From: a virus
Taxonomy: Duplodnaviria; Caudoviricetes
IMG/VR virus record: IMGVR_UViG_3300020460_000012
Reading direction: 5' to 3' (one strand)
DNA length: 64,000 nucleotides
The notes below the pieces were generated by a model, which was not told the origin of the DNA, searched no databases, and worked only from the letters and a program-made list of their open reading frames with translations. The first letter of the stretch is position 1. Each line of letters starts with the position of its first letter. Positions 1 to 64,000 of this stretch are shown here, in pieces. The translations under genes were made by a program, and so were the position numbers.

Positions 1-1
1 A

Positions 2-844
2 GTTGTTAAGCCATTGTTGTCGATCAAAATACTCTAAGTTTTCAAGTGTATTTAAGTTTTTATTTGAACATTCCCACGCCATTGAACTAGGACACAAACT
101 AAAAGTAGGTATCCCTTCGCATATACTTTCTGTTAGAGCATTACTATTAAATCCTACTACAGCATATGCATTTTTAAAATCTTCGTATAAGCCTGCGCCG
201 CCTTCTAAGTTTCCAGAGCCGTGCATGTTTTTACTTACAGTAATTCCGCTAGTATCTATCTTCTCAAGTGCTTGTCTTTGTCTATCCATTCTAGCAGGAT
301 GCATTCTAGCTACAATAGGCCTATCAGTATATTTACGTATTTCAGCGATAGTGTTCGCAATGAAATTATCAAATGTTCTATGCTTAGCCATTAAATTTTT
401 TAAGCTACTATCACCAGGTCGTTGCATTGCAAGTAGTATATACTCGCCTCCGCTTTTCCAATCTTTGATATCTATATTTTGGTCTTTTTGAATTTGTTTC
501 CATCTATCATCAGGACAGTTATCATTACAATAATTTCCTTCGTCCCTAAAGTAACTAGTCCAGCTCCATCTATGATAAGCTTTTGGATGTGGCGGAAAAG
601 GCATATTACGTCTAAACACACTACTCTCTACTACGATATATGGTTTACCACTATCTCTTATATGTTCGTATTGGGCTCTAAATTTTCGAAAGAATTTATT
701 TTCTAGTATGTTTGCTTGTACAAATACATCTGCCTTTTCAATAACGCCTTGATTTTCCCAATCAACTACTTTAAAATTTGGCAAGTCAGGAAGAGGGTGC
801 GTTCTATAAGACCCTTTTATTCCTACAACAAATTTATCCAACAT
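2..844 (-). CDS. Partial CDS running off the left edge; capsule polysaccharide biosynthesis (KpsC/KpsS)-like glycosyltransferase
   Basis: Absent from the ORF track. Hand translation from ATG at 844 (overlapping the upstream stop) stays open to the edge: MLDKFVVGIKGSYRTHPLP...LLAMQRPGD...RMHP...VVGFNSNALTESICEGIPTF, resembling the Q..D / K.HP / T.NS..G.EA...G.P pattern of KpsS-like GT-B proteins. Confidence 0.6.
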   Translation of the reverse strand, partial: MLDKFVVGIKGSYRTHPLPDLPNFKVVDWENQGVIEKADVFVQANILENKFFRKFRAQYEHIRDSGKPYIVVESSVFRRNMPFPPHPKAYHRWSWTSYFRDEGNYCNDNCPDDRWKQIQKDQNIDIKDWKSGGEYILLAMQRPGDSSLKNLMAKHRTFDNFIANTIAEIRKYTDRPIVARMHPARMDRQRQALEKIDTSGITVSKNMHGSGNLEGGAGLYEDFKNAYAVVGFNSNALTESICEGIPTFSLCPSSMAWECSNKNLNTLENLEYFDRQQWLNN

Positions 845-1394
845 TATTAAAATATAATCCTCTGTTTTTTACAAATGCTTTTTTACCTTTTTTTCCTAAG
901 TTAAGCGTAGAATTATTACGTAAAAATTTTGTTTTATTTTCGTCTAGCTTAAATCCATTTTCTTCAAAACGTGCAATCCAATAATCTTCTTCTTGTAAAT
1001 TAACATGATGATGACCATTCCATCCTGGAGGTGCATATGTTACCACTGCTGTTTTTGCACATTTGAAAGTATCCATGTAGTTTGCCATATATTGTTCTTC
1101 TACATGCTCTAAAAATTCTACACTCCATGCTACATCATAATCCTCATGTATTACAGGACTTCCTTTAGTATAATCATGTATAACAAAATAATTAGGATCA
1201 AAACGTGTTAAGGTATAATCTCCGTCAACGCCTATAGTACGTAATCCCTTATTTTTAGCCAACTCTACCATTCCACCTGGCCCGCATCCTATGTCAATAA
1301 AACTTTTAATGCCAAGGTTGACTAACCATTGTAAAGCGCCTTCGTCTATGTGTGTTTTTCCTTGGTGTCCTCCAAGATGGGGTTCTAATGTCAT
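834..1394 (-). CDS. Class I SAM-dependent methyltransferase
   Basis: Motif I FIDIGCGPG; downstream VEFLEHVEE. Confidence 0.85.
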   Translation of the reverse strand: MTLEPHLGGHQGKTHIDEGALQWLVNLGIKSFIDIGCGPGGMVELAKNKGLRTIGVDGDYTLTRFDPNYFVIHDYTKGSPVIHEDYDVAWSVEFLEHVEEQYMANYMDTFKCAKTAVVTYAPPGWNGHHHVNLQEEDYWIARFEENGFKLDENKTKFLRNNSTLNLGKKGKKAFVKNRGLYFNNVG

Positions 1395-2032
1395 TACAAA
1401 TACCTTTTCAGTTGATCCGTATACTTCGGATTGTTTTTATGTTTGTCACCTTTAAGTGTAAGAAACACACTTTTAGGATTTGCTTTTCCCATGCATATCC
1501 ATTCTACAGGTGCCGGAGTATATTGGTGTACATCATGCAACTGTAAAAGTATATCTTGATCATGTCCGTATTTCCAAGATCTAGTTGCAGTCTGTAATAA
1601 GTTATTAGCATAATCTTGTCTAAATAGTCCTGTGCCTAATGTAACAAATCCGCATAGCCAAGGGTGTATTGCATTTTTTTTATGATGTTTTAGGACAGTA
1701 ACTTTAGATGTTACATTGATAAACTCTTCTTTAGTAAATTCTCTTGTGCAAATACTATCTGCATCTAATATCATTACATGTTCATTGTTATCAAATTTTT
1801 TAGATGCCACTAAAAATCTTACAGCTTGCAGATATGCTATTGATACATCTACATATTCTTCAGTTGTATAGTCAACATCTTCTAATCGCCAATCCGGGTG
1901 GTATTCATCTGAATTAACAATATGACAATGTAAATTTAGCCATGAATGAGAATTATATTTTTGGATACTTTTTAAAAGATTAAATCCCCATTTACTATAA
2001 TAGTTTTGGTCACATGCTAATAAGATATGCAT
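1394..2032 (-). CDS. GT-A fold glycosyltransferase-like protein
   Basis: N-terminal ILLACDQNY and DxD motif in MILDADSI. Confidence 0.6.
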   Translation of the reverse strand: MHILLACDQNYYSKWGFNLLKSIQKYNSHSWLNLHCHIVNSDEYHPDWRLEDVDYTTEEYVDVSIAYLQAVRFLVASKKFDNNEHVMILDADSICTREFTKEEFINVTSKVTVLKHHKKNAIHPWLCGFVTLGTGLFRQDYANNLLQTATRSWKYGHDQDILLQLHDVHQYTPAPVEWICMGKANPKSVFLTLKGDKHKNNPKYTDQLKRYL

Positions 2033-2033
2033 A

Positions 2034-2816
2034 TTATGAACTCGATATAGAAAATCTTTTAAGGAATTTGTTATGTAATTTTTCTTTACCTTTTCCTTTT
2101 GTATGCACCATAAATTGATTTATACCACTATTGTTAAAAGGACTTTTATTGTTAATAGGATTAGGATTTAAATTTTTAAAGCCGCCAAATCCGCCTGCTT
2201 CGAACTGTAATCTTAGTTGGAAAAATATCCAACTGTCATGTGTTTCTCTAAGTTGATCTAAATTATTTCCTTCGTAATATTCTTCAAATGCAAGTAAAAA
2301 GTTTTTAGCCAATGGTGTACGTAAATTATATCCCATTAGTCCACATTCATCATAAGATGTTTTAGTATTACTAGGACGACCTAAATATGATATACAAGAT
2401 TTTGTAGGAAATAATTCTGCAAGCCATTGCATAGTTATATTAGTATGCATTAAGACATCTGCGTCTAGCCAAATAAGATAGTTTGTTTTACATACTTTTG
2501 ATTCTTCAAATATAGGAAAAGTTTTATGAGCAAACTTAATTGCGTTCCATTTAAATTTCTTTGTTTCTTTTACAGGCGCATCACCGTTATAATGGGGATT
2601 GTGTTTGTGTCTATTTTTAAACTCTACAAGTTTAGGACAAGTTGAATACAAATCTTTTAACACTATCCTATCTTGCATATATCCTAAATCTATTTTATCT
2701 TCTGAATATATTACAATCTTTACTTCAGGAGGTAAAAATTGATGCCAGCTTTGAATATTAATTTTGGATGTTTCGTCCCAGTACTTCTGGTTAAGACTTG
2801 TAACAATAGTATACAT
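2034..2816 (-). CDS. GT-A fold glycosyltransferase-like protein
   Basis: KFAHKTF...YLIWLDADV (DxD), YLGR and HDSWIF motifs. Confidence 0.65.
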   Translation of the reverse strand: MYTIVTSLNQKYWDETSKINIQSWHQFLPPEVKIVIYSEDKIDLGYMQDRIVLKDLYSTCPKLVEFKNRHKHNPHYNGDAPVKETKKFKWNAIKFAHKTFPIFEESKVCKTNYLIWLDADVLMHTNITMQWLAELFPTKSCISYLGRPSNTKTSYDECGLMGYNLRTPLAKNFLLAFEEYYEGNNLDQLRETHDSWIFFQLRLQFEAGGFGGFKNLNPNPINNKSPFNNSGINQFMVHTKGKGKEKLHNKFLKRFSISSS

Positions 2817-2853
2817 TTGTCCTCCTGCTATATGTAATTATTAATTATAACTC

Positions 2854-3507
2854 TTACACGACACCAATCACGGCATTTTTTTCGCCTCTGCCTAGCTTTT
2901 TTAACATTTTGTATCCTAGAGGAGTCAATATTTCTAACAATGAATCTCTTTCAAATCCATAACGTTGCGGATGGTTTTTGCGTTCATATAGAATAATAGG
3001 TTTATATTTTTCGATAGTTTTTAGAGAGCCTTTTGCTATTAACGGCTCAAACCCCTCAGCATCAATCTTAATAAAATCAATATCAGTAATATTTAATTGG
3101 TCAAGCGATTTTATTTTGTAACTACCTATAGAATTGTGTATAACATGTGTGCTAAATGTTTTAGCTGTCTTTTTTAAATCTACACTTCTTTCAGTATCAC
3201 CTATCCCAAAATTATGTAAATTTACATTTGAAGTTTTGCTTTGCATGTTTTGTTTCAAACATTCAAATACGTCTGTATCTATTTCAAAACTATGCACAGA
3301 TTTAAATTTTTTACTTAGTTGAAAAGAAATTATACCTATATGGGCGCCAATGTCTATTGCAGTCCTAAATTGCGTACAATATGCTAAGGCGTCATTTAAT
3401 TCTTTGGATTGATAATTATCTATATGATCAGATTGGCGTTTAGCTGACTTTACACTTATGTCGTAATCTAATGTAATCCATCCATGATAATTCTTATAGG
3501 CTGGCAT
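2854..3507 (-). CDS. FkbM-family methyltransferase
   Basis: AIDIGAHIG, VHSFE, FIKIDAEGFE motifs. Confidence 0.9.
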   Translation of the reverse strand: MPAYKNYHGWITLDYDISVKSAKRQSDHIDNYQSKELNDALAYCTQFRTAIDIGAHIGIISFQLSKKFKSVHSFEIDTDVFECLKQNMQSKTSNVNLHNFGIGDTERSVDLKKTAKTFSTHVIHNSIGSYKIKSLDQLNITDIDFIKIDAEGFEPLIAKGSLKTIEKYKPIILYERKNHPQRYGFERDSLLEILTPLGYKMLKKLGRGEKNAVIGVV

Positions 3508-3949
3508 CTTCCATGCCTGCTACTCTTAGTTTTACAACGTTTGTTATCTGCCATTGCTTTTGATCAAGACCTTTAAGTAATCCTAGCCACTTGTTGCGTA
3601 TAAGAGCAAATTCATTTATAATTTTTTCGTAGTCAACAACGTCTGTCTCGCCGTCGACGTACTTTTCTACATCGCGACTTGACAGAGCTCGTTGATAATT
3701 TTCAAGATATTTCTTAAAATAAGAACTACGCAGTCTACGAAGTTCAATATTTAAATAGTTGAGGATAGCTTCAATTTCTTGTAGCTGATTAAAACGCTGT
3801 TCTACGATGCCAGGCATTTCTGCCGCAGACTTTTCTACATTACCTTTAAGTTTTACTTCTTGCCTAGCATTGATAAGCTCTTGCTCAAAATATGCGACAG
3901 CATCGGTAATTTTACTTATGTCTCGAGATACTTCGCTATACCAGCCCAT
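3494..3949 (-). CDS. uvsY: Recombination mediator UvsY-like
   Basis: 151 aa helical protein with YLENYQRALSSRDVEKYVDGE and KGLDQKQWQI, two genes downstream of uvsX. Confidence 0.75.
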   Translation of the reverse strand: MGWYSEVSRDISKITDAVAYFEQELINARQEVKLKGNVEKSAAEMPGIVEQRFNQLQEIEAILNYLNIELRRLRSSYFKKYLENYQRALSSRDVEKYVDGETDVVDYEKIINEFALIRNKWLGLLKGLDQKQWQITNVVKLRVAGMEDASL

Positions 3950-4179
3950 TAATAATCCTCGTCGTAGTCGTCCTCATCGTAATCATCGTCTGAATCTAGA
4001 TAATAGTTAATTGCATAATCTAAAGAGCTACTTGATCCTAGTGCCGCCATAAGTGTTTCATCTGAAACACCATAATCCGCAAGCATGTCTACAAACTTTT
4101 CGGCAACTACCTCTGTTTGTTTTTTATCAATGTATTCTTTAAATAGACTCCAAGTGTCAACTATCTGTTCCTCAGTCAT
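3949..4179 (-). CDS. Hypothetical acidic protein
   Basis: 76 aa, overlaps both neighbours (translational coupling), D/E-rich C-terminus. Confidence 0.7.
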   Translation of the reverse strand: MTEEQIVDTWSLFKEYIDKKQTEVVAEKFVDMLADYGVSDETLMAALGSSSSLDYAINYYLDSDDDYDEDDYDEDY

Positions 4180-5257
4180 TAATGGTATTCTCCTCGATAT
4201 CGTTATCGGTTTCTTCAGTAACCTCAGCGGTATTTACCTCGTTGGCTTCTTTTTTGGCGAAATCCGACATTACGGTATCGAGGATCGGACCAGTCCAATT
4301 CTTACGATATTCTAATAGTTCTTCACCTTCACTAGTAGTATATTTTAGTCGATTACCTTGCTTTTCAATTAAACCTTTCTTTTCAAAAAGTTCAACAAGG
4401 CCACTATAAGGATTCATGCCAGTTTCGTATGGAATCTTTACTTGTACACCTTCAAAAGGTTTGGCATAACGTGTTTTCATAACTTTACAGCCTGCACGTA
4501 TACCTCTTACATCTGAGATTTTGTTTCCAGATTCATCTTCTTTTAGTTTAAGTTTTTTCATTGCTACAACAATTGAAGATGCGTAAATAAATCCTTGTCC
4601 ACCGCTAATTTTATCATCAGGATCAAACATGTCCTGCGATGCATATGTATGATTAGTACATACTAGTCCTACATTATGTGAACCTATCATATTAACAGTA
4701 TTTCTAACAAGTGCAGTAAGTGCTTTAGGTTTCCTACCCATATCACCTTTCATATCACCCTTGTTAAATTGATCAACATCAGTAGGTGTTAGTAACATAC
4801 CTAATGAGTCAATAACAAAAAGTACTTTTGGACGATCATCTTCGTCCATTGCTTTATAATCAGACATAAATGTGCTGATTGTTTTTGCTACATCGTCAAT
4901 CATTGACATATTTAATTTAAGCAATTTATCTTCGCTTGTGTCAACATCTAACGCCTGTAACCACGATTCGTCAAGAGCATTTTCTGAGTCAATTAATACT
5001 ACAAAAATACCTTGATCTTGGGCATGTTTTACAATATTGCCTGCACAGAAATAACTTTTTCCTGCACCGGACTCGCCTGCAAATACTGTAACTTTTCCCA
5101 TAGGAACTCCTTTGTGGAAGTCTCCTGAGATAAGATAATTAAGTGCAAAAGATCCTGTACTAATCCAATCTGTTGGATCATTAAATCCTGCACTCATACC
5201 TTGAATAGACTTAGTTAAGTCCTTACGGAACTTACTTACATCAAATGATTTAGCCAT
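4172..5257 (-). CDS. uvsX: RecA-like recombinase UvsX
   Basis: Walker A AGESGAGKS, Walker B VIDSLG, KISGGQGFIYASS. Confidence 0.95.
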   Translation of the reverse strand: MAKSFDVSKFRKDLTKSIQGMSAGFNDPTDWISTGSFALNYLISGDFHKGVPMGKVTVFAGESGAGKSYFCAGNIVKHAQDQGIFVVLIDSENALDESWLQALDVDTSEDKLLKLNMSMIDDVAKTISTFMSDYKAMDEDDRPKVLFVIDSLGMLLTPTDVDQFNKGDMKGDMGRKPKALTALVRNTVNMIGSHNVGLVCTNHTYASQDMFDPDDKISGGQGFIYASSIVVAMKKLKLKEDESGNKISDVRGIRAGCKVMKTRYAKPFEGVQVKIPYETGMNPYSGLVELFEKKGLIEKQGNRLKYTTSEGEELLEYRKNWTGPILDTVMSDFAKKEANEVNTAEVTEETDNDIEENTIND

Positions 5258-5280
5258 AATTTCTCCTAGTTAAGAATAAT

Positions 5281-5300
5281 GTGGGGGATTTCTCCCCCAC
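5281..5300 (-). terminator. Stem-loop between gp32 and uvsX (weak terminator or processing hairpin)
   Basis: Perfect 8-bp inverted repeat GTGGGGGA-TTTC-TCCCCCAC; only a weak U-tract on the minus strand. Confidence 0.55.
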
Positions 5301-5306
5301 TCTATT

Positions 5307-6296
5307 TTATTGTGCTTGACGCTGTCTAATCATTGCAAGAATGTCAGAAGCTTTGTTATCACCAGTGTCGCCTGCAGGAGTAGATGTAGCAGTTTCAGCT
5401 ACAGGTGTAGCAGTTTCAGCTACAGGTGCTGCCTCTTGTGCTGGCGCACTTTGGCTTGTTGCAGTTGCATTGGGTGATGCCGCTACTGTTGGATCACCAG
5501 TTCTAGCCGCCATTCCGCTTGGACGGAAATAGTTGCTCCAACGATCTGGATCATATGCTTCGCCATCGACAGATGCTTCAAACATCTCTTTCATAACCTT
5601 TACGGCTGTTTCGTCTGGCTTCTTAGGAAGGAAGTCTGTAAAGTTAAACAGACCATGTGTGTTAACTGCATTCATTTCAGCATCAGTTAACGGACGCTCT
5701 CTACGAGCCCAGTTAGATGTTGAATAGTCTGCATACCCGCCTTTACTAGTTTTATTAAGACGGAAGTCTACACCAGCAGTATAATCTGTTGGTAATTCCT
5801 CCATGTCTGGATCCATTAAAGCCGCTTTAATAATTTGGAAAATTTGTGGACCAATAATAAAACGTCTAATTGGATTTTCTGGAGTCTTATCATCACTGAG
5901 TGGATTCTCAGTAACAAAGCCTTGGAAGATATAAGAACGCTTCTTCCAATATTTACGACCCATATCTTCAAGACTTGGATCTTTAAACCAACCACGTACT
6001 TCGTTCAAGATATCGCAAGTTTCTCCATACATCTCCATGCATGGTACTTGTACTTGTACTGGACGTGAATCAGTTTCACCTTTAACACCTGCGAACGGAA
6101 GTTTAATCATTAAACGTTCTGCCCAGAAGAAAGTGTTATCTTCATTCCCATCAGGAAGGAATCTGAAAGTACAACTTTCACCTTCTTTGATATTCCAAAA
6201 TGGGTAAATTGCGTTGTCGCCGCCGCTGTTAGAGTTGCCACCTTGGCGTGACTCTTGTTCTTTGAGCTTTGCTCGGATCTCTGCTAATGTTGCCAT
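5307..6296 (-). CDS. gp32: Single-stranded DNA-binding protein gp32
   Basis: IRFLP-type motif (TFRFLPDG), GRKYWKKRSY, DFRLNKTSKGGYADYSTS, A/T/P-rich tail; adjacent to uvsX. Confidence 0.9.
   Translation of the reverse strand: MATLAEIRAKLKEQESRQGGNSNSGGDNAIYPFWNIKEGESCTFRFLPDGNEDNTFFWAERLMIKLPFAGVKGETDSRPVQVQVPCMEMYGETCDILNEVRGWFKDPSLEDMGRKYWKKRSYIFQGFVTENPLSDDKTPENPIRRFIIGPQIFQIIKAALMDPDMEELPTDYTAGVDFRLNKTSKGGYADYSTSNWARRERPLTDAEMNAVNTHGLFNFTDFLPKKPDETAVKVMKEMFEASVDGEAYDPDRWSNYFRPSGMAARTGDPTVAASPNATATSQSAPAQEAAPVAETATPVAETATSTPAGDTGDNKASDILAMIRQRQAQ
5385..5426. repeat. Perfect 21-bp tandem duplication in the gp32 tail
   Basis: TGTAGCAGTTTCAGCTACAGG twice; encodes PVAETAT twice. Confidence 0.95.
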
Positions 6297-6362
6297 AGTT
6301 TGTGCCTCCTTAAATTGCCTATGCTATGTTGTATTTGCCTAAATGTGCAATACATACTATGT

Positions 6363-6391
6363 ATAATACACTCTTATATTTAGCCTGTCAA
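6363..6391 (-). promoter_or_regulatory. Sigma70-type promoter for gp32 with an embedded late-promoter-like motif
   Basis: Minus strand TTGACA-GGCTAAATATAAGAGTG(17)-TATTAT; CTAAATA lies inside the spacer. Confidence 0.75.
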
Positions 6392-6435
6392 GCGTTTTTT
6401 TGATTTATTTTTGGAGACTTGTAAAAGTTAGCTGA

Positions 6436-8178
6436 TTATCTTAAACCAGCTAACTCACGCATTCTATCAAATTCTGGCTCAGCTTCCATCTTCTGTGGAT
6501 TAGCTTTCATTTGGTACTCTTCGTAGGTTGCGTTGATTTGTTCAATAAATGCCTTTGCAGGTTCTATGAACTGCTCTCCGTAATCCTTTTCTACCATTGT
6601 AAGGACTGCGGTCTCGCCTTTTGGAAACTCGCCTGTCTCTCTATCATAATAGCTTAAAATGAATTCGCCTAGTGGAGTTTTATCCTTCTCGTCAGCCTTA
6701 GACATAGTACCGTCTTTGTCGATTTTTACTGCCATAGTATCATCTTCTTGGTGATCGTCGCTGTGTTTCATAATTAGTTTAGCATTTACTTCTATATCAT
6801 CTGAACCTGTAATTTTTTCAAGCTCTTCCATACAAGCCTTTGTAATAGGCATTTCGTCGATATGGTCGCTGATGTATGCCCCTGGATCATCCTCAAATTT
6901 CTCTTCACCATACTTTTCATCCATTTTAGCACGTTCATTTGTTTCAATAAAATCTGTAGGAATGCCACTACTCGTTGCATACTTAACATAACCATCTGGT
7001 AGTGAGTCACCGTTACTGCCAATGTATCCATCATACTTGTCAGCCCAGGCTTTAATTTTATCTCCCATATCGTCTTCGCTAAACTGCCCCATCATTCTTT
7101 CAAAGCCTTGCTCTATCTCAATATCTTCTTTAGCCTTTTTCTTTTTGTTTGCTTTTCTATGAGCAGGTGTGCAACCATCTTCGGCTACTAAATCATCAGG
7201 TCCTAATTCTTTTGCTTTGGTAACTTCACTTACTAGTTTAAACACATAAGGAAAAATGTCTTTCAATTCTTCGTTAAACTGTTTGATAGTAAGTTGATCA
7301 ATCCAATTTTCAGCTACGTCAGCAGGAACATCTTCCATTACGGCAGGAGTAAATGCATCAAATGTTTCTTTGTAGTACGCCTTTTTTTGTAAATTACTTA
7401 TTGTTTTTCTAACTGTAACAATTCGATCATTAACAGCATCAGTATAGTCGGAAAGTCCTTCTGCCATTACACTTGATCTATTCATATAGTTTTTAAATTT
7501 TCTAAGTTTTGCCATTTCTTCTGAAAGGCTTACGATATGTTTTCCAAAGTCGTCATATGCATTTCCACCTTCTGCAACATGACGAGCCATTGCTCTTGCT
7601 CCGTTGAGGTGCTTGTATGGATATTTAAAGCGTTCCCCTTCAGAACTTTCAATGTAAATTGATCCTATATGTCTTATACGTCCTGATACTTTTTCATCAT
7701 TAACACTTTCTGTGTGTTTTAGTACTAATCTTGCACCATCTACGTCTTGGTAACTTATTCTGGAAGTACCGTAGAGTTTTGATTCTGCCATTGTTTCATC
7801 TCCGACTTTGTTTGACAAAAATTGATAATCTCTTTTGTTCAAATTTGTTTTTGTTATATCCCTTATGCTAAATTCTAACATACGTTTTTTTGCAAATAGT
7901 CTTAACTCTTTTAAAAACCCATACCAATTATCTTTTGTCATGGAATCTTCTTTGGATATAAAATCCTTAGAGTAAATCACTGTCATGCCTTCATCTTCAG
8001 TTATATTTACACTTACATTGCCTAAAACTTTGCCTGCTTCTTTATATTCAAAATCAAAAAAGCGAGCCTGTGAAGGTTCGTTTATAACTTCTCCTGCTTC
8101 ATTACCAATAGTAATACTAGGAAAACGTCCTCGTATTTTGTTAAAAAGATCTTCGCCTATTTTATCAAATTCTTGCAT
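6436..8178 (-). CDS. Hypothetical 580-aa protein, probable head-internal/prohead core protein
   Basis: Long ORF after terminase, own GATAAATA motif, acidic C-terminal half, ends RMRELAGLR like the scaffold end DIKRLAGLN. Confidence 0.5.
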   Translation of the reverse strand: MQEFDKIGEDLFNKIRGRFPSITIGNEAGEVINEPSQARFFDFEYKEAGKVLGNVSVNITEDEGMTVIYSKDFISKEDSMTKDNWYGFLKELRLFAKKRMLEFSIRDITKTNLNKRDYQFLSNKVGDETMAESKLYGTSRISYQDVDGARLVLKHTESVNDEKVSGRIRHIGSIYIESSEGERFKYPYKHLNGARAMARHVAEGGNAYDDFGKHIVSLSEEMAKLRKFKNYMNRSSVMAEGLSDYTDAVNDRIVTVRKTISNLQKKAYYKETFDAFTPAVMEDVPADVAENWIDQLTIKQFNEELKDIFPYVFKLVSEVTKAKELGPDDLVAEDGCTPAHRKANKKKKAKEDIEIEQGFERMMGQFSEDDMGDKIKAWADKYDGYIGSNGDSLPDGYVKYATSSGIPTDFIETNERAKMDEKYGEEKFEDDPGAYISDHIDEMPITKACMEELEKITGSDDIEVNAKLIMKHSDDHQEDDTMAVKIDKDGTMSKADEKDKTPLGEFILSYYDRETGEFPKGETAVLTMVEKDYGEQFIEPAKAFIEQINATYEEYQMKANPQKMEAEPEFDRMRELAGLR

Positions 8179-8188
8179 ATTGTATTTA

Positions 8189-9769
8189 TCAATAGTTACT
8201 ACTTATAAAGATTGGCATTGGAGGATCATAATCTGTAATTTCTTCAGCTTGTGTAAACGTATTGTATATTCTTGGATCCCAATCCTTTAAAACTGCCATC
8301 ATTCTTATAGCTAATAGTGCCGCACTTATTAAATCATCGGTTTGTCCTAGTTTAGCTTGGTAACTGCTTCCTGTGGCTACATAATTTTTAAGTTCGGAAA
8401 TGAAAGGTTTGCTGTGTATAATCATCTTTTCATTTTCCACCATAGTTTTTAATCTGCTACATGCTGTTATTTTTGTACTATGTGTTGTGTTGAATCCTTT
8501 ACGGAATTTTCTTACATGCCCTTTACGTATAGGTTCACTTACAAATAATCCAGGAATGTTTTCTTCTCCAAAGTCATTGATTACAATTAGTGCCGCTTCG
8601 CCTATGCCATTATTTTCAACACTCCAATATAGTCCGGTATCTGAATCAGTTTCTTTTACTATATAACTGCAAATATCTGCTAATACTCTTATTTGTCCAG
8701 GAATTGCTGTTGTATTATGTTGCCATTCTGCTACCTGTTCATAACTAGGTAATTCAAAAACTTGTATAGCCGCGTTGTCTCCTCCTGTGCCCATGCTAGG
8801 GTCAAGAGCTACAGCATATGTAAATTCAGAGGAAGGTTTTTTATACCATCTTGTTTGCCCCATGTTTACTAAAGGTTGATGTCCTTCCATTTCTCCAAGT
8901 ATCAATGAATTAATGAGTGTTTCGTCAAAAACCAAAAATTCACAATCATACTCTCTTCTAAATCTTTCTTCGCCAATACGCCCAAGTTCATCTTGTTTCC
9001 ATTTTTCATCTCTATCTGGATGTTCTTCCCAGTAGCTACGAAAACTATGAAATCCGTTTATGCCTAATTCCTGTTCATTGCCGTGTTCATCAAATTTATC
9101 TTCTGCTTGTTTCCAAATTGTTGCAAAGGTATCTTCATCTGAATTAGGGGTACTAGTAAGTATTGCCCTACCACCAGTTGCTAGTGTTGGCGATATAGAA
9201 GTCCAAAAGTCGGTTGCTATGTTAGGTTGTACAAATGCAAACTCATCACAATACAATAAGGAAATACTCATACCACGTCCTGTATTGCCTGTGGTAGTAG
9301 CACTAACTATACGTGATCCATTTTCAAATTCAATACTGCCTTTATTATAATTTATAACACCGGCTCTTACATGATCTGCACACAATTCATATCCGTAGCG
9401 TATTCGTTGCATAATTTCTTGTGCGCCTGTGTGCTTATGAGCGGCAATAAGTATAGTTTGATCCGCATTAAACATAGCATACCATAACAAATATATAGCG
9501 GCACACGTAGTTTTACCTGTTTGTCTAGGTAACATATTAATATTAAATCTATGATCGTGATAACTTTGTAGCAGACGTTCTTGATATTCAAATGGTTTAA
9601 ATAATAATTTGCCTTGCGTAGGATGCTGAATGTACGCAAAGTTACGTGCAAAGTAGTCATAGCCAGTTTTTTCGTCCATGCATTTAGCAAGGTCTTGTAT
9701 CTGTTCTTCAGTAAACGTTTCTTTTTTATTGGCTTTTTTTGTTAAAACACCATCTAAGCTTTTAGCCAT
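8189..9769 (-). CDS. gp17: Terminase large subunit
   Basis: PRQTGKTT Walker A, LYCDEFAFV Walker B, ALDPSMG and DDLISA nuclease motifs. Confidence 0.95.
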   Translation of the reverse strand: MAKSLDGVLTKKANKKETFTEEQIQDLAKCMDEKTGYDYFARNFAYIQHPTQGKLLFKPFEYQERLLQSYHDHRFNINMLPRQTGKTTCAAIYLLWYAMFNADQTILIAAHKHTGAQEIMQRIRYGYELCADHVRAGVINYNKGSIEFENGSRIVSATTTGNTGRGMSISLLYCDEFAFVQPNIATDFWTSISPTLATGGRAILTSTPNSDEDTFATIWKQAEDKFDEHGNEQELGINGFHSFRSYWEEHPDRDEKWKQDELGRIGEERFRREYDCEFLVFDETLINSLILGEMEGHQPLVNMGQTRWYKKPSSEFTYAVALDPSMGTGGDNAAIQVFELPSYEQVAEWQHNTTAIPGQIRVLADICSYIVKETDSDTGLYWSVENNGIGEAALIVINDFGEENIPGLFVSEPIRKGHVRKFRKGFNTTHSTKITACSRLKTMVENEKMIIHSKPFISELKNYVATGSSYQAKLGQTDDLISAALLAIRMMAVLKDWDPRIYNTFTQAEEITDYDPPMPIFISSNY

Positions 9770-9795
9770 TACTATATCCTTGTTTGTATACTTAC

Positions 9796-10647
9796 TTATC
9801 CTAATAAAAATGGATTATTTGTAATTTTTTCTTTTAACCAACTAGGAACTTTTGGATCATCATGTATTCCAAATCTTTGTATATTTGCTTCTATCCTACT
9901 GGCTAGGTATCTATAATTATTCCTTGTCCAATTTGCATCAACCAAATATTCTCTTATAATATTAAATGAATCGTCATATTCTAAGTTAAATTTTATTTCT
10001 TGGCCAAAATATTCATTTATTTTAGTGTATGTTTTATTAGGTTGTATAAAGTCTTCGAAATAAATTATATCTATAGGATTTAATTCATGCCTAGCTTCAT
10101 TTTCTAATTCATATATTGACTTTATAAAATTTCCAAGGAAAAATTCCAAACGTGGTACAAACGGTAAAAATTTACTAAAGTCTGCTTTTGCTTTTCTACT
10201 TGATTCTAGATAGGCACCTATCTGTGCGCCTGTGCTTTCTTCTTTAAGTGTATTTTCGTCATGTATAGTATATGAAGCGGCAATTTTACTAAAAATTACT
10301 TTCCAAATATCTTTTCTTATTACTATTAACGGACGATATCCATAATCATTTACTAAGCTTCGTATGTTAACTTGATCTCCTGGTATAACTTTAAAGCCAT
10401 TAAACTTTTTTGTAAAGTTAGGCTCTATCACCTCTTTTAGTTTATATTTCCAGTCAAGTGTAACTTTAGAGTTCGCTAACGCAAATGGTTCAAAAAGATA
10501 ACTCTCGTTATCTATTATTCCTTCAACTTTTTTAGATGAATAAAGATAAACATCACCACATGCATTAAGTGTGTTTGCTATAGCAGTTGTACCTGATCTA
10601 GGTAGTCCTAAGATAAAAAATTTATTTTTTTCCTGTGAAGATTTCAT
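9796..10647 (-). CDS. Sulfotransferase-family protein
   Basis: PAPS-binding loop FFILGLPRSGTT, YLFEPF, LIVIRKD..KVIFS, IYFEDF. Confidence 0.75.
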   Translation of the reverse strand: MKSSQEKNKFFILGLPRSGTTAIANTLNACGDVYLYSSKKVEGIIDNESYLFEPFALANSKVTLDWKYKLKEVIEPNFTKKFNGFKVIPGDQVNIRSLVNDYGYRPLIVIRKDIWKVIFSKIAASYTIHDENTLKEESTGAQIGAYLESSRKAKADFSKFLPFVPRLEFFLGNFIKSIYELENEARHELNPIDIIYFEDFIQPNKTYTKINEYFGQEIKFNLEYDDSFNIIREYLVDANWTRNNYRYLASRIEANIQRFGIHDDPKVPSWLKEKITNNPFLLG

Positions 10648-11080
10648 TTACCCTATCTTTTACTTGTTCTAGATTTGTACAACTTGTTGAAAAATATCTT
10701 AGTTCGTTACGCATAGTTTCAAAGCTTAACTTTCTAAAACTTAATTCATCTTTAATTTCGTACAGCTCGGTTGTTTGTTTAAAATTTCTGTTTTCAAAAA
10801 AACGCAAAGATTCTCTAGCTACAGGTTCGTCGCAAAAGTCAAGGTAATCTTTTTTAGTTTCAAAATATGTTGCGATCTCTAATGTATTGCCATTATCTTT
10901 TAAAATAATATGGCGTTCTTTTAATTTGCCATTACGGAAGTAATCTCTAGCTAAATCACGTACTCCTGTTCCTTGTCCGGGTCCTGGAGCTTCATATTCT
11001 GTATCTTTATAATAAAATTCTTGTATATCTTTAGACTTTCTATTATCTAAATCAACTAATGTTTGTTTAAATACGTACAT
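10622..11080 (-). CDS. Hypothetical protein
   Basis: 152 aa ORF coupled to the sulfotransferase; preceded by TTAAATA. Confidence 0.7.
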   Translation of the reverse strand: MYVFKQTLVDLDNRKSKDIQEFYYKDTEYEAPGPGQGTGVRDLARDYFRNGKLKERHIILKDNGNTLEIATYFETKKDYLDFCDEPVARESLRFFENRNFKQTTELYEIKDELSFRKLSFETMRNELRYFSTSCTNLEQVKDRVNEIFTGKK

Positions 11081-11094
11081 AATGTTATTTAATC

Positions 11095-11121
11095 AAAAAA
11101 ATAGCGTCCGAAGACGCTATT
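11095..11121 (-). terminator. Intrinsic terminator
   Basis: Minus strand AATAGCGTC-TTCG-GACGCTATT followed by a T run; cUUCGg tetraloop. Confidence 0.9.
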
Positions 11122-11138
11122 GGATTTTATCCGGGGGA

Positions 11139-11426
11139 TTATCTAGCTAGTGTATGGCCTTGTAATTTAACGGCTTCTTGTATATCTGCTATCTGGAACT
11201 CATCTGTAGGATTGTTTGCTTGTAATGCTTTGATAACATCTGTCATTGTAACTGTTCCAGCATTGTATCGTGGTACAAACTCTTCAACAATTTTGTGTGA
11301 AAAAGTTGGTAGCTGAGTTGCTGTTCCCCAGTCAATAAACGTCATTAGATCGTCGTGACTATTAAAAGCATCTGGCACAACCTTTTCTTTAAGTTCACCT
11401 TTTTCTAATACATTTACTTTTAACAT
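11139..11426 (-). CDS. Hypothetical protein (start revised to ATG 11426)
   Basis: The TTG start at 11462 lies within the upstream gene; ATG 11426 follows its stop by 4 nt. Confidence 0.65.
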   Translation of the reverse strand: MLKVNVLEKGELKEKVVPDAFNSHDDLMTFIDWGTATQLPTFSHKIVEEFVPRYNAGTVTMTDVIKALQANNPTDEFQIADIQEAVKLQGHTLAR

Positions 11427-11430
11427 AATA

Positions 11431-12450
11431 TTATCCGCAGTTGCTAGCGTAAAGCTTTTCAAAATTAGCTTTGCTACATCCGTATTTTTCTGCTACTTTG
11501 TCAAACATTTCGTGTTTAGCACATCCGCTTGCATCAAGTTTTTTCATTTCTTTTGTGCAACCTGCCTCGTCAAAACCTTTAGATCCGTCTCCTTTAGAAC
11601 CAGCTTTTTTAAATGCACCTTCTTCAACGGATTCTTTCATTTCTTTTTGGCAATCATCAATCATTGCTTTAAGCTTTTCTTGATCACAGTTAGGATGCAT
11701 TTTACAAATTTCAGCTTTGGTTTTTCCATCTTTGCACATTTTCATAATGTGGGCTTTTGATGGCATTTTCTCTTCTTCTGCCTCGCCTACTTTTTTAGAT
11801 TTTTTATCTTTAACAGCTTTTTTCATCGGCTCTTTTTTGTCACCATCACCATCGATATCAATATAATCTGGTTTTGCTTTCTTTTCAGCAAGCATTTTAT
11901 ATAGGTCTTCTTTAATGCTTTCTAGTGCAGGATTGACAGTACGTATTGCTGATCTATCTTTCTTTCTATGTAAATCATTACCGTCATGAATGTTATCTTC
12001 ATAGTCGCCCAAAGTGCCTCTATCTTCTGGCTCTTCTCCTGGAGCACTATTTGCCCATTCATCTACATCGCCTTCTTCATCTTCTTTGTCTTTGATAGCT
12101 TTCTGTAGTTCAGGTGGTAGTTTTTTCTGTTTAGCAGTTATTTCATCTACTTCATCTTCTGCTTCTGGTTCACTATCAACAATGCTACGGAATTTTTCCA
12201 TATCCATTCTTGGTCCTAATGATTTTGCTGTAACTTCTTCTGCTCCGCCTAAACCTGCATTTTTCATCATATCTAGCAAATCAGCTACATGCTCTTTGCC
12301 TGATGCATTCATTGTTACATTTACACTCACAGGATTACCTTTATCTTCTGGTGGCATCGGCATACGTGGCGGCATGTCTGGTGCCATCCCCATTGGTCCT
12401 TCTGCCATCCCTGCGTCTACTGACTCAATTAATTTTTTCATTGTACTCAT
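11431..12450 (-). CDS. Low-complexity charged protein, possible internal head protein
   Basis: D/E/K-rich, DIDGDGD motif, recurring LIES/LESI/MKES sites, Cys-containing C-terminal modules. Confidence 0.5.
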   Translation of the reverse strand: MSTMKKLIESVDAGMAEGPMGMAPDMPPRMPMPPEDKGNPVSVNVTMNASGKEHVADLLDMMKNAGLGGAEEVTAKSLGPRMDMEKFRSIVDSEPEAEDEVDEITAKQKKLPPELQKAIKDKEDEEGDVDEWANSAPGEEPEDRGTLGDYEDNIHDGNDLHRKKDRSAIRTVNPALESIKEDLYKMLAEKKAKPDYIDIDGDGDKKEPMKKAVKDKKSKKVGEAEEEKMPSKAHIMKMCKDGKTKAEICKMHPNCDQEKLKAMIDDCQKEMKESVEEGAFKKAGSKGDGSKGFDEAGCTKEMKKLDASGCAKHEMFDKVAEKYGCSKANFEKLYASNCG

Positions 12451-12451
12451 A

Positions 12452-13021
12452 TTAGCCTCCTACGACTGCTTTTGTATTTTGCATGTGACCTTTGATGTCT
12501 TTTGAGTCTCCTTGTGGAGCTTCTGCAACGCCATCTGAAACATCACGCTCTTTTCTTGCAGTTTCAAGTTCTTTTAATAAATCCATTGTTCTGTTGTCTG
12601 CTACTTCGTTTTGAGCAGACTCCCCACCCATATCTTCCGTGCCAAGTAATGCTACATATTCTGAGCTATTCTCTTCGCCTTCTTCTTGATACGCTTCTCG
12701 AGGATCTTCCGGTGTGCGTACATTGATATGACTTTGTGGTATATCACAGCAATTACCTAAGTAAGTTTGTAATACTTGTGGGGTAGTAGGGTATTCTACT
12801 TCAGCCTCAAAAAAAGTAACTTCTGTGTTTTCTAATTGTGGAAAGTCTAACGGACGTTTTTGTATTGGTGTTTTTTTGCCTTTTGTAAAATTACGTACTG
12901 TAAACTTTTGCATGACAGATTCTAATCTATCTTCAATCCCTTCAGGTAATTCACCAGCAATACCAATATTGAACGAATACGTTGCTTTTGATTCATTTAA
13001 TATTTCTGCAAATGTTTTCAT
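12452..13021 (-). CDS. Hypothetical virion-associated protein
   Basis: Starts MKTFAEILNES; GATAAATA and GAGG upstream. Confidence 0.55.
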   Translation of the reverse strand: MKTFAEILNESKATYSFNIGIAGELPEGIEDRLESVMQKFTVRNFTKGKKTPIQKRPLDFPQLENTEVTFFEAEVEYPTTPQVLQTYLGNCCDIPQSHINVRTPEDPREAYQEEGEENSSEYVALLGTEDMGGESAQNEVADNRTMDLLKELETARKERDVSDGVAEAPQGDSKDIKGHMQNTKAVVGG

Positions 13022-13041
13022 TTCTTTTGATCCTCTATAAA

Positions 13042-13545
13042 CTATTTATCTTTATCAATGCCTTTAAGCTTCTCTAGAAGGCTATTTCTGTCAGTAACAA
13101 CATACCCTTGTCCGTTGATTATTCCATCATCACCTGTAGTTGAATCTTTATCTAATTTTTCTTTTTTAAGTTGCAAATCTATCATTTTAATTTTTTTATC
13201 TAGTTTAGCAACTTTAGCATCTAAACTTGTTTTAAGCATACCTCCTGCTACTTCAAACACCCTACCGCTATATCTACTTTCAACATTCATGCCTAAATCC
13301 ATAAGATCATCATACGCTGTAAGGGCTTTATCTGCTATTTCATTTAGTTCTTTATCAGCCATATCGCCTAAACCTTTTACAGCAGGTAAAGCACTAGCAA
13401 TCTTATCAAATTCCTCTATATCCCTAAAGGCTTTTTTCTGCTCTTCAAGTTCATAAGACTTTTGTTCTGACTCTTGTGATTTAGCTGTTTCTATAATTTC
13501 CTTAGAGTCAGGTAAATTAAGTAAATCTTCTAGCTTTTTAGTCAT
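13042..13545 (-). CDS. Probable terminase small subunit (gp16-like)
   Basis: 167 aa helical; GRVFEVAGGMLK...KLDKK resembles the PRAYEVAGQLIK motif of T4-like gp16. Confidence 0.55.
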   Translation of the reverse strand: MTKKLEDLLNLPDSKEIIETAKSQESEQKSYELEEQKKAFRDIEEFDKIASALPAVKGLGDMADKELNEIADKALTAYDDLMDLGMNVESRYSGRVFEVAGGMLKTSLDAKVAKLDKKIKMIDLQLKKEKLDKDSTTGDDGIINGQGYVVTDRNSLLEKLKGIDKDK

Positions 13546-13576
13546 TACAACTCCGATAATATACTACTATATTTAG

Positions 13577-13810
13577 TTAATAATCGTAGATATTTACGCT
13601 GTTTGGATCTACGTATGTTGGCTTACAATATGCAGTTATTCTGTGTTCTGGTGGTACTAGATGTTTTGATCCGTAATTACCGTACTGTTTTGGTATACGT
13701 TTTGCATAATATTGACATACATTTATACTCCTAAAGTACATTGCATTAGGTTGTTGTCTAGCATCTTCTCCTGCGCCTATTAGCACAATTAAAACAAAGG
13801 CATGTATCAC
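13577..13810 (-). CDS. Small hypothetical protein
   Basis: 77 aa, hydrophobic N-terminus, two Cys; fills the gap between neighbours. Confidence 0.6.
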   Translation of the reverse strand: MIHAFVLIVLIGAGEDARQQPNAMYFRSINVCQYYAKRIPKQYGNYGSKHLVPPEHRITAYCKPTYVDPNSVNIYDY

Positions 13811-13819
13811 TTTTCATTT

Positions 13820-14257
13820 TTACTTTCTACGGCCAGTATGAAATATATCATCTTCCGTTACAATGCGGAATAAAATTCCTTTTTGTTTACACCATGCTCT
13901 TGCTGATTCCCATTTTGCTTGGTTCACTATCCATGATGCTTGATTATGTCTACTTTTGCCTAACTTTTCTTTTACAGTTTGATTTTTCGGTTTTACTTCT
14001 ATTAGTTCAACACGCTGTTTGCCTCTTTGATCATTATAAACTATAAAAAAATCTGGTACATAAATTGTATGCTTGCCTGTTAAAGGGTTTCGATAAGGAA
14101 TTTTTACAGCTTCACTTGCCCATTGTGATATAGCTCTATGCTCGTCACAAAATTTCATAAAGGTGAATTCCCAACCTGATCTATATGTTGGACTTTTTGT
14201 TCCTACATATTTGCTAGGGTTTTTAAGATTGTATTTCCCTTGTGCAAAATGAGCCAT
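13820..14257 (-). CDS. gp4: Head completion nuclease (TnsA-like fold)
   Basis: YRSGWE..FMKFCD, WASE...IPY, YVPDF, IEVKP, KWESARAWC. Confidence 0.85.
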   Translation of the reverse strand: MAHFAQGKYNLKNPSKYVGTKSPTYRSGWEFTFMKFCDEHRAISQWASEAVKIPYRNPLTGKHTIYVPDFFIVYNDQRGKQRVELIEVKPKNQTVKEKLGKSRHNQASWIVNQAKWESARAWCKQKGILFRIVTEDDIFHTGRRK

Positions 14258-14258
14258 C

Positions 14259-14639
14259 TCAATTTATTATATTCCGTTGATCAAACAAATCGCCGTTGTC
14301 TGCTGATTTATAACCTAACATACTTGATTTACTTCTATTTAAGTTAAGTATTTGGGCTACTATATTACTAAGTTGTACATCTGATGTACCGCTTAATGTA
14401 TCTATTAATTGGAAAACTGGTACTTCGTCAATATCTGCCTGTTGTAATAAAACACTTGCTGTGTTCACAGCCGCAACTTGATCAAAGCCCCTTTTAAGAA
14501 AGTGTCCTACAACTGCATCAACTTCACCCGGAGTGCTATTAATAGGAGTATCAAAATAATTATTGAAATAACTTTTTGTTGACTCAGAATCGTTTTTATC
14601 GAATGGTCCTTTACCTATATTTTGATCTGAACTTGCCAT
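14259..14639 (-). CDS. Hypothetical tail/baseplate-region protein
   Basis: 126 aa, coupled to the upstream gene. Confidence 0.6.
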   Translation of the reverse strand: MASSDQNIGKGPFDKNDSESTKSYFNNYFDTPINSTPGEVDAVVGHFLKRGFDQVAAVNTASVLLQQADIDEVPVFQLIDTLSGTSDVQLSNIVAQILNLNRSKSSMLGYKSADNGDLFDQRNIIN

Positions 14640-15919
14640 TACGTTAATATACTCCCTTTGTTAGCTTGTATAGCTTGGGTAGCTTGTTCAGCTAGTTTCC
14701 TATCACCATTTGAAGCTCTGTCAATTAAATTATTTTCTATTGCGGCTTTCCTAGTATCACTTGCAGTATTATAGCTAGCTAAAGTTTCTCCTGCAAAAGC
14801 ATTACTATTTAATGCTCTAGATATAAAACTAGATTTTACTGAACTGTTAGTACTTAATGCATTTAATATATTATCGCCGTCTAGTATGTTAATATCATTG
14901 CTAACAAGTGTTGTTACTGCATCACTAATTGGACTTGTCCTTGGAATTGTAGTGCCACGTAATCCACCTGTCTGTGAATTGCCAAATAAGTCTCTCAAAC
15001 CTGCTCCTAATATGTTGCTTCCATTTCCTGATAGTATGCCAAACAAACTATCTCTTCTTGATCTACTATTATTAGACCTAGGTAAAATTGGATTCCTACG
15101 CTGTCTACGCGGATCTATTAATGCAGGATCAGCTGACATAGTATTTCTAAAACTCATTTCAGAATCAAAATATCCTATTGGGCTAGGGGCATTATCGTAA
15201 CCAGTTTCAGGATCAGTAAATCCTACAGGCTGTCCGTCTTCGCCCACTTGTCCATTAGAATAAATTACACTTTCGTATGCTAGCGTGATACTATTCCTAT
15301 TCATATCTGCTCCTGTAGTAGCATCAACATCACCATGATCAAACGCACTTATTAATGGATTTATAAGTGTATACGCAAACCATTCTCGTCTTGCTAGTTG
15401 ATATATTCTAACATGTTTAAAAAACGGATTTACTTTTTTATTATTTAAACCATAATTAGGTACTGCTTCTTTAAATTTATCTCTAGCCATATATGCAGGA
15501 GAACTTCTTGTGCCGTCTTCATGATTGCCATCAACAAAATAATATTGATAATAGTCTTGTAATAATCCTCTTGTTAAACCTAAATTATCGTCATGAAATG
15601 TAATTGTAATGTCTTGATAGTCTAATCTAGTCTGTATATTTTTCTTACGATTATATTGCTGTTTGTTTTCAACAGCTACACGATATTGAGGTAAATCGGC
15701 TGTCTGTGCTAATACGCCAATTTCTTTTTTAAATCTCACTGTATTATTATTTGCTGAATTTCCTACTTCTGGATATAAATCAAATACTATATGATATAGA
15801 AATTTTGTCTTAGGGGCTAGGGCAAATGTATGTTGTGTATACAGTTGGTGAGCATGCCTTGCGTCCCTTAAATGTACATCAAGGTCAATATTATAGAGGT
15901 ATGGATCTTTGATACTCAT
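14639..15919 (-). CDS. Tail tube-like baseplate protein (gp54/gp48-like)
   Basis: LP.Y......QYNRK...Q...DYQDITITFHDD pattern paralleling the adjacent tube protein; low-complexity C-terminus. Confidence 0.55.
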   Translation of the reverse strand: MSIKDPYLYNIDLDVHLRDARHAHQLYTQHTFALAPKTKFLYHIVFDLYPEVGNSANNNTVRFKKEIGVLAQTADLPQYRVAVENKQQYNRKKNIQTRLDYQDITITFHDDNLGLTRGLLQDYYQYYFVDGNHEDGTRSSPAYMARDKFKEAVPNYGLNNKKVNPFFKHVRIYQLARREWFAYTLINPLISAFDHGDVDATTGADMNRNSITLAYESVIYSNGQVGEDGQPVGFTDPETGYDNAPSPIGYFDSEMSFRNTMSADPALIDPRRQRRNPILPRSNNSRSRRDSLFGILSGNGSNILGAGLRDLFGNSQTGGLRGTTIPRTSPISDAVTTLVSNDINILDGDNILNALSTNSSVKSSFISRALNSNAFAGETLASYNTASDTRKAAIENNLIDRASNGDRKLAEQATQAIQANKGSILT

Positions 15920-15954
15920 ATTAATATTTATCCTATGTAGATAAGTGCGTATAT

Positions 15955-15990
15955 AAAAAAACGGAAGTAACTATTAATTACTTCCGTTTT
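15955..15990 (-). terminator. Intrinsic terminator after the tail tube gene
   Basis: 13-bp inverted repeat AAAACGGAAGTAA-N7-TTACTTCCGTTTT with flanking A/T runs. Confidence 0.9.
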
Positions 15991-16012
15991 AAAGCCAATC
16001 AGTTAAGTTTTA

Positions 16013-16651
16013 TTAAACTTGTGTTCCGCCTGCCGCTGCCGCTAACGCTCTGGTTGTTGTTTCACCAATACCGTTAATATCTTCGTCAGCACCAAACTGT
16101 ATAGCATTATCATAACGAATGCTTAGTGTTGTAGTAACTGCTTCGTTAGTTGCATATGCTAGTGTGTTGTAGTTTGCTGATTCAATATAGCAACCTACTA
16201 AATGGAATCTGTCAATTACATTTGCACCGTTAGCACCGTTACCACCATCTAGTATCTCAATTCTAGTTTGGAATTTGTAGCTACCACTTGAAACTGCACT
16301 AGACTGTTCGAAGAAATCAAACTGTCTTTGTAACTGTTGTCCAATAATCTTTTGAACATTGTTATTAGCATCTTCACGTAGTGTAAGTGTTACTGGTTCC
16401 CAAGTATGCTTACCTGCAAGGTATGCTCTTGAGTTGTATGAATCTAATGTCATTTGTTCAAAAGTTACATTTGGTCTTGTAACGTCTTGAACTTGTCTTG
16501 AAATTTCTCTAACACCGTCTGGACCCCCAGTAGTGCCAAAGTTATCTAAAAATACCCTGAAACGATATTGTAACTTAGGCATCAATAAAGATGAGTTAGA
16601 ATTCGCGCCTTCTGTGGGTATCGAAATGTTTTGTAAAGTTGTGATTGGCAT
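16013..16651 (-). CDS. gp19: Tail tube protein
   Basis: Directly after the sheath; RPNVTFE, YLAGKHTWEPVTLTLRED, LSIRYDNA. Confidence 0.85.
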   Translation of the reverse strand: MPITTLQNISIPTEGANSNSSLLMPKLQYRFRVFLDNFGTTGGPDGVREISRQVQDVTRPNVTFEQMTLDSYNSRAYLAGKHTWEPVTLTLREDANNNVQKIIGQQLQRQFDFFEQSSAVSSGSYKFQTRIEILDGGNGANGANVIDRFHLVGCYIESANYNTLAYATNEAVTTTLSIRYDNAIQFGADEDINGIGETTTRALAAAAGGTQV

Positions 16652-16676
16652 TTTTTCTATTCTCCTAATACATTAT

Positions 16677-16684
16677 TATTTATA
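16677..16684 (-). promoter_or_regulatory. T4-type late promoter for the tail tube
   Basis: Exact TATAAATA upstream of AGGAG and ATG 16651. Confidence 0.8.
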
Positions 16685-16690
16685 CGTTTC

Positions 16691-16714
16691 TGAGGGGCAA
16701 TTTCTTACCCCTCA
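16691..16714 (-). terminator. Stem-loop after the sheath gene
   Basis: Minus strand TGAGGGGTAA-GAAA-TTGCCCCTCA, 10 bp with one G-U pair and a GNRA loop. Confidence 0.6.
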
Positions 16715-16727
16715 TTAAGTACGTATA

Positions 16728-19700
16728 TTATCCTAATGCCGCAATTTCCCCTGTATTTTTAAGTCTAAGCGGTATGTAAATAAATTCAATTGCTTTGACT
16801 GGTTCTATAGCTACATCTAAGTAAAGCTCGTTTTTATCAATCCTTGCTGGTGTGTTATTAGATTCATCACACACTGTAACAAAGTCATACAACGCTCTTA
16901 AACTTACAAGTTCTAGCATAAGCTGATCTGCCGCCGCTTTGATTTGATCACGTGTAATCTTATCATTTGGCTCAAACAAATATGGTTTAGCAAGTAGCTC
17001 AAGCTGTCCACGTAAGTATACAACTAGTCTAGCAACATTGATTCTATCTAATGCACTTGCATTTTTAGCACGAGTCTTTTGACCAAATACAACTAATCCT
17101 GCTCCGCTCATAAACGTAATTGGATTAATCTTATTTGAGTACAATGTATCACGCTGTCCTGTGTTTAATGCAACTGCTTTAAATTCGCCTTCGCTAGTAA
17201 TAAAACCACTTGAAGTTGCGTTCGATACTCCACCACGTCTTGTTCCAGCTGGTGCAAACCAGGGGAACGCCACTTGGTCGTTTAGTACTATTGTACGTAG
17301 TGCCATATGACTTGCTGGAACAACAATGTTGTTGCCTGCATTATCGCTTGTAAATCCTGCTGGATAGTACATTCCAAGATACTCATCAAAGCTTACTGCT
17401 CCGTTGTCATTATCTTCTAGTGCAGTTCTAACATTAGTTGCCCACTCATTAAGCGATGTTGCATCTGGTGTTAATCTAAATGGTGTGTCGCCTACAACAA
17501 ATGCTGTTAAGCGTCTGTCAGTATTTAAAGTAATCATTTCACCAATTAGTTCTGGATAACCTGGGCAAGCTAGCAAGTTAAACTGACGTGATTCTTCGTC
17601 ACGTATGTCAGTGTTGCTATTGACCATTGCTTGTAAAGCCTGTACTACAGATTTACGTTGTGCATGACGCCCAAATGTTCCTGAACCATCTTCAGCATTT
17701 CCTGAATCAGTTACCCAACGATGTGGATAGTAAGCCGCCATTGAAGCATCACCTTGTCTAGTGTTAAGTGCAGTTACATCAATTGCATTTCTTACAAATT
17801 TCTTAACGTTAAATCCGCTTCTACGTAGATTCCAAAGAATCATACCTTGTGGATATAATGCTGGATCAGGTGCATCTGGATCTAAGAAATCACTAGTAAG
17901 CAGTTCAGCTATTGTGCTTGAAGGAGCATTACTAGTTGTTCCCCCTGTTGCACCAAATCTTGCATCTGCAAAAAGTACACCATTTTCTGTAGTTTGATCT
18001 GCTTTATCTAACAGTACCCATTTAGAAGTAGTACCGTTCCATCTGTAAATTCCTGGATAATCTTCAACACTAGCTGTGCTAATCCAAATATCTCCATCAA
18101 CTAAAGCTGTTAAGTCTGATTGTGTAGTAGGCTCTTTTGCCGCTACAATCGGACCTGCTGGATCACAGTTTGCATATGCTCCACTGTAATTATGATAACC
18201 AACCCATGTAGTTCCGTTATGAATCATAAGGTCTACTTCGTCTACAACTGAACTATACCATAATGTACCATTTTCAGTTAAGCTAGTTGGTGCAGTGCTT
18301 GAAGCTGTGTAAGTTAATTCTTTCCAGTTTGAAGCTACCCAATCACTTGCAGTATCGCCTGTTGGTGCAGTATATAAATTAGCTGTACCAGTACCGTTTG
18401 CAAAATTATAAACAGCAAAGCCAATTAGTGCTAATCCACCATCTGTGTCTTTGATTCTAATTTCGCCACCTAGTTTGTGGGAAATTTGTATTTTGTTACT
18501 TGAGTCAACTATTGCTGTAATGTTTTGGAAACCTGCGGCATTAATTGCTCCTGCAATTACATCTGCATCACTTGATGCGCCTGTAGCAGTAACACTAATA
18601 GTTTTCATAGCGTCTAAAGCTTGTTGATTTGCTTTTGACTCTTGCATATTAAATGCATATGCTTGACTACTTAATTGTGTGGTTACTGCACTAGAAGTAA
18701 TTTTAGTTGCTCCAGTAGCCGCTCTTTGGAAAATTTTGCTATTAGCAATAATCGGGCTTACTTCTTCAACATTTGTATTAACATACAAATCACCTAATGC
18801 GATACCTGCTCCGCCACCTGATTTATCAAGTGCAAATAGTGCGGCATGGTTTGTATCATAAATTGGTGCTGTAATTGTTGACCAAAGTTGCGTAGAAGTG
18901 GCATACTTCTTTACTTTGTAATTTGCGCCACCGTTTGGAGTAGTTGTTTTAATCCAAAGGCTTCCTGTTGGTGCAGGTTCTGAATCACCTGACTTATACT
19001 GAGGTACACTTGTATGCGGTGCAATAGTAAGCTTAGGTGCTTCATAAGTTGCCGCAGATACACCAGTATCTGTAAGTATAGTTCCTGTACCGTTAGCAAT
19101 AACAACATCTGCACCAGTTGAATAAATTTCTAGTGCTCCGTCTACTGCCGCCGCTGTAATTCCTGCAATAGATGCAGTATTAATATCTGAAGCCAAAGCT
19201 GTAACTGTAGTACCAGCTAATGTAACAGTAGTAGCATTAATTACCACTGTATTTCCGTTACTTAATGTAGGATTAGAAGCTGTGCCTGTCACTACTGGAT
19301 GGCTAGCTGACCAGTTGGTCGATCCAACTTCAACCCATGCTCCTGCCGCTACACCTGCTCCAGAATTTCCTTTTGACTTAAAATAAAATTTGTTAGTTGT
19401 AGTTGTTGCAACAACTGCATAATCACCAATTGCTCCTACAGAAGCTTTTGGTATGCCAGATGCTATGTTGCCAACTAAGTCTGTTAACTTAGTAATTACT
19501 TTTGGTGTTTGTGAAGAAAAGCTTTGGCCGCCTGTTGTAGTGATTGCCGCCGCATTCCATTCTAAAATACCAAACAAGCTATTAAGTGTATCAAACCAAT
19601 GTGCGCCATCTGCTGGCTCACCGCCTGGTGCTGTTGCACTTGCTTGTAGTTTGCCTAAATCTAGGTCTGCTCTAACAACATATGCTCTGTTTGTTACGCC

Positions 19701-20003
19701 TAGTAAAGAGTATGCTGTTTGTAGTCCATACTCGTTTAACTCTCCGCCATGTATCATATTGCCGTTTGAGTCTGAATAAAATTTTGGATCGCCGAATGTT
19801 TCACCAAGCTCTCTTTGGCTGGTGATCAAATAAGGCTTACCAGCGTTTGCTTTTAGTGTTCCCGCTGCCGTTCCTGCGCCTGAACTGCTTGTCTTGTTAG
19901 AAGCAGTAGCGACAAAAATCATTGGTACCGTACCAGCCGCCGCTGGGGTGTAGAATGATTCGTCAATTACTTTGACTTCTACGCCTGGTGAAGTTAATGC
20001 CAT
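16728..20003 (-). CDS. gp18: Tail sheath protein with a large internal insertion
   Basis: N-terminal LTSPGVEVKVIDES; C-terminal WFAPAGTRRG, NKINPI, SALDRINVARL, PVKAIEFIYI. Confidence 0.92.
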   Translation of the reverse strand: MALTSPGVEVKVIDESFYTPAAAGTVPMIFVATASNKTSSSGAGTAAGTLKANAGKPYLITSQRELGETFGDPKFYSDSNGNMIHGGELNEYGLQTAYSLLGVTNRAYVVRADLDLGKLQASATAPGGEPADGAHWFDTLNSLFGILEWNAAAITTTGGQSFSSQTPKVITKLTDLVGNIASGIPKASVGAIGDYAVVATTTTNKFYFKSKGNSGAGVAAGAWVEVGSTNWSASHPVVTGTASNPTLSNGNTVVINATTVTLAGTTVTALASDINTASIAGITAAAVDGALEIYSTGADVVIANGTGTILTDTGVSAATYEAPKLTIAPHTSVPQYKSGDSEPAPTGSLWIKTTTPNGGANYKVKKYATSTQLWSTITAPIYDTNHAALFALDKSGGGAGIALGDLYVNTNVEEVSPIIANSKIFQRAATGATKITSSAVTTQLSSQAYAFNMQESKANQQALDAMKTISVTATGASSDADVIAGAINAAGFQNITAIVDSSNKIQISHKLGGEIRIKDTDGGLALIGFAVYNFANGTGTANLYTAPTGDTASDWVASNWKELTYTASSTAPTSLTENGTLWYSSVVDEVDLMIHNGTTWVGYHNYSGAYANCDPAGPIVAAKEPTTQSDLTALVDGDIWISTASVEDYPGIYRWNGTTSKWVLLDKADQTTENGVLFADARFGATGGTTSNAPSSTIAELLTSDFLDPDAPDPALYPQGMILWNLRRSGFNVKKFVRNAIDVTALNTRQGDASMAAYYPHRWVTDSGNAEDGSGTFGRHAQRKSVVQALQAMVNSNTDIRDEESRQFNLLACPGYPELIGEMITLNTDRRLTAFVVGDTPFRLTPDATSLNEWATNVRTALEDNDNGAVSFDEYLGMYYPAGFTSDNAGNNIVVPASHMALRTIVLNDQVAFPWFAPAGTRRGGVSNATSSGFITSEGEFKAVALNTGQRDTLYSNKINPITFMSGAGLVVFGQKTRAKNASALDRINVARLVVYLRGQLELLAKPYLFEPNDKITRDQIKAAADQLMLELVSLRALYDFVTVCDESNNTPARIDKNELYLDVAIEPVKAIEFIYIPLRLKNTGEIAALG

Positions 20004-20038
20004 TTTAGTTCTCCTGTTGGATATCGTTTTACTAACTG

Positions 20039-20046
20039 TATTTATG
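20039..20046 (-). promoter_or_regulatory. Late promoter for the sheath gene
   Basis: CATAAATA upstream of AGGAG. Confidence 0.7.
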
Positions 20047-20113
20047 TCTATAGATTAATTTCACCCTATATATTAGCATAAAAAAGGGACCAAAAAGGTG
20101 AGCTAAATACAGT

Positions 20114-20449
20114 ATGCGTCCTTTATGCAAATGTAAGCAACGGCCTGCGGCCATAAACTATTATAAAGATGGTAAACCCTACTATAGAAAGCTGTGCGAA
20201 AAATGTTTACGCAATGGTCTTAATCATGGAGTGCCTAAGTGGCAACAATATGGTTATGAAAAAAAAGAAGTTTGTGAAAAATGTAACTATAAAAGCAAAC
20301 ACTCAGAAGTATTTAATGTTTTCCACATAGACGGGGATTTAAATAATTGTAGACCTACAAATTTAAAAACAATTTGTGCTAACTGCCAGCGTATTGTACA
20401 GAAGCAAGGGGTTCGCTGGAAACAAGGTGACCTTCGACCTGACTTTTAA
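20114..20449 (+). CDS. Zn-ribbon/HNH-like protein
   Basis: CxC, CxxC, CxxC and HIDGDLNNC...NLKTICANC. Confidence 0.65.
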   Translation: MRPLCKCKQRPAAINYYKDGKPYYRKLCEKCLRNGLNHGVPKWQQYGYEKKEVCEKCNYKSKHSEVFNVFHIDGDLNNCRPTNLKTICANCQRIVQKQGVRWKQGDLRPDF

Positions 20450-21029
20450 GATCTTGTATAGTCCCATCATTATACAAAATTGCATCAAAATGGTTATTAG
20501 TATCAATCCATTTATATTCACTAGCATGTATATCATATGCAGACATTAAATCACTTCCTGTTTGGTTATCTAATATTGCTTGACCAAACCATTCAGGATC
20601 TGTACCACGTTTTACTTGCCAAATTTCTCCGCCAAGATCTCTAATAACATTTTGTTCATTTCGAAATCTCACATCAGGAATAACAAATTCTTTAGTAGGA
20701 TTGTTAATTATTTTTTGTTTTACCATGCTTACCCATATACCATCGTAAAAGCCATTACGCATACAATCAGTGCCAAACTCTTGTAAAACTAACCTAGGTG
20801 TAATTTCACGGCCTGTTTCCTGTGTCCAAAACTGGTCAACTTGTTCTCTCCATTGCCTAGATATATGACTATCACCTTCTAGCATATCCCTATCCCAACT
20901 GAATAGTTCAGCTACTGCATCTTTTAGTTTATCTGCAAATGATATTTTTTCAAAACCGTACTCGTCTACAAGATAGTCACTTACTGTACCTTTACCGGAA
21001 CCAATAAGTCCACAGATACCAATAATCAT
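20379..21029 (-). CDS. Deoxynucleoside monophosphate kinase
   Basis: GICGLIGSGKGT P-loop, SFADKLKD, TPRLVLQEFGT, DVRFRNE. Confidence 0.9.
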   Translation of the reverse strand: MIIGICGLIGSGKGTVSDYLVDEYGFEKISFADKLKDAVAELFSWDRDMLEGDSHISRQWREQVDQFWTQETGREITPRLVLQEFGTDCMRNGFYDGIWVSMVKQKIINNPTKEFVIPDVRFRNEQNVIRDLGGEIWQVKRGTDPEWFGQAILDNQTGSDLMSAYDIHASEYKWIDTNNHFDAILYNDGTIQDLKSQVEGHLVSSEPLASVQYAGS

Positions 21030-21056
21030 AAAATGTCTCCTAAGTTTATAGTAGTT

Positions 21057-21085
21057 ATTATATGATAATTTTAGCTTGTTGTCAA
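21057..21085 (-). promoter_or_regulatory. Consensus sigma70 promoter for the dNMP kinase
   Basis: Minus strand TTGACA-N17-TATAAT. Confidence 0.9.
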
Positions 21086-21092
21086 GTGGTTT

Positions 21093-21851
21093 TTAGCCGA
21101 TTAAAAAGCCATAGCCTTGTCCGCCTGCTACTGCGGTGCTTACTTCTTGCTCTAACTTTTCCATTTCAGCTTGTGCTTCTGATTTAAGTGCATCACCGTT
21201 CAAAGTACTTCCGCCCCCAGGACCAGCTATAGTAGCAAATTTACTCCTTGCTTCTCCTAACATGTACTTACATGATGCTAAAGTGTAGTCTTTAATCCAT
21301 TGCTTTGCAAGATAGTCTGATAGTAATTGTGTGTCTGGTCTGTAGTTATATGCATAAAGCAATAGATCTTCTTCTGCACGTGGACGTTGTAGCAACGTAA
21401 GTTTCTTAGTAGTTGTATTCCATTTAAATTCAATAAAACTACCAAACATACGTCCTACTAGCTCTTGATGTTGTGCAAATAAATCATATGTTGCTAATCC
21501 GCCTAACTTAGAGCCTGATAGCAAATATGTATTTGTATAGGCCATGTTAAATGGTTCAAACAACGAGCCTCCGTCTGTACCTCCAGTCCTAGAACCTATT
21601 GACCTTCTAAATAGCTTTCTTATTTCAATTACTTCATCAGGTAGTATATATTCGTTTTGATCTACTACTGTAGTCAAAAACAAGTATGATTCTTCAACAC
21701 TATTATCTGATCTTTGTCTAAATTTACTTAAAGCTTTGCTAAGTGCGGTTTCGTAATGAACAGGGTCTAATTCTACATCAATCATGCCACCACCTAAGGA
21801 CGCATTTACGTAGTCATATACCTCTTGTTTCATTGTTGCTAGCTCAGACAT
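21093..21851 (-). CDS. gp13: Neck protein
   Basis: DYVNASLGGGMIDVELD; WIKDYTLA..KYMLGEARSKF..IAGPGG..TLNG. Confidence 0.8.
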   Translation of the reverse strand: MSELATMKQEVYDYVNASLGGGMIDVELDPVHYETALSKALSKFRQRSDNSVEESYLFLTTVVDQNEYILPDEVIEIRKLFRRSIGSRTGGTDGGSLFEPFNMAYTNTYLLSGSKLGGLATYDLFAQHQELVGRMFGSFIEFKWNTTTKKLTLLQRPRAEEDLLLYAYNYRPDTQLLSDYLAKQWIKDYTLASCKYMLGEARSKFATIAGPGGGSTLNGDALKSEAQAEMEKLEQEVSTAVAGGQGYGFLIG

Positions 21852-21869
21852 TCTCTACTCTCCATATAG

Positions 21870-21890
21870 TATTTATCGTTACGATAAATA
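21870..21890. promoter_or_regulatory. Palindromic pair of divergent late promoters
   Basis: TATTTATCGT-T-ACGATAAATA; GATAAATA on each strand between gp13 and gp14. Confidence 0.75.
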
Positions 21891-21895
21891 TACAT

Positions 21896-23056
21896 ATGCC
21901 AAGACTGTCTTTATATAAACCAGAACGCGGTAACGATTTTCATTTTCTTGACAAGCAAATTCAGGAAATGTTCACTGTTGGCGGTACTGATATCAATGTT
22001 CACAAGTATTTAGGTGCTAGGAACCCATCATCTGCAGAATCAACGTCTGATCAACCAAGATATGATGCTGTAAAAGAAACTAATATACAAGATCTATTAT
22101 TTTTAGAAAATAGAGATAGAAAATATGATCCAGACGTATATACAATGCGAGCAGTATACAATGTACAGGATATAGATTTTGATCTAAGCCAATTTGGTTT
22201 ATTTTTAAGTAATGATACATTGTTTATGACCATACATATTAATAGTTCTGTGAAAACATTAGGCAGAAAAATTATGAGTGGTGATGTAATAGAATTACCA
22301 CACTTAACAGACGAATACGCTTTAAATGATTATGATGTAGCCCTAAAGAGATTTTATGTTGTAGAAGATGTAAACAGAGCCGCAGAAGGCTTTAGTCAAA
22401 CATGGTATCCTCATTTATACAGGCTTAAATTAAAGCAGATATACGATACTCAAGAATACAAAGAAATATTAGATTTACCTGCAAGCGAAAACTCAAGCAA
22501 TACATTAAGAGATGTACTTTCTACGTATGAGAAAGAAATGCAAATTAATAGAGCAGTAGTAGCACAAGCTGAACAAGACGCACCTAAGAGTGGGTTCGAC
22601 ATAAGTCATTTTTACTCTATTGCAACAAATGACGACGGTTCAGTGGCACTACAAACTGCTGACGAAACAGATTTAGATGCTTCTATGATCAATACTACAG
22701 CAGACGAAATAGCTGATAGACCAGACAGAGAAGGATATACAGGTTACTTAGTAGGTACAGGTGATGCCGCTCCAAACGGTGCTCCTTTTGGATTTGGAAT
22801 AGCATTTCCAAAAGATAATAGGAATGGAGACTACTTTCTACGCACTGACTTTTTGCCTAACAGAATGTTTAAGTTTGATGGCAACAGGTGGGTTAAACAA
22901 AATGATGATATTAGAATGACACTAAGTAACACATTAGAAAAACAAACACAGAAGGCAAGCTTTATTAATAATACAGCGTCAAGTACAATTAATGGTGAAG
23001 TTGTACCAGAAAGACAAAGCTTATCTAAAGCACTTCGTCCAAAAAAGGATAACTAA
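21896..23056 (+). CDS. gp14: Neck protein (start revised to ATG 21896)
   Basis: MPRLSLYKP..., LFLENRDRKYD, FDLSQFGLFL; the longer start at 21743 would overlap gp13. Confidence 0.75.
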   Translation: MPRLSLYKPERGNDFHFLDKQIQEMFTVGGTDINVHKYLGARNPSSAESTSDQPRYDAVKETNIQDLLFLENRDRKYDPDVYTMRAVYNVQDIDFDLSQFGLFLSNDTLFMTIHINSSVKTLGRKIMSGDVIELPHLTDEYALNDYDVALKRFYVVEDVNRAAEGFSQTWYPHLYRLKLKQIYDTQEYKEILDLPASENSSNTLRDVLSTYEKEMQINRAVVAQAEQDAPKSGFDISHFYSIATNDDGSVALQTADETDLDASMINTTADEIADRPDREGYTGYLVGTGDAAPNGAPFGFGIAFPKDNRNGDYFLRTDFLPNRMFKFDGNRWVKQNDDIRMTLSNTLEKQTQKASFINNTASSTINGEVVPERQSLSKALRPKKDN

Positions 23057-24480
23057 TGCAACATTTTTATGACGGACAGATTAGACGCTATACAACACAA
23101 ATGATGCGTATTCTAAGTAATTTTCCTGTTATAGACGGAGACGGGCAAACTAAAGAAGTACCTGTAATGTATGGTGACCTTACTAGGCAAGTTGCAAATA
23201 TTATAAGAGAAAATAGTGAAAATAAACTACCTAGTGCTCCGCGAATAAGTGTTTATATAACAGGATTAGAACTAGATAAAGATAGGTTAACAGATTCAAC
23301 TTACACTAGAAAAACTAATATACGTGAACGAGCATATGATGAAACTGCAAAAGAATATGTCAACACAGAAGGCAAAGCATATACAGTGGAAAGACTTATT
23401 CCTACTCCTTACTTAATGAGGTGTAATGCAGACATATGGGCAAGTAACACTGATCAAAAATTACAATTACTTGAACAAATTTTAGTATTGTTTAATCCTA
23501 GTTTAGAAATGCAAACAACAGATAATTTTATTGACTGGACAAGTATTACAGTTGTACATTTAGAAAATGTTCAATGGAGTAGTAGAAGTGTGCCAGTTGG
23601 CGTAGACACAGAGATAGATATTGCTACACTTAGTTTTAGTATTCCTGTGTATATAAGTCCGCCTACTAAAGTACGTAAGATGGGCGTCATTACAAATATT
23701 ATTACAAGTATGTTCGATGAGACAAACGGAACAATCGAAGATGGCATATCTCAACCTCAATTAAATGCATATGACGATACATCATTGCCAGGTAAATCAA
23801 CTGACTCTAGAGGTTCAAGGGTTGGTTCAACAGCTGGTGGACATTCAGCTAATGTTAACTTTGCCCAATGGACAGTATATGTAAGTCAAGGAAATGCACA
23901 GCTAGTTGCTAACGGTATGGTCGGTGTTAAAAACTGGAGAGAAATATTCACTGCACTACCTGGTGTTTATGCCGCAGGAGTAAGCAGAATATTCTTAACA
24001 AATGATGATAATTCTATGACTGCTACAGGTACTTTTGCTATTAATCCTCTTGATGAGGGAATGATTGCTATTGATTTTGATACCGATAGTTTCCCTGCAG
24101 ATACTATTATTACAAGTAGTTCGGGCTCTAGAACATCAGTAGATTATGTTATTGATCCTACAAATTATGATCCTACTCCTATTAAAGTTTCAGGACTTAG
24201 ATTGTTACTATTAGATAATGTAGGTGATGCAGATGCAACTAATGTTCCAAATGCTTGGGCTAATGCAGATGGTACCGGATTTGTTGCAAAGATAAATGAT
24301 ATTATTGAATGGGACGGCTCCAAATGGAATATTATATTTGATGCATCGGCAACTACAACAACCACATATATAACTAACCTACATACACAAACCCAATACA
24401 GATTTAAAAACCAAGAATGGTTATTAAGCATAGACGGAGACTATCCAGTAGGGACCTGGAGGATCGAACTCAGCGGATAA
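23056..24480 (+). CDS. gp15: Tail sheath stabiliser/terminator with C-terminal extension
   Basis: HFYDGQIRRY, VPVMYG, LPSAPRIS, QLLEQILVLFNPS. Confidence 0.8.
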   Translation: MQHFYDGQIRRYTTQMMRILSNFPVIDGDGQTKEVPVMYGDLTRQVANIIRENSENKLPSAPRISVYITGLELDKDRLTDSTYTRKTNIRERAYDETAKEYVNTEGKAYTVERLIPTPYLMRCNADIWASNTDQKLQLLEQILVLFNPSLEMQTTDNFIDWTSITVVHLENVQWSSRSVPVGVDTEIDIATLSFSIPVYISPPTKVRKMGVITNIITSMFDETNGTIEDGISQPQLNAYDDTSLPGKSTDSRGSRVGSTAGGHSANVNFAQWTVYVSQGNAQLVANGMVGVKNWREIFTALPGVYAAGVSRIFLTNDDNSMTATGTFAINPLDEGMIAIDFDTDSFPADTIITSSSGSRTSVDYVIDPTNYDPTPIKVSGLRLLLLDNVGDADATNVPNAWANADGTGFVAKINDIIEWDGSKWNIIFDASATTTTTYITNLHTQTQYRFKNQEWLLSIDGDYPVGTWRIELSG

Positions 24481-24488
24481 TTACTTGT

Positions 24489-24929
24489 ATGAGTGCAAGT
24501 ATTATATGTAGTGGAGCTTTATTCTATACTCTAAACACGAATCGCTTTTTATTTTTACATCGTAGTAATGGTAAAAAATCTGATGTTTGGGGGTTAGTAG
24601 GTGGCACAAATGAAGCAAAAGAAACTCCATGGGAAGGTCTCAAAAGAGAAATAATTGAAGAAATTGGTGAACTTCCTCCTCTAAAGAAAACGTTGCCACT
24701 TGAAAGTTTTTTAAGTAATGATAAAAAATTCTTATTCCACACTTATCTTTGTATTGTAGAAGAAGAATTTATTCCGCAACTTAACAAAGAACATGACGGT
24801 TTTGCTTGGTGTAGTTTTACTAAATGGCCAAAACCCTTACATCATGGACTACGTAACACACTACAAAGTAAAATTAATCTTACAAAACTTGAAACTGTTT
24901 TTCAAACCATTAATTTACTTGACAAATAA
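24489..24929 (+). CDS. NUDIX hydrolase (start revised to ATG 24489)
   Basis: Nudix box GGTNEAKETPWEGLKREIIEEIG. Confidence 0.9.
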   Translation: MSASIICSGALFYTLNTNRFLFLHRSNGKKSDVWGLVGGTNEAKETPWEGLKREIIEEIGELPPLKKTLPLESFLSNDKKFLFHTYLCIVEEEFIPQLNKEHDGFAWCSFTKWPKPLHHGLRNTLQSKINLTKLETVFQTINLLDK

Positions 24930-24947
24930 GGCAAATAATAGTATAAT
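24919..24947 (+). promoter_or_regulatory. Consensus sigma70 promoter for the heptose operon
   Basis: TTGACA (24919-24924), 17 nt, TATAAT (24942-24947). Confidence 0.88.
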
Positions 24948-24953
24948 AGTTAT

Positions 24954-26093
24954 ATGAAAGTTCTAGTTCTTGGAGATATAATTACTGACAAATACATCTA
25001 CGGTACTTCTACACGTATTAGTCCTGAGGCTCCTGTGCCAATAGTGAATCTTACAGATGTTAAAACTTCATTAGGTGGCGCTGGTCTTGTAAGTAGCAAT
25101 TTAAAAAATTTAGGTGTAGATGTAACATTAGTATCTAATGAACAACCAAAAAGTGTAAAAACTAGAATTATAGCTGATGGACACTACATTACAAGACTAG
25201 ATGAAGATCAAAAAGCAGACGGAAAAGCTGTATTAAAAAATATTCTCAAAAGTGATTTTTCTTCATTTGATTATGCTATACTAAGTGATTATAACAAAGG
25301 TGTATTAGATCACTGTAATGAAATTATAGACCATATTAATAGTTATGGCTGTAAAGTTATTGTAGATCCAAAACGTAATTATACACATTACAAAAATGCA
25401 TGGCTTGTAAAACCAAATGCAAAAGAATATAAAGAATTTCAGTTTGATAAGCACGAAGGAAATATTATTGTTACAAATGCATCTGGTGCTATTAGAGCAG
25501 AGTTTGATGGCGAGCAACATTTTATTATACCTGAACAGGTTGAGGTTAGTGATGTTACTGGAGCAGGAGATTGTTTCTTAGCGGCATTTGTATATGGTCT
25601 TACAAAAGGTAAAAACATAAAAGATAGCTTAGAACTTGCATCTAAAGGAGCAACCGAAAGTGTTAAGCACTTAGGAACGTACACGCTTTCATTAGATGAT
25701 ATTGAAGAAACCACTGTGTTTACTAACGGTGTTTTTGATATATTGCACAAAGGACATTTGCATTTACTTCAAGAAGCTAGTAAACTAGGAAGTCGTCTTG
25801 TTGTAGCAATTAATTCAGATGATAGTGTAAAAAGATTAAAGGGTAATGATCGCCCTATTAATGATGTAAAAAAACGCACTGAACAATTAGCAATGTTACC
25901 TTGGGTTGACGAGGTACATGTTTTTGATTATGATACTCCTTATGAACTTATAAAACATATAATGCCAAGTATAATTGTAAAAGGAGGCGATTATACTACA
26001 GATACAGTTGTAGGTAATGACTTAGCAGAAGTGAAAATTATTCCTACGTTAGAAGGTTATTCTACAACAAAAATAATAGAGGATATTAAATGA
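24954..26093 (+). CDS. hldE: Bifunctional heptose 7-phosphate kinase / heptose 1-phosphate nucleotidyltransferase
   Basis: RISPEAPVP, GGAGLV, DYNKG, KPNAKE, DVTGAGD (PfkB); FTNGVFDILHKGH, NSDDSVKRLKG..RP, VKGGDY (NTase). Confidence 0.93.
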   Translation: MKVLVLGDIITDKYIYGTSTRISPEAPVPIVNLTDVKTSLGGAGLVSSNLKNLGVDVTLVSNEQPKSVKTRIIADGHYITRLDEDQKADGKAVLKNILKSDFSSFDYAILSDYNKGVLDHCNEIIDHINSYGCKVIVDPKRNYTHYKNAWLVKPNAKEYKEFQFDKHEGNIIVTNASGAIRAEFDGEQHFIIPEQVEVSDVTGAGDCFLAAFVYGLTKGKNIKDSLELASKGATESVKHLGTYTLSLDDIEETTVFTNGVFDILHKGHLHLLQEASKLGSRLVVAINSDDSVKRLKGNDRPINDVKKRTEQLAMLPWVDEVHVFDYDTPYELIKHIMPSIIVKGGDYTTDTVVGNDLAEVKIIPTLEGYSTTKIIEDIK

Positions 26094-26698
26094 CAAAAAA
26101 GGTAGTAATTGATAATGCTGTGCCAAAAGAAGTGTTTAAAAAAATCCAAGAACATATGTTAAGTTTACAATACAATTGGCATTATGGAGAAGGTGTAGCA
26201 GATAAAGGCGATGTTGGTAACTTTCAATTTGTCCATACAATACATGAAGGTTATTATATGGATCGACCAAATGACTATCAGGTAATATATCCTGTCATGG
26301 ATGTGTTGGGTCCTCAATTACTAATAAGGGTAAAGGCAAACTTACTTACAAAAACAGATACAAACGAAGTACATGGCATGCATAATGACACAGTTATTCC
26401 AGGTGCATTAACTGCGGTATACTATTTAAATACTAATAATGGATACACTATTTTCGAAGATGGAGACAAAGTCGAAAGTGTTGAGAATACATTGGTTATT
26501 TTTCCTGCAAAAATTAGACATAGTGGTGCTAGTTGTACAGACAAACTTAGAAGAGTAGTAATTAATTTTAATTTTATACCTTGGAGAGATGATCCTAAAT
26601 GGCATGCACTAATGGATGACGAAGATATAAGATATCGGAATCATTGGGAAAAGGACATGCAATTACCTTATGATAACAACGGAGTGCCGTGTAAATGA
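26090..26698 (+). CDS. 2OG-Fe(II) oxygenase
   Basis: HND...AVYYLNTNNG...IFPAKIRH...RVVINFN (HxD...H...R). Confidence 0.85.
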   Translation: MTKKVVIDNAVPKEVFKKIQEHMLSLQYNWHYGEGVADKGDVGNFQFVHTIHEGYYMDRPNDYQVIYPVMDVLGPQLLIRVKANLLTKTDTNEVHGMHNDTVIPGALTAVYYLNTNNGYTIFEDGDKVESVENTLVIFPAKIRHSGASCTDKLRRVVINFNFIPWRDDPKWHALMDDEDIRYRNHWEKDMQLPYDNNGVPCK

Positions 26699-27516
26699 GA
26701 ATACTAGTAACTGGATATAAAGGATTTATCGGAAAAAATTTATCTAACTATTTGCTTACCCAAGGACATGATGTGGAGGGTTGGGAGTATATAGATAATA
26801 CTGTGCCAGATCCTAGTTCATATGATTGGGTCATTCATCTTGGTGCTATTACAAGCACTACATATACAGATGTAGATCAAATAATTGAACAAAACTTTGA
26901 AAATAGTATGCGTATGTTGCAGGTTTGTGAAAATTATGGAACTAATTTTCAATATGCTTCTAGTGCTAGTGTTTATGGTCCTACTACACATTTTACAGAA
27001 AATGGACCTTTACTTCCTCAATCTCCGTATGCATGGTCAAAATATTTATTTGACCGATTTGTAATTAAACATATTGAAGAATTTACTGTGCTTGTACAAG
27101 GATTTAGATATTTTAACGTATATGGTCCTGGCGAAAATGATAAAGGAAGCCAAGCATCTCCTTGGACTAAGTTTAGATTACAAGCGTTAGATGAAGGAAA
27201 GATTGATGTATTTGAAGGTAGCAGTGAGTACAAACGTGACTTTGTCTGTGTTGAAGATGTTTGTAAAGTACATCAAAAAATGTTGACTGTCGATGCAAGC
27301 GGCATCTACAATGTTGGAACAGGAAATCCAGAAAGCTTTGAAAACGTAGCTAGAGAAATTGCAAAAAAATACGATGCTACAATTAATTATATTCCAATTC
27401 CAGATAATATTAAGCCTCAGTACCAAAAATATACTTGTGCAAATCTAGACAAATTAAATACTGTGATTGAAATGGATTGGAAAGGTATAAAGGAATATAT
27501 TAATGCTACAGAATAA
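26695..27516 (+). CDS. hldD: ADP-L-glycero-D-manno-heptose 6-epimerase-like SDR
   Basis: VTGYKGFIG, HLGAITSTT, YASSASVYG, PQSPYAWSK, FRYFNVYGP, KRDFVCVED; operon context. Confidence 0.85.
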   Translation: MRILVTGYKGFIGKNLSNYLLTQGHDVEGWEYIDNTVPDPSSYDWVIHLGAITSTTYTDVDQIIEQNFENSMRMLQVCENYGTNFQYASSASVYGPTTHFTENGPLLPQSPYAWSKYLFDRFVIKHIEEFTVLVQGFRYFNVYGPGENDKGSQASPWTKFRLQALDEGKIDVFEGSSEYKRDFVCVEDVCKVHQKMLTVDASGIYNVGTGNPESFENVAREIAKKYDATINYIPIPDNIKPQYQKYTCANLDKLNTVIEMDWKGIKEYINATE

Positions 27517-28195
27517 CGGAGATCATAATATACTTTGTCCGTTTGGACCTATGATTTATGAAAGTAAAATAAGTGAGGAAGATATAAAATTTGTAAAAAG
27601 TTTTGCAGAAATAAATAGAGATTCTGCATCGCAAGGGTCTGCTTTATCAGGAAATATAAAAGAACAACGAGGTAATGAAAAAGCTGATCCAAAAATGCTA
27701 TCTACTATGATGGAAGTACTACGTCCGCATATTATAAATTGGATAATTGCTGATGACCAAAGAAAGTTAATTAATGCAGGTGCTTCTAGCGAAGAAAAAA
27801 TTATGATAGAAACAGTTGACTATGACAGCATGAAATGGCATTTAGGAAATGGTGTATGGTTTAATTTTATGAAGCAACACGAATTTAATCCTTTGCATTG
27901 CCATACAGGTACGTTAAGCGGTATTATAATGGTTGAAGTTCCGGAAGTAATAGCTACTGAACCCGATATATTTCCTATGGATTCTAATGCAAGATGCCCT
28001 GGACAATTAGAATTTGTGCATGGTAGTTATGGCGCAGGCGCACATAGGATTATTCCTAAAACTGGACAAATTTTTGTATTCCCAGCAGAACTAAGGCATC
28101 AGGTTTATCCATTTCAAAGTGATGTAGAAAGAATTACTATGAGCTGGAATGTTTTTGATATTTCGTTTGATAAGAAAAAGGATATGTGGAACTAA
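27503..28195 (+). CDS. Putative 2OG-Fe(II) oxygenase (TIGR02466-like)
   Basis: FNPLHCHTGTLSG, FVFPAELRHQVYP, RITMSWN. Confidence 0.7.
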   Translation: MLQNNGDHNILCPFGPMIYESKISEEDIKFVKSFAEINRDSASQGSALSGNIKEQRGNEKADPKMLSTMMEVLRPHIINWIIADDQRKLINAGASSEEKIMIETVDYDSMKWHLGNGVWFNFMKQHEFNPLHCHTGTLSGIIMVEVPEVIATEPDIFPMDSNARCPGQLEFVHGSYGAGAHRIIPKTGQIFVFPAELRHQVYPFQSDVERITMSWNVFDISFDKKKDMWN

Positions 28196-28587
28196 TGAAA
28201 GAACCTACAAGATTAGAAGGACATGTACCCAAAGGTTGGGGCTATGAATTAATATGGGCAACTAACGACAAGTACTGTGGTAAGATAATGGTATTTGAAA
28301 AAGTAGGTGCAAAGTTTAGTATGCATTTTCACAAAGAAAAAGAAGAAACATGGTTTGTTAATAGCGGAAAATTTATCGTAAGATGGATTGATACTTCTAA
28401 TGCTACGTTACACGAGAAAGAATTAAAAGAAGGTGATGTTTGGCATAATCCTCCTTTACAACCTCATCAGTTAGAATGTTTAGAACCTATGAGTTCAGTA
28501 ACTGAAGTTAGTACAGCTGATTCAGTAGAAGATAATTACAGACTTATTCCAGGCGACAGTCAAAGTAAAGAAACAGAAAATGGTTGA
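28186..28587 (+). CDS. Cupin, mannose-6-phosphate isomerase-like
   Basis: VPKGWGYE, SMHFHKEKEETW, NPPLQPHQL, EVST. Confidence 0.8.
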   Translation: MELMKEPTRLEGHVPKGWGYELIWATNDKYCGKIMVFEKVGAKFSMHFHKEKEETWFVNSGKFIVRWIDTSNATLHEKELKEGDVWHNPPLQPHQLECLEPMSSVTEVSTADSVEDNYRLIPGDSQSKETENG

Positions 28588-29191
28588 AATAAGTTGGAGT
28601 GACGACTATGATCCTAGTCCTAATTATATCGCACCTAAGTGTGTAGTAGGATTAGATAGAGATGGTGTAATCAACAAAGATCTAGGCACATATTGTTACA
28701 AAATAAAAGACTTTGAACCTATTCCTGGTAGCATAGAAGCTATTGCTAAACTACGCAGATTAGGTCATAAGATTACAATTATCACAAATCAAGGTGGTAT
28801 TGAAAAAGGATTATTTACGCAAGAAGATGTAGATAACGTACATAAGCATTTGTTTGAATTACTAGGTAAAGCTGGTTGCACTAGTATAGACGGAATCTAC
28901 TATAGTGCTAGTAGCAGAAAAAATGATATGTACGCGAAGCCTAATATAGGAATGTTCAAACGATGTGAAAAAGAAATACCACACGTAAAGTTTGCACAAG
29001 GTTTTTATGTTGGTGACAAAATTACTGATTTAAAGGCCGCAATGAAAATAGGTGCTATTCCTATCTTAGTACGCACCGGATATGGTGAAGAAACAGAAAA
29101 ATTATTAAATAGATTTACTTACAAAGCAATAAAAAAGCGTACCAAAGTTTTTGATACGCTTTCTGACTTTGTAAAAAGTTTAGAAAATTAA
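28580..29191 (+). CDS. gmhB: D,D-heptose 1,7-bisphosphate phosphatase (HAD)
   Basis: LDRDGVIN, ITNQGGI, KPNIGM, VGDKITDL. Confidence 0.88.
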   Translation: MVEISWSDDYDPSPNYIAPKCVVGLDRDGVINKDLGTYCYKIKDFEPIPGSIEAIAKLRRLGHKITIITNQGGIEKGLFTQEDVDNVHKHLFELLGKAGCTSIDGIYYSASSRKNDMYAKPNIGMFKRCEKEIPHVKFAQGFYVGDKITDLKAAMKIGAIPILVRTGYGEETEKLLNRFTYKAIKKRTKVFDTLSDFVKSLEN

Positions 29192-32100
29192 GCTTGAGCT
29201 TCACCCCATTTAATAATAATATTCGAATTAATATCTGAGCCAGTCACTTTATACACATTAATAGCTAAAACGTCAGGTCCATTAGGAAATGTTCCTCTGC
29301 CACCTAATGGCGTATTTGTTAACTCTTTCAACTGAGCAAGATCTAGTGTAGATCTCTCTCCAGGCACAGCAATAAATGAGAACACAGTTTCTCCAGGCTG
29401 AGCAAACGGTGGTTGTTCAAATGTTGCTTCAATTGTTCCTGATCCTAGTGCAAGTGTTCCAGTGAATGCGTTATTAAATGATATTTCATAAAAAGTATAA
29501 CTTGCCCACGTAGTTGATGTAATATTACTTACATAAGTGTTAGCAGGGAACGTACCTCCACCGCTTATTCCTGTAATAGCAGTACCAACTACTGTACCCG
29601 CACTATCTACACTTGCTGTAGTTAAGTAAGCATAGTTTTTATTAACAAGTGCCGCGTTGTAAGCAATAGTATAGTGATCAATTGATCCTCCTGGTATACT
29701 ACCTGTTGTATTTTTAGAAAGTCTAAAGTATCCCCAGTTATTACTGGATGGAATATATCCATCTACAATAGTTGTATTAGCTGGTATATGTGTACCTGTA
29801 ATAGATTTACCTAGTACAAAATTTATATCATTACTACCAAATACCGCTCTATAGTCTGATCCACTAACCTCTACATATCTACTACCAGGCCAGTTAGAAT
29901 ATGTACCGCTGTTTACTTGTGCAGTAAGAGCAGCCACAGATGTCATATTAGCAGTTGTAGCTGATTCACCTGTTGTCCAAGTAACACCACCACCTGATGC
30001 TATCTGAGCAAAACTAGGTTGTCCACCTTGTGCAACTCCACTCAATCCTGACCAATTTACATCTGAGGGGTTAAGTGGATAATTTTGAGGATTAAGCACA
30101 CCTTCAACAACAATACCACCGCTTCCTGATTCTGATGTAACTTCAAGACCCATCAGCAATAGCTGAGCACGATTAAGTAGTTCTCTTTCTCCTAAATCAC
30201 CTGTAATAGCATTAGAAACACTAGGTGCTAAACGCATCATAAATGCAGTCTGTTTTGTAGTACTAACAGCAATACCAGTTTCAGCATAACTAAAAATATA
30301 TCCACGATCTTCATCAAATCCACCGTCTGTTAGGAACGCACTACCCCAATGACTAATTAATGGAGTAATTGTTTGTGATATAATTATTACACCGGTCCTT
30401 GCATCGTGTGTAGTAGCAGGACCTCCTGTATAACTACGTTCTGCTCCTGCTTGGAATGTAAGTAAGCTAGCATTTCTAGTAACTCCAGTCAATGTATTTG
30501 TTGCCTTATTATTAGCTGTGTATGTCATTACTTCGTTATCAATATACACTGTGGCTTGATATGGAAAGAAGCTACTATCTTCTAGTTCGATAGTTGTTTG
30601 ATTGTTTGTCATTGCTGTCTTAAGTTTACCTGGAGGACCTTCGTTTGTTACTTCGTACCTAACAGGCAAGTTACCTGAACGCATAAATGCTTCTGTGTTT
30701 ACGTTTGAATTACGCATTCTATGTGCAAAAACAAAGTTACCGTCTGCACCTCTAACCATCCAATCAATAAATCCAGCACCATACCAAGTATATTGTATTC
30801 CAATCATTTGCATTTTAGCTATATCCATATGATAGCCACTTGGTCCTGTGCCGTCTAATTTATCTAAATTAAACTCACTTTGTTTTGCTTTTTTATCTCT
30901 TACTAGTGCTACTTTAGCTCCTGTAATATCAATTACGCCGCGCCAGTCTGGTGTTATTGTGCAACTAGTATCGTTGGTAACATTTGTAACTACATGTGTC
31001 ATACCTTTAATAATAATTCTATCGCCAGCTGTTAATTGATCTCTAAATCTTGTATTTGTACCTGTTACTAGGTTTGAATCTTGGCTAAGTGCTATTGTTC
31101 CGGCAATCTGTTTTGTACCAGTACGCTGTACTGCACTAATTTGTGTACCATCAAATTCCCATAAAATTCCGTTTTGGTCATCAAATATTCCTGAACGCAC
31201 AGTTGCACCGTGCCAACTTACAACACTCATTTGTGCTCCAAAGCCTAATACTGCTGTTGTAGCACCCAGCCTTCTTTTCGATCTAACTTTAAAAGTTCTT
31301 TCGTCTACAACAGATACAACAGTGTAATCAAATTCTTCACCAACTGCTGTGTCAGGTCCACTGTTATAACCTTCTGTTTCAATACCTAATAAACGTATTA
31401 CGCCGCCTACTTGTACCCCATGATCATTGTCATCAGTGACCACTGTAATTAAACTATCAACTTCAATATCCTCAGCTACTACACTTTGTAGATCATAGCT
31501 TGGTGCAAACAATGCACCTGTGGTATACATAATACCTTTACCTGACTGATATCTAATATATTTTTTACTTTGACGTATTGCTTGAGCACCATGTTGTGGG
31601 CCTCCTGTCCCAAGTTGCACACCTCCATCATACGGTCTATGTACAAAGAAACTGTCTGGTCTTGGGTAAACTATACCACTAACAGGAGAAACTGATACAT
31701 CAATTGCACCTGTAGTACGTGCTTGATATCTTAGTGTATTTGATGTGGGAACTTCTGTTGCAAAGAAAGAACCTCCAGCTAAAGCATGATTGTTTGATCC
31801 ACCATCATCAGATGTGATACTAACAATAAATGTATCTCCAGGCACTAGTCCATGTGCATTAGGAAATGATACATTTAATGTTGCCAAGGCCGCATAACTT
31901 ACTGTTTGATTGACAGCTATAGTTCCTGTTGTAGCTTCTGACATTGTTACCGTAGATATAATATCTATGTTAGTTCCTGGGTTAGCAATAGTATACGTAC
32001 CTGTTACTGCTGTTATTATATCTCCACCGACAGCATCCACATATAGTTCTAAATCGTGTAAAGGACTGGCTCCATCAAGTGTTGTGCCAGGAATATTAAT

Positions 32101-35100
32101 TCTGTCTCCAACCTTATAACCACTTCCTCCGTTGAATACTGTTATGTTATCATATGAACTAAAGTTTCTTCTTATATTAAATGTAGCATTAGTGCCTGTG
32201 TTTGGAACATTAGTACCTGCTACACTATTATATGGTCCTGTTGGTTGTGAGGCTGTACCTGCAATGGTTATAGCAGTTATCGCTCCAGCGGCTTCATTAC
32301 TTACTTGTGTAATAGTAATTGTTGCATCATTAGCAGGACTTGCGCCTCTTAAATTTGAACCTGGTATTACTAACTGTTGTCCAACAGCATATCCTGAACC
32401 TGGAGTTTGTATACCATCTGTAAGGTCAACAGTATAGTCTCCTTCTCCAAGTTCAACTCTAAATGTAGCACCTGTTCCTTGTCTATTTGAGCCTACAACT
32501 CCTAATGCTGTCCTTCCATTCACTGCTGTACCAGTAGTAGTATATGTTAAGATTGCACCATTTGCATCAACACTAGCTATGGTACCTGTAATATCGTTTA
32601 TTGGAGAACTTCCACCTAAACCAGTGGCATTACCTGCAATAGTAAATGTTTCTCCTACAAGATAGTTTAATCCGCCGCCACCTGTAACCTGATAGCTTGC
32701 TCCTGTGACTTGTACTGTAAATGTAGCATTTCCGTCACCTCCTGCGGTATTAGAAGTAAATGCAACATTTGTAAATGTTTCGTCTCTTTGCGGAGCATTT
32801 GTTGTAGTAAATGCAATGCCAGTAATCCTTCCAGCTAATCCCACAGAACCAACATCGAATGTTATAGCACTTGCTCCACCGTTACCTAAAACACTATCTG
32901 CAATAGTCACAGTTGATCCCTGAGCATTACCTAATCCAGGAGTAGCTATAGTAATATCTTCTAAATCAATATCTCCTGCTGTTGATATAGTGCCTACGTC
33001 CATTGTAAAAGCGGCTGCACCGCCACCTCCTAGCGAACTATCTTGAATTGTAATTGTGTCGCTTACTGAGTGTCCTGATCCTATTGTTTTTACTACTACG
33101 CTAAGAACAGCACCAATAGCGTTGACCGTGATGTCAAATGTTCCAACTACTCCTGATCCAGTACTTGTACCGCTAACATTAGTATATGTGCCAGCCGTTC
33201 TTGATGCATCACTAGCACCAAAGTTAGTCATAGTTTTATGGCCGCCTGCTGGCTGTACTATAATGTCAAATGTTGCTCCACCTCCGCCTGAAGAGGCAGT
33301 AACACCTGAGTATGTACCTGGAGTTCTATTTGTAGGTGTTTGTGTTAAGTTAGTTAAACTTAGGATTTCACCTCCTGAGCTAACTGTATTAACTGTAACA
33401 TAGTTGTTATGTGTTGCACTACCTCCTGTAGGTTGAATTACATCACCTCCTAATACTATGCTATCACCAACGACATATCCTGATCCGCCATTATTTATAG
33501 TAACACCAGTATAAGTTGTGTTTAAATATTCAACATTAAAGCTTGCATTTGTGCCTGCATTACCATACGGATTATGAGAAAGTGGTGTTAATATAGCAAA
33601 TCCATTAAAGCTTAATCCGCTTATTGTTGCTGTATTAATGTCACCGTCACTATTAACAGAAGTTACAAATATTGTTGCATCATTAGCTGGTGTTTCTCCG
33701 CCTAGCAAATTACCTAGGACTTTAATAGTATCTCCTGCTACATAACCGTATCCGCCATTTGCTACACTATTCAATACGTAAGTGTTACTTGAATCTCCTG
33801 AAGGAGATATATTAAAAGTAGCATCTGCTCCATTAGCTGATACATTTGAACCGCTTATTTCAGTATAGTTTACAACATTACCAATTCTTGTATTAACAAA
33901 ATTACCGCTGAACTGTACTCCTAGTCCTGAAGCACCAGTACCTATTGTTTGCACATATATTGCTGTACCGTCTCCTCTATCAACAGCCATATTTGCAGCC
34001 AAACCTGCTGTGTCTGTAACTTGCAAAGTATCAGTGTTTGGTGCCGCATTTGCTGTTGTAGTCAAAGTTAAAAATGTTCCGCCGCCTGCACTTGTATCAA
34101 TAATTTGTGTTACTTGTGAACCAGCAGGGATACTAGCTTGTGTTAATGGAGAACCTACTTCTGGTGCCGCGCCGTCAAACGGTAAAATAGTGCTTCCACT
34201 TGCTACAGCTAATTGTGTCGTAAAACTTCCCGATGAACCATTACTAGCTATAGTAAATGTTGGCTGACTTATTGATGCTCCAGTATAAAATCCAGCTTTG
34301 CGTAATTGACAGTATGTTGTAACTAAAACTTCACCGTTATTTGTTCCTACTTTGGCCTTTGCATAATAGTTAAAAGTTTTATCACCCGTTACGCTATTAA
34401 TTACAAATGAGCCTTCTGCTCTAGCGGCTCCAACAACACTATCTTCTAATGCTTTAATTGTAATAGGTTGTCCGTCTTCAAATCCGTGTGCAACTACTGT
34501 AGTGACAGTAATTAAACTAGCACCTATGCCTCCAGTACCTGTACTTGCGTCAGTCGTTACATTTTGTACTGCTGTATTTGTTGCAGGTATTTCATAAACA
34601 CTTGGATACCCTCTAAGTGTACCTATAGCTGACCATTTAGTAGGCTGTAACCCATATTCGAAGTCAGCGTCAAGCATACTAAGAGGATGGGCAATACGCA
34701 TACGCTCAATTGCATCAGTACCAAAATCATATGGTCTTACTTGTACAACACTTTTCCCATTTTCTACTTTTTCTACAAAAACTTGTAGATGATCAGTTGC
34801 GTCATGAGAGGTAGTATTGTAATTAAAATATATTCTTGTAATTGCATCAGTTGTTTGTAAGTATGTTCCAAAATCAGAATCATAACCTTTGGTAATTAAT
34901 TTTGCTGTACCACCGTTTTCTGCATTAGAAAAGTTATATATGATTTCATTTTTTGTTGTGTTAGTAACAAGTAATAATTCGTCTAAACCCCAACGACCTT
35001 GGACTTTAATATTTCCTACTCCTGTATCTACTAAAACAGGGAGCTGATCTAATCCTAAATTTATTACATTTATGACTATTCCAGCAAGTTCGTTTATCCT

Positions 35101-35565
35101 AACTATAGCACCAGCTTCTGCATTGTCGCCAGTTGTATCTGTAGTTTGTATTACCTGTGTTTGATTACCAGAATATGCACTATTTGTAAATAAAAAGTCT
35201 CTAATTATATCTCTAATTTTTTCATATGTTTTTACTTCAGCTTGTCTATCACCATCGAATTGCGATACAGTACCTTCCCAAAAATCACTAGCGACTTTCC
35301 TTGTTTCTTCATTTCCGCCATATCTTAAGTCCCATGCCCAAGCATCGATAACTTTTCCTATTTCTGTTTCCCACTGTGTTACACTATAAGTATATCCTGA
35401 AAATCCTGTGGCTCCTGCTGTAACTTGCGCCTCTATCCATGCAACCGCTTCTTTTTGTAAGTAATATTTGTTCCCCCAAAGCAAAGCATATGCATTTGGA
35501 TATACGTATCCTGTTGCACTCATTCCTGGCTTAAATACGTAATTTTTTATTTGTGTCTTTGCCAT
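29188..35565 (-). CDS. Large virion structural/tail fibre-like protein (2125 aa)
   Basis: G/T/S-rich, repeated GSGY..GD.I...G..LGG..P..D beta modules; within the structural cluster. Confidence 0.7.
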   Translation of the reverse strand: MAKTQIKNYVFKPGMSATGYVYPNAYALLWGNKYYLQKEAVAWIEAQVTAGATGFSGYTYSVTQWETEIGKVIDAWAWDLRYGGNEETRKVASDFWEGTVSQFDGDRQAEVKTYEKIRDIIRDFLFTNSAYSGNQTQVIQTTDTTGDNAEAGAIVRINELAGIVINVINLGLDQLPVLVDTGVGNIKVQGRWGLDELLLVTNTTKNEIIYNFSNAENGGTAKLITKGYDSDFGTYLQTTDAITRIYFNYNTTSHDATDHLQVFVEKVENGKSVVQVRPYDFGTDAIERMRIAHPLSMLDADFEYGLQPTKWSAIGTLRGYPSVYEIPATNTAVQNVTTDASTGTGGIGASLITVTTVVAHGFEDGQPITIKALEDSVVGAARAEGSFVINSVTGDKTFNYYAKAKVGTNNGEVLVTTYCQLRKAGFYTGASISQPTFTIASNGSSGSFTTQLAVASGSTILPFDGAAPEVGSPLTQASIPAGSQVTQIIDTSAGGGTFLTLTTTANAAPNTDTLQVTDTAGLAANMAVDRGDGTAIYVQTIGTGASGLGVQFSGNFVNTRIGNVVNYTEISGSNVSANGADATFNISPSGDSSNTYVLNSVANGGYGYVAGDTIKVLGNLLGGETPANDATIFVTSVNSDGDINTATISGLSFNGFAILTPLSHNPYGNAGTNASFNVEYLNTTYTGVTINNGGSGYVVGDSIVLGGDVIQPTGGSATHNNYVTVNTVSSGGEILSLTNLTQTPTNRTPGTYSGVTASSGGGGATFDIIVQPAGGHKTMTNFGASDASRTAGTYTNVSGTSTGSGVVGTFDITVNAIGAVLSVVVKTIGSGHSVSDTITIQDSSLGGGGAAAFTMDVGTISTAGDIDLEDITIATPGLGNAQGSTVTIADSVLGNGGASAITFDVGSVGLAGRITGIAFTTTNAPQRDETFTNVAFTSNTAGGDGNATFTVQVTGASYQVTGGGGLNYLVGETFTIAGNATGLGGSSPINDITGTIASVDANGAILTYTTTGTAVNGRTALGVVGSNRQGTGATFRVELGEGDYTVDLTDGIQTPGSGYAVGQQLVIPGSNLRGASPANDATITITQVSNEAAGAITAITIAGTASQPTGPYNSVAGTNVPNTGTNATFNIRRNFSSYDNITVFNGGSGYKVGDRINIPGTTLDGASPLHDLELYVDAVGGDIITAVTGTYTIANPGTNIDIISTVTMSEATTGTIAVNQTVSYAALATLNVSFPNAHGLVPGDTFIVSITSDDGGSNNHALAGGSFFATEVPTSNTLRYQARTTGAIDVSVSPVSGIVYPRPDSFFVHRPYDGGVQLGTGGPQHGAQAIRQSKKYIRYQSGKGIMYTTGALFAPSYDLQSVVAEDIEVDSLITVVTDDNDHGVQVGGVIRLLGIETEGYNSGPDTAVGEEFDYTVVSVVDERTFKVRSKRRLGATTAVLGFGAQMSVVSWHGATVRSGIFDDQNGILWEFDGTQISAVQRTGTKQIAGTIALSQDSNLVTGTNTRFRDQLTAGDRIIIKGMTHVVTNVTNDTSCTITPDWRGVIDITGAKVALVRDKKAKQSEFNLDKLDGTGPSGYHMDIAKMQMIGIQYTWYGAGFIDWMVRGADGNFVFAHRMRNSNVNTEAFMRSGNLPVRYEVTNEGPPGKLKTAMTNNQTTIELEDSSFFPYQATVYIDNEVMTYTANNKATNTLTGVTRNASLLTFQAGAERSYTGGPATTHDARTGVIIISQTITPLISHWGSAFLTDGGFDEDRGYIFSYAETGIAVSTTKQTAFMMRLAPSVSNAITGDLGERELLNRAQLLLMGLEVTSESGSGGIVVEGVLNPQNYPLNPSDVNWSGLSGVAQGGQPSFAQIASGGGVTWTTGESATTANMTSVAALTAQVNSGTYSNWPGSRYVEVSGSDYRAVFGSNDINFVLGKSITGTHIPANTTIVDGYIPSSNNWGYFRLSKNTTGSIPGGSIDHYTIAYNAALVNKNYAYLTTASVDSAGTVVGTAITGISGGGTFPANTYVSNITSTTWASYTFYEISFNNAFTGTLALGSGTIEATFEQPPFAQPGETVFSFIAVPGERSTLDLAQLKELTNTPLGGRGTFPNGPDVLAINVYKVTGSDINSNIIIKWGEAQA

Positions 35566-35571
35566 ATTCTT

Positions 35572-36444
35572 TTAAATCCCAAATGCTATCGCAAACGCTG
35601 TTGATGTTTCATCTACATATTTTTTGTTTGGCACTGCTGTTACTCCTGATACTGCGCCACTTAGTGTTGCGGTTGTAAAAGATGCTGTTGATGGTGTAGT
35701 TGCACCTATTGTTGTATTATCAATTGTACTGTTATTTATAGGTCCTACTATTCTTCCGTTTACACTATCGACTAACAAAGTACTGTTATCTGAATATACA
35801 GAGCCATTAAGATCTCCTGTTACTCCGCCAGTAGCTGATATCATACTAGCAACACTCATTGTACCGCCAATATTTGCATTTCCTACTACGCCCAAACCTC
35901 CGGATACTTTTAAAGCACCAGTTGAAACACTTGTACTTTGTGTAGTATTTGTGATACTAACTTCACTAAAGTTTCTTGCTTGATCTAAAACTGTAATTAC
36001 ACCATACACTGTACCATCTACATTACCATAATACAATGTATCTGGTGCAGATAAAGGAATAGTCCATGTTAGTCTTCCTGAGCTTTTTCCTTGTGCAGAG
36101 TCTCCAACTGTACTATCACTGTGCCTTAAACCACTACTATAAACTGCTGTTGATCCAGGTGTAACACTACTAAAGATTTTAAAAACTAAAGTTGTAAATG
36201 CTAAATCTATTGTAGATGTTTGATTTCTATATACGGTTATGCCAGGTTGATTATTTAATTGGCCATCAAATCTGAAATTGCCTGCGGCTTCCACAAAGTC
36301 GTAATCTGCCGCTAATCCTGCTTCAGAATTATCTACAGATAAAGTTAAAGTACTAGCAGATATATTTCCGTTAGCGTCTACTGTAAAATTAGGGCTCTTG
36401 AACCCGTATTCTGATCTAAAAGGCGTATTAACTGTCGTTGGCAT
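35572..36444 (-). CDS. Virion structural protein
   Basis: Fibre-shaft-like TGALKVSGGLGV and IDNTTIGATTPS repeats; C-terminal AFAIAFGI. Confidence 0.65.
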   Translation of the reverse strand: MPTTVNTPFRSEYGFKSPNFTVDANGNISASTLTLSVDNSEAGLAADYDFVEAAGNFRFDGQLNNQPGITVYRNQTSTIDLAFTTLVFKIFSSVTPGSTAVYSSGLRHSDSTVGDSAQGKSSGRLTWTIPLSAPDTLYYGNVDGTVYGVITVLDQARNFSEVSITNTTQSTSVSTGALKVSGGLGVVGNANIGGTMSVASMISATGGVTGDLNGSVYSDNSTLLVDSVNGRIVGPINNSTIDNTTIGATTPSTASFTTATLSGAVSGVTAVPNKKYVDETSTAFAIAFGI

Positions 36445-36483
36445 TCTTTACTCCATATAGTATATTTAGCCTAGTTATGAATG

Positions 36484-36885
36484 TCAACTAGTTAATGGAT
36501 TTTGGTTTTGAAAGTAATTTGCAGTGTAAATAAACTTCGCACCTTCATATCCTGTTTTAGCTGTTATAAGTAAGTCAACATATGATTGATTTACTGTGAC
36601 TGACAGGTCTACAAGATCGTTGCCTAAATTGCTACGAGAAAATGCATTTAGATTAGCATAGTCTACACCTACTGCAACAATACACTTGATTATTTCTTTA
36701 TTAGCATTGTTATAGTCTATTGAGATTGTAAATTCTGCTGTGCTAAATTCACCTGCATGCCAGCGTTCTACTTGTGTATTTGTATAAGCTTGTTTCCATG
36801 GACCATTATGAGAGGTAGCACCATTATTGCGAAGAAGTAATGTTTTTTTAATTCCGTCTTTAAAGTAATTTGCAATGTTAAACAT
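36484..36885 (-). CDS. Hypothetical structural protein
   Basis: 133 aa beta-rich, GATAAATA upstream. Confidence 0.55.
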   Translation of the reverse strand: MFNIANYFKDGIKKTLLLRNNGATSHNGPWKQAYTNTQVERWHAGEFSTAEFTISIDYNNANKEIIKCIVAVGVDYANLNAFSRSNLGNDLVDLSVTVNQSYVDLLITAKTGYEGAKFIYTANYFQNQNPLTS

Positions 36886-36909
36886 AATGATCCTTTGTCA
36901 TTATATTTA

Positions 36910-38715
36910 TCAGTTATTTACTATGATTAGTTTTCCAAATTCTGGCAAGTATAGATACTCAATATCACTGGTAGCAAGTGTGCGTATTGCATCATCAAGG
37001 GTTTCTACTAATGGTTCACCGCCTAAGTTAAAACTTGTGTTAAAAATAATTGGAACGTTTGTTTTATCTTTAAATGCTTTAATAATATCGTAATAATGTG
37101 GATTTTGATCTCTACTTACAGTTTGAATGCGACAAGTTCCGTCTACATGGATAATTGCAGGAATTTTTTCTTCTACACCTTCTTGACAATTTACAGCATA
37201 CATCATTGTAGGACTGCTATCCATTCCTCGTAAATCAAACCAATCATGTGCATCTTCTTCTAGTATACTGCCAGCAAAAGGCCTGAAATATTCTCTACGT
37301 TTTACTGCATTTACAAAATCTTTTCCGTCTTTATAAGTAGGGTCAAACATCAAGCTTCTATTACCTAATGCACGTGGTCCATTTTCTGATCGCCCTTGAA
37401 AACAAGCAACAATATTTTTTGTAGTCATAAGTTCGACTACATCTTCATGATTTGCATCTTTAATTTCAGCATCATATTTTTCAACTGTGCTATAAATTTC
37501 TTGTTCTGAATATTCATATTTAGGACCTAAAAATACGTTATCTGCTCTTGCATTAACTTTTGTATCTTGGGATACTTTATAATGCTGAAGTAATGCCGCA
37601 CCCATTGCTGTGCCTGCATCATTAGAAATAGGCTCTACATAAATTTCAATGCCTTCATCTTTTAAAGCTTCTAAGTAATGATAATTAGCTACACAGTTTA
37701 AACCGTATCCTCCGCTTATCACAACTTTTTTACATCTTGATTTTTCAACAGCATGTCTAATTAGCTTTACTACTGCTTCTTGTGTTTCTTGTTGTACAGC
37801 ATATGCTAAGTCTCTTCTATTTTCTAAGTAAGTAACATCTTCCTGATCAAATGCTAATTCTTCATTATCTAACTCTGCATACATTCCTTTGTTAACAACA
37901 GCTCCATTAGGATATCTTGGTACTATTAAACTTCTACTAGTTGTTGGAATTGGTAGTGTTACTTCGTTATCCATAATAGCAGGAATATTATCGTTAGGTT
38001 TACCGTAGGGTGAAAGGCCCATAGTTTTACCTGCTTCAATAGCTTGAAAGCCACAGTATTCAGTAACAGCTTCATATGCTTTAACAATTCCTGCACGATC
38101 ATGAATAAAAGCAGTATAATTTGTATTAGGCTCGCCCCAATTAGTGGCATCCCAATTATCAACTACTGCACCTGGTATAGCTTCTCTTGCACCTATACTT
38201 TTGTGTAGAGTTTTAAATTTATCAGGATACTGACATTTGTAAATACTTTCTGTTTCCCAAATAGTCATACTATTGCCCTCGTGGGTCAATGGAAAAAACG
38301 TACCAGCTCCATCAACAATAACCGCTACAGCTTCGTCAAATCCTGATCTATAAAAAGCCATTGCCGCATGCATTTTGTGATGATACATTGCTACATCAAT
38401 TACTTCTGCTCTGCTTGATGGATCTTGTGTATGCAATAAACCTATTTTTCTAGCTAAACCTGTGTAAACATCTTCACCAGAGTAATCTAATTTACCAGCA
38501 GTTTCTTCTAATCCAGTAGTATGTGCAATTACTAAGTAATCTAATCTGTCAGTATATTCTTTTATTTTAAGAATACTAGCCAATGGTCCGCCATCGTATT
38601 TTAATCTAGTAAGTCTTTCTTCTTCGATACTAAAAACAATTTTGCCATCTTTTAACAAACATACACCTGCGTTATGTCCTCTAGCTATTCCTGCGATCCA
38701 TATTGGTTTAGTCAT
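36910..38715 (-). CDS. Carbamoyltransferase (NodU/CmcH family)
   Basis: GHNAGVC, EEERLTRLK, HHKMHA, EAGKTMGLSPYG, SGGYGLNCVAN, GPRALGNRS, KRREYFRPFA, NTSFNLGGEP. Confidence 0.95.
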   Translation of the reverse strand: MTKPIWIAGIARGHNAGVCLLKDGKIVFSIEEERLTRLKYDGGPLASILKIKEYTDRLDYLVIAHTTGLEETAGKLDYSGEDVYTGLARKIGLLHTQDPSSRAEVIDVAMYHHKMHAAMAFYRSGFDEAVAVIVDGAGTFFPLTHEGNSMTIWETESIYKCQYPDKFKTLHKSIGAREAIPGAVVDNWDATNWGEPNTNYTAFIHDRAGIVKAYEAVTEYCGFQAIEAGKTMGLSPYGKPNDNIPAIMDNEVTLPIPTTSRSLIVPRYPNGAVVNKGMYAELDNEELAFDQEDVTYLENRRDLAYAVQQETQEAVVKLIRHAVEKSRCKKVVISGGYGLNCVANYHYLEALKDEGIEIYVEPISNDAGTAMGAALLQHYKVSQDTKVNARADNVFLGPKYEYSEQEIYSTVEKYDAEIKDANHEDVVELMTTKNIVACFQGRSENGPRALGNRSLMFDPTYKDGKDFVNAVKRREYFRPFAGSILEEDAHDWFDLRGMDSSPTMMYAVNCQEGVEEKIPAIIHVDGTCRIQTVSRDQNPHYYDIIKAFKDKTNVPIIFNTSFNLGGEPLVETLDDAIRTLATSDIEYLYLPEFGKLIIVNN

Positions 38716-39684
38716 TTAATATCCTGTTGTTTCCATTAAGTTTATATCATTTTCAAAACAATAATTTCTTACTTGCTCTCTAAAGGTAAACAAATCTATG
38801 TCCGGCACTGATTTATAAATGCTGTTTATGCCTTTGATTATACTACTTTGTTTATCATTAAATTTAATATTTTTCTTCAAAGCTGGCAACAATATTTCCA
38901 ATAGCCACGAAGCCGCGCCGTCTGTAGAAGGATGAGGATCCCACCAATAAGGTTGCTGTTTCTTTGTAGAAGCATTTGTGTTACCAAACTTGTATACACG
39001 ATTAGAGTCGGTTAAGAATTGTTCCTTTCCTAATTTTTGTCCTTCCCAAACATGATTACCAATAGGTTTTAACCAATACTCTTTATTATCATTCCATATC
39101 ATGTTTACATAATGTTCAAATTCAGGATATCTTTCTAGTAGATTACCTTCTGCATCAGTTGATTCTCCGTCGCCATTAAAATTTAAAAAATCTGCACCTA
39201 ATTTTTGAAAATCTCCTATACTAGTCATAAACCATGTACAGCCTACAGATTTTAAAAGTGCTTGAGCAAGTGTTATTGCATTTAGTGAATACATAACGTA
39301 TGTCTGCTCACTAAAAAAATGATCTAACCATACTCTGTTATATATAGATGTATTATGCATGTTAAACATAGAACCTTTAGTTAACCAAGCCGATTCTTTA
39401 TTTTTTTCCGGAAGTCCAGAATCTATCCAAGTCTTACTAGTTTTTTTGAATAAGTGATAATCATTTCTTAAATGGGAAGACCATTGTACAATTATTGTAT
39501 CGTCTTTTGTAAATTTGTTTTTTGAATGGCATTCAGCTAATCTCTGTGCAATACCAAGATTGCCTATACCAGGAAGCCCCCAGTTTTCTGCCTTGTCATA
39601 ATCTGTATCGTAGCATAGTATTGTTGCCCACGTCGGCCAATCAACTAGAGAGAAACTACAACCGAATGTGAAAAGTCTAGCCAA
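38716..39684 (-). CDS. SGNH hydrolase/acyltransferase-like protein
   Basis: LFTFGCSFS block I, GIGN block II, C-terminal DPHPS (DxH). Confidence 0.55.
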   Translation of the reverse strand: MARLFTFGCSFSLVDWPTWATILCYDTDYDKAENWGLPGIGNLGIAQRLAECHSKNKFTKDDTIIVQWSSHLRNDYHLFKKTSKTWIDSGLPEKNKESAWLTKGSMFNMHNTSIYNRVWLDHFFSEQTYVMYSLNAITLAQALLKSVGCTWFMTSIGDFQKLGADFLNFNGDGESTDAEGNLLERYPEFEHYVNMIWNDNKEYWLKPIGNHVWEGQKLGKEQFLTDSNRVYKFGNTNASTKKQQPYWWDPHPSTDGAASWLLEILLPALKKNIKFNDKQSSIIKGINSIYKSVPDIDLFTFREQVRNYCFENDINLMETTGY

Positions 39685-39686
39685 GA

Positions 39687-40622
39687 TTACTCGCCTAAAT
39701 GCTTATCGATTTCTTCTACAATATGGGTTTCTATTTTGTCATTCATTTGCATAATGCCTTCGTTTACTCTGTCTGAAAATTCATCTACAGTCACTCTAAT
39801 CGGGCTGTATACTCTTGAAAGTTCGCCCATGTCCATTATATTAAATGATTCACAATTTGGATAGGAAGTATTAATAGGAAATGTACTTCCAATGACAACC
39901 GTGGACGGAATACCTGTTGCATAAGCAAGATGTTGTCCTACACTATCACAGCCCACAAAGTAATCAGCTTCGGCTATTAATGCTGTCCAAGTTCTCAAAT
40001 CAGTTCCTTTAGGTACAGCAATTGGTCTGTCTACACCATGTTCTTTAAAGTCAATAGCTATTTCTCCCATAAAAATTATACCATAGTTTTTAGAAAGTGC
40101 CTTAACCATGTTGACTAAATTTGTAGGCTCAATACTTCTACCGCTAAAATCTGTTAGCATGCCGCCTTCTTCAATAATACCTTTACCAAAAGGTTGAATA
40201 ACAATTATTTTTTCTCTTTCGGTTTTTTCTCTTACTTCTTTTATTACTGTAGAAGCCCGCATAAGTTCACCTTTACTAAGCTTAATAGTGGGCTTAGGTA
40301 AGTCTCTTACACCTTGATTGTTGATTGCAATATCATATGCTTGTGATAAACTGCATTTTTGATTATAGTATTCCCAAACCCTGTATGGTTCTGGACTAAG
40401 CATATTCATATCTTTGAGCTTATCTTCGAATAAATTTTTGTGCCAATGATCATATGCTTTTGCATGTAGCACAGGATGTCCTTTAAAAAAATCAGAACCT
40501 CCCTCACATACAACTAAAAAGTTGTCATCTGGATTTTCTTCGTGAAACTTTTCAAGTGCAGGAATCGAGCAAACAACTCTTCCTGCTCCACCATTAATAA
40601 AAATTGCAGTGCTTCTTGCCAT
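39687..40622 (-). CDS. GT9 (heptosyltransferase)-like glycosyltransferase
   Basis: GGAGRVVCSIPAL, IIVIQPFG, LIAEADYFVGCDSVGQHLAYATGIP matching the GT9 ..A..FIG.DSG..HLA.A.G.P motif. Confidence 0.65.
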   Translation of the reverse strand: MARSTAIFINGGAGRVVCSIPALEKFHEENPDDNFLVVCEGGSDFFKGHPVLHAKAYDHWHKNLFEDKLKDMNMLSPEPYRVWEYYNQKCSLSQAYDIAINNQGVRDLPKPTIKLSKGELMRASTVIKEVREKTEREKIIVIQPFGKGIIEEGGMLTDFSGRSIEPTNLVNMVKALSKNYGIIFMGEIAIDFKEHGVDRPIAVPKGTDLRTWTALIAEADYFVGCDSVGQHLAYATGIPSTVVIGSTFPINTSYPNCESFNIMDMGELSRVYSPIRVTVDEFSDRVNEGIMQMNDKIETHIVEEIDKHLGE

Positions 40623-40712
40623 ATTTATAGATCCTATCGTTAGTAAACATAGTAGTTAATTGCTACTATGAATATTTAGCGACCAAAGATTTATAAATTA
40701 GATAAAGTGACT

Positions 40713-41756
40713 TTATTCTACTGCTGTTGATAATGCTGGATTATAAGTTTTTTCAGCTTCTTCAAATGCATGTGCATCTTCTGTATCTGTTGCTACACTA
40801 TTAGCTTTAGTAACTTTTTTCCAGCTTGTAGGTCTTGTAAACAATGGTGATTCTCTCCATTTTACTTTCCAAGGATCAACTTGTTTAACTTTAGTAAGAG
40901 TAACTTTTGCTCCTGTTCCGCTTCCGTTTGTTACAAAGAAACATTCTGTGTAAACTGCGGCTTCTGGATGATATAATGCTCTCTTATTTTCAACACTAAA
41001 CTCTGTAATTGCTCCTGAACCACTTACTTTAGTAACAGTAAGTTTCACTTCGTCAACTACTTGTGTGTTTTTATATTTAGGATCTTGTACTAATAACACA
41101 TCTCCGACACTATAACCAGAACCACCTGTTGGCACTGTAGCTGTCCATGCAACACCAACTGTTTCAGTAATATCTCTTAGATATGTTCTATATTCTTGTA
41201 TTTTTGTAATTAATCCTGAAGGCAAATCTTCACTGTAAAGTCTATCACTGTTCTGTAACTGGTTGTCTCTAAAAGCAACTTTCTCTTCCCATGTCATAAT
41301 AGGTTTTCTCCAAGGTAACGGAGTTACCCATTGCTCTGCTTGAGGAGAATACTCAATTTCTGTAATTTCGTAAGTATGATTAGGTACGGGATACTTATCT
41401 CTTACATATGGTGTATCTTGTCCTGGTACATCTTCTTCTATGTCAGGAATTGAATGGGGATCAACGCCTTCAAATAAGCCAGCTATAATACATTCAGTAT
41501 TAGAATCTTCAGGTCTTACTTCTACCATATAATGATCACCTTGTGGAAATGGTATCTCGCCATTAAATAATTGCTGACCTACTTCTCCTCCTGATTCACA
41601 ACGTATAAGTTTATTTGTAATACTATCAACCCATACATATACTTTATCAGGACCTTTGTAAATTACTCTTGCTTTTTTACCTAGGTCGTTAGTTTGGTGA
41701 TATATATCATCAGGTAAATCGTAAGTAAATTCTTTTGTTATTTCATTTATAGCCAT
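40713..41756 (-). CDS. Tail fibre assembly chaperone-like protein with an inserted beta module
   Basis: WEEKVAFRDNQLQNSD...EYRTYLRDI; paralog of 43328-43999. Confidence 0.6.
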   Translation of the reverse strand: MAINEITKEFTYDLPDDIYHQTNDLGKKARVIYKGPDKVYVWVDSITNKLIRCESGGEVGQQLFNGEIPFPQGDHYMVEVRPEDSNTECIIAGLFEGVDPHSIPDIEEDVPGQDTPYVRDKYPVPNHTYEITEIEYSPQAEQWVTPLPWRKPIMTWEEKVAFRDNQLQNSDRLYSEDLPSGLITKIQEYRTYLRDITETVGVAWTATVPTGGSGYSVGDVLLVQDPKYKNTQVVDEVKLTVTKVSGSGAITEFSVENKRALYHPEAAVYTECFFVTNGSGTGAKVTLTKVKQVDPWKVKWRESPLFTRPTSWKKVTKANSVATDTEDAHAFEEAEKTYNPALSTAVE

Positions 41757-41765
41757 AATTATTCC

Positions 41766-42566
41766 CTACCAGTATACCACATAAATCATTCCGCCGCCAC
41801 CAACGCCGCCACATCTACATGTACCGTCATTAGTCCAGCCTGTCATTCCTCCACCGCCTGGGTGCATGCCCATCATCATACATGCTTGTCCACAACAACT
41901 AGAGTATGATCCACAAATGCCACCATGGCAACTGTTACAGCATGTTGAAGTACCTTGTGGTCTAGGTCCTGGTGTACCGTATGCACTACCTACATGTTGC
42001 CAACCTGCTTCGATACAAAATTGGCTACTACGATATGCACCTGTTACACTAGTTTGACATTCTAATGTGGTTATTCCTGAACCACTTATATAATTGTTTG
42101 AACAACATGCACACATAGAACAACAAGAATAACAGTTTGTAGCTAAATGACACCTTGTATATCTAGCAGAGCATAATCCGCCTTCTACGCACATACACCA
42201 AGTTCCGTCACCATTACAAACATATGACGAACATCCGTGGAATCCTGCACAACAACTCATATTAGCACCAGATGTACCAGCTGAACACATTCTAATTTGA
42301 TCGCCTGCAGAAACATCAGTTTCGACCATCATATAGCCGCCACCGCCGCCACCGCCGCCTTGTGTACAACAACAGCTATAGCCACCGCCTGCACCGCCGC
42401 TCCATACTTCAAATACTGCCTTTGTTACACCTGCTGGCACTGTCCAAAGATAACAACATCCTCCGTTGTGTGGTAACCACTTATTTGTATTTTGTATATA
42501 AAATTCTTGTGGTTTGATAACACCGCCTGTTTCGTAACCGTATATTAAATTTGTTAATTGACTCAT
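41766..42566 (-). CDS. Gly/Cys-rich adhesin-like protein 1
   Basis: GGCCYLWTVPAGVT...WSGGAGG, poly-Gly motifs, about 31 Cys in 266 aa. Confidence 0.6.
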   Translation of the reverse strand: MSQLTNLIYGYETGGVIKPQEFYIQNTNKWLPHNGGCCYLWTVPAGVTKAVFEVWSGGAGGGYSCCCTQGGGGGGGGYMMVETDVSAGDQIRMCSAGTSGANMSCCAGFHGCSSYVCNGDGTWCMCVEGGLCSARYTRCHLATNCYSCCSMCACCSNNYISGSGITTLECQTSVTGAYRSSQFCIEAGWQHVGSAYGTPGPRPQGTSTCCNSCHGGICGSYSSCCGQACMMMGMHPGGGGMTGWTNDGTCRCGGVGGGGMIYVVYW

Positions 42567-42576
42567 GTTCTATTCC

Positions 42577-43326
42577 TTACGATGCTACGTGCCATTCTAC
42601 TATAATTAAACCTCCGGCTCCTGCCGCACCACAACCGCAATAGCTGTTATGACTTGACGCCGTTCCGCCACCGCTGCCTGGCCAATAAGCATATCCTTGT
42701 TGTCCACAACCACAGCAATAACCTGAACATGCGTCTCTTGCTGGACGGAAAAAATCTCCTGTAAATGGTGCTTGTGGTGCCCAGTTCCATGCTGTTCCTG
42801 AACAAAATGCTGTACCTTTAAAAGCACCGGACATTCCGCATATTCCAAATCCGCCACACCATGAGCCGCATTCATATGCTGAACAACCCATATAGCTGTT
42901 TCCAATTGGACCCCAGCAATAATTACATCCTACTTTACCTGCACTTGCACAAATAACATTAGCGGCTTCTGTTACACCATAAGCATAACTAGGATATCCT
43001 GGACATCCAGTGTTTGTATTTGCACAAGTAGTTGAACCGCCTGCACAAAATCTGTACTGCTGTCCTGCTACAGTGTTAATAATTTTTCTTGCATAGCTTC
43101 CTGCTCCGCCTGGAATACCAAAGAAACAGCAACAGTTACCTGCGCCGCCTCCGCCGCCGCCCCACATTTCCACTGCAAACCATGTAACGCCAGTTGGTAC
43201 TGTCCATAAACAACAGCATCCGCCATTTTCCATATTGTCTACACTTGTGTGATAGACTACCATTGAATCAACAGCTACGGTGCCGCCACCGCCTCCATAT
43301 TGTAACATTGTTTTCAGTGCTGACAT
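42577..43326 (-). CDS. Gly/Cys-rich adhesin-like protein 2
   Basis: GGCCCLWTVPTGVT...WGGGGGG, about 23 Cys in 249 aa. Confidence 0.6.
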   Translation of the reverse strand: MSALKTMLQYGGGGGTVAVDSMVVYHTSVDNMENGGCCCLWTVPTGVTWFAVEMWGGGGGGAGNCCCFFGIPGGAGSYARKIINTVAGQQYRFCAGGSTTCANTNTGCPGYPSYAYGVTEAANVICASAGKVGCNYCWGPIGNSYMGCSAYECGSWCGGFGICGMSGAFKGTAFCSGTAWNWAPQAPFTGDFFRPARDACSGYCCGCGQQGYAYWPGSGGGTASSHNSYCGCGAAGAGGLIIVEWHVAS

Positions 43327-43327
43327 A

Positions 43328-43999
43328 TTATTCTGCCTTCGTATCTGGTGCTAACGGAAATTCAACTTTCCAAGCTTCTACTTCGTCTGATTCACCTTTT
43401 TTATAAACTGTTGGTAGATCCCTAAGTGCTTGTCTGTAAGTAACCCATGGTGTTTTTACAGCATCGGGCATATCTGGTGAAATTTTACCGTCGGAAGCTT
43501 CTAGCTGTGAATCTCTTTGTAATATAATGTCATCCCAATCAACTGGTGAAGTTTTGTAACCTGCTGACCATGTTTTTGCATCTAAATCATAAACACATTC
43601 GCTTTCGTCGACGTATGTTTCTCCAATTTCTGGCTTACCATTATATTTTATGGTGTAATCACCGTATGTTTCTGTAACTGTTGTTTGATCATTTGTTACA
43701 ATAGTTGAATCAGCAACTCTAAAAATTGCCATCATTAAAGGATCATCTGCAAGAGTTACTTCAACTCTTGTAGTACCTACTGGTACAGGAACATCTGCTC
43801 CTTCATCTCTTTCTGTTAGTTCTCCTGGACTTCTAATTCTTTTGCCCTTGTTGTCACCGTCTGTATCAACAAATACATAAACCTTGTCTGGTCCATTGTA
43901 TGTAGCAGAAGCTGTTAGTCCATCACTATCACTAGAATCAAACATCTTGTTTGGCAATTTGTAATCAAATGTTTTACTAGCTATTGTATTTTCTGGCAT
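43328..43999 (-). CDS. Tail fibre assembly chaperone-like protein
   Basis: WDDIILQRDSQLEASD...WVTYRQALRDLP. Confidence 0.7.
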   Translation of the reverse strand: MPENTIASKTFDYKLPNKMFDSSDSDGLTASATYNGPDKVYVFVDTDGDNKGKRIRSPGELTERDEGADVPVPVGTTRVEVTLADDPLMMAIFRVADSTIVTNDQTTVTETYGDYTIKYNGKPEIGETYVDESECVYDLDAKTWSAGYKTSPVDWDDIILQRDSQLEASDGKISPDMPDAVKTPWVTYRQALRDLPTVYKKGESDEVEAWKVEFPLAPDTKAE

Positions 44000-44018
44000 T
44001 TTCTTTCCTCACACATTA

Positions 44019-44825
44019 TTAATTATAGTATACATACACTTGGCCACCGCCACCTGGTTGTCCATCACAGTGTGAACCTCCGCAAGCTATTCCGCTTGTT
44101 CCTGGTCCTCCAGGAAATTTATTTCCTGTAAATGGATCACCACTTGTACACATTACATATCGTCCTTGTTGATACCAACAAGAACATAAATCTTCGTTCA
44201 TTTGTCCAGGCTGATTAAATCCTGAATGGGTCCAATAATAATACTGCGTATGACAGTATGTATTTCTTGTACCATGCCCACCAATACCTGGCATAATTAT
44301 TCCTTTGTTAGCATCTGCAACATAACCTTGTGTAGCACTAGATGAACCGCCTTGTATTCTTCCAAAACAGCAAGTATATGCATTGTATGGGCTCTGGAAC
44401 CCTGGCTGTTGTGATCCTTCATCACCTCCACATGCACAAATTATAGTTGCGGCCGCTGTTACATCATAAACATATGATGGACAACCATAACAGCTAGTAT
44501 TTGATTTATTATATGCACAACCAGTTGACGATCCTGCACAAATTCTATATTGACAACCTGCTTGGGTATCCATTTGATACCAAACATAAGAACCACTAGT
44601 TCCTTGATAAGCTTCAAAACTACAACAACATCCATCATTACCTGATGAACCACCGCCCCATAGTTTAAACACAAGACTTGTTATACCTGCAGGCACAGTC
44701 CACAAACAACAGCAACCTCCGTTGGCGGCACTTGTATGCGATGTATTCCATACTCTAAGTCTTTGAGGTATGTTACCTACGCTTTGTGGTCCTATATCGG
44801 CCAGTAGTGTTGTTAAAGCAGTCAT
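44019..44825 (-). CDS. Gly/Cys-rich adhesin-like protein 3
   Basis: GGCCCLWTVPAGIT...WGGGSSG, about 21 Cys in 268 aa. Confidence 0.6.
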   Translation of the reverse strand: MTALTTLLADIGPQSVGNIPQRLRVWNTSHTSAANGGCCCLWTVPAGITSLVFKLWGGGSSGNDGCCCSFEAYQGTSGSYVWYQMDTQAGCQYRICAGSSTGCAYNKSNTSCYGCPSYVYDVTAAATIICACGGDEGSQQPGFQSPYNAYTCCFGRIQGGSSSATQGYVADANKGIIMPGIGGHGTRNTYCHTQYYYWTHSGFNQPGQMNEDLCSCWYQQGRYVMCTSGDPFTGNKFPGGPGTSGIACGGSHCDGQPGGGGQVYVYYN

Positions 44826-44850
44826 TGACTAACTCCCTGATTAATCTTAC

Positions 44851-45171
44851 TTATGAGCCACATAATACCCAACCATAAGTAGCCCCAGAATACACTAGTA
44901 TCGGCGAAGCATTATTAATATCAATAATAAGATCCGAAGCATCATTTTGAATTTCTTGCCCGTTTCTTGCTACTGTGATATTTGACGATCCAGCTGTTCC
45001 AGAAATATCAACTACTTGAATAGTATCATTTTCTGTTGGACTTGCTGGAAGGGTTACTGTAATGCCACCAGCTGTACATAAAATACGCTGATTAACTGCC
45101 GCGTTTACACTAGTACCTGTGACAACATTTGTAGTTGCGTAGTTAAGTGTGCTTGTTAAATATCTTCCCAT
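44851..45171 (-). CDS. Small virion protein with a T4 gp9/gp10-like module
   Basis: ITVTLPASPTENDTIQVVD...NITVARNG..I. Confidence 0.6.
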   Translation of the reverse strand: MGRYLTSTLNYATTNVVTGTSVNAAVNQRILCTAGGITVTLPASPTENDTIQVVDISGTAGSSNITVARNGQEIQNDASDLIIDINNASPILVYSGATYGWVLCGS

Positions 45172-45191
45172 TATATTGTCCTTTTATATAT

Positions 45192-45509
45192 TTATGCCGT
45201 TGTCTCAATACCCATAGCTACTACACTTACGTTGCTTGAGCTAGCGTATGCAACTATTTTCTTACCGGCGTCAACGACTATACCAGTGCGTTCTAATACG
45301 TTTTTTGGATTCAGTTCAACATCATACTCAATGTACTCATCTGCACCTGGAGTGCTTGTATCACAAATTGCTAAACGAAGCAAGACTACGGCGTTGCCTC
45401 TATTGACAAAATTAACACTAGCTACTGCATAGGTGCTTGCCGGACAAGTGTAAATATCAGTATTCGTTGCGCCTGTTAAATCCGCTGTTCCTAATCTTCC
45501 TGTGGCCAT
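45192..45509 (-). CDS. Small beta-sandwich virion protein
   Basis: 105 aa; pattern shared with 55657-55986 and 59617-59982. Confidence 0.6.
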   Translation of the reverse strand: MATGRLGTADLTGATNTDIYTCPASTYAVASVNFVNRGNAVVLLRLAICDTSTPGADEYIEYDVELNPKNVLERTGIVVDAGKKIVAYASSSNVSVVAMGIETTA

Positions 45510-45523
45510 TTGTTATATCTCCA

Positions 45524-48500
45524 TTATGCGTTAATAAACATATTTAAGGCTACGGGTGATCCACTCACCCCACCTGTATAGTTTACCTGTGCTGTTATAT
45601 TTATCTCTTGATTGGTTGTATGCGATATTGTCTGACCAGTTATATTAACTTGACCAGCAGTAATCGAGTTCACATTTAGTTCACCAGCACCGCCACCAAT
45701 TTGACTTGCTATATAAGTTTTAATAGCTCTCTGTGTTGGAACAATACTGTCACTGTTGGCTGTAAACGTACCATCAGTTGAAAACTCAGTAATTGTGGCA
45801 CTAGTACCACCTAAACTTATTTCACCGAGTTGTAATTCTTGTAATCCACTAACATTAAAGGCATCAGCATTTAGTGTTGCTCTACCTGTAGACTGTTCAA
45901 CGCTGAATAATTCTCCTACTCTAAAGTTACCGTCCTGATCAGTTGAGGTATAAAATACTCTACCACCACCAAAATCTTTAGTCTCGTCTGTTTGATCAGC
46001 TGGTGTACTTGGAGTTCCAGGATAGTTTGTAGTTGTTGTATTACCAGTACCTACGTCTAAGAAATCATGTCCTGTTAATCTAACCTGACTATATCTTCTA
46101 CGTATAGTTATACCTTCATCATGTTCTGGTGCTTCTGTTACAGTAATATCTGGACTTACTTGTAGTAATGCTTCATAATTACCCGCACTACCAGTTACTT
46201 GTGTTACTCCTACAAGTTTATACCATTTTCCTGCTATACCTGCAATCTCTACATTAGCTCCTTGTACTGGAGTTTCAGTTAAGTTTTTAACTTTGACATA
46301 TTGTCCAGGTTGATAGTTATCTGCATAACCATTTGCTGATGCTACTGTAGCTGTAGCAGTTGTATATCCTGTACCTCTGTTACTAAAAGTAGGTTGTCCT
46401 AACACACCGCTACCTGTCCTTACTGTATGAGGTACGTCAACAGTATTATTAGGATCAGTCAGTGTCATTGTTGGTGTACTACTATATCCAGAACCAGGAT
46501 GCCAAATCTTAATTTGTGTTACTTTTCCATCTTCAATTTTTGCTCTAGCTTTAGCAATATCAGCATATGCACTTACGCCGCCGCCGCTAAACACTACTCT
46601 AGGTTCAATTATATATTCTGTAGTTGCATCAAGAGCTGATACAATACCTGCTCCGTATACACTATCCCAACCTGCTGTTCCGTCGCTGTTTTTTAACACT
46701 GTTGCGACTTTTGTGCCTGAATCATATGTATTAATATATGCATATTGACCTGCACCTGTGCCGCTTACAATCCAAATAGCCATACCTGCATACATTGCAT
46801 TTGTTGCGGTATCTGTGTTACTAAGAGTAATTTGTGTTGCTGTGCCTACTTGTGCATTATTAGTAGCGGTTACGTATCCAGCGCCACCTAAATCGCTTGA
46901 TGGGTCTGTAAGTCTAACTTGATAAACAGCACCGTTATAAACATTTTCTGCACTTATAGCCGCATCATTATTGCCTCCGACTATTGTTGTAGTTGTATCA
47001 CCATCTGCATAGCTTACTCCTGCATTTAAATATTCAAAGAATAGTATCTGATTTTTGTCAGTAACTATATTTTCAATTTTAGCTTCTGTTGACTGGTTAG
47101 TAACTTTACCTGTCACTGCTGTTTCTGTGCTATCAATACCTTCTGCTACACATCCAAAGTCACCATATGAGCTGTTACCGTTTGTTGCACGTATCTTGCC
47201 GCCGTTTTCTGATAGATATCCTATGTGTGCATAATAAGAGAACACACTAACAAGTTCTGCTCTACCTAAGTTTGTTACCCAAGCACCAATACCATCACTA
47301 ATAATTTGTGTAAAGTCGTTTGCAACTATTGAGTCATTTCCGCCGTCATGTAGGTCTCCGTCAATCTTAAGACCAATACAACCTGTACCAAATGTTGTTA
47401 CATTTTGTATATATGGGGATCTAGTTAAAATATGTGCATCTGTATCTGCTGGACCATATCCTGGATCTAAGCTAATATATGCACCTGCACTTGGTCGTTT
47501 AGTACCATAGGAGTTTGCACTACCTAAAGTACCAGACAAGCCACTTACTGTACAGTTTCTTAAGCCTGAACCGTTTCTCATAAAGAACATATTTTCTGTA
47601 CTAGAGCCACTTACAGAGTTGCTATACAACAATGCCGCATTTATCATTCTCCAGTTTCCTGTATATTCTAAATCATATTTCATTGCGTCAATATATCTGT
47701 TAACATCTCTTGTACAAGCCGCTATAGTATATGTGTAGCTAGGATATTGCACTGCAATATAAGCATGTACTTCTGCAACTAAAAATGTTCTGTTAGCTTC
47801 TATAGCTTCTATAGCATATCTATAACCTGTATCATATGTAGGTGTATTTGTACCTCTGGTTGTAGGAACTGTGGAATCACCAGTTACTCCATTTACCCTA
47901 TAATCAATATAGTCTTCAAGTTCTTGGAATAATGCTGTAGCCGCAGTACCTGCCGCACTTGAACCTGCGGGTCTTGATGTTACTTGTGTTTCAGCATTTC
48001 CTGCTGATTTTGTAACTGAACCGTTTGTTACAATATCACTTATAATTGCTTTTAATCTTTGTATTGCCGCTATACTTTTTGGCACATCAGTAGCTTGTGT
48101 TTGCTGACCTGCTGGTTGTATTTTTGTTGAACGTAATTCGTCACCTATCAATGCTGTATTTGCAGGGCATAGTATAGGAAGAGTTTCTTGAAATGTTCCG
48201 CTCTTAATATAGAGTGAATTGTTAGGTATCACAGCTGATGCCATATTTGTTGTATTACCAGCTGTCACTGCCGCTGTTAAAATATTAGCTAAACTTGTTG
48301 CAGTTGATAAATCATCTGACTCTTCTGTGTAATTTGTATCTGTTTGCTGTGTAGCTGTTACAGAACCTTGCAAAGTTTGATAATCAGATGCTGGAGCCGC
48401 ATTGCTTAATACTGCATCTGCAACAACTAATACTCTTGCAATCATTGCATTAAATTCTGTTATTTTACCAGTAATAGTTGCATCTGCATGTATAGCTGTA

Positions 48501-50296
48501 GTTAACTCTCTTGTGCGTACATTGCCTCCGTGACTCAAATCATAAACAAGTGCATCAACTAATCTACCAACAAATTGCATCCATGTTGCCTTAGTATATG
48601 TGAACGAACCTGTATATGGACTTGTGTTATTTGCTATTCCGTGATCTACGAATTCAACAGCATCGTGCATTATGTAACTTCTATTAATGTGTAACAGTCT
48701 CTTCGCCGCAGGACGCTGTGCTCCGTCCCATAATTGCTGTGTTGCATATTGTATTGTTTTCCACGGACGATCTAAAGTAAGTCCGTATGCACTCGCTGGA
48801 CTATCTACTCCAGCAGTAGGATGTACATAATAAACATTGTTTAGCCTACCAAAGTAACCCCATTCTGGTGCATTACCAGCGGCATTTACTTTAAGTACTT
48901 GTCCTTCAGCACCAATTGGTAATCTTGTAGGACCTGCACCACTATAGTAAACTAAATCACCTTGTGTAGTTAAGTTGCCTGATTCTGCACCTGCGACTAA
49001 TGCATTCCAGTACACACCGCCTGTGTCATTGTCTGGACGTTTAGCTGTATCAGATGTGTGAGCTAAAATACAAACATAGCTGTTAACACCATATCTAATA
49101 GAATCACCTTTATCATATAGTGTAGCTGTTGCCCATGCATTTTTCCATTTAAATCCTTCGTTAAGGAGTTCCCAGTATGTTCCGTTAGGTGGTCTTTGTC
49201 CTGTATGATCTTGTATACATAGATATGTAAATCCGCCTAGTCGTACTACATCACCTACTCTATATTCTTCTGCAGAACTATCATCTCCCCAATCTTGGGC
49301 ATGTTTGAATCCTGTAGTAAATAAAGACCAGTCTGTTGAATTTGCTGGTGGATGACCTTGACCAACGTTATTTGTTTTAGAAACATATGAATAACCGCCG
49401 TAAGTAACAAAGTCGCCTGGTTGATATGTTGTTGTACCACTCCAACTATCTTCAAATTCTAAACCTTCAACAAACTGTGACCATTTATTTTCGTCGGCTG
49501 CAAAAGTAGATTGGCTTGTGTGATAAGTGATACAAATCCATGTGCCGCCGCCATACTTAACAATGTCATTTATTTTGTATCGTGTATTCGTTGACCAGTC
49601 TGTTTTGTATTCTAATCCTTTGTTTAGATAGTCCCATTTACTTTGATCATTTTCTAAACCTAAACCTACAGAAGCCGCTGACGTGTGTCCTTGATTACAG
49701 ACATATACTTGTCCGCCATAACGTACTATGTCATTTACGACATATCTAGTATTAATGTTCCAATCATTTTTCCAGTAAAATCCTTCAGAAAATATATTCC
49801 ATTTTGCTTGGTCATTTTCTAGTCCTAAAGTAGTTGTACTTGCAGATGTATGAGCAGTTACACAAGTATAAATTGTACCGTTATACTTTACAATATCGTT
49901 TACTTTATATCTTGTATTAATACTCCAATCAGCTTTGTAATCAAAACCTTCAGCAAATAAGTCCCAGCTTCCTTGATTAGCTTCTAATCCTAAAGTAGCA
50001 GTAGCGGCAGAAGTATGCTCTGCATTTGCTATATATAGATATCCTCCATATTTTACTATGTCGTTAATTTTGTAAAGAGTGCTTGTAGACCAGTTACCTT
50101 TCCACTCAGTTCCATCGGAAATTTTATTCCAATTAGTTGCTTGGTTAGTAGAAAATAGTGCTGGAGCAGTATGCCCTTTAATACAAATATATGTATTACC
50201 GCCATTTCTAACAATATCATCTTTGTAGTAGGTCGTGGAAGCTGTCCAATTATTCTTCCATATAAACCTAATTCTACCTAATTTAAATTCAGCCAT
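45524..50296 (-). CDS. Large fibre protein with N-terminal Trp-rich carbohydrate-binding-like repeats
   Basis: About ten W..W...T.Y...D.V.Y.G..Y.C...HT repeats; GDELRS and YSQVRLTGHDFLDVG blocks. Confidence 0.7.
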   Translation of the reverse strand: MAEFKLGRIRFIWKNNWTASTTYYKDDIVRNGGNTYICIKGHTAPALFSTNQATNWNKISDGTEWKGNWSTSTLYKINDIVKYGGYLYIANAEHTSAATATLGLEANQGSWDLFAEGFDYKADWSINTRYKVNDIVKYNGTIYTCVTAHTSASTTTLGLENDQAKWNIFSEGFYWKNDWNINTRYVVNDIVRYGGQVYVCNQGHTSAASVGLGLENDQSKWDYLNKGLEYKTDWSTNTRYKINDIVKYGGGTWICITYHTSQSTFAADENKWSQFVEGLEFEDSWSGTTTYQPGDFVTYGGYSYVSKTNNVGQGHPPANSTDWSLFTTGFKHAQDWGDDSSAEEYRVGDVVRLGGFTYLCIQDHTGQRPPNGTYWELLNEGFKWKNAWATATLYDKGDSIRYGVNSYVCILAHTSDTAKRPDNDTGGVYWNALVAGAESGNLTTQGDLVYYSGAGPTRLPIGAEGQVLKVNAAGNAPEWGYFGRLNNVYYVHPTAGVDSPASAYGLTLDRPWKTIQYATQQLWDGAQRPAAKRLLHINRSYIMHDAVEFVDHGIANNTSPYTGSFTYTKATWMQFVGRLVDALVYDLSHGGNVRTRELTTAIHADATITGKITEFNAMIARVLVVADAVLSNAAPASDYQTLQGSVTATQQTDTNYTEESDDLSTATSLANILTAAVTAGNTTNMASAVIPNNSLYIKSGTFQETLPILCPANTALIGDELRSTKIQPAGQQTQATDVPKSIAAIQRLKAIISDIVTNGSVTKSAGNAETQVTSRPAGSSAAGTAATALFQELEDYIDYRVNGVTGDSTVPTTRGTNTPTYDTGYRYAIEAIEANRTFLVAEVHAYIAVQYPSYTYTIAACTRDVNRYIDAMKYDLEYTGNWRMINAALLYSNSVSGSSTENMFFMRNGSGLRNCTVSGLSGTLGSANSYGTKRPSAGAYISLDPGYGPADTDAHILTRSPYIQNVTTFGTGCIGLKIDGDLHDGGNDSIVANDFTQIISDGIGAWVTNLGRAELVSVFSYYAHIGYLSENGGKIRATNGNSSYGDFGCVAEGIDSTETAVTGKVTNQSTEAKIENIVTDKNQILFFEYLNAGVSYADGDTTTTIVGGNNDAAISAENVYNGAVYQVRLTDPSSDLGGAGYVTATNNAQVGTATQITLSNTDTATNAMYAGMAIWIVSGTGAGQYAYINTYDSGTKVATVLKNSDGTAGWDSVYGAGIVSALDATTEYIIEPRVVFSGGGVSAYADIAKARAKIEDGKVTQIKIWHPGSGYSSTPTMTLTDPNNTVDVPHTVRTGSGVLGQPTFSNRGTGYTTATATVASANGYADNYQPGQYVKVKNLTETPVQGANVEIAGIAGKWYKLVGVTQVTGSAGNYEALLQVSPDITVTEAPEHDEGITIRRRYSQVRLTGHDFLDVGTGNTTTTNYPGTPSTPADQTDETKDFGGGRVFYTSTDQDGNFRVGELFSVEQSTGRATLNADAFNVSGLQELQLGEISLGGTSATITEFSTDGTFTANSDSIVPTQRAIKTYIASQIGGGAGELNVNSITAGQVNITGQTISHTTNQEINITAQVNYTGGVSGSPVALNMFINA

Positions 50297-50329
50297 TTAG
50301 CACTCCATAAACCTTATATATATTTATCA

Positions 50330-53300
50330 TTATATGTTTGTCCTATCATTTCCGCTATCAGCACCATGAGTAAAGTATTGCATTGCCGCTATTGATCCTT
50401 TAGTAGGTTTATCATGATGTCCTCTAGCAGTTAAATGTATCATATTACTAGTAGTTGACATAGTGTCTGCTGTAACACTAATTGAACCCGACACAAGTTT
50501 GTTAGTGTTTGCATTACTACTACCACCTGATACTCTTGATTGCAAATATTTTCCTATTGCTCTTTGTGTAGGTACAATAGTATTTGCATTAGCAATAAAT
50601 GTAGGCTCTTTCGAAAATTCGTTAATTATAACTTGTGTTCCACCTACTACAATTCCGCCTAGTGTTAGCTGTGTCAATCCAGTTAAAGTAAAGTAAGAAG
50701 CATTAAGTGTAATAATACCTGTATCTTGTTCAACTTTAAATTGTTCACCAACTCTAAAGTTACCGTCTTGGTCTGTCGAAGTATAAAATACTCTACCAGC
50801 ATTAGCTTCTCTTACTTCGTTTTGTTGTTGTGGATCGTTTGTAGCATTATAGCCTTCTACATATCTATTAGGATAATCTGTGTCTCCTATGTTACCAGAA
50901 CCAACATCTAAGAAATCATGTCCTGTCAATCTAACTTGACTGTACTGTTGACGTATAGTAATAGCAGTATTATGCTCAGGCGATTCTGCTCTACCTAGTG
51001 TAGGACTTATAGTCAGTGTTAGATTATAATTTCCTGAACTTCCTGATTGTGCATCGATGCTAGAAACTTTATAGTCAACATCGTTTATTCCGCTTATTAC
51101 TAAGTTATCGCCTGGTCCGGGAACTAAACTTACTCCTTTTAGTTTTAATGTGCCTCCTATTTGGAAACTATCTGCATGACCAAAACCTGCTATTGTACAA
51201 GAAGCAGTAATGTAAGAAGTACCTCTGTTACCAAATACTGGTTGAGGAAGAACGCCATCGTTTATTCTTGCTACTTGTACAGAATTAATTGTTGCTTGTG
51301 GATCATAAACTGTCACTGTTGGAGCCGAAGCGTAATCACTGCCAGGTTCATATACAAAAAACTCGTTAATTTTATCTGACTTAACTACTGCTCTAGCAAA
51401 CGGTTTCGCTCCCCAACCTGTGACTAGGTTCCAATTAGCATTATTGTCTGCAATTACTACCCAATTATTTAATGCTGTACTGTATCCTGCTCCTGACCAA
51501 CTTGCACTTTCTGTTGCAAGGTAATCAGAACTATCATCACTTGTAATTCTCCATACAACTCCGTCTTGTGACTTTGCTAATTGATTACCTGTACCTATGG
51601 CCATAAATGTTCCGCCACTTGATTTGCCATCTACTATACCTGATTGTCCTTTGTGTCCTTCACTGTAAAAAATTCTTGTAAAGTCAGTAGAGCCCGGTAT
51701 ACTGTATTCATACCAATATATTCCATCAAAACTTATTGCTGTTTTAGTTTCTGTGCTTACATCACCCGGGTCTATAGCAACAAATCTACCATTACCAAAA
51801 ATGACGTCAGTGTAACCAACAGGTAATCTTCCTGTTGCTCCTGCGTCATATTGAGTAGACAAACCTGATGAGAATCTAGTAGTGTTAATTGCAACACCTC
51901 CTTTTGAACCTGTGTTTAAATAAACAAATGTTCCATCTGGACCTCCTACACCTGGACCGTATGCGACCTTAGTATAACTGTATAGTGCCGAATCATTTGA
52001 TGCATTAGTTGGCGTATGGTATTGATAGCTTCCAAAATTATTACCTGAGTACCAAACTCTATAATTACCAAAAGCAAATCCTGTACGCTGATTTGTATCA
52101 CCTGGTATAATTGCGCCATCTTTTAATTCAACCCCTGCCATATTTGCAGTATAAGAAGGTAAACTAGTTGCATGTGATTTTGCCGCTACACCGAATTGAT
52201 ATATTGTCCCTGCACCTCCTGAGCCTCCGTTGTCTTCCGCAAAAATTAATACTTGACTACCCCAAGAATCATATTGCACTGCGACTACATCCTTCCCTGT
52301 AAATCTCACTGCTGGAGTACTCCATGTAATTCCGTCTGCTGAATGTGAAGTATACGTATCTCCAGCACCACCTGCTGTTACAGCTACAAAGCAACTTCCA
52401 GCATCGAACCATATTACCTCTTTCCATATTGTACTACTTGGTGCAGTAATCTGTGTAGCAGTTAATGGATGATCACTAAATGTAACTCTTGGTTCAATAC
52501 TGTATCTTGTATTTGTGCCTAGTAATGTTTCAATAGGCCAACCTGGATTTATATGATCCCATCCTGCTGAACCGTCTGATTCTCTACTTACTTGTGCAAC
52601 TTTAGATACATCGTTATAACTAGAAATATATCCATATTGACCTACACCTACACCAGAATTAATAAAAATTCTCATGCCATTGTATTTTGACGGACTACCG
52701 TCTGTATCTGCGGCCGCTAAAGTAATACTTGTTGCATCACCGCCTTGAGCATTATTCAATTTATATTGATAATTATTTCCGCCTGCCGCACTTGAATCAC
52801 CAGGGTCTAGCAATCTAATTTCAGATACTGCGCCATCTCTAGTTTCTTCGTATGTAGCTGTTGCATTTACACCTTGTCCAGCAAAAGTAACTGTTGAAGC
52901 GTTTGATCCGCTTGCTTTATTTTTATAAGTTCTACCTGCATTTTTATATTCTAATGCTAGTATCATATTTTGATTATCAGTTATAACATTTGCACTTGCT
53001 TCTGAAGCTTGGTTATCCACATTTCCTGTTATTGCTGTTTCAGTTGTATCATATCCTTCTGCTACACTTCCAAATGTTCCATATGAGTTATTACCATTTG
53101 TTGCACGTAGTTTTCCACCTTCATCTGCCAAATAACCTATATGACAATAATATGTGAATACACTTACTAATTCTGATCTACCGTTATTTGTTGCCCAGTA
53201 CCCTATACCATCGCTTATTATTTGTGTAAAATCATTTGCAACAATTGATTTGTAACCTGAATTATGTAATGCTCCATCTATTTTTAATCCTACACATCCT

Positions 53301-55255
53301 GTGCCAAATGTTGTAATGTTTTGTATGTATGGAGACTTACTTGTAATATGCGTATTAGTATCACTTATTCCTGTGCCTGGGTCTAGACTTACATATGCTC
53401 CTGCATTTGGACGCTTTGTACCGTATGCATTAACTGTGCCTAAAGTACCAGTCAATCCTTGCAAAGTCATGTTACGCATGCCTGCTCCATTGCTAACGTA
53501 AAACATGTTATTTGCTTCACGTCCTGCCGCAGGTTGCACTGTAACACTTCTAAGTTCGTCTCCTACTAATGTTGTTTCTTTTGGAATTGATATCGGGGTA
53601 AGCTCGTCATAATATCCAGCTGTTACAAATACAGTTGCTGGAGCCCTATTTGCCCAGTCTGCATTAATATAATCACATGCATATTTTATTGTTCTAAAAG
53701 GAGCGTTGACTGTTGTTCCGCTGTTAGCACTATCAACACCAGTTACACCAACGTAATAAACTTTTGATACAGGTCCATAGTCTTGCCATATTGTGTTATT
53801 ACTTACGGCCTTTAATGTCGCACCTGGAGCACCAATAGCTAGTCTAGTAGTCTGTGATGCATCTCTTACACGTATATCTCCATCTGTTGTTAAAACGTTC
53901 CCGTCAATACCTGCAAGCATTAATTGCCAATAGTTTTCATGTTCGTTAGCCATGTCAAGATCAGGTCTGTTGTCAGATTCTGTACCAGCATGTCTTGCTA
54001 TACAATAGTATGCACTTCCGTCATAAGTTACAATATCTCCTACATAGTATTGTACATTATCAACCCAATCACTTTTCCATTTGTGTCCAGGCACTAATAT
54101 TTGCCACTTTGCAGAGCTATCTGGATATTCTGATATAGAATTAGTTACACAAATATACAAATAACCACCGTTTCTAACTACATCACCTGTGTAGTATTGT
54201 GTGACATGATTGTACTCACCTTGATGTTTGTAACCTTCTTTTGTAAGCTCCCAGTCTCCTGTATCTTGTAATTTTCCGTTTACACTAGGTACACTACCTA
54301 AATTGTTTTGTAAACAAGTATAAACATAACCGCCATATAAAACTATATCGCCTTTTTGATATTCAGTTGCTTGATTCCATAATAGTTCATAACCAAAACC
54401 GGGTAACCAAACAGACCAATAACTACTTGCTTCATCAGTTCTAAACAAAGCACTTGCTGTATGACCTACTAGACATTTCCAAATAGTTTCACCATATTTG
54501 ACTAAATCATTTTTTCTATACCTAGTGCCTGTTGTCCATTCTACTTTATATTCAAATTGATCTAATACTACTTCCCATTTAGGTAGATCTGCTTCAAGTC
54601 CTCCACTTTCACCTGCATTAGAAGTATGATATACTGTACAACGATATACTATACCATTATACCTAACAACATCGTCTACCATATATCTTGTGTTTACAGT
54701 CCAATCTGCACGCCAATTATCTGATCTTGCTACTATTTCCCAACTTATCTGATCTTGTTCTAAGCCATCGGTTACGTTTGAGGCAGATGTATGTTTTGCT
54801 ATACAACGATAGGTTATACCATTGTAAATTACTATGTCTCCTAGATCGTAGAAAAATCCTGTAGTCCAAGTATTTGTCCAATTATCAGTCGTTGCAACAA
54901 TGGTCCATTTACTATAGTCTGTATGTGGACCTTGTGAGGTCACTACGTTAGAAGTATGAGCTTCGATACATCTGTAAACATATCCTTCCCATTTTATAAT
55001 TTCGCCTACACTGTAGTATGTGTTATTGACCCAGTCTCCTCTCCACATCATGCCGTCAAGCATAAGTTCCCATTTTGGAGTTGCATGATTTAAATCTGTA
55101 TAAAATCCAGTAGCTACTGCTTGCGAAGTATGTCCTACAAGACAAACATATGATTTGCCTTGATAGATTACTATATCATCTTTTCTATATACTGTAGAAA
55201 TTGCCCAGATATTTTTCCATCTAAACCTAATTCTATCAATATTAAATTCTGCCAT
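50330..55255 (-). CDS. Large fibre protein, paralog of 45524-50296
   Basis: MAEFNIDRIRFRW start, same repeats, GDELRS, YGTKRP.AGAY.SLDPG, YSQVRLTGHDFLDVG, GRVFYTSTDQDGNFRVGE. Confidence 0.7.
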   Translation of the reverse strand: MAEFNIDRIRFRWKNIWAISTVYRKDDIVIYQGKSYVCLVGHTSQAVATGFYTDLNHATPKWELMLDGMMWRGDWVNNTYYSVGEIIKWEGYVYRCIEAHTSNVVTSQGPHTDYSKWTIVATTDNWTNTWTTGFFYDLGDIVIYNGITYRCIAKHTSASNVTDGLEQDQISWEIVARSDNWRADWTVNTRYMVDDVVRYNGIVYRCTVYHTSNAGESGGLEADLPKWEVVLDQFEYKVEWTTGTRYRKNDLVKYGETIWKCLVGHTASALFRTDEASSYWSVWLPGFGYELLWNQATEYQKGDIVLYGGYVYTCLQNNLGSVPSVNGKLQDTGDWELTKEGYKHQGEYNHVTQYYTGDVVRNGGYLYICVTNSISEYPDSSAKWQILVPGHKWKSDWVDNVQYYVGDIVTYDGSAYYCIARHAGTESDNRPDLDMANEHENYWQLMLAGIDGNVLTTDGDIRVRDASQTTRLAIGAPGATLKAVSNNTIWQDYGPVSKVYYVGVTGVDSANSGTTVNAPFRTIKYACDYINADWANRAPATVFVTAGYYDELTPISIPKETTLVGDELRSVTVQPAAGREANNMFYVSNGAGMRNMTLQGLTGTLGTVNAYGTKRPNAGAYVSLDPGTGISDTNTHITSKSPYIQNITTFGTGCVGLKIDGALHNSGYKSIVANDFTQIISDGIGYWATNNGRSELVSVFTYYCHIGYLADEGGKLRATNGNNSYGTFGSVAEGYDTTETAITGNVDNQASEASANVITDNQNMILALEYKNAGRTYKNKASGSNASTVTFAGQGVNATATYEETRDGAVSEIRLLDPGDSSAAGGNNYQYKLNNAQGGDATSITLAAADTDGSPSKYNGMRIFINSGVGVGQYGYISSYNDVSKVAQVSRESDGSAGWDHINPGWPIETLLGTNTRYSIEPRVTFSDHPLTATQITAPSSTIWKEVIWFDAGSCFVAVTAGGAGDTYTSHSADGITWSTPAVRFTGKDVVAVQYDSWGSQVLIFAEDNGGSGGAGTIYQFGVAAKSHATSLPSYTANMAGVELKDGAIIPGDTNQRTGFAFGNYRVWYSGNNFGSYQYHTPTNASNDSALYSYTKVAYGPGVGGPDGTFVYLNTGSKGGVAINTTRFSSGLSTQYDAGATGRLPVGYTDVIFGNGRFVAIDPGDVSTETKTAISFDGIYWYEYSIPGSTDFTRIFYSEGHKGQSGIVDGKSSGGTFMAIGTGNQLAKSQDGVVWRITSDDSSDYLATESASWSGAGYSTALNNWVVIADNNANWNLVTGWGAKPFARAVVKSDKINEFFVYEPGSDYASAPTVTVYDPQATINSVQVARINDGVLPQPVFGNRGTSYITASCTIAGFGHADSFQIGGTLKLKGVSLVPGPGDNLVISGINDVDYKVSSIDAQSGSSGNYNLTLTISPTLGRAESPEHNTAITIRQQYSQVRLTGHDFLDVGSGNIGDTDYPNRYVEGYNATNDPQQQNEVREANAGRVFYTSTDQDGNFRVGEQFKVEQDTGIITLNASYFTLTGLTQLTLGGIVVGGTQVIINEFSKEPTFIANANTIVPTQRAIGKYLQSRVSGGSSNANTNKLVSGSISVTADTMSTTSNMIHLTARGHHDKPTKGSIAAMQYFTHGADSGNDRTNI

Positions 55256-55268
55256 TAGCTTTTCCTAC

Positions 55269-55646
55269 CTAGTATGTTATCTCACCGCTAGATGATGCAC
55301 CATCATCGTATGTGTGATCTTCGTTTACTCTTACACAAAGTTCTCCTTCAGCATTAATATAATACCAAATATCTCTGTCATCGTGTTTAAATTGTTCATA
55401 ATTTAAATTTTCATATACTAAATTATGATTATAATCTCTTCCTTCAAAAAATTCTTGCCCTTCTTCAAAATTAGGATAGTTATCTGTTGGGTCTCCAATT
55501 TTGTTTATTTGTACTACATCATCTTGTCCAAGCTGATCTACTTTAGCTAAAAATAATTCTCCGTTATCAGTCCTACGCAATCCGTAAAAAAATCTTTTAT
55601 CGCTTTGTGCGTAGTATTGTTCTTGTGAAGCTCCTATATATGCCAT
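55269..55646 (-). CDS. Hypothetical structural-region protein
   Basis: 125 aa, aromatic/acidic, in the operon. Confidence 0.6.
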   Translation of the reverse strand: MAYIGASQEQYYAQSDKRFFYGLRRTDNGELFLAKVDQLGQDDVVQINKIGDPTDNYPNFEEGQEFFEGRDYNHNLVYENLNYEQFKHDDRDIWYYINAEGELCVRVNEDHTYDDGASSSGEITY

Positions 55647-55656
55647 TTATTTTTCC

Positions 55657-55986
55657 TTATACAATATCCACATAACTTAAAACAGCATCAACTGAATTAC
55701 TTTTATTTGACTGTAATAACAATGTATTGTTAGGAGCCAAGATTAATTTTTCAGCAGGGCCTAATGGTTTAAGTGTAGACTTTGGTGGTACTAATACATC
55801 TTTTAAGTAATAACCCTCACTACTTGCATCATCACCAATTAAAACGCTTACGCTTACTGCACCAGTAGTAGTATTTGCAAGACTTATACCAATTATAGTC
55901 GAACGTGTACTAGCATTAGTTTCTATTGCTACTATCTTCATTGTTCCTATGTCTTTTACTACTTTATTTTTAAACGTTGTTGCCAT
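55657..55986 (-). CDS. Small beta-sandwich virion protein
   Basis: 109 aa, LKDVLVPP...L...EKLILAP. Confidence 0.6.
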   Translation of the reverse strand: MATTFKNKVVKDIGTMKIVAIETNASTRSTIIGISLANTTTGAVSVSVLIGDDASSEGYYLKDVLVPPKSTLKPLGPAEKLILAPNNTLLLQSNKSNSVDAVLSYVDIV

Positions 55987-55990
55987 TATA

Positions 55991-57457
55991 TTATCCTAAA
56001 CTTATGACCAATTCTAATGCAATATTTTCAGCATCACCTAATGATATACCTGCACCTGCACCTGCAACTGAACTCCAGCTACCGTCATAAACTTCAACTC
56101 TTGATTCTGCTGTATTATATCTTACCATTCCGATTTCAGGTGCTCCAGGCCTTTGTCCTGATGTACCTACTGGTAAAACAAATCCGCCTGTACCTCCAAA
56201 TTTTACATATCCTGTGCCTGTTTGTAAGAATTCAGTTACACCGCCATTTGTTAAATTTGTAATTGTGTTGTCTTTAATTGCAAGTGTACCATCAAATACA
56301 ACACTACCTGTTCCATTAGCATCTAGATTTAAATCTGTATTAGTTGCGGAAGTACTAACTGTAGAACCATCTATAGTAATATCATCTACTACAACTTTAG
56401 GAGCATTTAATCTAGTGCTGTTAATATCAACTACTGTGCTTCCTGACACATTAAATCTAATAGTATTATCATTTGCACCTGGTGTTAATTCAGCTGTAAT
56501 ATTTGTATTTCCGTCTAAATCTTGAACACCGTTTAATATAATCCAATTAGAGCCGTTATATCCTTCAAAATTGTTATTATCTGTGTTGTATCTTATTTTT
56601 CCTACAGCAGGAGTAGGTCTTTGTGCAGTGGTGCCTGAAGGAATCTTAAAGGATCCTGTACCTGTAATGTTAATGTTTCCGCTACCTGGTGCAAAGGTTA
56701 AATCTGTTGTGCTTGATATAGTTGAATCTTTAAAAGTAAGATCATCTATTACTACGCTACCTGTTCCGTTTGCTCTAAGTTCTAAATCAGCATTTGATAC
56801 ACTTGTTTGTATTACACTTCCTGCAATATTTACATCGCCTATATTTGCTTGATTTGATTGAACATCATTTACATATGCATTATTCCATTTCTTTGTGCTT
56901 GAACCTATATTATATGTATTAGTAGCATCAGGAATAATATTACTAGCAATATCAGCATTGAAAGTTACATTATCTGTATCTGCATCACCAATTGTAATAT
57001 TGCCATTAGCTGTGATATTACCTGTAGCTGTAATATTGCCTTGTACGTTAGTATCTCCTATTATTTCTACAGTACCTACACCATTAGGAACAAACTCTAT
57101 GTTTGCGTTAGACTCATTAGTAGATATAATATTATCTCTTATATCAATCGAATCTATTGTTAATCTCTTGTTGTAAACAACATTATCAGCTGTACCTAAT
57201 ACAAGAGTAGGACTCGTAGAGCTAATAGTATTGCCATTAAATTGCACTGTGCCAATACTGCTTGCACCGCTTACGTTAATTGTTGGAGCTCTTGTAGTTC
57301 CGCCTACATCTAGATCGTACTGAGGGTTTGCGTTGTTTATTCCTACGCGGCTGTTATTTACATCTAAGTAAAGTAAATTCGTCTCAAAAGCTAAGTTAAC
57401 CCCATTTCTAAGTAGGTTAGCTTTTAAGAGCGGACCACTTATGCGACCAATAGCCAT
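55991..57457 (-). CDS. Virion structural/fibre protein
   Basis: GRISGPLLKANLLR start; repeated NGTGSV and P.GT.AQRP....G..RYNT modules. Confidence 0.65.
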   Translation of the reverse strand: MAIGRISGPLLKANLLRNGVNLAFETNLLYLDVNNSRVGINNANPQYDLDVGGTTRAPTINVSGASSIGTVQFNGNTISSTSPTLVLGTADNVVYNKRLTIDSIDIRDNIISTNESNANIEFVPNGVGTVEIIGDTNVQGNITATGNITANGNITIGDADTDNVTFNADIASNIIPDATNTYNIGSSTKKWNNAYVNDVQSNQANIGDVNIAGSVIQTSVSNADLELRANGTGSVVIDDLTFKDSTISSTTDLTFAPGSGNINITGTGSFKIPSGTTAQRPTPAVGKIRYNTDNNNFEGYNGSNWIILNGVQDLDGNTNITAELTPGANDNTIRFNVSGSTVVDINSTRLNAPKVVVDDITIDGSTVSTSATNTDLNLDANGTGSVVFDGTLAIKDNTITNLTNGGVTEFLQTGTGYVKFGGTGGFVLPVGTSGQRPGAPEIGMVRYNTAESRVEVYDGSWSSVAGAGAGISLGDAENIALELVISLG

Positions 57458-57579
57458 CTCTTCTCCTCAATACGGGGATCCTGTCCCTCTAGCCTAGTTT
57501 TCATCCTTTCGGCTCTTTGCCGGCTAACCACAGTTTGACCCTGCAAGTATTGGTCATACGTTGCATTAATAGTATTTAG
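57458..57579 (-). promoter_or_regulatory. Late promoter plus structured 5' leader
   Basis: CTAAATA at 57573-57579, several stems, AGGAG at 57463-57467. Confidence 0.6.
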
Positions 57580-57594
57580 CGATTTTCTGGATAA

Positions 57595-59064
57595 TTAGCC
57601 TAGTATTATAGTATATTGTAAAGAAAGTTCATTCATATACTCTTCTGATACAGTACCGCCTTGTCCTGCAGATAAAACATATTGTACACCATCCCAGCTT
57701 TCTAATGTACTAGTATCTGTATTCCATCGTGTGTCTCCTATAGCAGGATTTGGAATTCTGTTTGCAGTTGTACCGTATGGTATCACCATACCTCCAGTAC
57801 CACCTGATTTGAAGTAGCCTTGTCCAGTAGGTATAAATTCTAAAGCGCCATTGGTTGTATTGGTAATATTTCCTTGCTCAAATTTTATACTGTCTATTAC
57901 AACACTTCCTGTTCCGTTAGGAGTAAAATTTAAATTTGTGTTACCACTATCTGTTGTAATAGTATTAGCATTTGCACTTACACTATCTACTAGCAAGCCT
58001 GTCAAATTAATACCTTGAGAATCTATAGAGCCAGATGCAATGTTATTTGCCCTAAATAAAATTGTATCGTTTGTCGGGTGAGCAGTAACATTTGTAGCCG
58101 CATCATCAGAATATACACCCCCAAAAGAAACATAACCTGTGGGAGCTCTACCTTCATACAATCCTGTATCTGTATTATATCTTAAACCTCCTGCATTAGT
58201 TGGTCTTTGAGCACTTGTGCCTGCAGGAAGGAGTACTGCTGTAGTAGAATTAAAAATAAGTTCTCCTGCTGTTACAACATCAATGTCTGTTGCACTAGAA
58301 GATATAGTGTCATTAAGCACATCAACTGAATCTAATCTAACTTTTCTGCTAGCGTCTGTATGATTTAAAGTTAAATTTCCATCAGTTTGATTTATTTTAA
58401 TTACATTTGTATCTATAGTTAAACTAGCTGATGATAATGAAGCAGAATTAAGTACATTAGTATGTGTTTGATTCCAATACTTTGTTGTAGAACCAAGCTC
58501 TGATACATCGTTGACATCTGGTAGTAAATGACTGTTGACATCACTTTGAAATGTAATAGAGTCATCATCACTATCACCTAAAGTTAAATCTCCTCCAAAT
58601 GTGATGTTTCCGGTAGAATGTAAATTGCCTGTAATATTCCAATCTGAATATATTTCAACAGATCCTGTGCCGCTAGGATCTAGTATTATATTTTCGTTCG
58701 ATTGGTTAGAACGTATACTGTTAAAATTAATAGTAAGATTGTCAGTTTGCAATCCTGCAAGAAAAATATTGTTAGTAGCATCTAAATTAATATCGCCACT
58801 ATTTTGATAAATTCTATTTGTGTCAATAGTAAAATTTTGTATATTTAAGTAATCAGCATTAACGCCAGTTGTTCTAATAGCACTTGGTACATCTAATGCA
58901 TATGTTGCCGCAGGTGATTCTGTATTAATACCTACTCTGCCGTTAACAACATCAAGATGAATTAATGCTGTAGAACCGCTTGTATTTTTAAAATTTAAAT
59001 TTGATCCGTCACGTAAAAGATTGTCTTTTAGTACTCCGCCACCGATTCTACCTAATTGAGACAC
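57595..59064 (-). CDS. Virion structural/fibre protein, paralog of 55991-57457 (GTG start)
   Basis: GRIGGGVLKDNLLR, same modules; TATAAATA and AGGAG upstream. Confidence 0.65.
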   Translation of the reverse strand: MSQLGRIGGGVLKDNLLRDGSNLNFKNTSGSTALIHLDVVNGRVGINTESPAATYALDVPSAIRTTGVNADYLNIQNFTIDTNRIYQNSGDINLDATNNIFLAGLQTDNLTINFNSIRSNQSNENIILDPSGTGSVEIYSDWNITGNLHSTGNITFGGDLTLGDSDDDSITFQSDVNSHLLPDVNDVSELGSTTKYWNQTHTNVLNSASLSSASLTIDTNVIKINQTDGNLTLNHTDASRKVRLDSVDVLNDTISSSATDIDVVTAGELIFNSTTAVLLPAGTSAQRPTNAGGLRYNTDTGLYEGRAPTGYVSFGGVYSDDAATNVTAHPTNDTILFRANNIASGSIDSQGINLTGLLVDSVSANANTITTDSGNTNLNFTPNGTGSVVIDSIKFEQGNITNTTNGALEFIPTGQGYFKSGGTGGMVIPYGTTANRIPNPAIGDTRWNTDTSTLESWDGVQYVLSAGQGGTVSEEYMNELSLQYTIILG

Positions 59065-59093
59065 GTATTTCTCCTATACTGTATTTATAGGAT

Positions 59094-59615
59094 CTACTTG
59101 TCGAAATTGTGTAGTACTGTTACTGGTTTACCTGCGGGTACTGGAGTACCAAATACTATATACCATCCTGCGGCATAAGGTGTATTTGGGCCTGAAGAAG
59201 GATTTTGTACTAAAGTGTAGTTAGTTGTTGCAACTTGCAAAACATTTTCAACAAGTACAAGCACACTTGCGGCACTTGCTGGTACAGGATAATCTGTATC
59301 TCCTGAATTAAGTACGCCAAATGTTGTTTCTGTGCCGTCTCCTGTGCCTAAGTTTTGTTGGACTATTCCAACTGGGTTGGGTTCGTTATATCTTAGATTC
59401 TTCCATGCACCATTTTCATAAACTTCAAACTCATTGTTGTCTGTGTTGTATCTTAATTGTCCGTTAGCAGATGAGCTTGGACGTTGTGCAGTAGTTCCTA
59501 TAGGAACCACTAACGCCGCTGTACCATCAATTACGCCTAGTCCAGCTGTGCTAAATTTAACACTTGCACCTTGTAGGTTTCTGGTATTCAGAGTTTGTTG
59601 CTTCAAAAAACGCAT
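59094..59615 (-). CDS. Virion structural protein
   Basis: VPIGTTAQRP...GQLRYNT module followed by GDGTETTF. Confidence 0.6.
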   Translation of the reverse strand: MRFLKQQTLNTRNLQGASVKFSTAGLGVIDGTAALVVPIGTTAQRPSSSANGQLRYNTDNNEFEVYENGAWKNLRYNEPNPVGIVQQNLGTGDGTETTFGVLNSGDTDYPVPASAASVLVLVENVLQVATTNYTLVQNPSSGPNTPYAAGWYIVFGTPVPAGKPVTVLHNFDK

Positions 59616-59616
59616 A

Positions 59617-59982
59617 TTAGACTTCCAAAAAGCTTACTGTAGCAGATAAAGTTGTTAAACCTGATCCTGCATCTGGGCTACCAATAAGAACAATTTTGTC
59701 TCCTTGATCTAAAACTATTTTTTCAGAATCAAATGTAAATGTTTCTTTTGCTGGTAGGTTCAAATCATGCAAAACTCTAGTTACTGCATTTGATAAAGCA
59801 GAACCTGACTTAACTAAATGCATATCTACAGTAGCGGCTGTAGTTGTACTATTATTACAAATTAAAATATTTGTAATTGCATAAGTTTTTCCAGTAGGTA
59901 CAGCACCTGCTGGCGATCCTACGCCTGTTGGATCTAATATCTCTGTATTTGTTGTTTTTACTTGTGCTGATATAATTGCCAT
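59617..59982 (-). CDS. Small beta-sandwich virion protein
   Basis: 121 aa, LNLPAKETFTFDSEKIVLDQGD. Confidence 0.6.
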   Translation of the reverse strand: MAIISAQVKTTNTEILDPTGVGSPAGAVPTGKTYAITNILICNNSTTTAATVDMHLVKSGSALSNAVTRVLHDLNLPAKETFTFDSEKIVLDQGDKIVLIGSPDAGSGLTTLSATVSFLEV

Positions 59983-59990
59983 GTCTTTTC

Positions 59991-60953
59991 CTAAAATAGC
60001 ATACTAAAAAGTATGCTTCTATTTTTACTTATCAGTTCGTCTCTAGTACCTTGTGCGTTAACGAAAAATACTCCGGACTTACCGTGCGATTGTGTCTGCA
60101 TATATAACATATTACCGTCTGCAGGTTGCGTTGGTACAGATACTGCTTGCCTTACATGCAAAGTATCATCGACTTGCACTACACCAGTACCTGGAGAACT
60201 TATTACTAAGTCAGTGTTACTTACTGTAGTTTCAAGGATAGAACCTACAATCCTAACTTCAGGAAGTTCTAATCTATCTTCAAACAGTCTTGTATTAATA
60301 TTGCCATCAATTGAAAAGTTTACAACACTAGGTTGGCCAGTTACGTCTGTATCTGCAATAGCTATAGCAGTTTGTGTTCCTACATTACCTTGACCAATTG
60401 TTGAAATATTAACAGTACCAAATGCATTAGTAATTGCATCATCTACATATTTTTTATTTGTAAGGTCGTCGTCATCTGTAACTTGTAATTCATAATTATT
60501 TGTACCTGTTACACTTACTGTACCTGTACCAGAATTAATTAAGTATAAATCTCCGCCGCCTGTATTAATATTATTTGTTCTTATACCTATTAGTGCATTA
60601 TTTGCATCTTTAAATACAAATCCGCCTGTCTTAGTGGTATCAGTTACAGGATCAGACCATGTTATATTTTCATTAAATGTAAACAACACATTAGTAAATG
60701 TGCCACGATCCATTTCTAAACCAGAATCATCAAGAGTTATTCCTGCTCCTGTTTCTCCTTTGTTTAACGTAATAATATTATCTTTAACATCTAAGTTTTG
60801 AGACGTGACAGTAGTAGAAGATCCTTGCACAGTTAAATTTCCTGTGACAATTACTTCTCCTACCTGATTACCTGTATCAAGAGTTATAGTCCCACTGTCT
60901 TGGACAGCAAGACTATAATTTCCTGTTGGTATACTTACATATTTCCCGGCCAT
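59991..60953 (-). CDS. Virion structural protein
   Basis: GNLTVQGSSTTV...KDNIITLN shaft motif; C-terminal ILFSMLF. Confidence 0.6.
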   Translation of the reverse strand: MAGKYVSIPTGNYSLAVQDSGTITLDTGNQVGEVIVTGNLTVQGSSTTVTSQNLDVKDNIITLNKGETGAGITLDDSGLEMDRGTFTNVLFTFNENITWSDPVTDTTKTGGFVFKDANNALIGIRTNNINTGGGDLYLINSGTGTVSVTGTNNYELQVTDDDDLTNKKYVDDAITNAFGTVNISTIGQGNVGTQTAIAIADTDVTGQPSVVNFSIDGNINTRLFEDRLELPEVRIVGSILETTVSNTDLVISSPGTGVVQVDDTLHVRQAVSVPTQPADGNMLYMQTQSHGKSGVFFVNAQGTRDELISKNRSILFSMLF

Positions 60954-60977
60954 TAATAATAATCCCTATTATTAATA

Positions 60978-61427
60978 CTATGCGTCTTCAGTGAAATCTG
61001 TATCGTCAGTACCTGCCTTAGTATCATCATCACCAGCTTCTTCAACTTGAACAGCACCGTCTGCTCCTGCAACCGTAAAGTTCCAAGAAATACTAGTACC
61101 GTCTAGTGCGTTTGAACCAGTAGCAGATGGTTGCTTTACAGTAACTTTTCTGCCTGCGATTTTTGATACACCATATGTTTCATCGTCATCACCTTTAACA
61201 GAAATAGTCATTTCTGTACCAGTTAATGCGGCTGGTAATTTACCAGTTACAAGTGTGCGATCATAGCTACCGCCGTCTTCTGTTGCACGTACTCTAAACT
61301 TCTTGCTACCAAGTTGTTTTACAATATGCCCTTCAACGACTGCTGATCCATCATGAAAGTTAACTTTTATTTCATTTCCGGAAGCTGTTGGCGTTCCAAA
61401 AAATCTTTTGTTTAGTGGTCTTCCCAT
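60978..61427 (-). CDS. Virion-associated protein
   Basis: MGRPLNKRFFG start; GATAAATA and AGGAG upstream. Confidence 0.6.
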   Translation of the reverse strand: MGRPLNKRFFGTPTASGNEIKVNFHDGSAVVEGHIVKQLGSKKFRVRATEDGGSYDRTLVTGKLPAALTGTEMTISVKGDDDETYGVSKIAGRKVTVKQPSATGSNALDGTSISWNFTVAGADGAVQVEEAGDDDTKAGTDDTDFTEDA

Positions 61428-61522
61428 TTGTTTTCTCCTTAATAAGTTGACGTTCTAGGTCTACGGGGTTGGATCCCCATAAGTCCTCATCTAGAGGCTC
61501 TCCTCTTGACATAGTATTTATC
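61428..61522 (-). promoter_or_regulatory. Late promoter plus structured 5' leader
   Basis: GATAAATA at 61515-61522; hairpins AGAGG-AGAG-CCTCT and TTATGGGG-ATCCAA-CCCCGTAG. Confidence 0.6.
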
Positions 61523-61530
61523 ATTAGATA

Positions 61531-61564
61531 CAAAAGAAAAAGGCCCGCTTGAGGCGAGCCTTTT
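61531..61564 (-). terminator. Intrinsic terminator of the ncRNA candidate
   Basis: Minus strand AAAAGGCTCGC-CTCAA-GCGGGCCTTTTTCTTTT; the U-G pair forms only on the minus strand. Confidence 0.85.
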
Positions 61565-61567
61565 AAG

Positions 61568-61785
61568 ATAAGCAAAGTAGGGAGGACTCGGTTATACCTC
61601 CAACCCCTCGACCGAGATGCCATTCTCAAATCCAGGGAACCTATTTCCGCTCGGTAGAGCGATGTGACTCAGCGTATTTCTACTACCAAGCCTGGGTACC
61701 ACCCCTAAACAGTCAAGTTCGACGCTCTGGTAAACGCCTCTTCCTTGCACTACAAACATTGACTAGCTAAGTCTTTGTTGCTTAT
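61568..61785 (-). ncRNA. Unassigned structured non-coding RNA candidate (218 nt)
   Basis: Own promoter and terminator, 8-bp terminal stem, multiple hairpins, about 48% G+C by hand count, no credible ORF. Confidence 0.7.
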
Positions 61786-61791
61786 GTTACT

Positions 61792-61819
61792 AATATAACA
61801 TCTTTATAATAAATGTCAA
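61792..61819 (-). promoter_or_regulatory. Sigma70-type promoter for the ncRNA candidate
   Basis: TTGACA-N16-TATATT with an extended -10 TG. Confidence 0.75.
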
Positions 61820-61840
61820 CCTCTTTTTTAAAAAAAAGTC

Positions 61841-61872
61841 AAAAAAATAGGTCCTATAAAAGGACCTATTTT
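61841..61872 (-). terminator. Intrinsic terminator of the major capsid gene
   Basis: 12-bp inverted repeat AAAATAGGTCCT-N5-AGGACCTATTTT plus a T run on the minus strand. Confidence 0.88.
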
Positions 61873-61897
61873 AATCTCGTATATTACGACAGTAATA

Positions 61898-63073
61898 TTA
61901 GCTAAAGCTAACGTTACCAGAAGTAATAGCTACTGCGCCGAGGTAATCAGCCGCGTTACCAAGAGACGAAGCAGTATTTGATAATTCAATATACCCGTAT
62001 CTTGTCATAAAGCTAACTGTTGGCTCAAATGTGGACGGATCCAACACAACGCCTGAGCTCATTAGCGGAATATATGGGCAATAGAATGCTGCCGCATCAG
62101 ACTCGCTTGCGCCTTTATAACCAACAAGTACGTTAGCATTGTCAGCCGCATATGTGTTTACATATACTTTCATAGCGTTGTTTAAAGTACCAACCATCTT
62201 AGTGTTAGTTGGAGCTTCGAATGAACCTTCAGTTGTTCTTGCGAACGCTGAAGTAGTTGCACTTTGTAGAATTGTAAGTGCAAATGGACTTACAACAGCC
62301 CAGTTACCTGCGCCTCTACGTGTACGCTGAGCGATTTGGTTTGACACTCTGTTGATTTGAACAGCTAATGCCGCATGCTCATCACCAACGAAAGTAGCAG
62401 TACCAGATACCGCCGCTTGGTCATATGTTTGACCAGCTGAACCTGCAAGAGTATTCAAGCTAGCAATAACCTCTTGGTCAATTTCAGCGGTAATTTCTTG
62501 TGCAAGAGCAGCCATAATTTCTGCTTCTACATCAATACCGTGCATTGACTGAGCGTCTTGAGCCGCTTCAAAAGTCCAGCGAGCTGATAGCTTTCTGGTT
62601 TTTGCTTCGACTGTTTGCTTCAAGATTTGGATTGATAGCTTGCTTCCACCAGCGCCTTCAAGCGTTGATGTATTATCAGCTTTGCCTGTTGTAGCATTAC
62701 CGGAATAAGCTTCCGCAATCTTGAATGGTGAAAGTGCTTCTTCACCTGCTGTAGCACCGGACGCACCTGAGCCTACAGTTTCTGCGTATCTTACACGCAA
62801 TGTGTGGATTTGACCCACTGGACCAGTCATCGGTTGAACACCAACAAGTTCGTTAGCAATAACGGTTGGCATTACACGTCTGATGACGGGTAAGATAACT
62901 CTGTTAAGAGTTGCGACATTACCGGCGGATGTTGTACCTGCAACAGCTGTCTCAGACAAATACTTGCGAGTATTTTCTAAGGTAGCACCCATTACAGCTT
63001 TCTTATTGCCTTGTAGGCCTTCCAAAAGTGCAGTTTTGGTATCCTGCCAGCGACTTTCTAATAGTTCTGACAT
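61898..63073 (-). CDS. gp23: Major capsid protein
   Basis: LPVIRRVMP, GVQPMTGPVGQIH, KTRKLSARWT, EITAEIDQE, AAFYCPYIPL, FMTRYG. Confidence 0.97.
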   Translation of the reverse strand: MSELLESRWQDTKTALLEGLQGNKKAVMGATLENTRKYLSETAVAGTTSAGNVATLNRVILPVIRRVMPTVIANELVGVQPMTGPVGQIHTLRVRYAETVGSGASGATAGEEALSPFKIAEAYSGNATTGKADNTSTLEGAGGSKLSIQILKQTVEAKTRKLSARWTFEAAQDAQSMHGIDVEAEIMAALAQEITAEIDQEVIASLNTLAGSAGQTYDQAAVSGTATFVGDEHAALAVQINRVSNQIAQRTRRGAGNWAVVSPFALTILQSATTSAFARTTEGSFEAPTNTKMVGTLNNAMKVYVNTYAADNANVLVGYKGASESDAAAFYCPYIPLMSSGVVLDPSTFEPTVSFMTRYGYIELSNTASSLGNAADYLGAVAITSGNVSFS

Positions 63074-63083
63074 AATTATCTCC

Positions 63084-63998
63084 TTAATTTAATCCAGCCA
63101 AACGTTTAATGTCAATAACATTGTTATTTACATCTGCTTGCTGTTGTGAACTAACGTTAGTTTCTTCTCTGTTGCCTGTGATTTCTGTGCCTTCTGTAAG
63201 TACTGCCTTCTTAGCTGGAGTATTACCGTCGATAACCGCTGGTAGATACTTATCAAACTGAGACTTTAGTCTATTAGTCTGAACTGATTCCAGTAAATCA
63301 ATCATAATTTCTTGTTGATCTTTAGCCAAAGGCTTAATCAACTCGTTAATTACTTCTTTTCTTTGCGTTGACTCAACAATCTTCTGTTTTTCAGTAGCTG
63401 TTGCTTCTGCAATTTCTTTCGCTTTCTTTGCAAACTCCTTAGCTTCTGCAAGTTGCTTATTTTTCATGTCTACAACTTTTAGAAGTTTTGCAGTTTCTGA
63501 TTTTTCGTTAAGGTAACTAGTACCATACTCAGATGCAAAGCTTTCGAAAATCTTACGACCGAAGTCGTTTTTACGTGCAGTGTCAATATCTTCTTTAAGC
63601 TGACTAATCTCTGACTTAAGAGCTTTTTCAACTGTTTCGGATACTGCTTTTGCACCTCTTTCGACAAAGTCAGCTTTGACTTTAGCGAAGTGTTTTTTAG
63701 CTTCACGTACTAAACGTACTTTTGTTTCAGCTAAATCTTTTTTGTCTTCTTGGAATTCGGATATTTCTTTAGCCAAGGCTTCTACAACAAATTCTTCTAA
63801 CTTAGCAATATTTTCTGCTTGTAGTTTTTTATCTGTATGTAGGTCTTTGATTTCAGTAGCTAATTGCTCAGCAACAAAACCTTTGAGTAAGTCTGCATTT
63901 TTACGCTGTGCTACAGCAAATTTTGCTTTTGCTTCAGCTAATTGCTTGCGATCTTCTGCAAACTCTGCAATCTCAGCTTGAAGACGCTCAGAAAGCAT
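63084..63998 (-). CDS. gp22: Prohead core scaffold protein (5'-partial)
   Basis: Coiled-coil E/K-rich protein immediately upstream of gp23; FGRKIFESFASE. Confidence 0.8.
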   Translation of the reverse strand: MLSERLQAEIAEFAEDRKQLAEAKAKFAVAQRKNADLLKGFVAEQLATEIKDLHTDKKLQAENIAKLEEFVVEALAKEISEFQEDKKDLAETKVRLVREAKKHFAKVKADFVERGAKAVSETVEKALKSEISQLKEDIDTARKNDFGRKIFESFASEYGTSYLNEKSETAKLLKVVDMKNKQLAEAKEFAKKAKEIAEATATEKQKIVESTQRKEVINELIKPLAKDQQEIMIDLLESVQTNRLKSQFDKYLPAVIDGNTPAKKAVLTEGTEITGNREETNVSSQQQADVNNNVIDIKRLAGLN

Positions 63999-64000
63999 GT

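Follow-up and report, generated by a model that had tools for sequence, protein, structure and literature searches.

The locus downstream of the major capsid gene

The window is the whole stretch of 64,000 nucleotides of viral DNA that was analysed. On its minus strand, the major capsid protein gene of the Gp23 family (gp23) is followed by an intrinsic terminator, a sigma70-type promoter, a structured RNA and a second intrinsic terminator (Table 1). Downstream of this unit lie a conserved late-promoter-like GATAAATA, a freshwater-2 RNA (RF02980) that extends to the ATG of the next gene, and that gene itself, whose 149-aa protein matches nothing in Pfam, PHROGs or isolated phages. The T4 late promoter has the consensus TATAAATA, which the GATAAATA ahead of the 149-aa gene is taken here to resemble. 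Freshwater-2, on which a literature search turned up nothing, is present at this spot in all relatives tested, including those that lack the upstream RNA.

No other TG-extended consensus promoter occurs in the 64 kb besides that of the RNA, and this one stands within a minus-strand late module. The predicted transcription start lies 7 nt after the -10 element. Consensus sigma70-like sites number only six in the 64 kb. The (G/T)ATAAATA motifs of the window lie on the minus strand in 13 of 14 cases, which fits a long late structural module.

A sequence-only reading of this DNA had proposed a stand-alone structured non-coding RNA gene with its own promoter (TTGACA-N16-TATATT) and its own terminator (61531-61564). 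All of its coordinates check out, and both elements were found where it had placed them. Its estimate of a core with about 48% G+C in an AT-rich genome is also correct, at 0.48 for 61566-61786 against 0.354 for the contig.

The source is probably an uncultured marine jumbo phage, as judged from its sequence. The closest isolates by Gp23 are jumbo phages (287-469 kb) with 65-69% aa identity. The window contig, C77 (153,204 bp), is contained in C57:171486-324735 of the same bin at 99.92% identity. C57 has 335,231 bp and 10 tRNA genes with no terminal overlap, and C79 (12,519 bp) likewise duplicates part of it. The bin looks like redundant assemblies of an apparent jumbo phage beside bacterial contigs.

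Table 1. Features of the locus, with positions in the window
Feature	Position	Strand	Remarks
Major capsid protein gene (Gp23 family)	61898..63073	-	upstream neighbour; PF07068 E 1.4e-98; phrog_138
gp23 intrinsic terminator	61836..61872 (stem 61872-61844)	-	12-bp stem and T tract; insulates the RNA gene from late read-through
Sigma70-type promoter, TTGACA-16-TATATT	61792..61819	-	extended -10 TG; 11/12 matches
-35 element, TTGACA	61819-61814	-	followed by 16-nt spacer; A/T-rich tract upstream
Extended -10 TG	61800-61799	-	
-10 element, TATATT	61797-61792	-	
Predicted primary transcript, ~250 nt	61531..61785	-	from +1 at 61785 to the terminator T tract
manA-class RNA core, helices P0-P9	61568..61785	-	RF01745 match, own fold, covariation
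P0	61785-61778 / 61575-61568	-	AUAAGCAA (61785-61778) pairs with UUGCUUAU (61575-61568)
P1	61777-61770 / 61764-61757	-	
P2	61753-61750 / 61580-61577	-	
P3	61747-61744 / 61717-61714	-	
P3a	61738-61733 / 61726-61721	-	
P4	61712-61707 / 61646-61641	-	
P5	61705-61703 / 61696-61694	-	
P6	61692-61681 / 61676-61666	-	
P7	61661-61657 / 61652-61648	-	
P8	61637-61624 / 61617-61604	-	
P9	61601-61597 / 61585-61581	-	
L3	61727..61732	-	UACCAG; complementary to L5 (UACCA/UGGUA, 5 bp)
L5	61697..61702	-	GUGGUA; family consensus GUGGUG; complementary to L7 (GGUA/UACC, 4 bp)
L6	61677..61680	-	GAAA (GNRA) tetraloop; GAAA or GAGA in all 29 homologues
L7	61653..61656	-	UACC
L8	61623-61618	-	AUGGCA
L9	61596-61586	-	UAUAACCGAGU
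Intrinsic terminator of the RNA	61531..61564	-	11-bp stem 61564-61538; T tract 61537-61531
Late-promoter-like GATAAATA of the next gene	61515..61522	-	kept in 23/28 contexts and in minimal loci without manA
freshwater-2 RNA (RF02980)	61425..61499	-	leader of the next gene, outside the manA unit; 55 bits, cut-off 49.9
149-aa gene	60978..61427	-	downstream neighbour; 199 relatives in IMG/VR

Family membership and fold

On sequence grounds, the RNA is a divergent member of the described manA family (RF01745) and not a new RNA class. This assignment rests on a full-length match to the Rfam model and on homology to RNAs that score above the family cut-off. In a permissive cmscan of 701 nt (61300-62000), RF01745 matched 61571-61772(-) over model positions 1-192 of 192 with an E value of 7.7e-12 and 50.2 bits, which is highly significant though about 5 bits under the gathering cut-off of 55.2 bits. 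A scan of the whole assembly returned the match again (49.9 bits, E 7.5e-12). At Rfam gathering thresholds, no family was reported on 61531-61785, and the freshwater-2 RNA just downstream was the sole report.

Several homologues stand above the cut-off. Locus L027, which matches the window RNA with an nhmmer E value of 6e-60, scores 60.0 bits on RF01745, and L042 scores 61.1 bits. Pelagibacter phage Mosig, the only isolated phage with a BLASTN match to the window RNA (75% identity over 235 nt), carries its copy in an unannotated gap, and this copy scores 64 bits. With the 80 IMG/VR loci fetched using the downstream 149-aa protein as query, 10 syntenic or related RNAs, including those of Mosig and L027, reach at least 55.2 bits.

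The window RNA has the consensus structure of RF01745: a P1 hairpin, the closing P2, P3, a sub-junction P4 with P5-P7, then P8 and P9. It shares with the published manA motif (PMC2864571) the helix order and multi-stem junction, GUG after P2, an L5 of the GUGGU type, a GNRA L6 and an L7 of the ACC type. The cmscan alignment and the loop table also give an L9 of 11 nt between GGU and UCC, as in the motif, which likewise occurs in marine phages. The window RNA differs from the motif in its score, in an extra closing helix P0, in a longer P6 and in weak complementarity between L8 and L9. It also differs in its setting, a jumbo-phage-like genome behind gp23, and in that its own terminator bounds the RNA, which is therefore not in a 5' UTR. 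manA is catalogued as a cis-regulatory element of 5' UTRs, a type to which the window copy does not conform; since the discrepancy concerns context and annotation and leaves the fold untouched, it is no bar to membership. Under default filters, covariance model R1, which was built from the close subgroup, misses the canonical manA RNAs of P-SSM2 and P-SSM4, so the link to the canonical form rests on the Rfam model and the shared architecture.

Other identities were considered. Further Rfam families gave only weak, chance-level matches on the stretch, and the one to ctRNA_p42d, at 25.9 bits, is the terminator itself. ARAGORN finds no tRNA or tmRNA in the window, in agreement with the sequence-only reading. 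It is very improbable that the RNA belongs to an undescribed family unrelated to known ones, or that the locus is a small protein gene. The lack of any family at gathering score would suit the former, but the full-length RF01745 match and the direct homologues above the cut-off contradict it. An ATG-started ORF of 55 aa (61592-61759) is present, but in 26 of the 28 other distinct homologues its start or frame is lost or stops are gained. The proposal of an undescribed RNA made in the sequence-only reading is thereby overturned, as far as sequence analysis reaches: Infernal against Rfam, the check it had named, found a known family, and the RNA is real but in substance not novel (50.2 against 55.2 bits).

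The structure of the window RNA was written from the Rfam alignment, with the end-closing P0 and an extended P6 added. Loop numbering is inferred, with hairpins counted so that L6 is the GNRA loop. The segment 61531-61790 folds better than shuffled sequences, with an MFE z-score of -2.76. In a MAFFT alignment of 19 close homologues, 92.2% of cells are paired (38-49% in slid controls), and 38 of 74 pairs have changed on both sides. An alignment of 29 distinct sequences from two subgroups, fitted to R1, has 92.1% of cells paired (36-48% in slid controls), with compensatory changes on both sides in 62 of the 74 base pairs. The observed covariation was reached by none of 500 shuffles, and an independent MAFFT and RNAalifold run recovers P3, P4, P5, P6, P8 and P9. 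Homologues and covariation, to which the sequence-only reading had also looked as a check, are thus both present.

The window RNA is in the manA subgroup that carries the extra end-closing helix. P0 is specific to this closer subgroup A, has compensatory changes in Mosig, and is replaced in subgroup B by a long P1 hairpin. It corresponds to the pairing of AUAAGCAA with UUGCUUAU that had been proposed from the first transcribed base. Seven of the nine helices listed in the sequence-only reading match the covariation-supported fold: GACU/AGUC is P1, GUAG/CUAC is P2, GGCGUU/AGCGUC is P3a, GUA-GAAA-UAC is the tip of P6, CGCUC/GAGCG is P7, GAGA/UCUC is the inner part of P8 and GGAGG/CCUCC is P9. 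The other two, UGACU/AGUCA and CCAGG/CCUGG, are unsupported, and their bases are used by the covarying P4, P5, P6 and P8.

The complementary loops are plausible kissing loops, as far as their sequences indicate. Two complementarities noted earlier, UACCA/UGGUA (L3-L5) and UACC/GGUA (L7-L5), are kept throughout subgroup A; neither varies there, so neither yields covariation evidence. A third, CUCGGU/ACCGAG, is present here and lost in the close relatives L036, L069 and L077. L8 and L9 can form 2-3 bp in the window RNA and 3-4 bp in most of subgroup A. In subgroup B, these two loops covary, with four variants (CAGA/UCUG, GAGA/UCUC, GUG/CAC and AUGA/UCAU).

Genomic context and expression

Among 28 distinct close contexts, the promoter is kept in all 28, and the terminator and GATAAATA in 23 each. 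These terminators have at least 10 unrelated stem sequences, with covarying stems, beside an RNA that stays constant. Each starts 1-14 nt past the closed P0, with no overlap in any case. The terminator arm is no more complementary to the RNA within a locus (7.3 nt) than in mismatched homologue pairs (7.2 nt), so no conserved antiterminator of the riboswitch type is present. The window copy has no expression platform with an alternative pairing that overlaps the aptamer.

The minimal relatives L067 and L075 have only the gp23 terminator, GATAAATA and freshwater-2 in this gap and no manA, so the manA unit is an inserted cassette. Across loci L009-L083, the gap that runs from the gp23 stop to the 149-aa gene is a hot spot of small-cassette insertion. 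Its minimal form, in L067 and L075, measures 177-181 nt. Inserts in other loci are a glutamine riboswitch (RF01739) with a small ORF, small ORFs driven by late promoters, tRNA genes (L070) or the manA unit, and several loci hold the glutamine riboswitch and manA together.

The nearest relatives, L004 and L007, have flanks with 92-95% nt identity and the same promoter-terminator frame. Their manA core is 64% identical (window 61566-61786 against 2142-2363 in L004/L007) and is a subgroup B allele. More distant phages, including pelagiphage Mosig, have cores much closer to that of the window than those of L004 and L007. The sequence comparison suggests that RNA alleles are exchanged between phages inside the cassette.

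A 15-nt core word matched at least 120 IMG/VR stretches, and 73 of the 80 loci among the matches listed carry the RNA. The matches listed comprise 59 distinct wider contexts, of which 57 have the promoter and 27 the terminator. The terminator occurs in 19 of the 25 contexts behind gp23 and in 8 of the 34 elsewhere among those matches. The canonical manA RNAs of P-SSM2 and P-SSM4 (182 and 184 bits on RF01745) start, like the window RNA, directly behind a strong sigma70-type promoter, here a perfect TTGACA-N16/17-TATAAT. Genes follow them without a clear terminator.

These promoters and the 57 of 59 contexts show, at the level of sequence, what is constant in the manA family: the RNA has a strong host-type promoter at its 5' end. 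The terminator-bounded, free-standing form is typical of the gp23-linked cassette. A leader role in the manA family is possible, since only 27 of 59 contexts have a terminator and manA stands directly before a gene, 14-16 nt ahead of the start codon, in Mosig and P-SSM2.

Two side observations concern other copies. In L121, L152, L157, L097 and about 20 other IMG/VR loci, subgroup A RNAs have no terminator; a conserved AT-rich element (TAAATAATAATGTCGA...ACAGACA) comes after them, with a Shine-Dalgarno sequence beyond it. This may be a conserved leader or a late-promoter arrangement. The annotated hypothetical ORF PSSM4_169.1 (P-SSM4 NC_006884 164884-165057; L091 1085-1258) lies nearly all within the 184-bit manA RNA (164829-165014) and is probably a mis-annotation.

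Weinberg et al. (2010) regard manA as a cis-regulatory element and a probable riboswitch, with L8-L9 marked "pseudoknot?" (PMC2864571). Applied to this locus, manA would sense a ligand and thereby control whether transcription passes the terminator and continues into freshwater-2 and the 149-aa gene. A terminator right after the aptamer is a common riboswitch layout, and the 32 of 59 subfamily contexts without a terminator, among the matches listed, as well as the positions in Mosig and P-SSM2, agree with a leader. This account of the locus is nevertheless improbable. The spacing between P0 and the terminator, the wholly different terminator stems and the complementarity values given above all argue against it. 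Moreover, the downstream gene has a conserved late-type promoter and a different leader RNA, both kept where manA is absent, and the genes downstream of manA are unrelated across contexts.

It is still less probable that manA is a protective or processing module, a compact fold at +1 that stabilises early transcripts against 5'-end-dependent decay, with the terminator-bounded copy as a by-product or remnant. In all contexts, including P-SSM2 and P-SSM4, the RNA does begin within a few nucleotides of a strong sigma70 promoter, and half of the subfamily among the matches listed lacks a terminator. However, nothing downstream is left to protect here and in 23 of 28 close relatives. The core, with its roughly 200 nt, 62 covarying pairs and conserved loops, far exceeds the need of a protective hairpin, and the cassette is maintained, with its alleles exchanged as a unit.

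Marine metatranscriptomes contain the RNA. Between 25 and 58% of the sampled words of 61531-61790 are present in 14 runs from about eight studies. In runs X1-X4, contigs of the RNA (61545-61785) are separate from those of gp23 (from 61944) and from those of the next gene (up to 61510), and no contig lies on 61789-61943 or on 61511-61544. The separation of RNA and gene contigs is a further point against control of the 149-aa gene by manA. A 155-nt contig of X3 is exact over 61632-61785 and ends at the predicted +1. An X4 contig covers 61545-61708, and its end at 61545 falls inside the terminator. The exact next-gene contig of X2 ends at 61510, about 5 nt past GATAAATA. Four further studies have contigs on 61568-61758 only, with zero on both flanks, and word depth on this segment reaches about 380 in a 15-Mb contig set.

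The contig pattern fits a discrete, comparatively abundant RNA, with the limit that RNA ends, strand and level cannot be proved from assembled contigs and that RNA libraries can contain DNA. In relatives, contigs extend beyond the RNA, by about 40 nt on the upstream side (X2) or 110 nt on the downstream side (X8), and some phages therefore have read-through. No contig crosses 61789-61943 in eight metatranscriptome runs, and this, with the stem found at 61872-61844, agrees with the insulation by the gp23 terminator proposed in the sequence-only reading. Its central claim of a stand-alone structured RNA gene is borne out by the promoter and terminator of the close contexts, the covarying fold and the separate contigs.

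Proposed function and relation to RNA assemblies

The locus probably holds a manA-class RNA as a self-contained transcription unit, whose free RNA would function in trans and probably multimerise. Host-type sigma70 RNA polymerase would start at 61785 from the extended -10 promoter, transcribe the 218-nt multi-helix core and stop at the intrinsic terminator, at about 61531-61537. The product would be a free RNA of about 250 nt, made early. The next gene would rely on a late-type promoter and a freshwater-2 leader of its own, so that manA would not act as its switch. The free RNA itself may be the functional product, acting in trans. By analogy with other members, it could multimerise through loop-loop kissing, for example between GGUA of L5 and UACC of L7. 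The roles suggested in the sequence-only reading (ribozyme, RNAP/sigma decoy, anti-defence sponge, assembly RNA) are guesses.

This analogy comes from a 2026 preprint (Ren et al., 10.64898/2026.07.01.735769). It reports that, in vitro and with RNA and Mg2+ at high concentrations, several manA RNAs assemble into a 60-mer cage, decamers and octamers. These closed assemblies are built from pentamers, which are held together by kissing loops (L5-L7', which is intermolecular, L8-L9' or L3-L8') and by a contact of the L6 GNRA loop. The contact loops L5-L7', L3-L8', L8-L9' and the L6 GNRA loop have counterparts in the window RNA, with 3-5 bp of complementarity. These structures come from cryo-EM of other family members. 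The preprint continues to class manA as a putative cis-regulatory element and reports no in vivo results.

A broader and tentative proposal, rather unlikely, builds on the same analogy. manA RNAs in general may be trans-acting phage products, abundant and free, transcribed from strong early-type promoters. In the infected cell they would self-assemble as shells or rings of RNA only, and these would serve to trap, scaffold or hide some component of host or phage. In cyanophages, the leader copies would represent this particle-forming module too, either released from the 5' ends of early transcripts or acting there.

GOLLD, ROOL and OLE are non-coding, often phage-borne RNAs that assemble as homo-oligomers made of RNA only (Kretsch et al. 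2025, PMC12286853). They offer an analogy of kind only; they are much larger (~400-800 nt) and unrelated to the window RNA in sequence and fold. The glutamine riboswitch (RF01739) and freshwater-2 (RF02980) are modular RNA elements found in the same gap between gp23 and the 149-aa gene (p149) in relatives. Their folds differ from that of manA, and they are leaders placed directly before an ORF, whereas the manA unit is closed by a terminator of its own.

Since 2010, manA has had the status of an orphan "riboswitch candidate", and the RNA-only cages reported in 2026 were described in vitro without a biological context. A manA gene bounded by a promoter and a terminator is undescribed in the manA literature found (Weinberg 2010, a few methods papers, a cyanophage genome paper and the 2026 preprint). 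Among uncultured marine giant phages, a large group has manA as a free-standing gene with a conserved host-type promoter and its own terminator. The locus yields constructs, from 61785 to about 61531, and loop mutants for tests of assembly and function. The free-standing organisation, the exchange of the cassette between phages and the separate detection of the RNA in ocean metatranscriptomes argue for the RNA itself as the product, and not for a switch of its neighbour. This architecture argues against the catalogued riboswitch reading of manA and bears on the recent cage structures.
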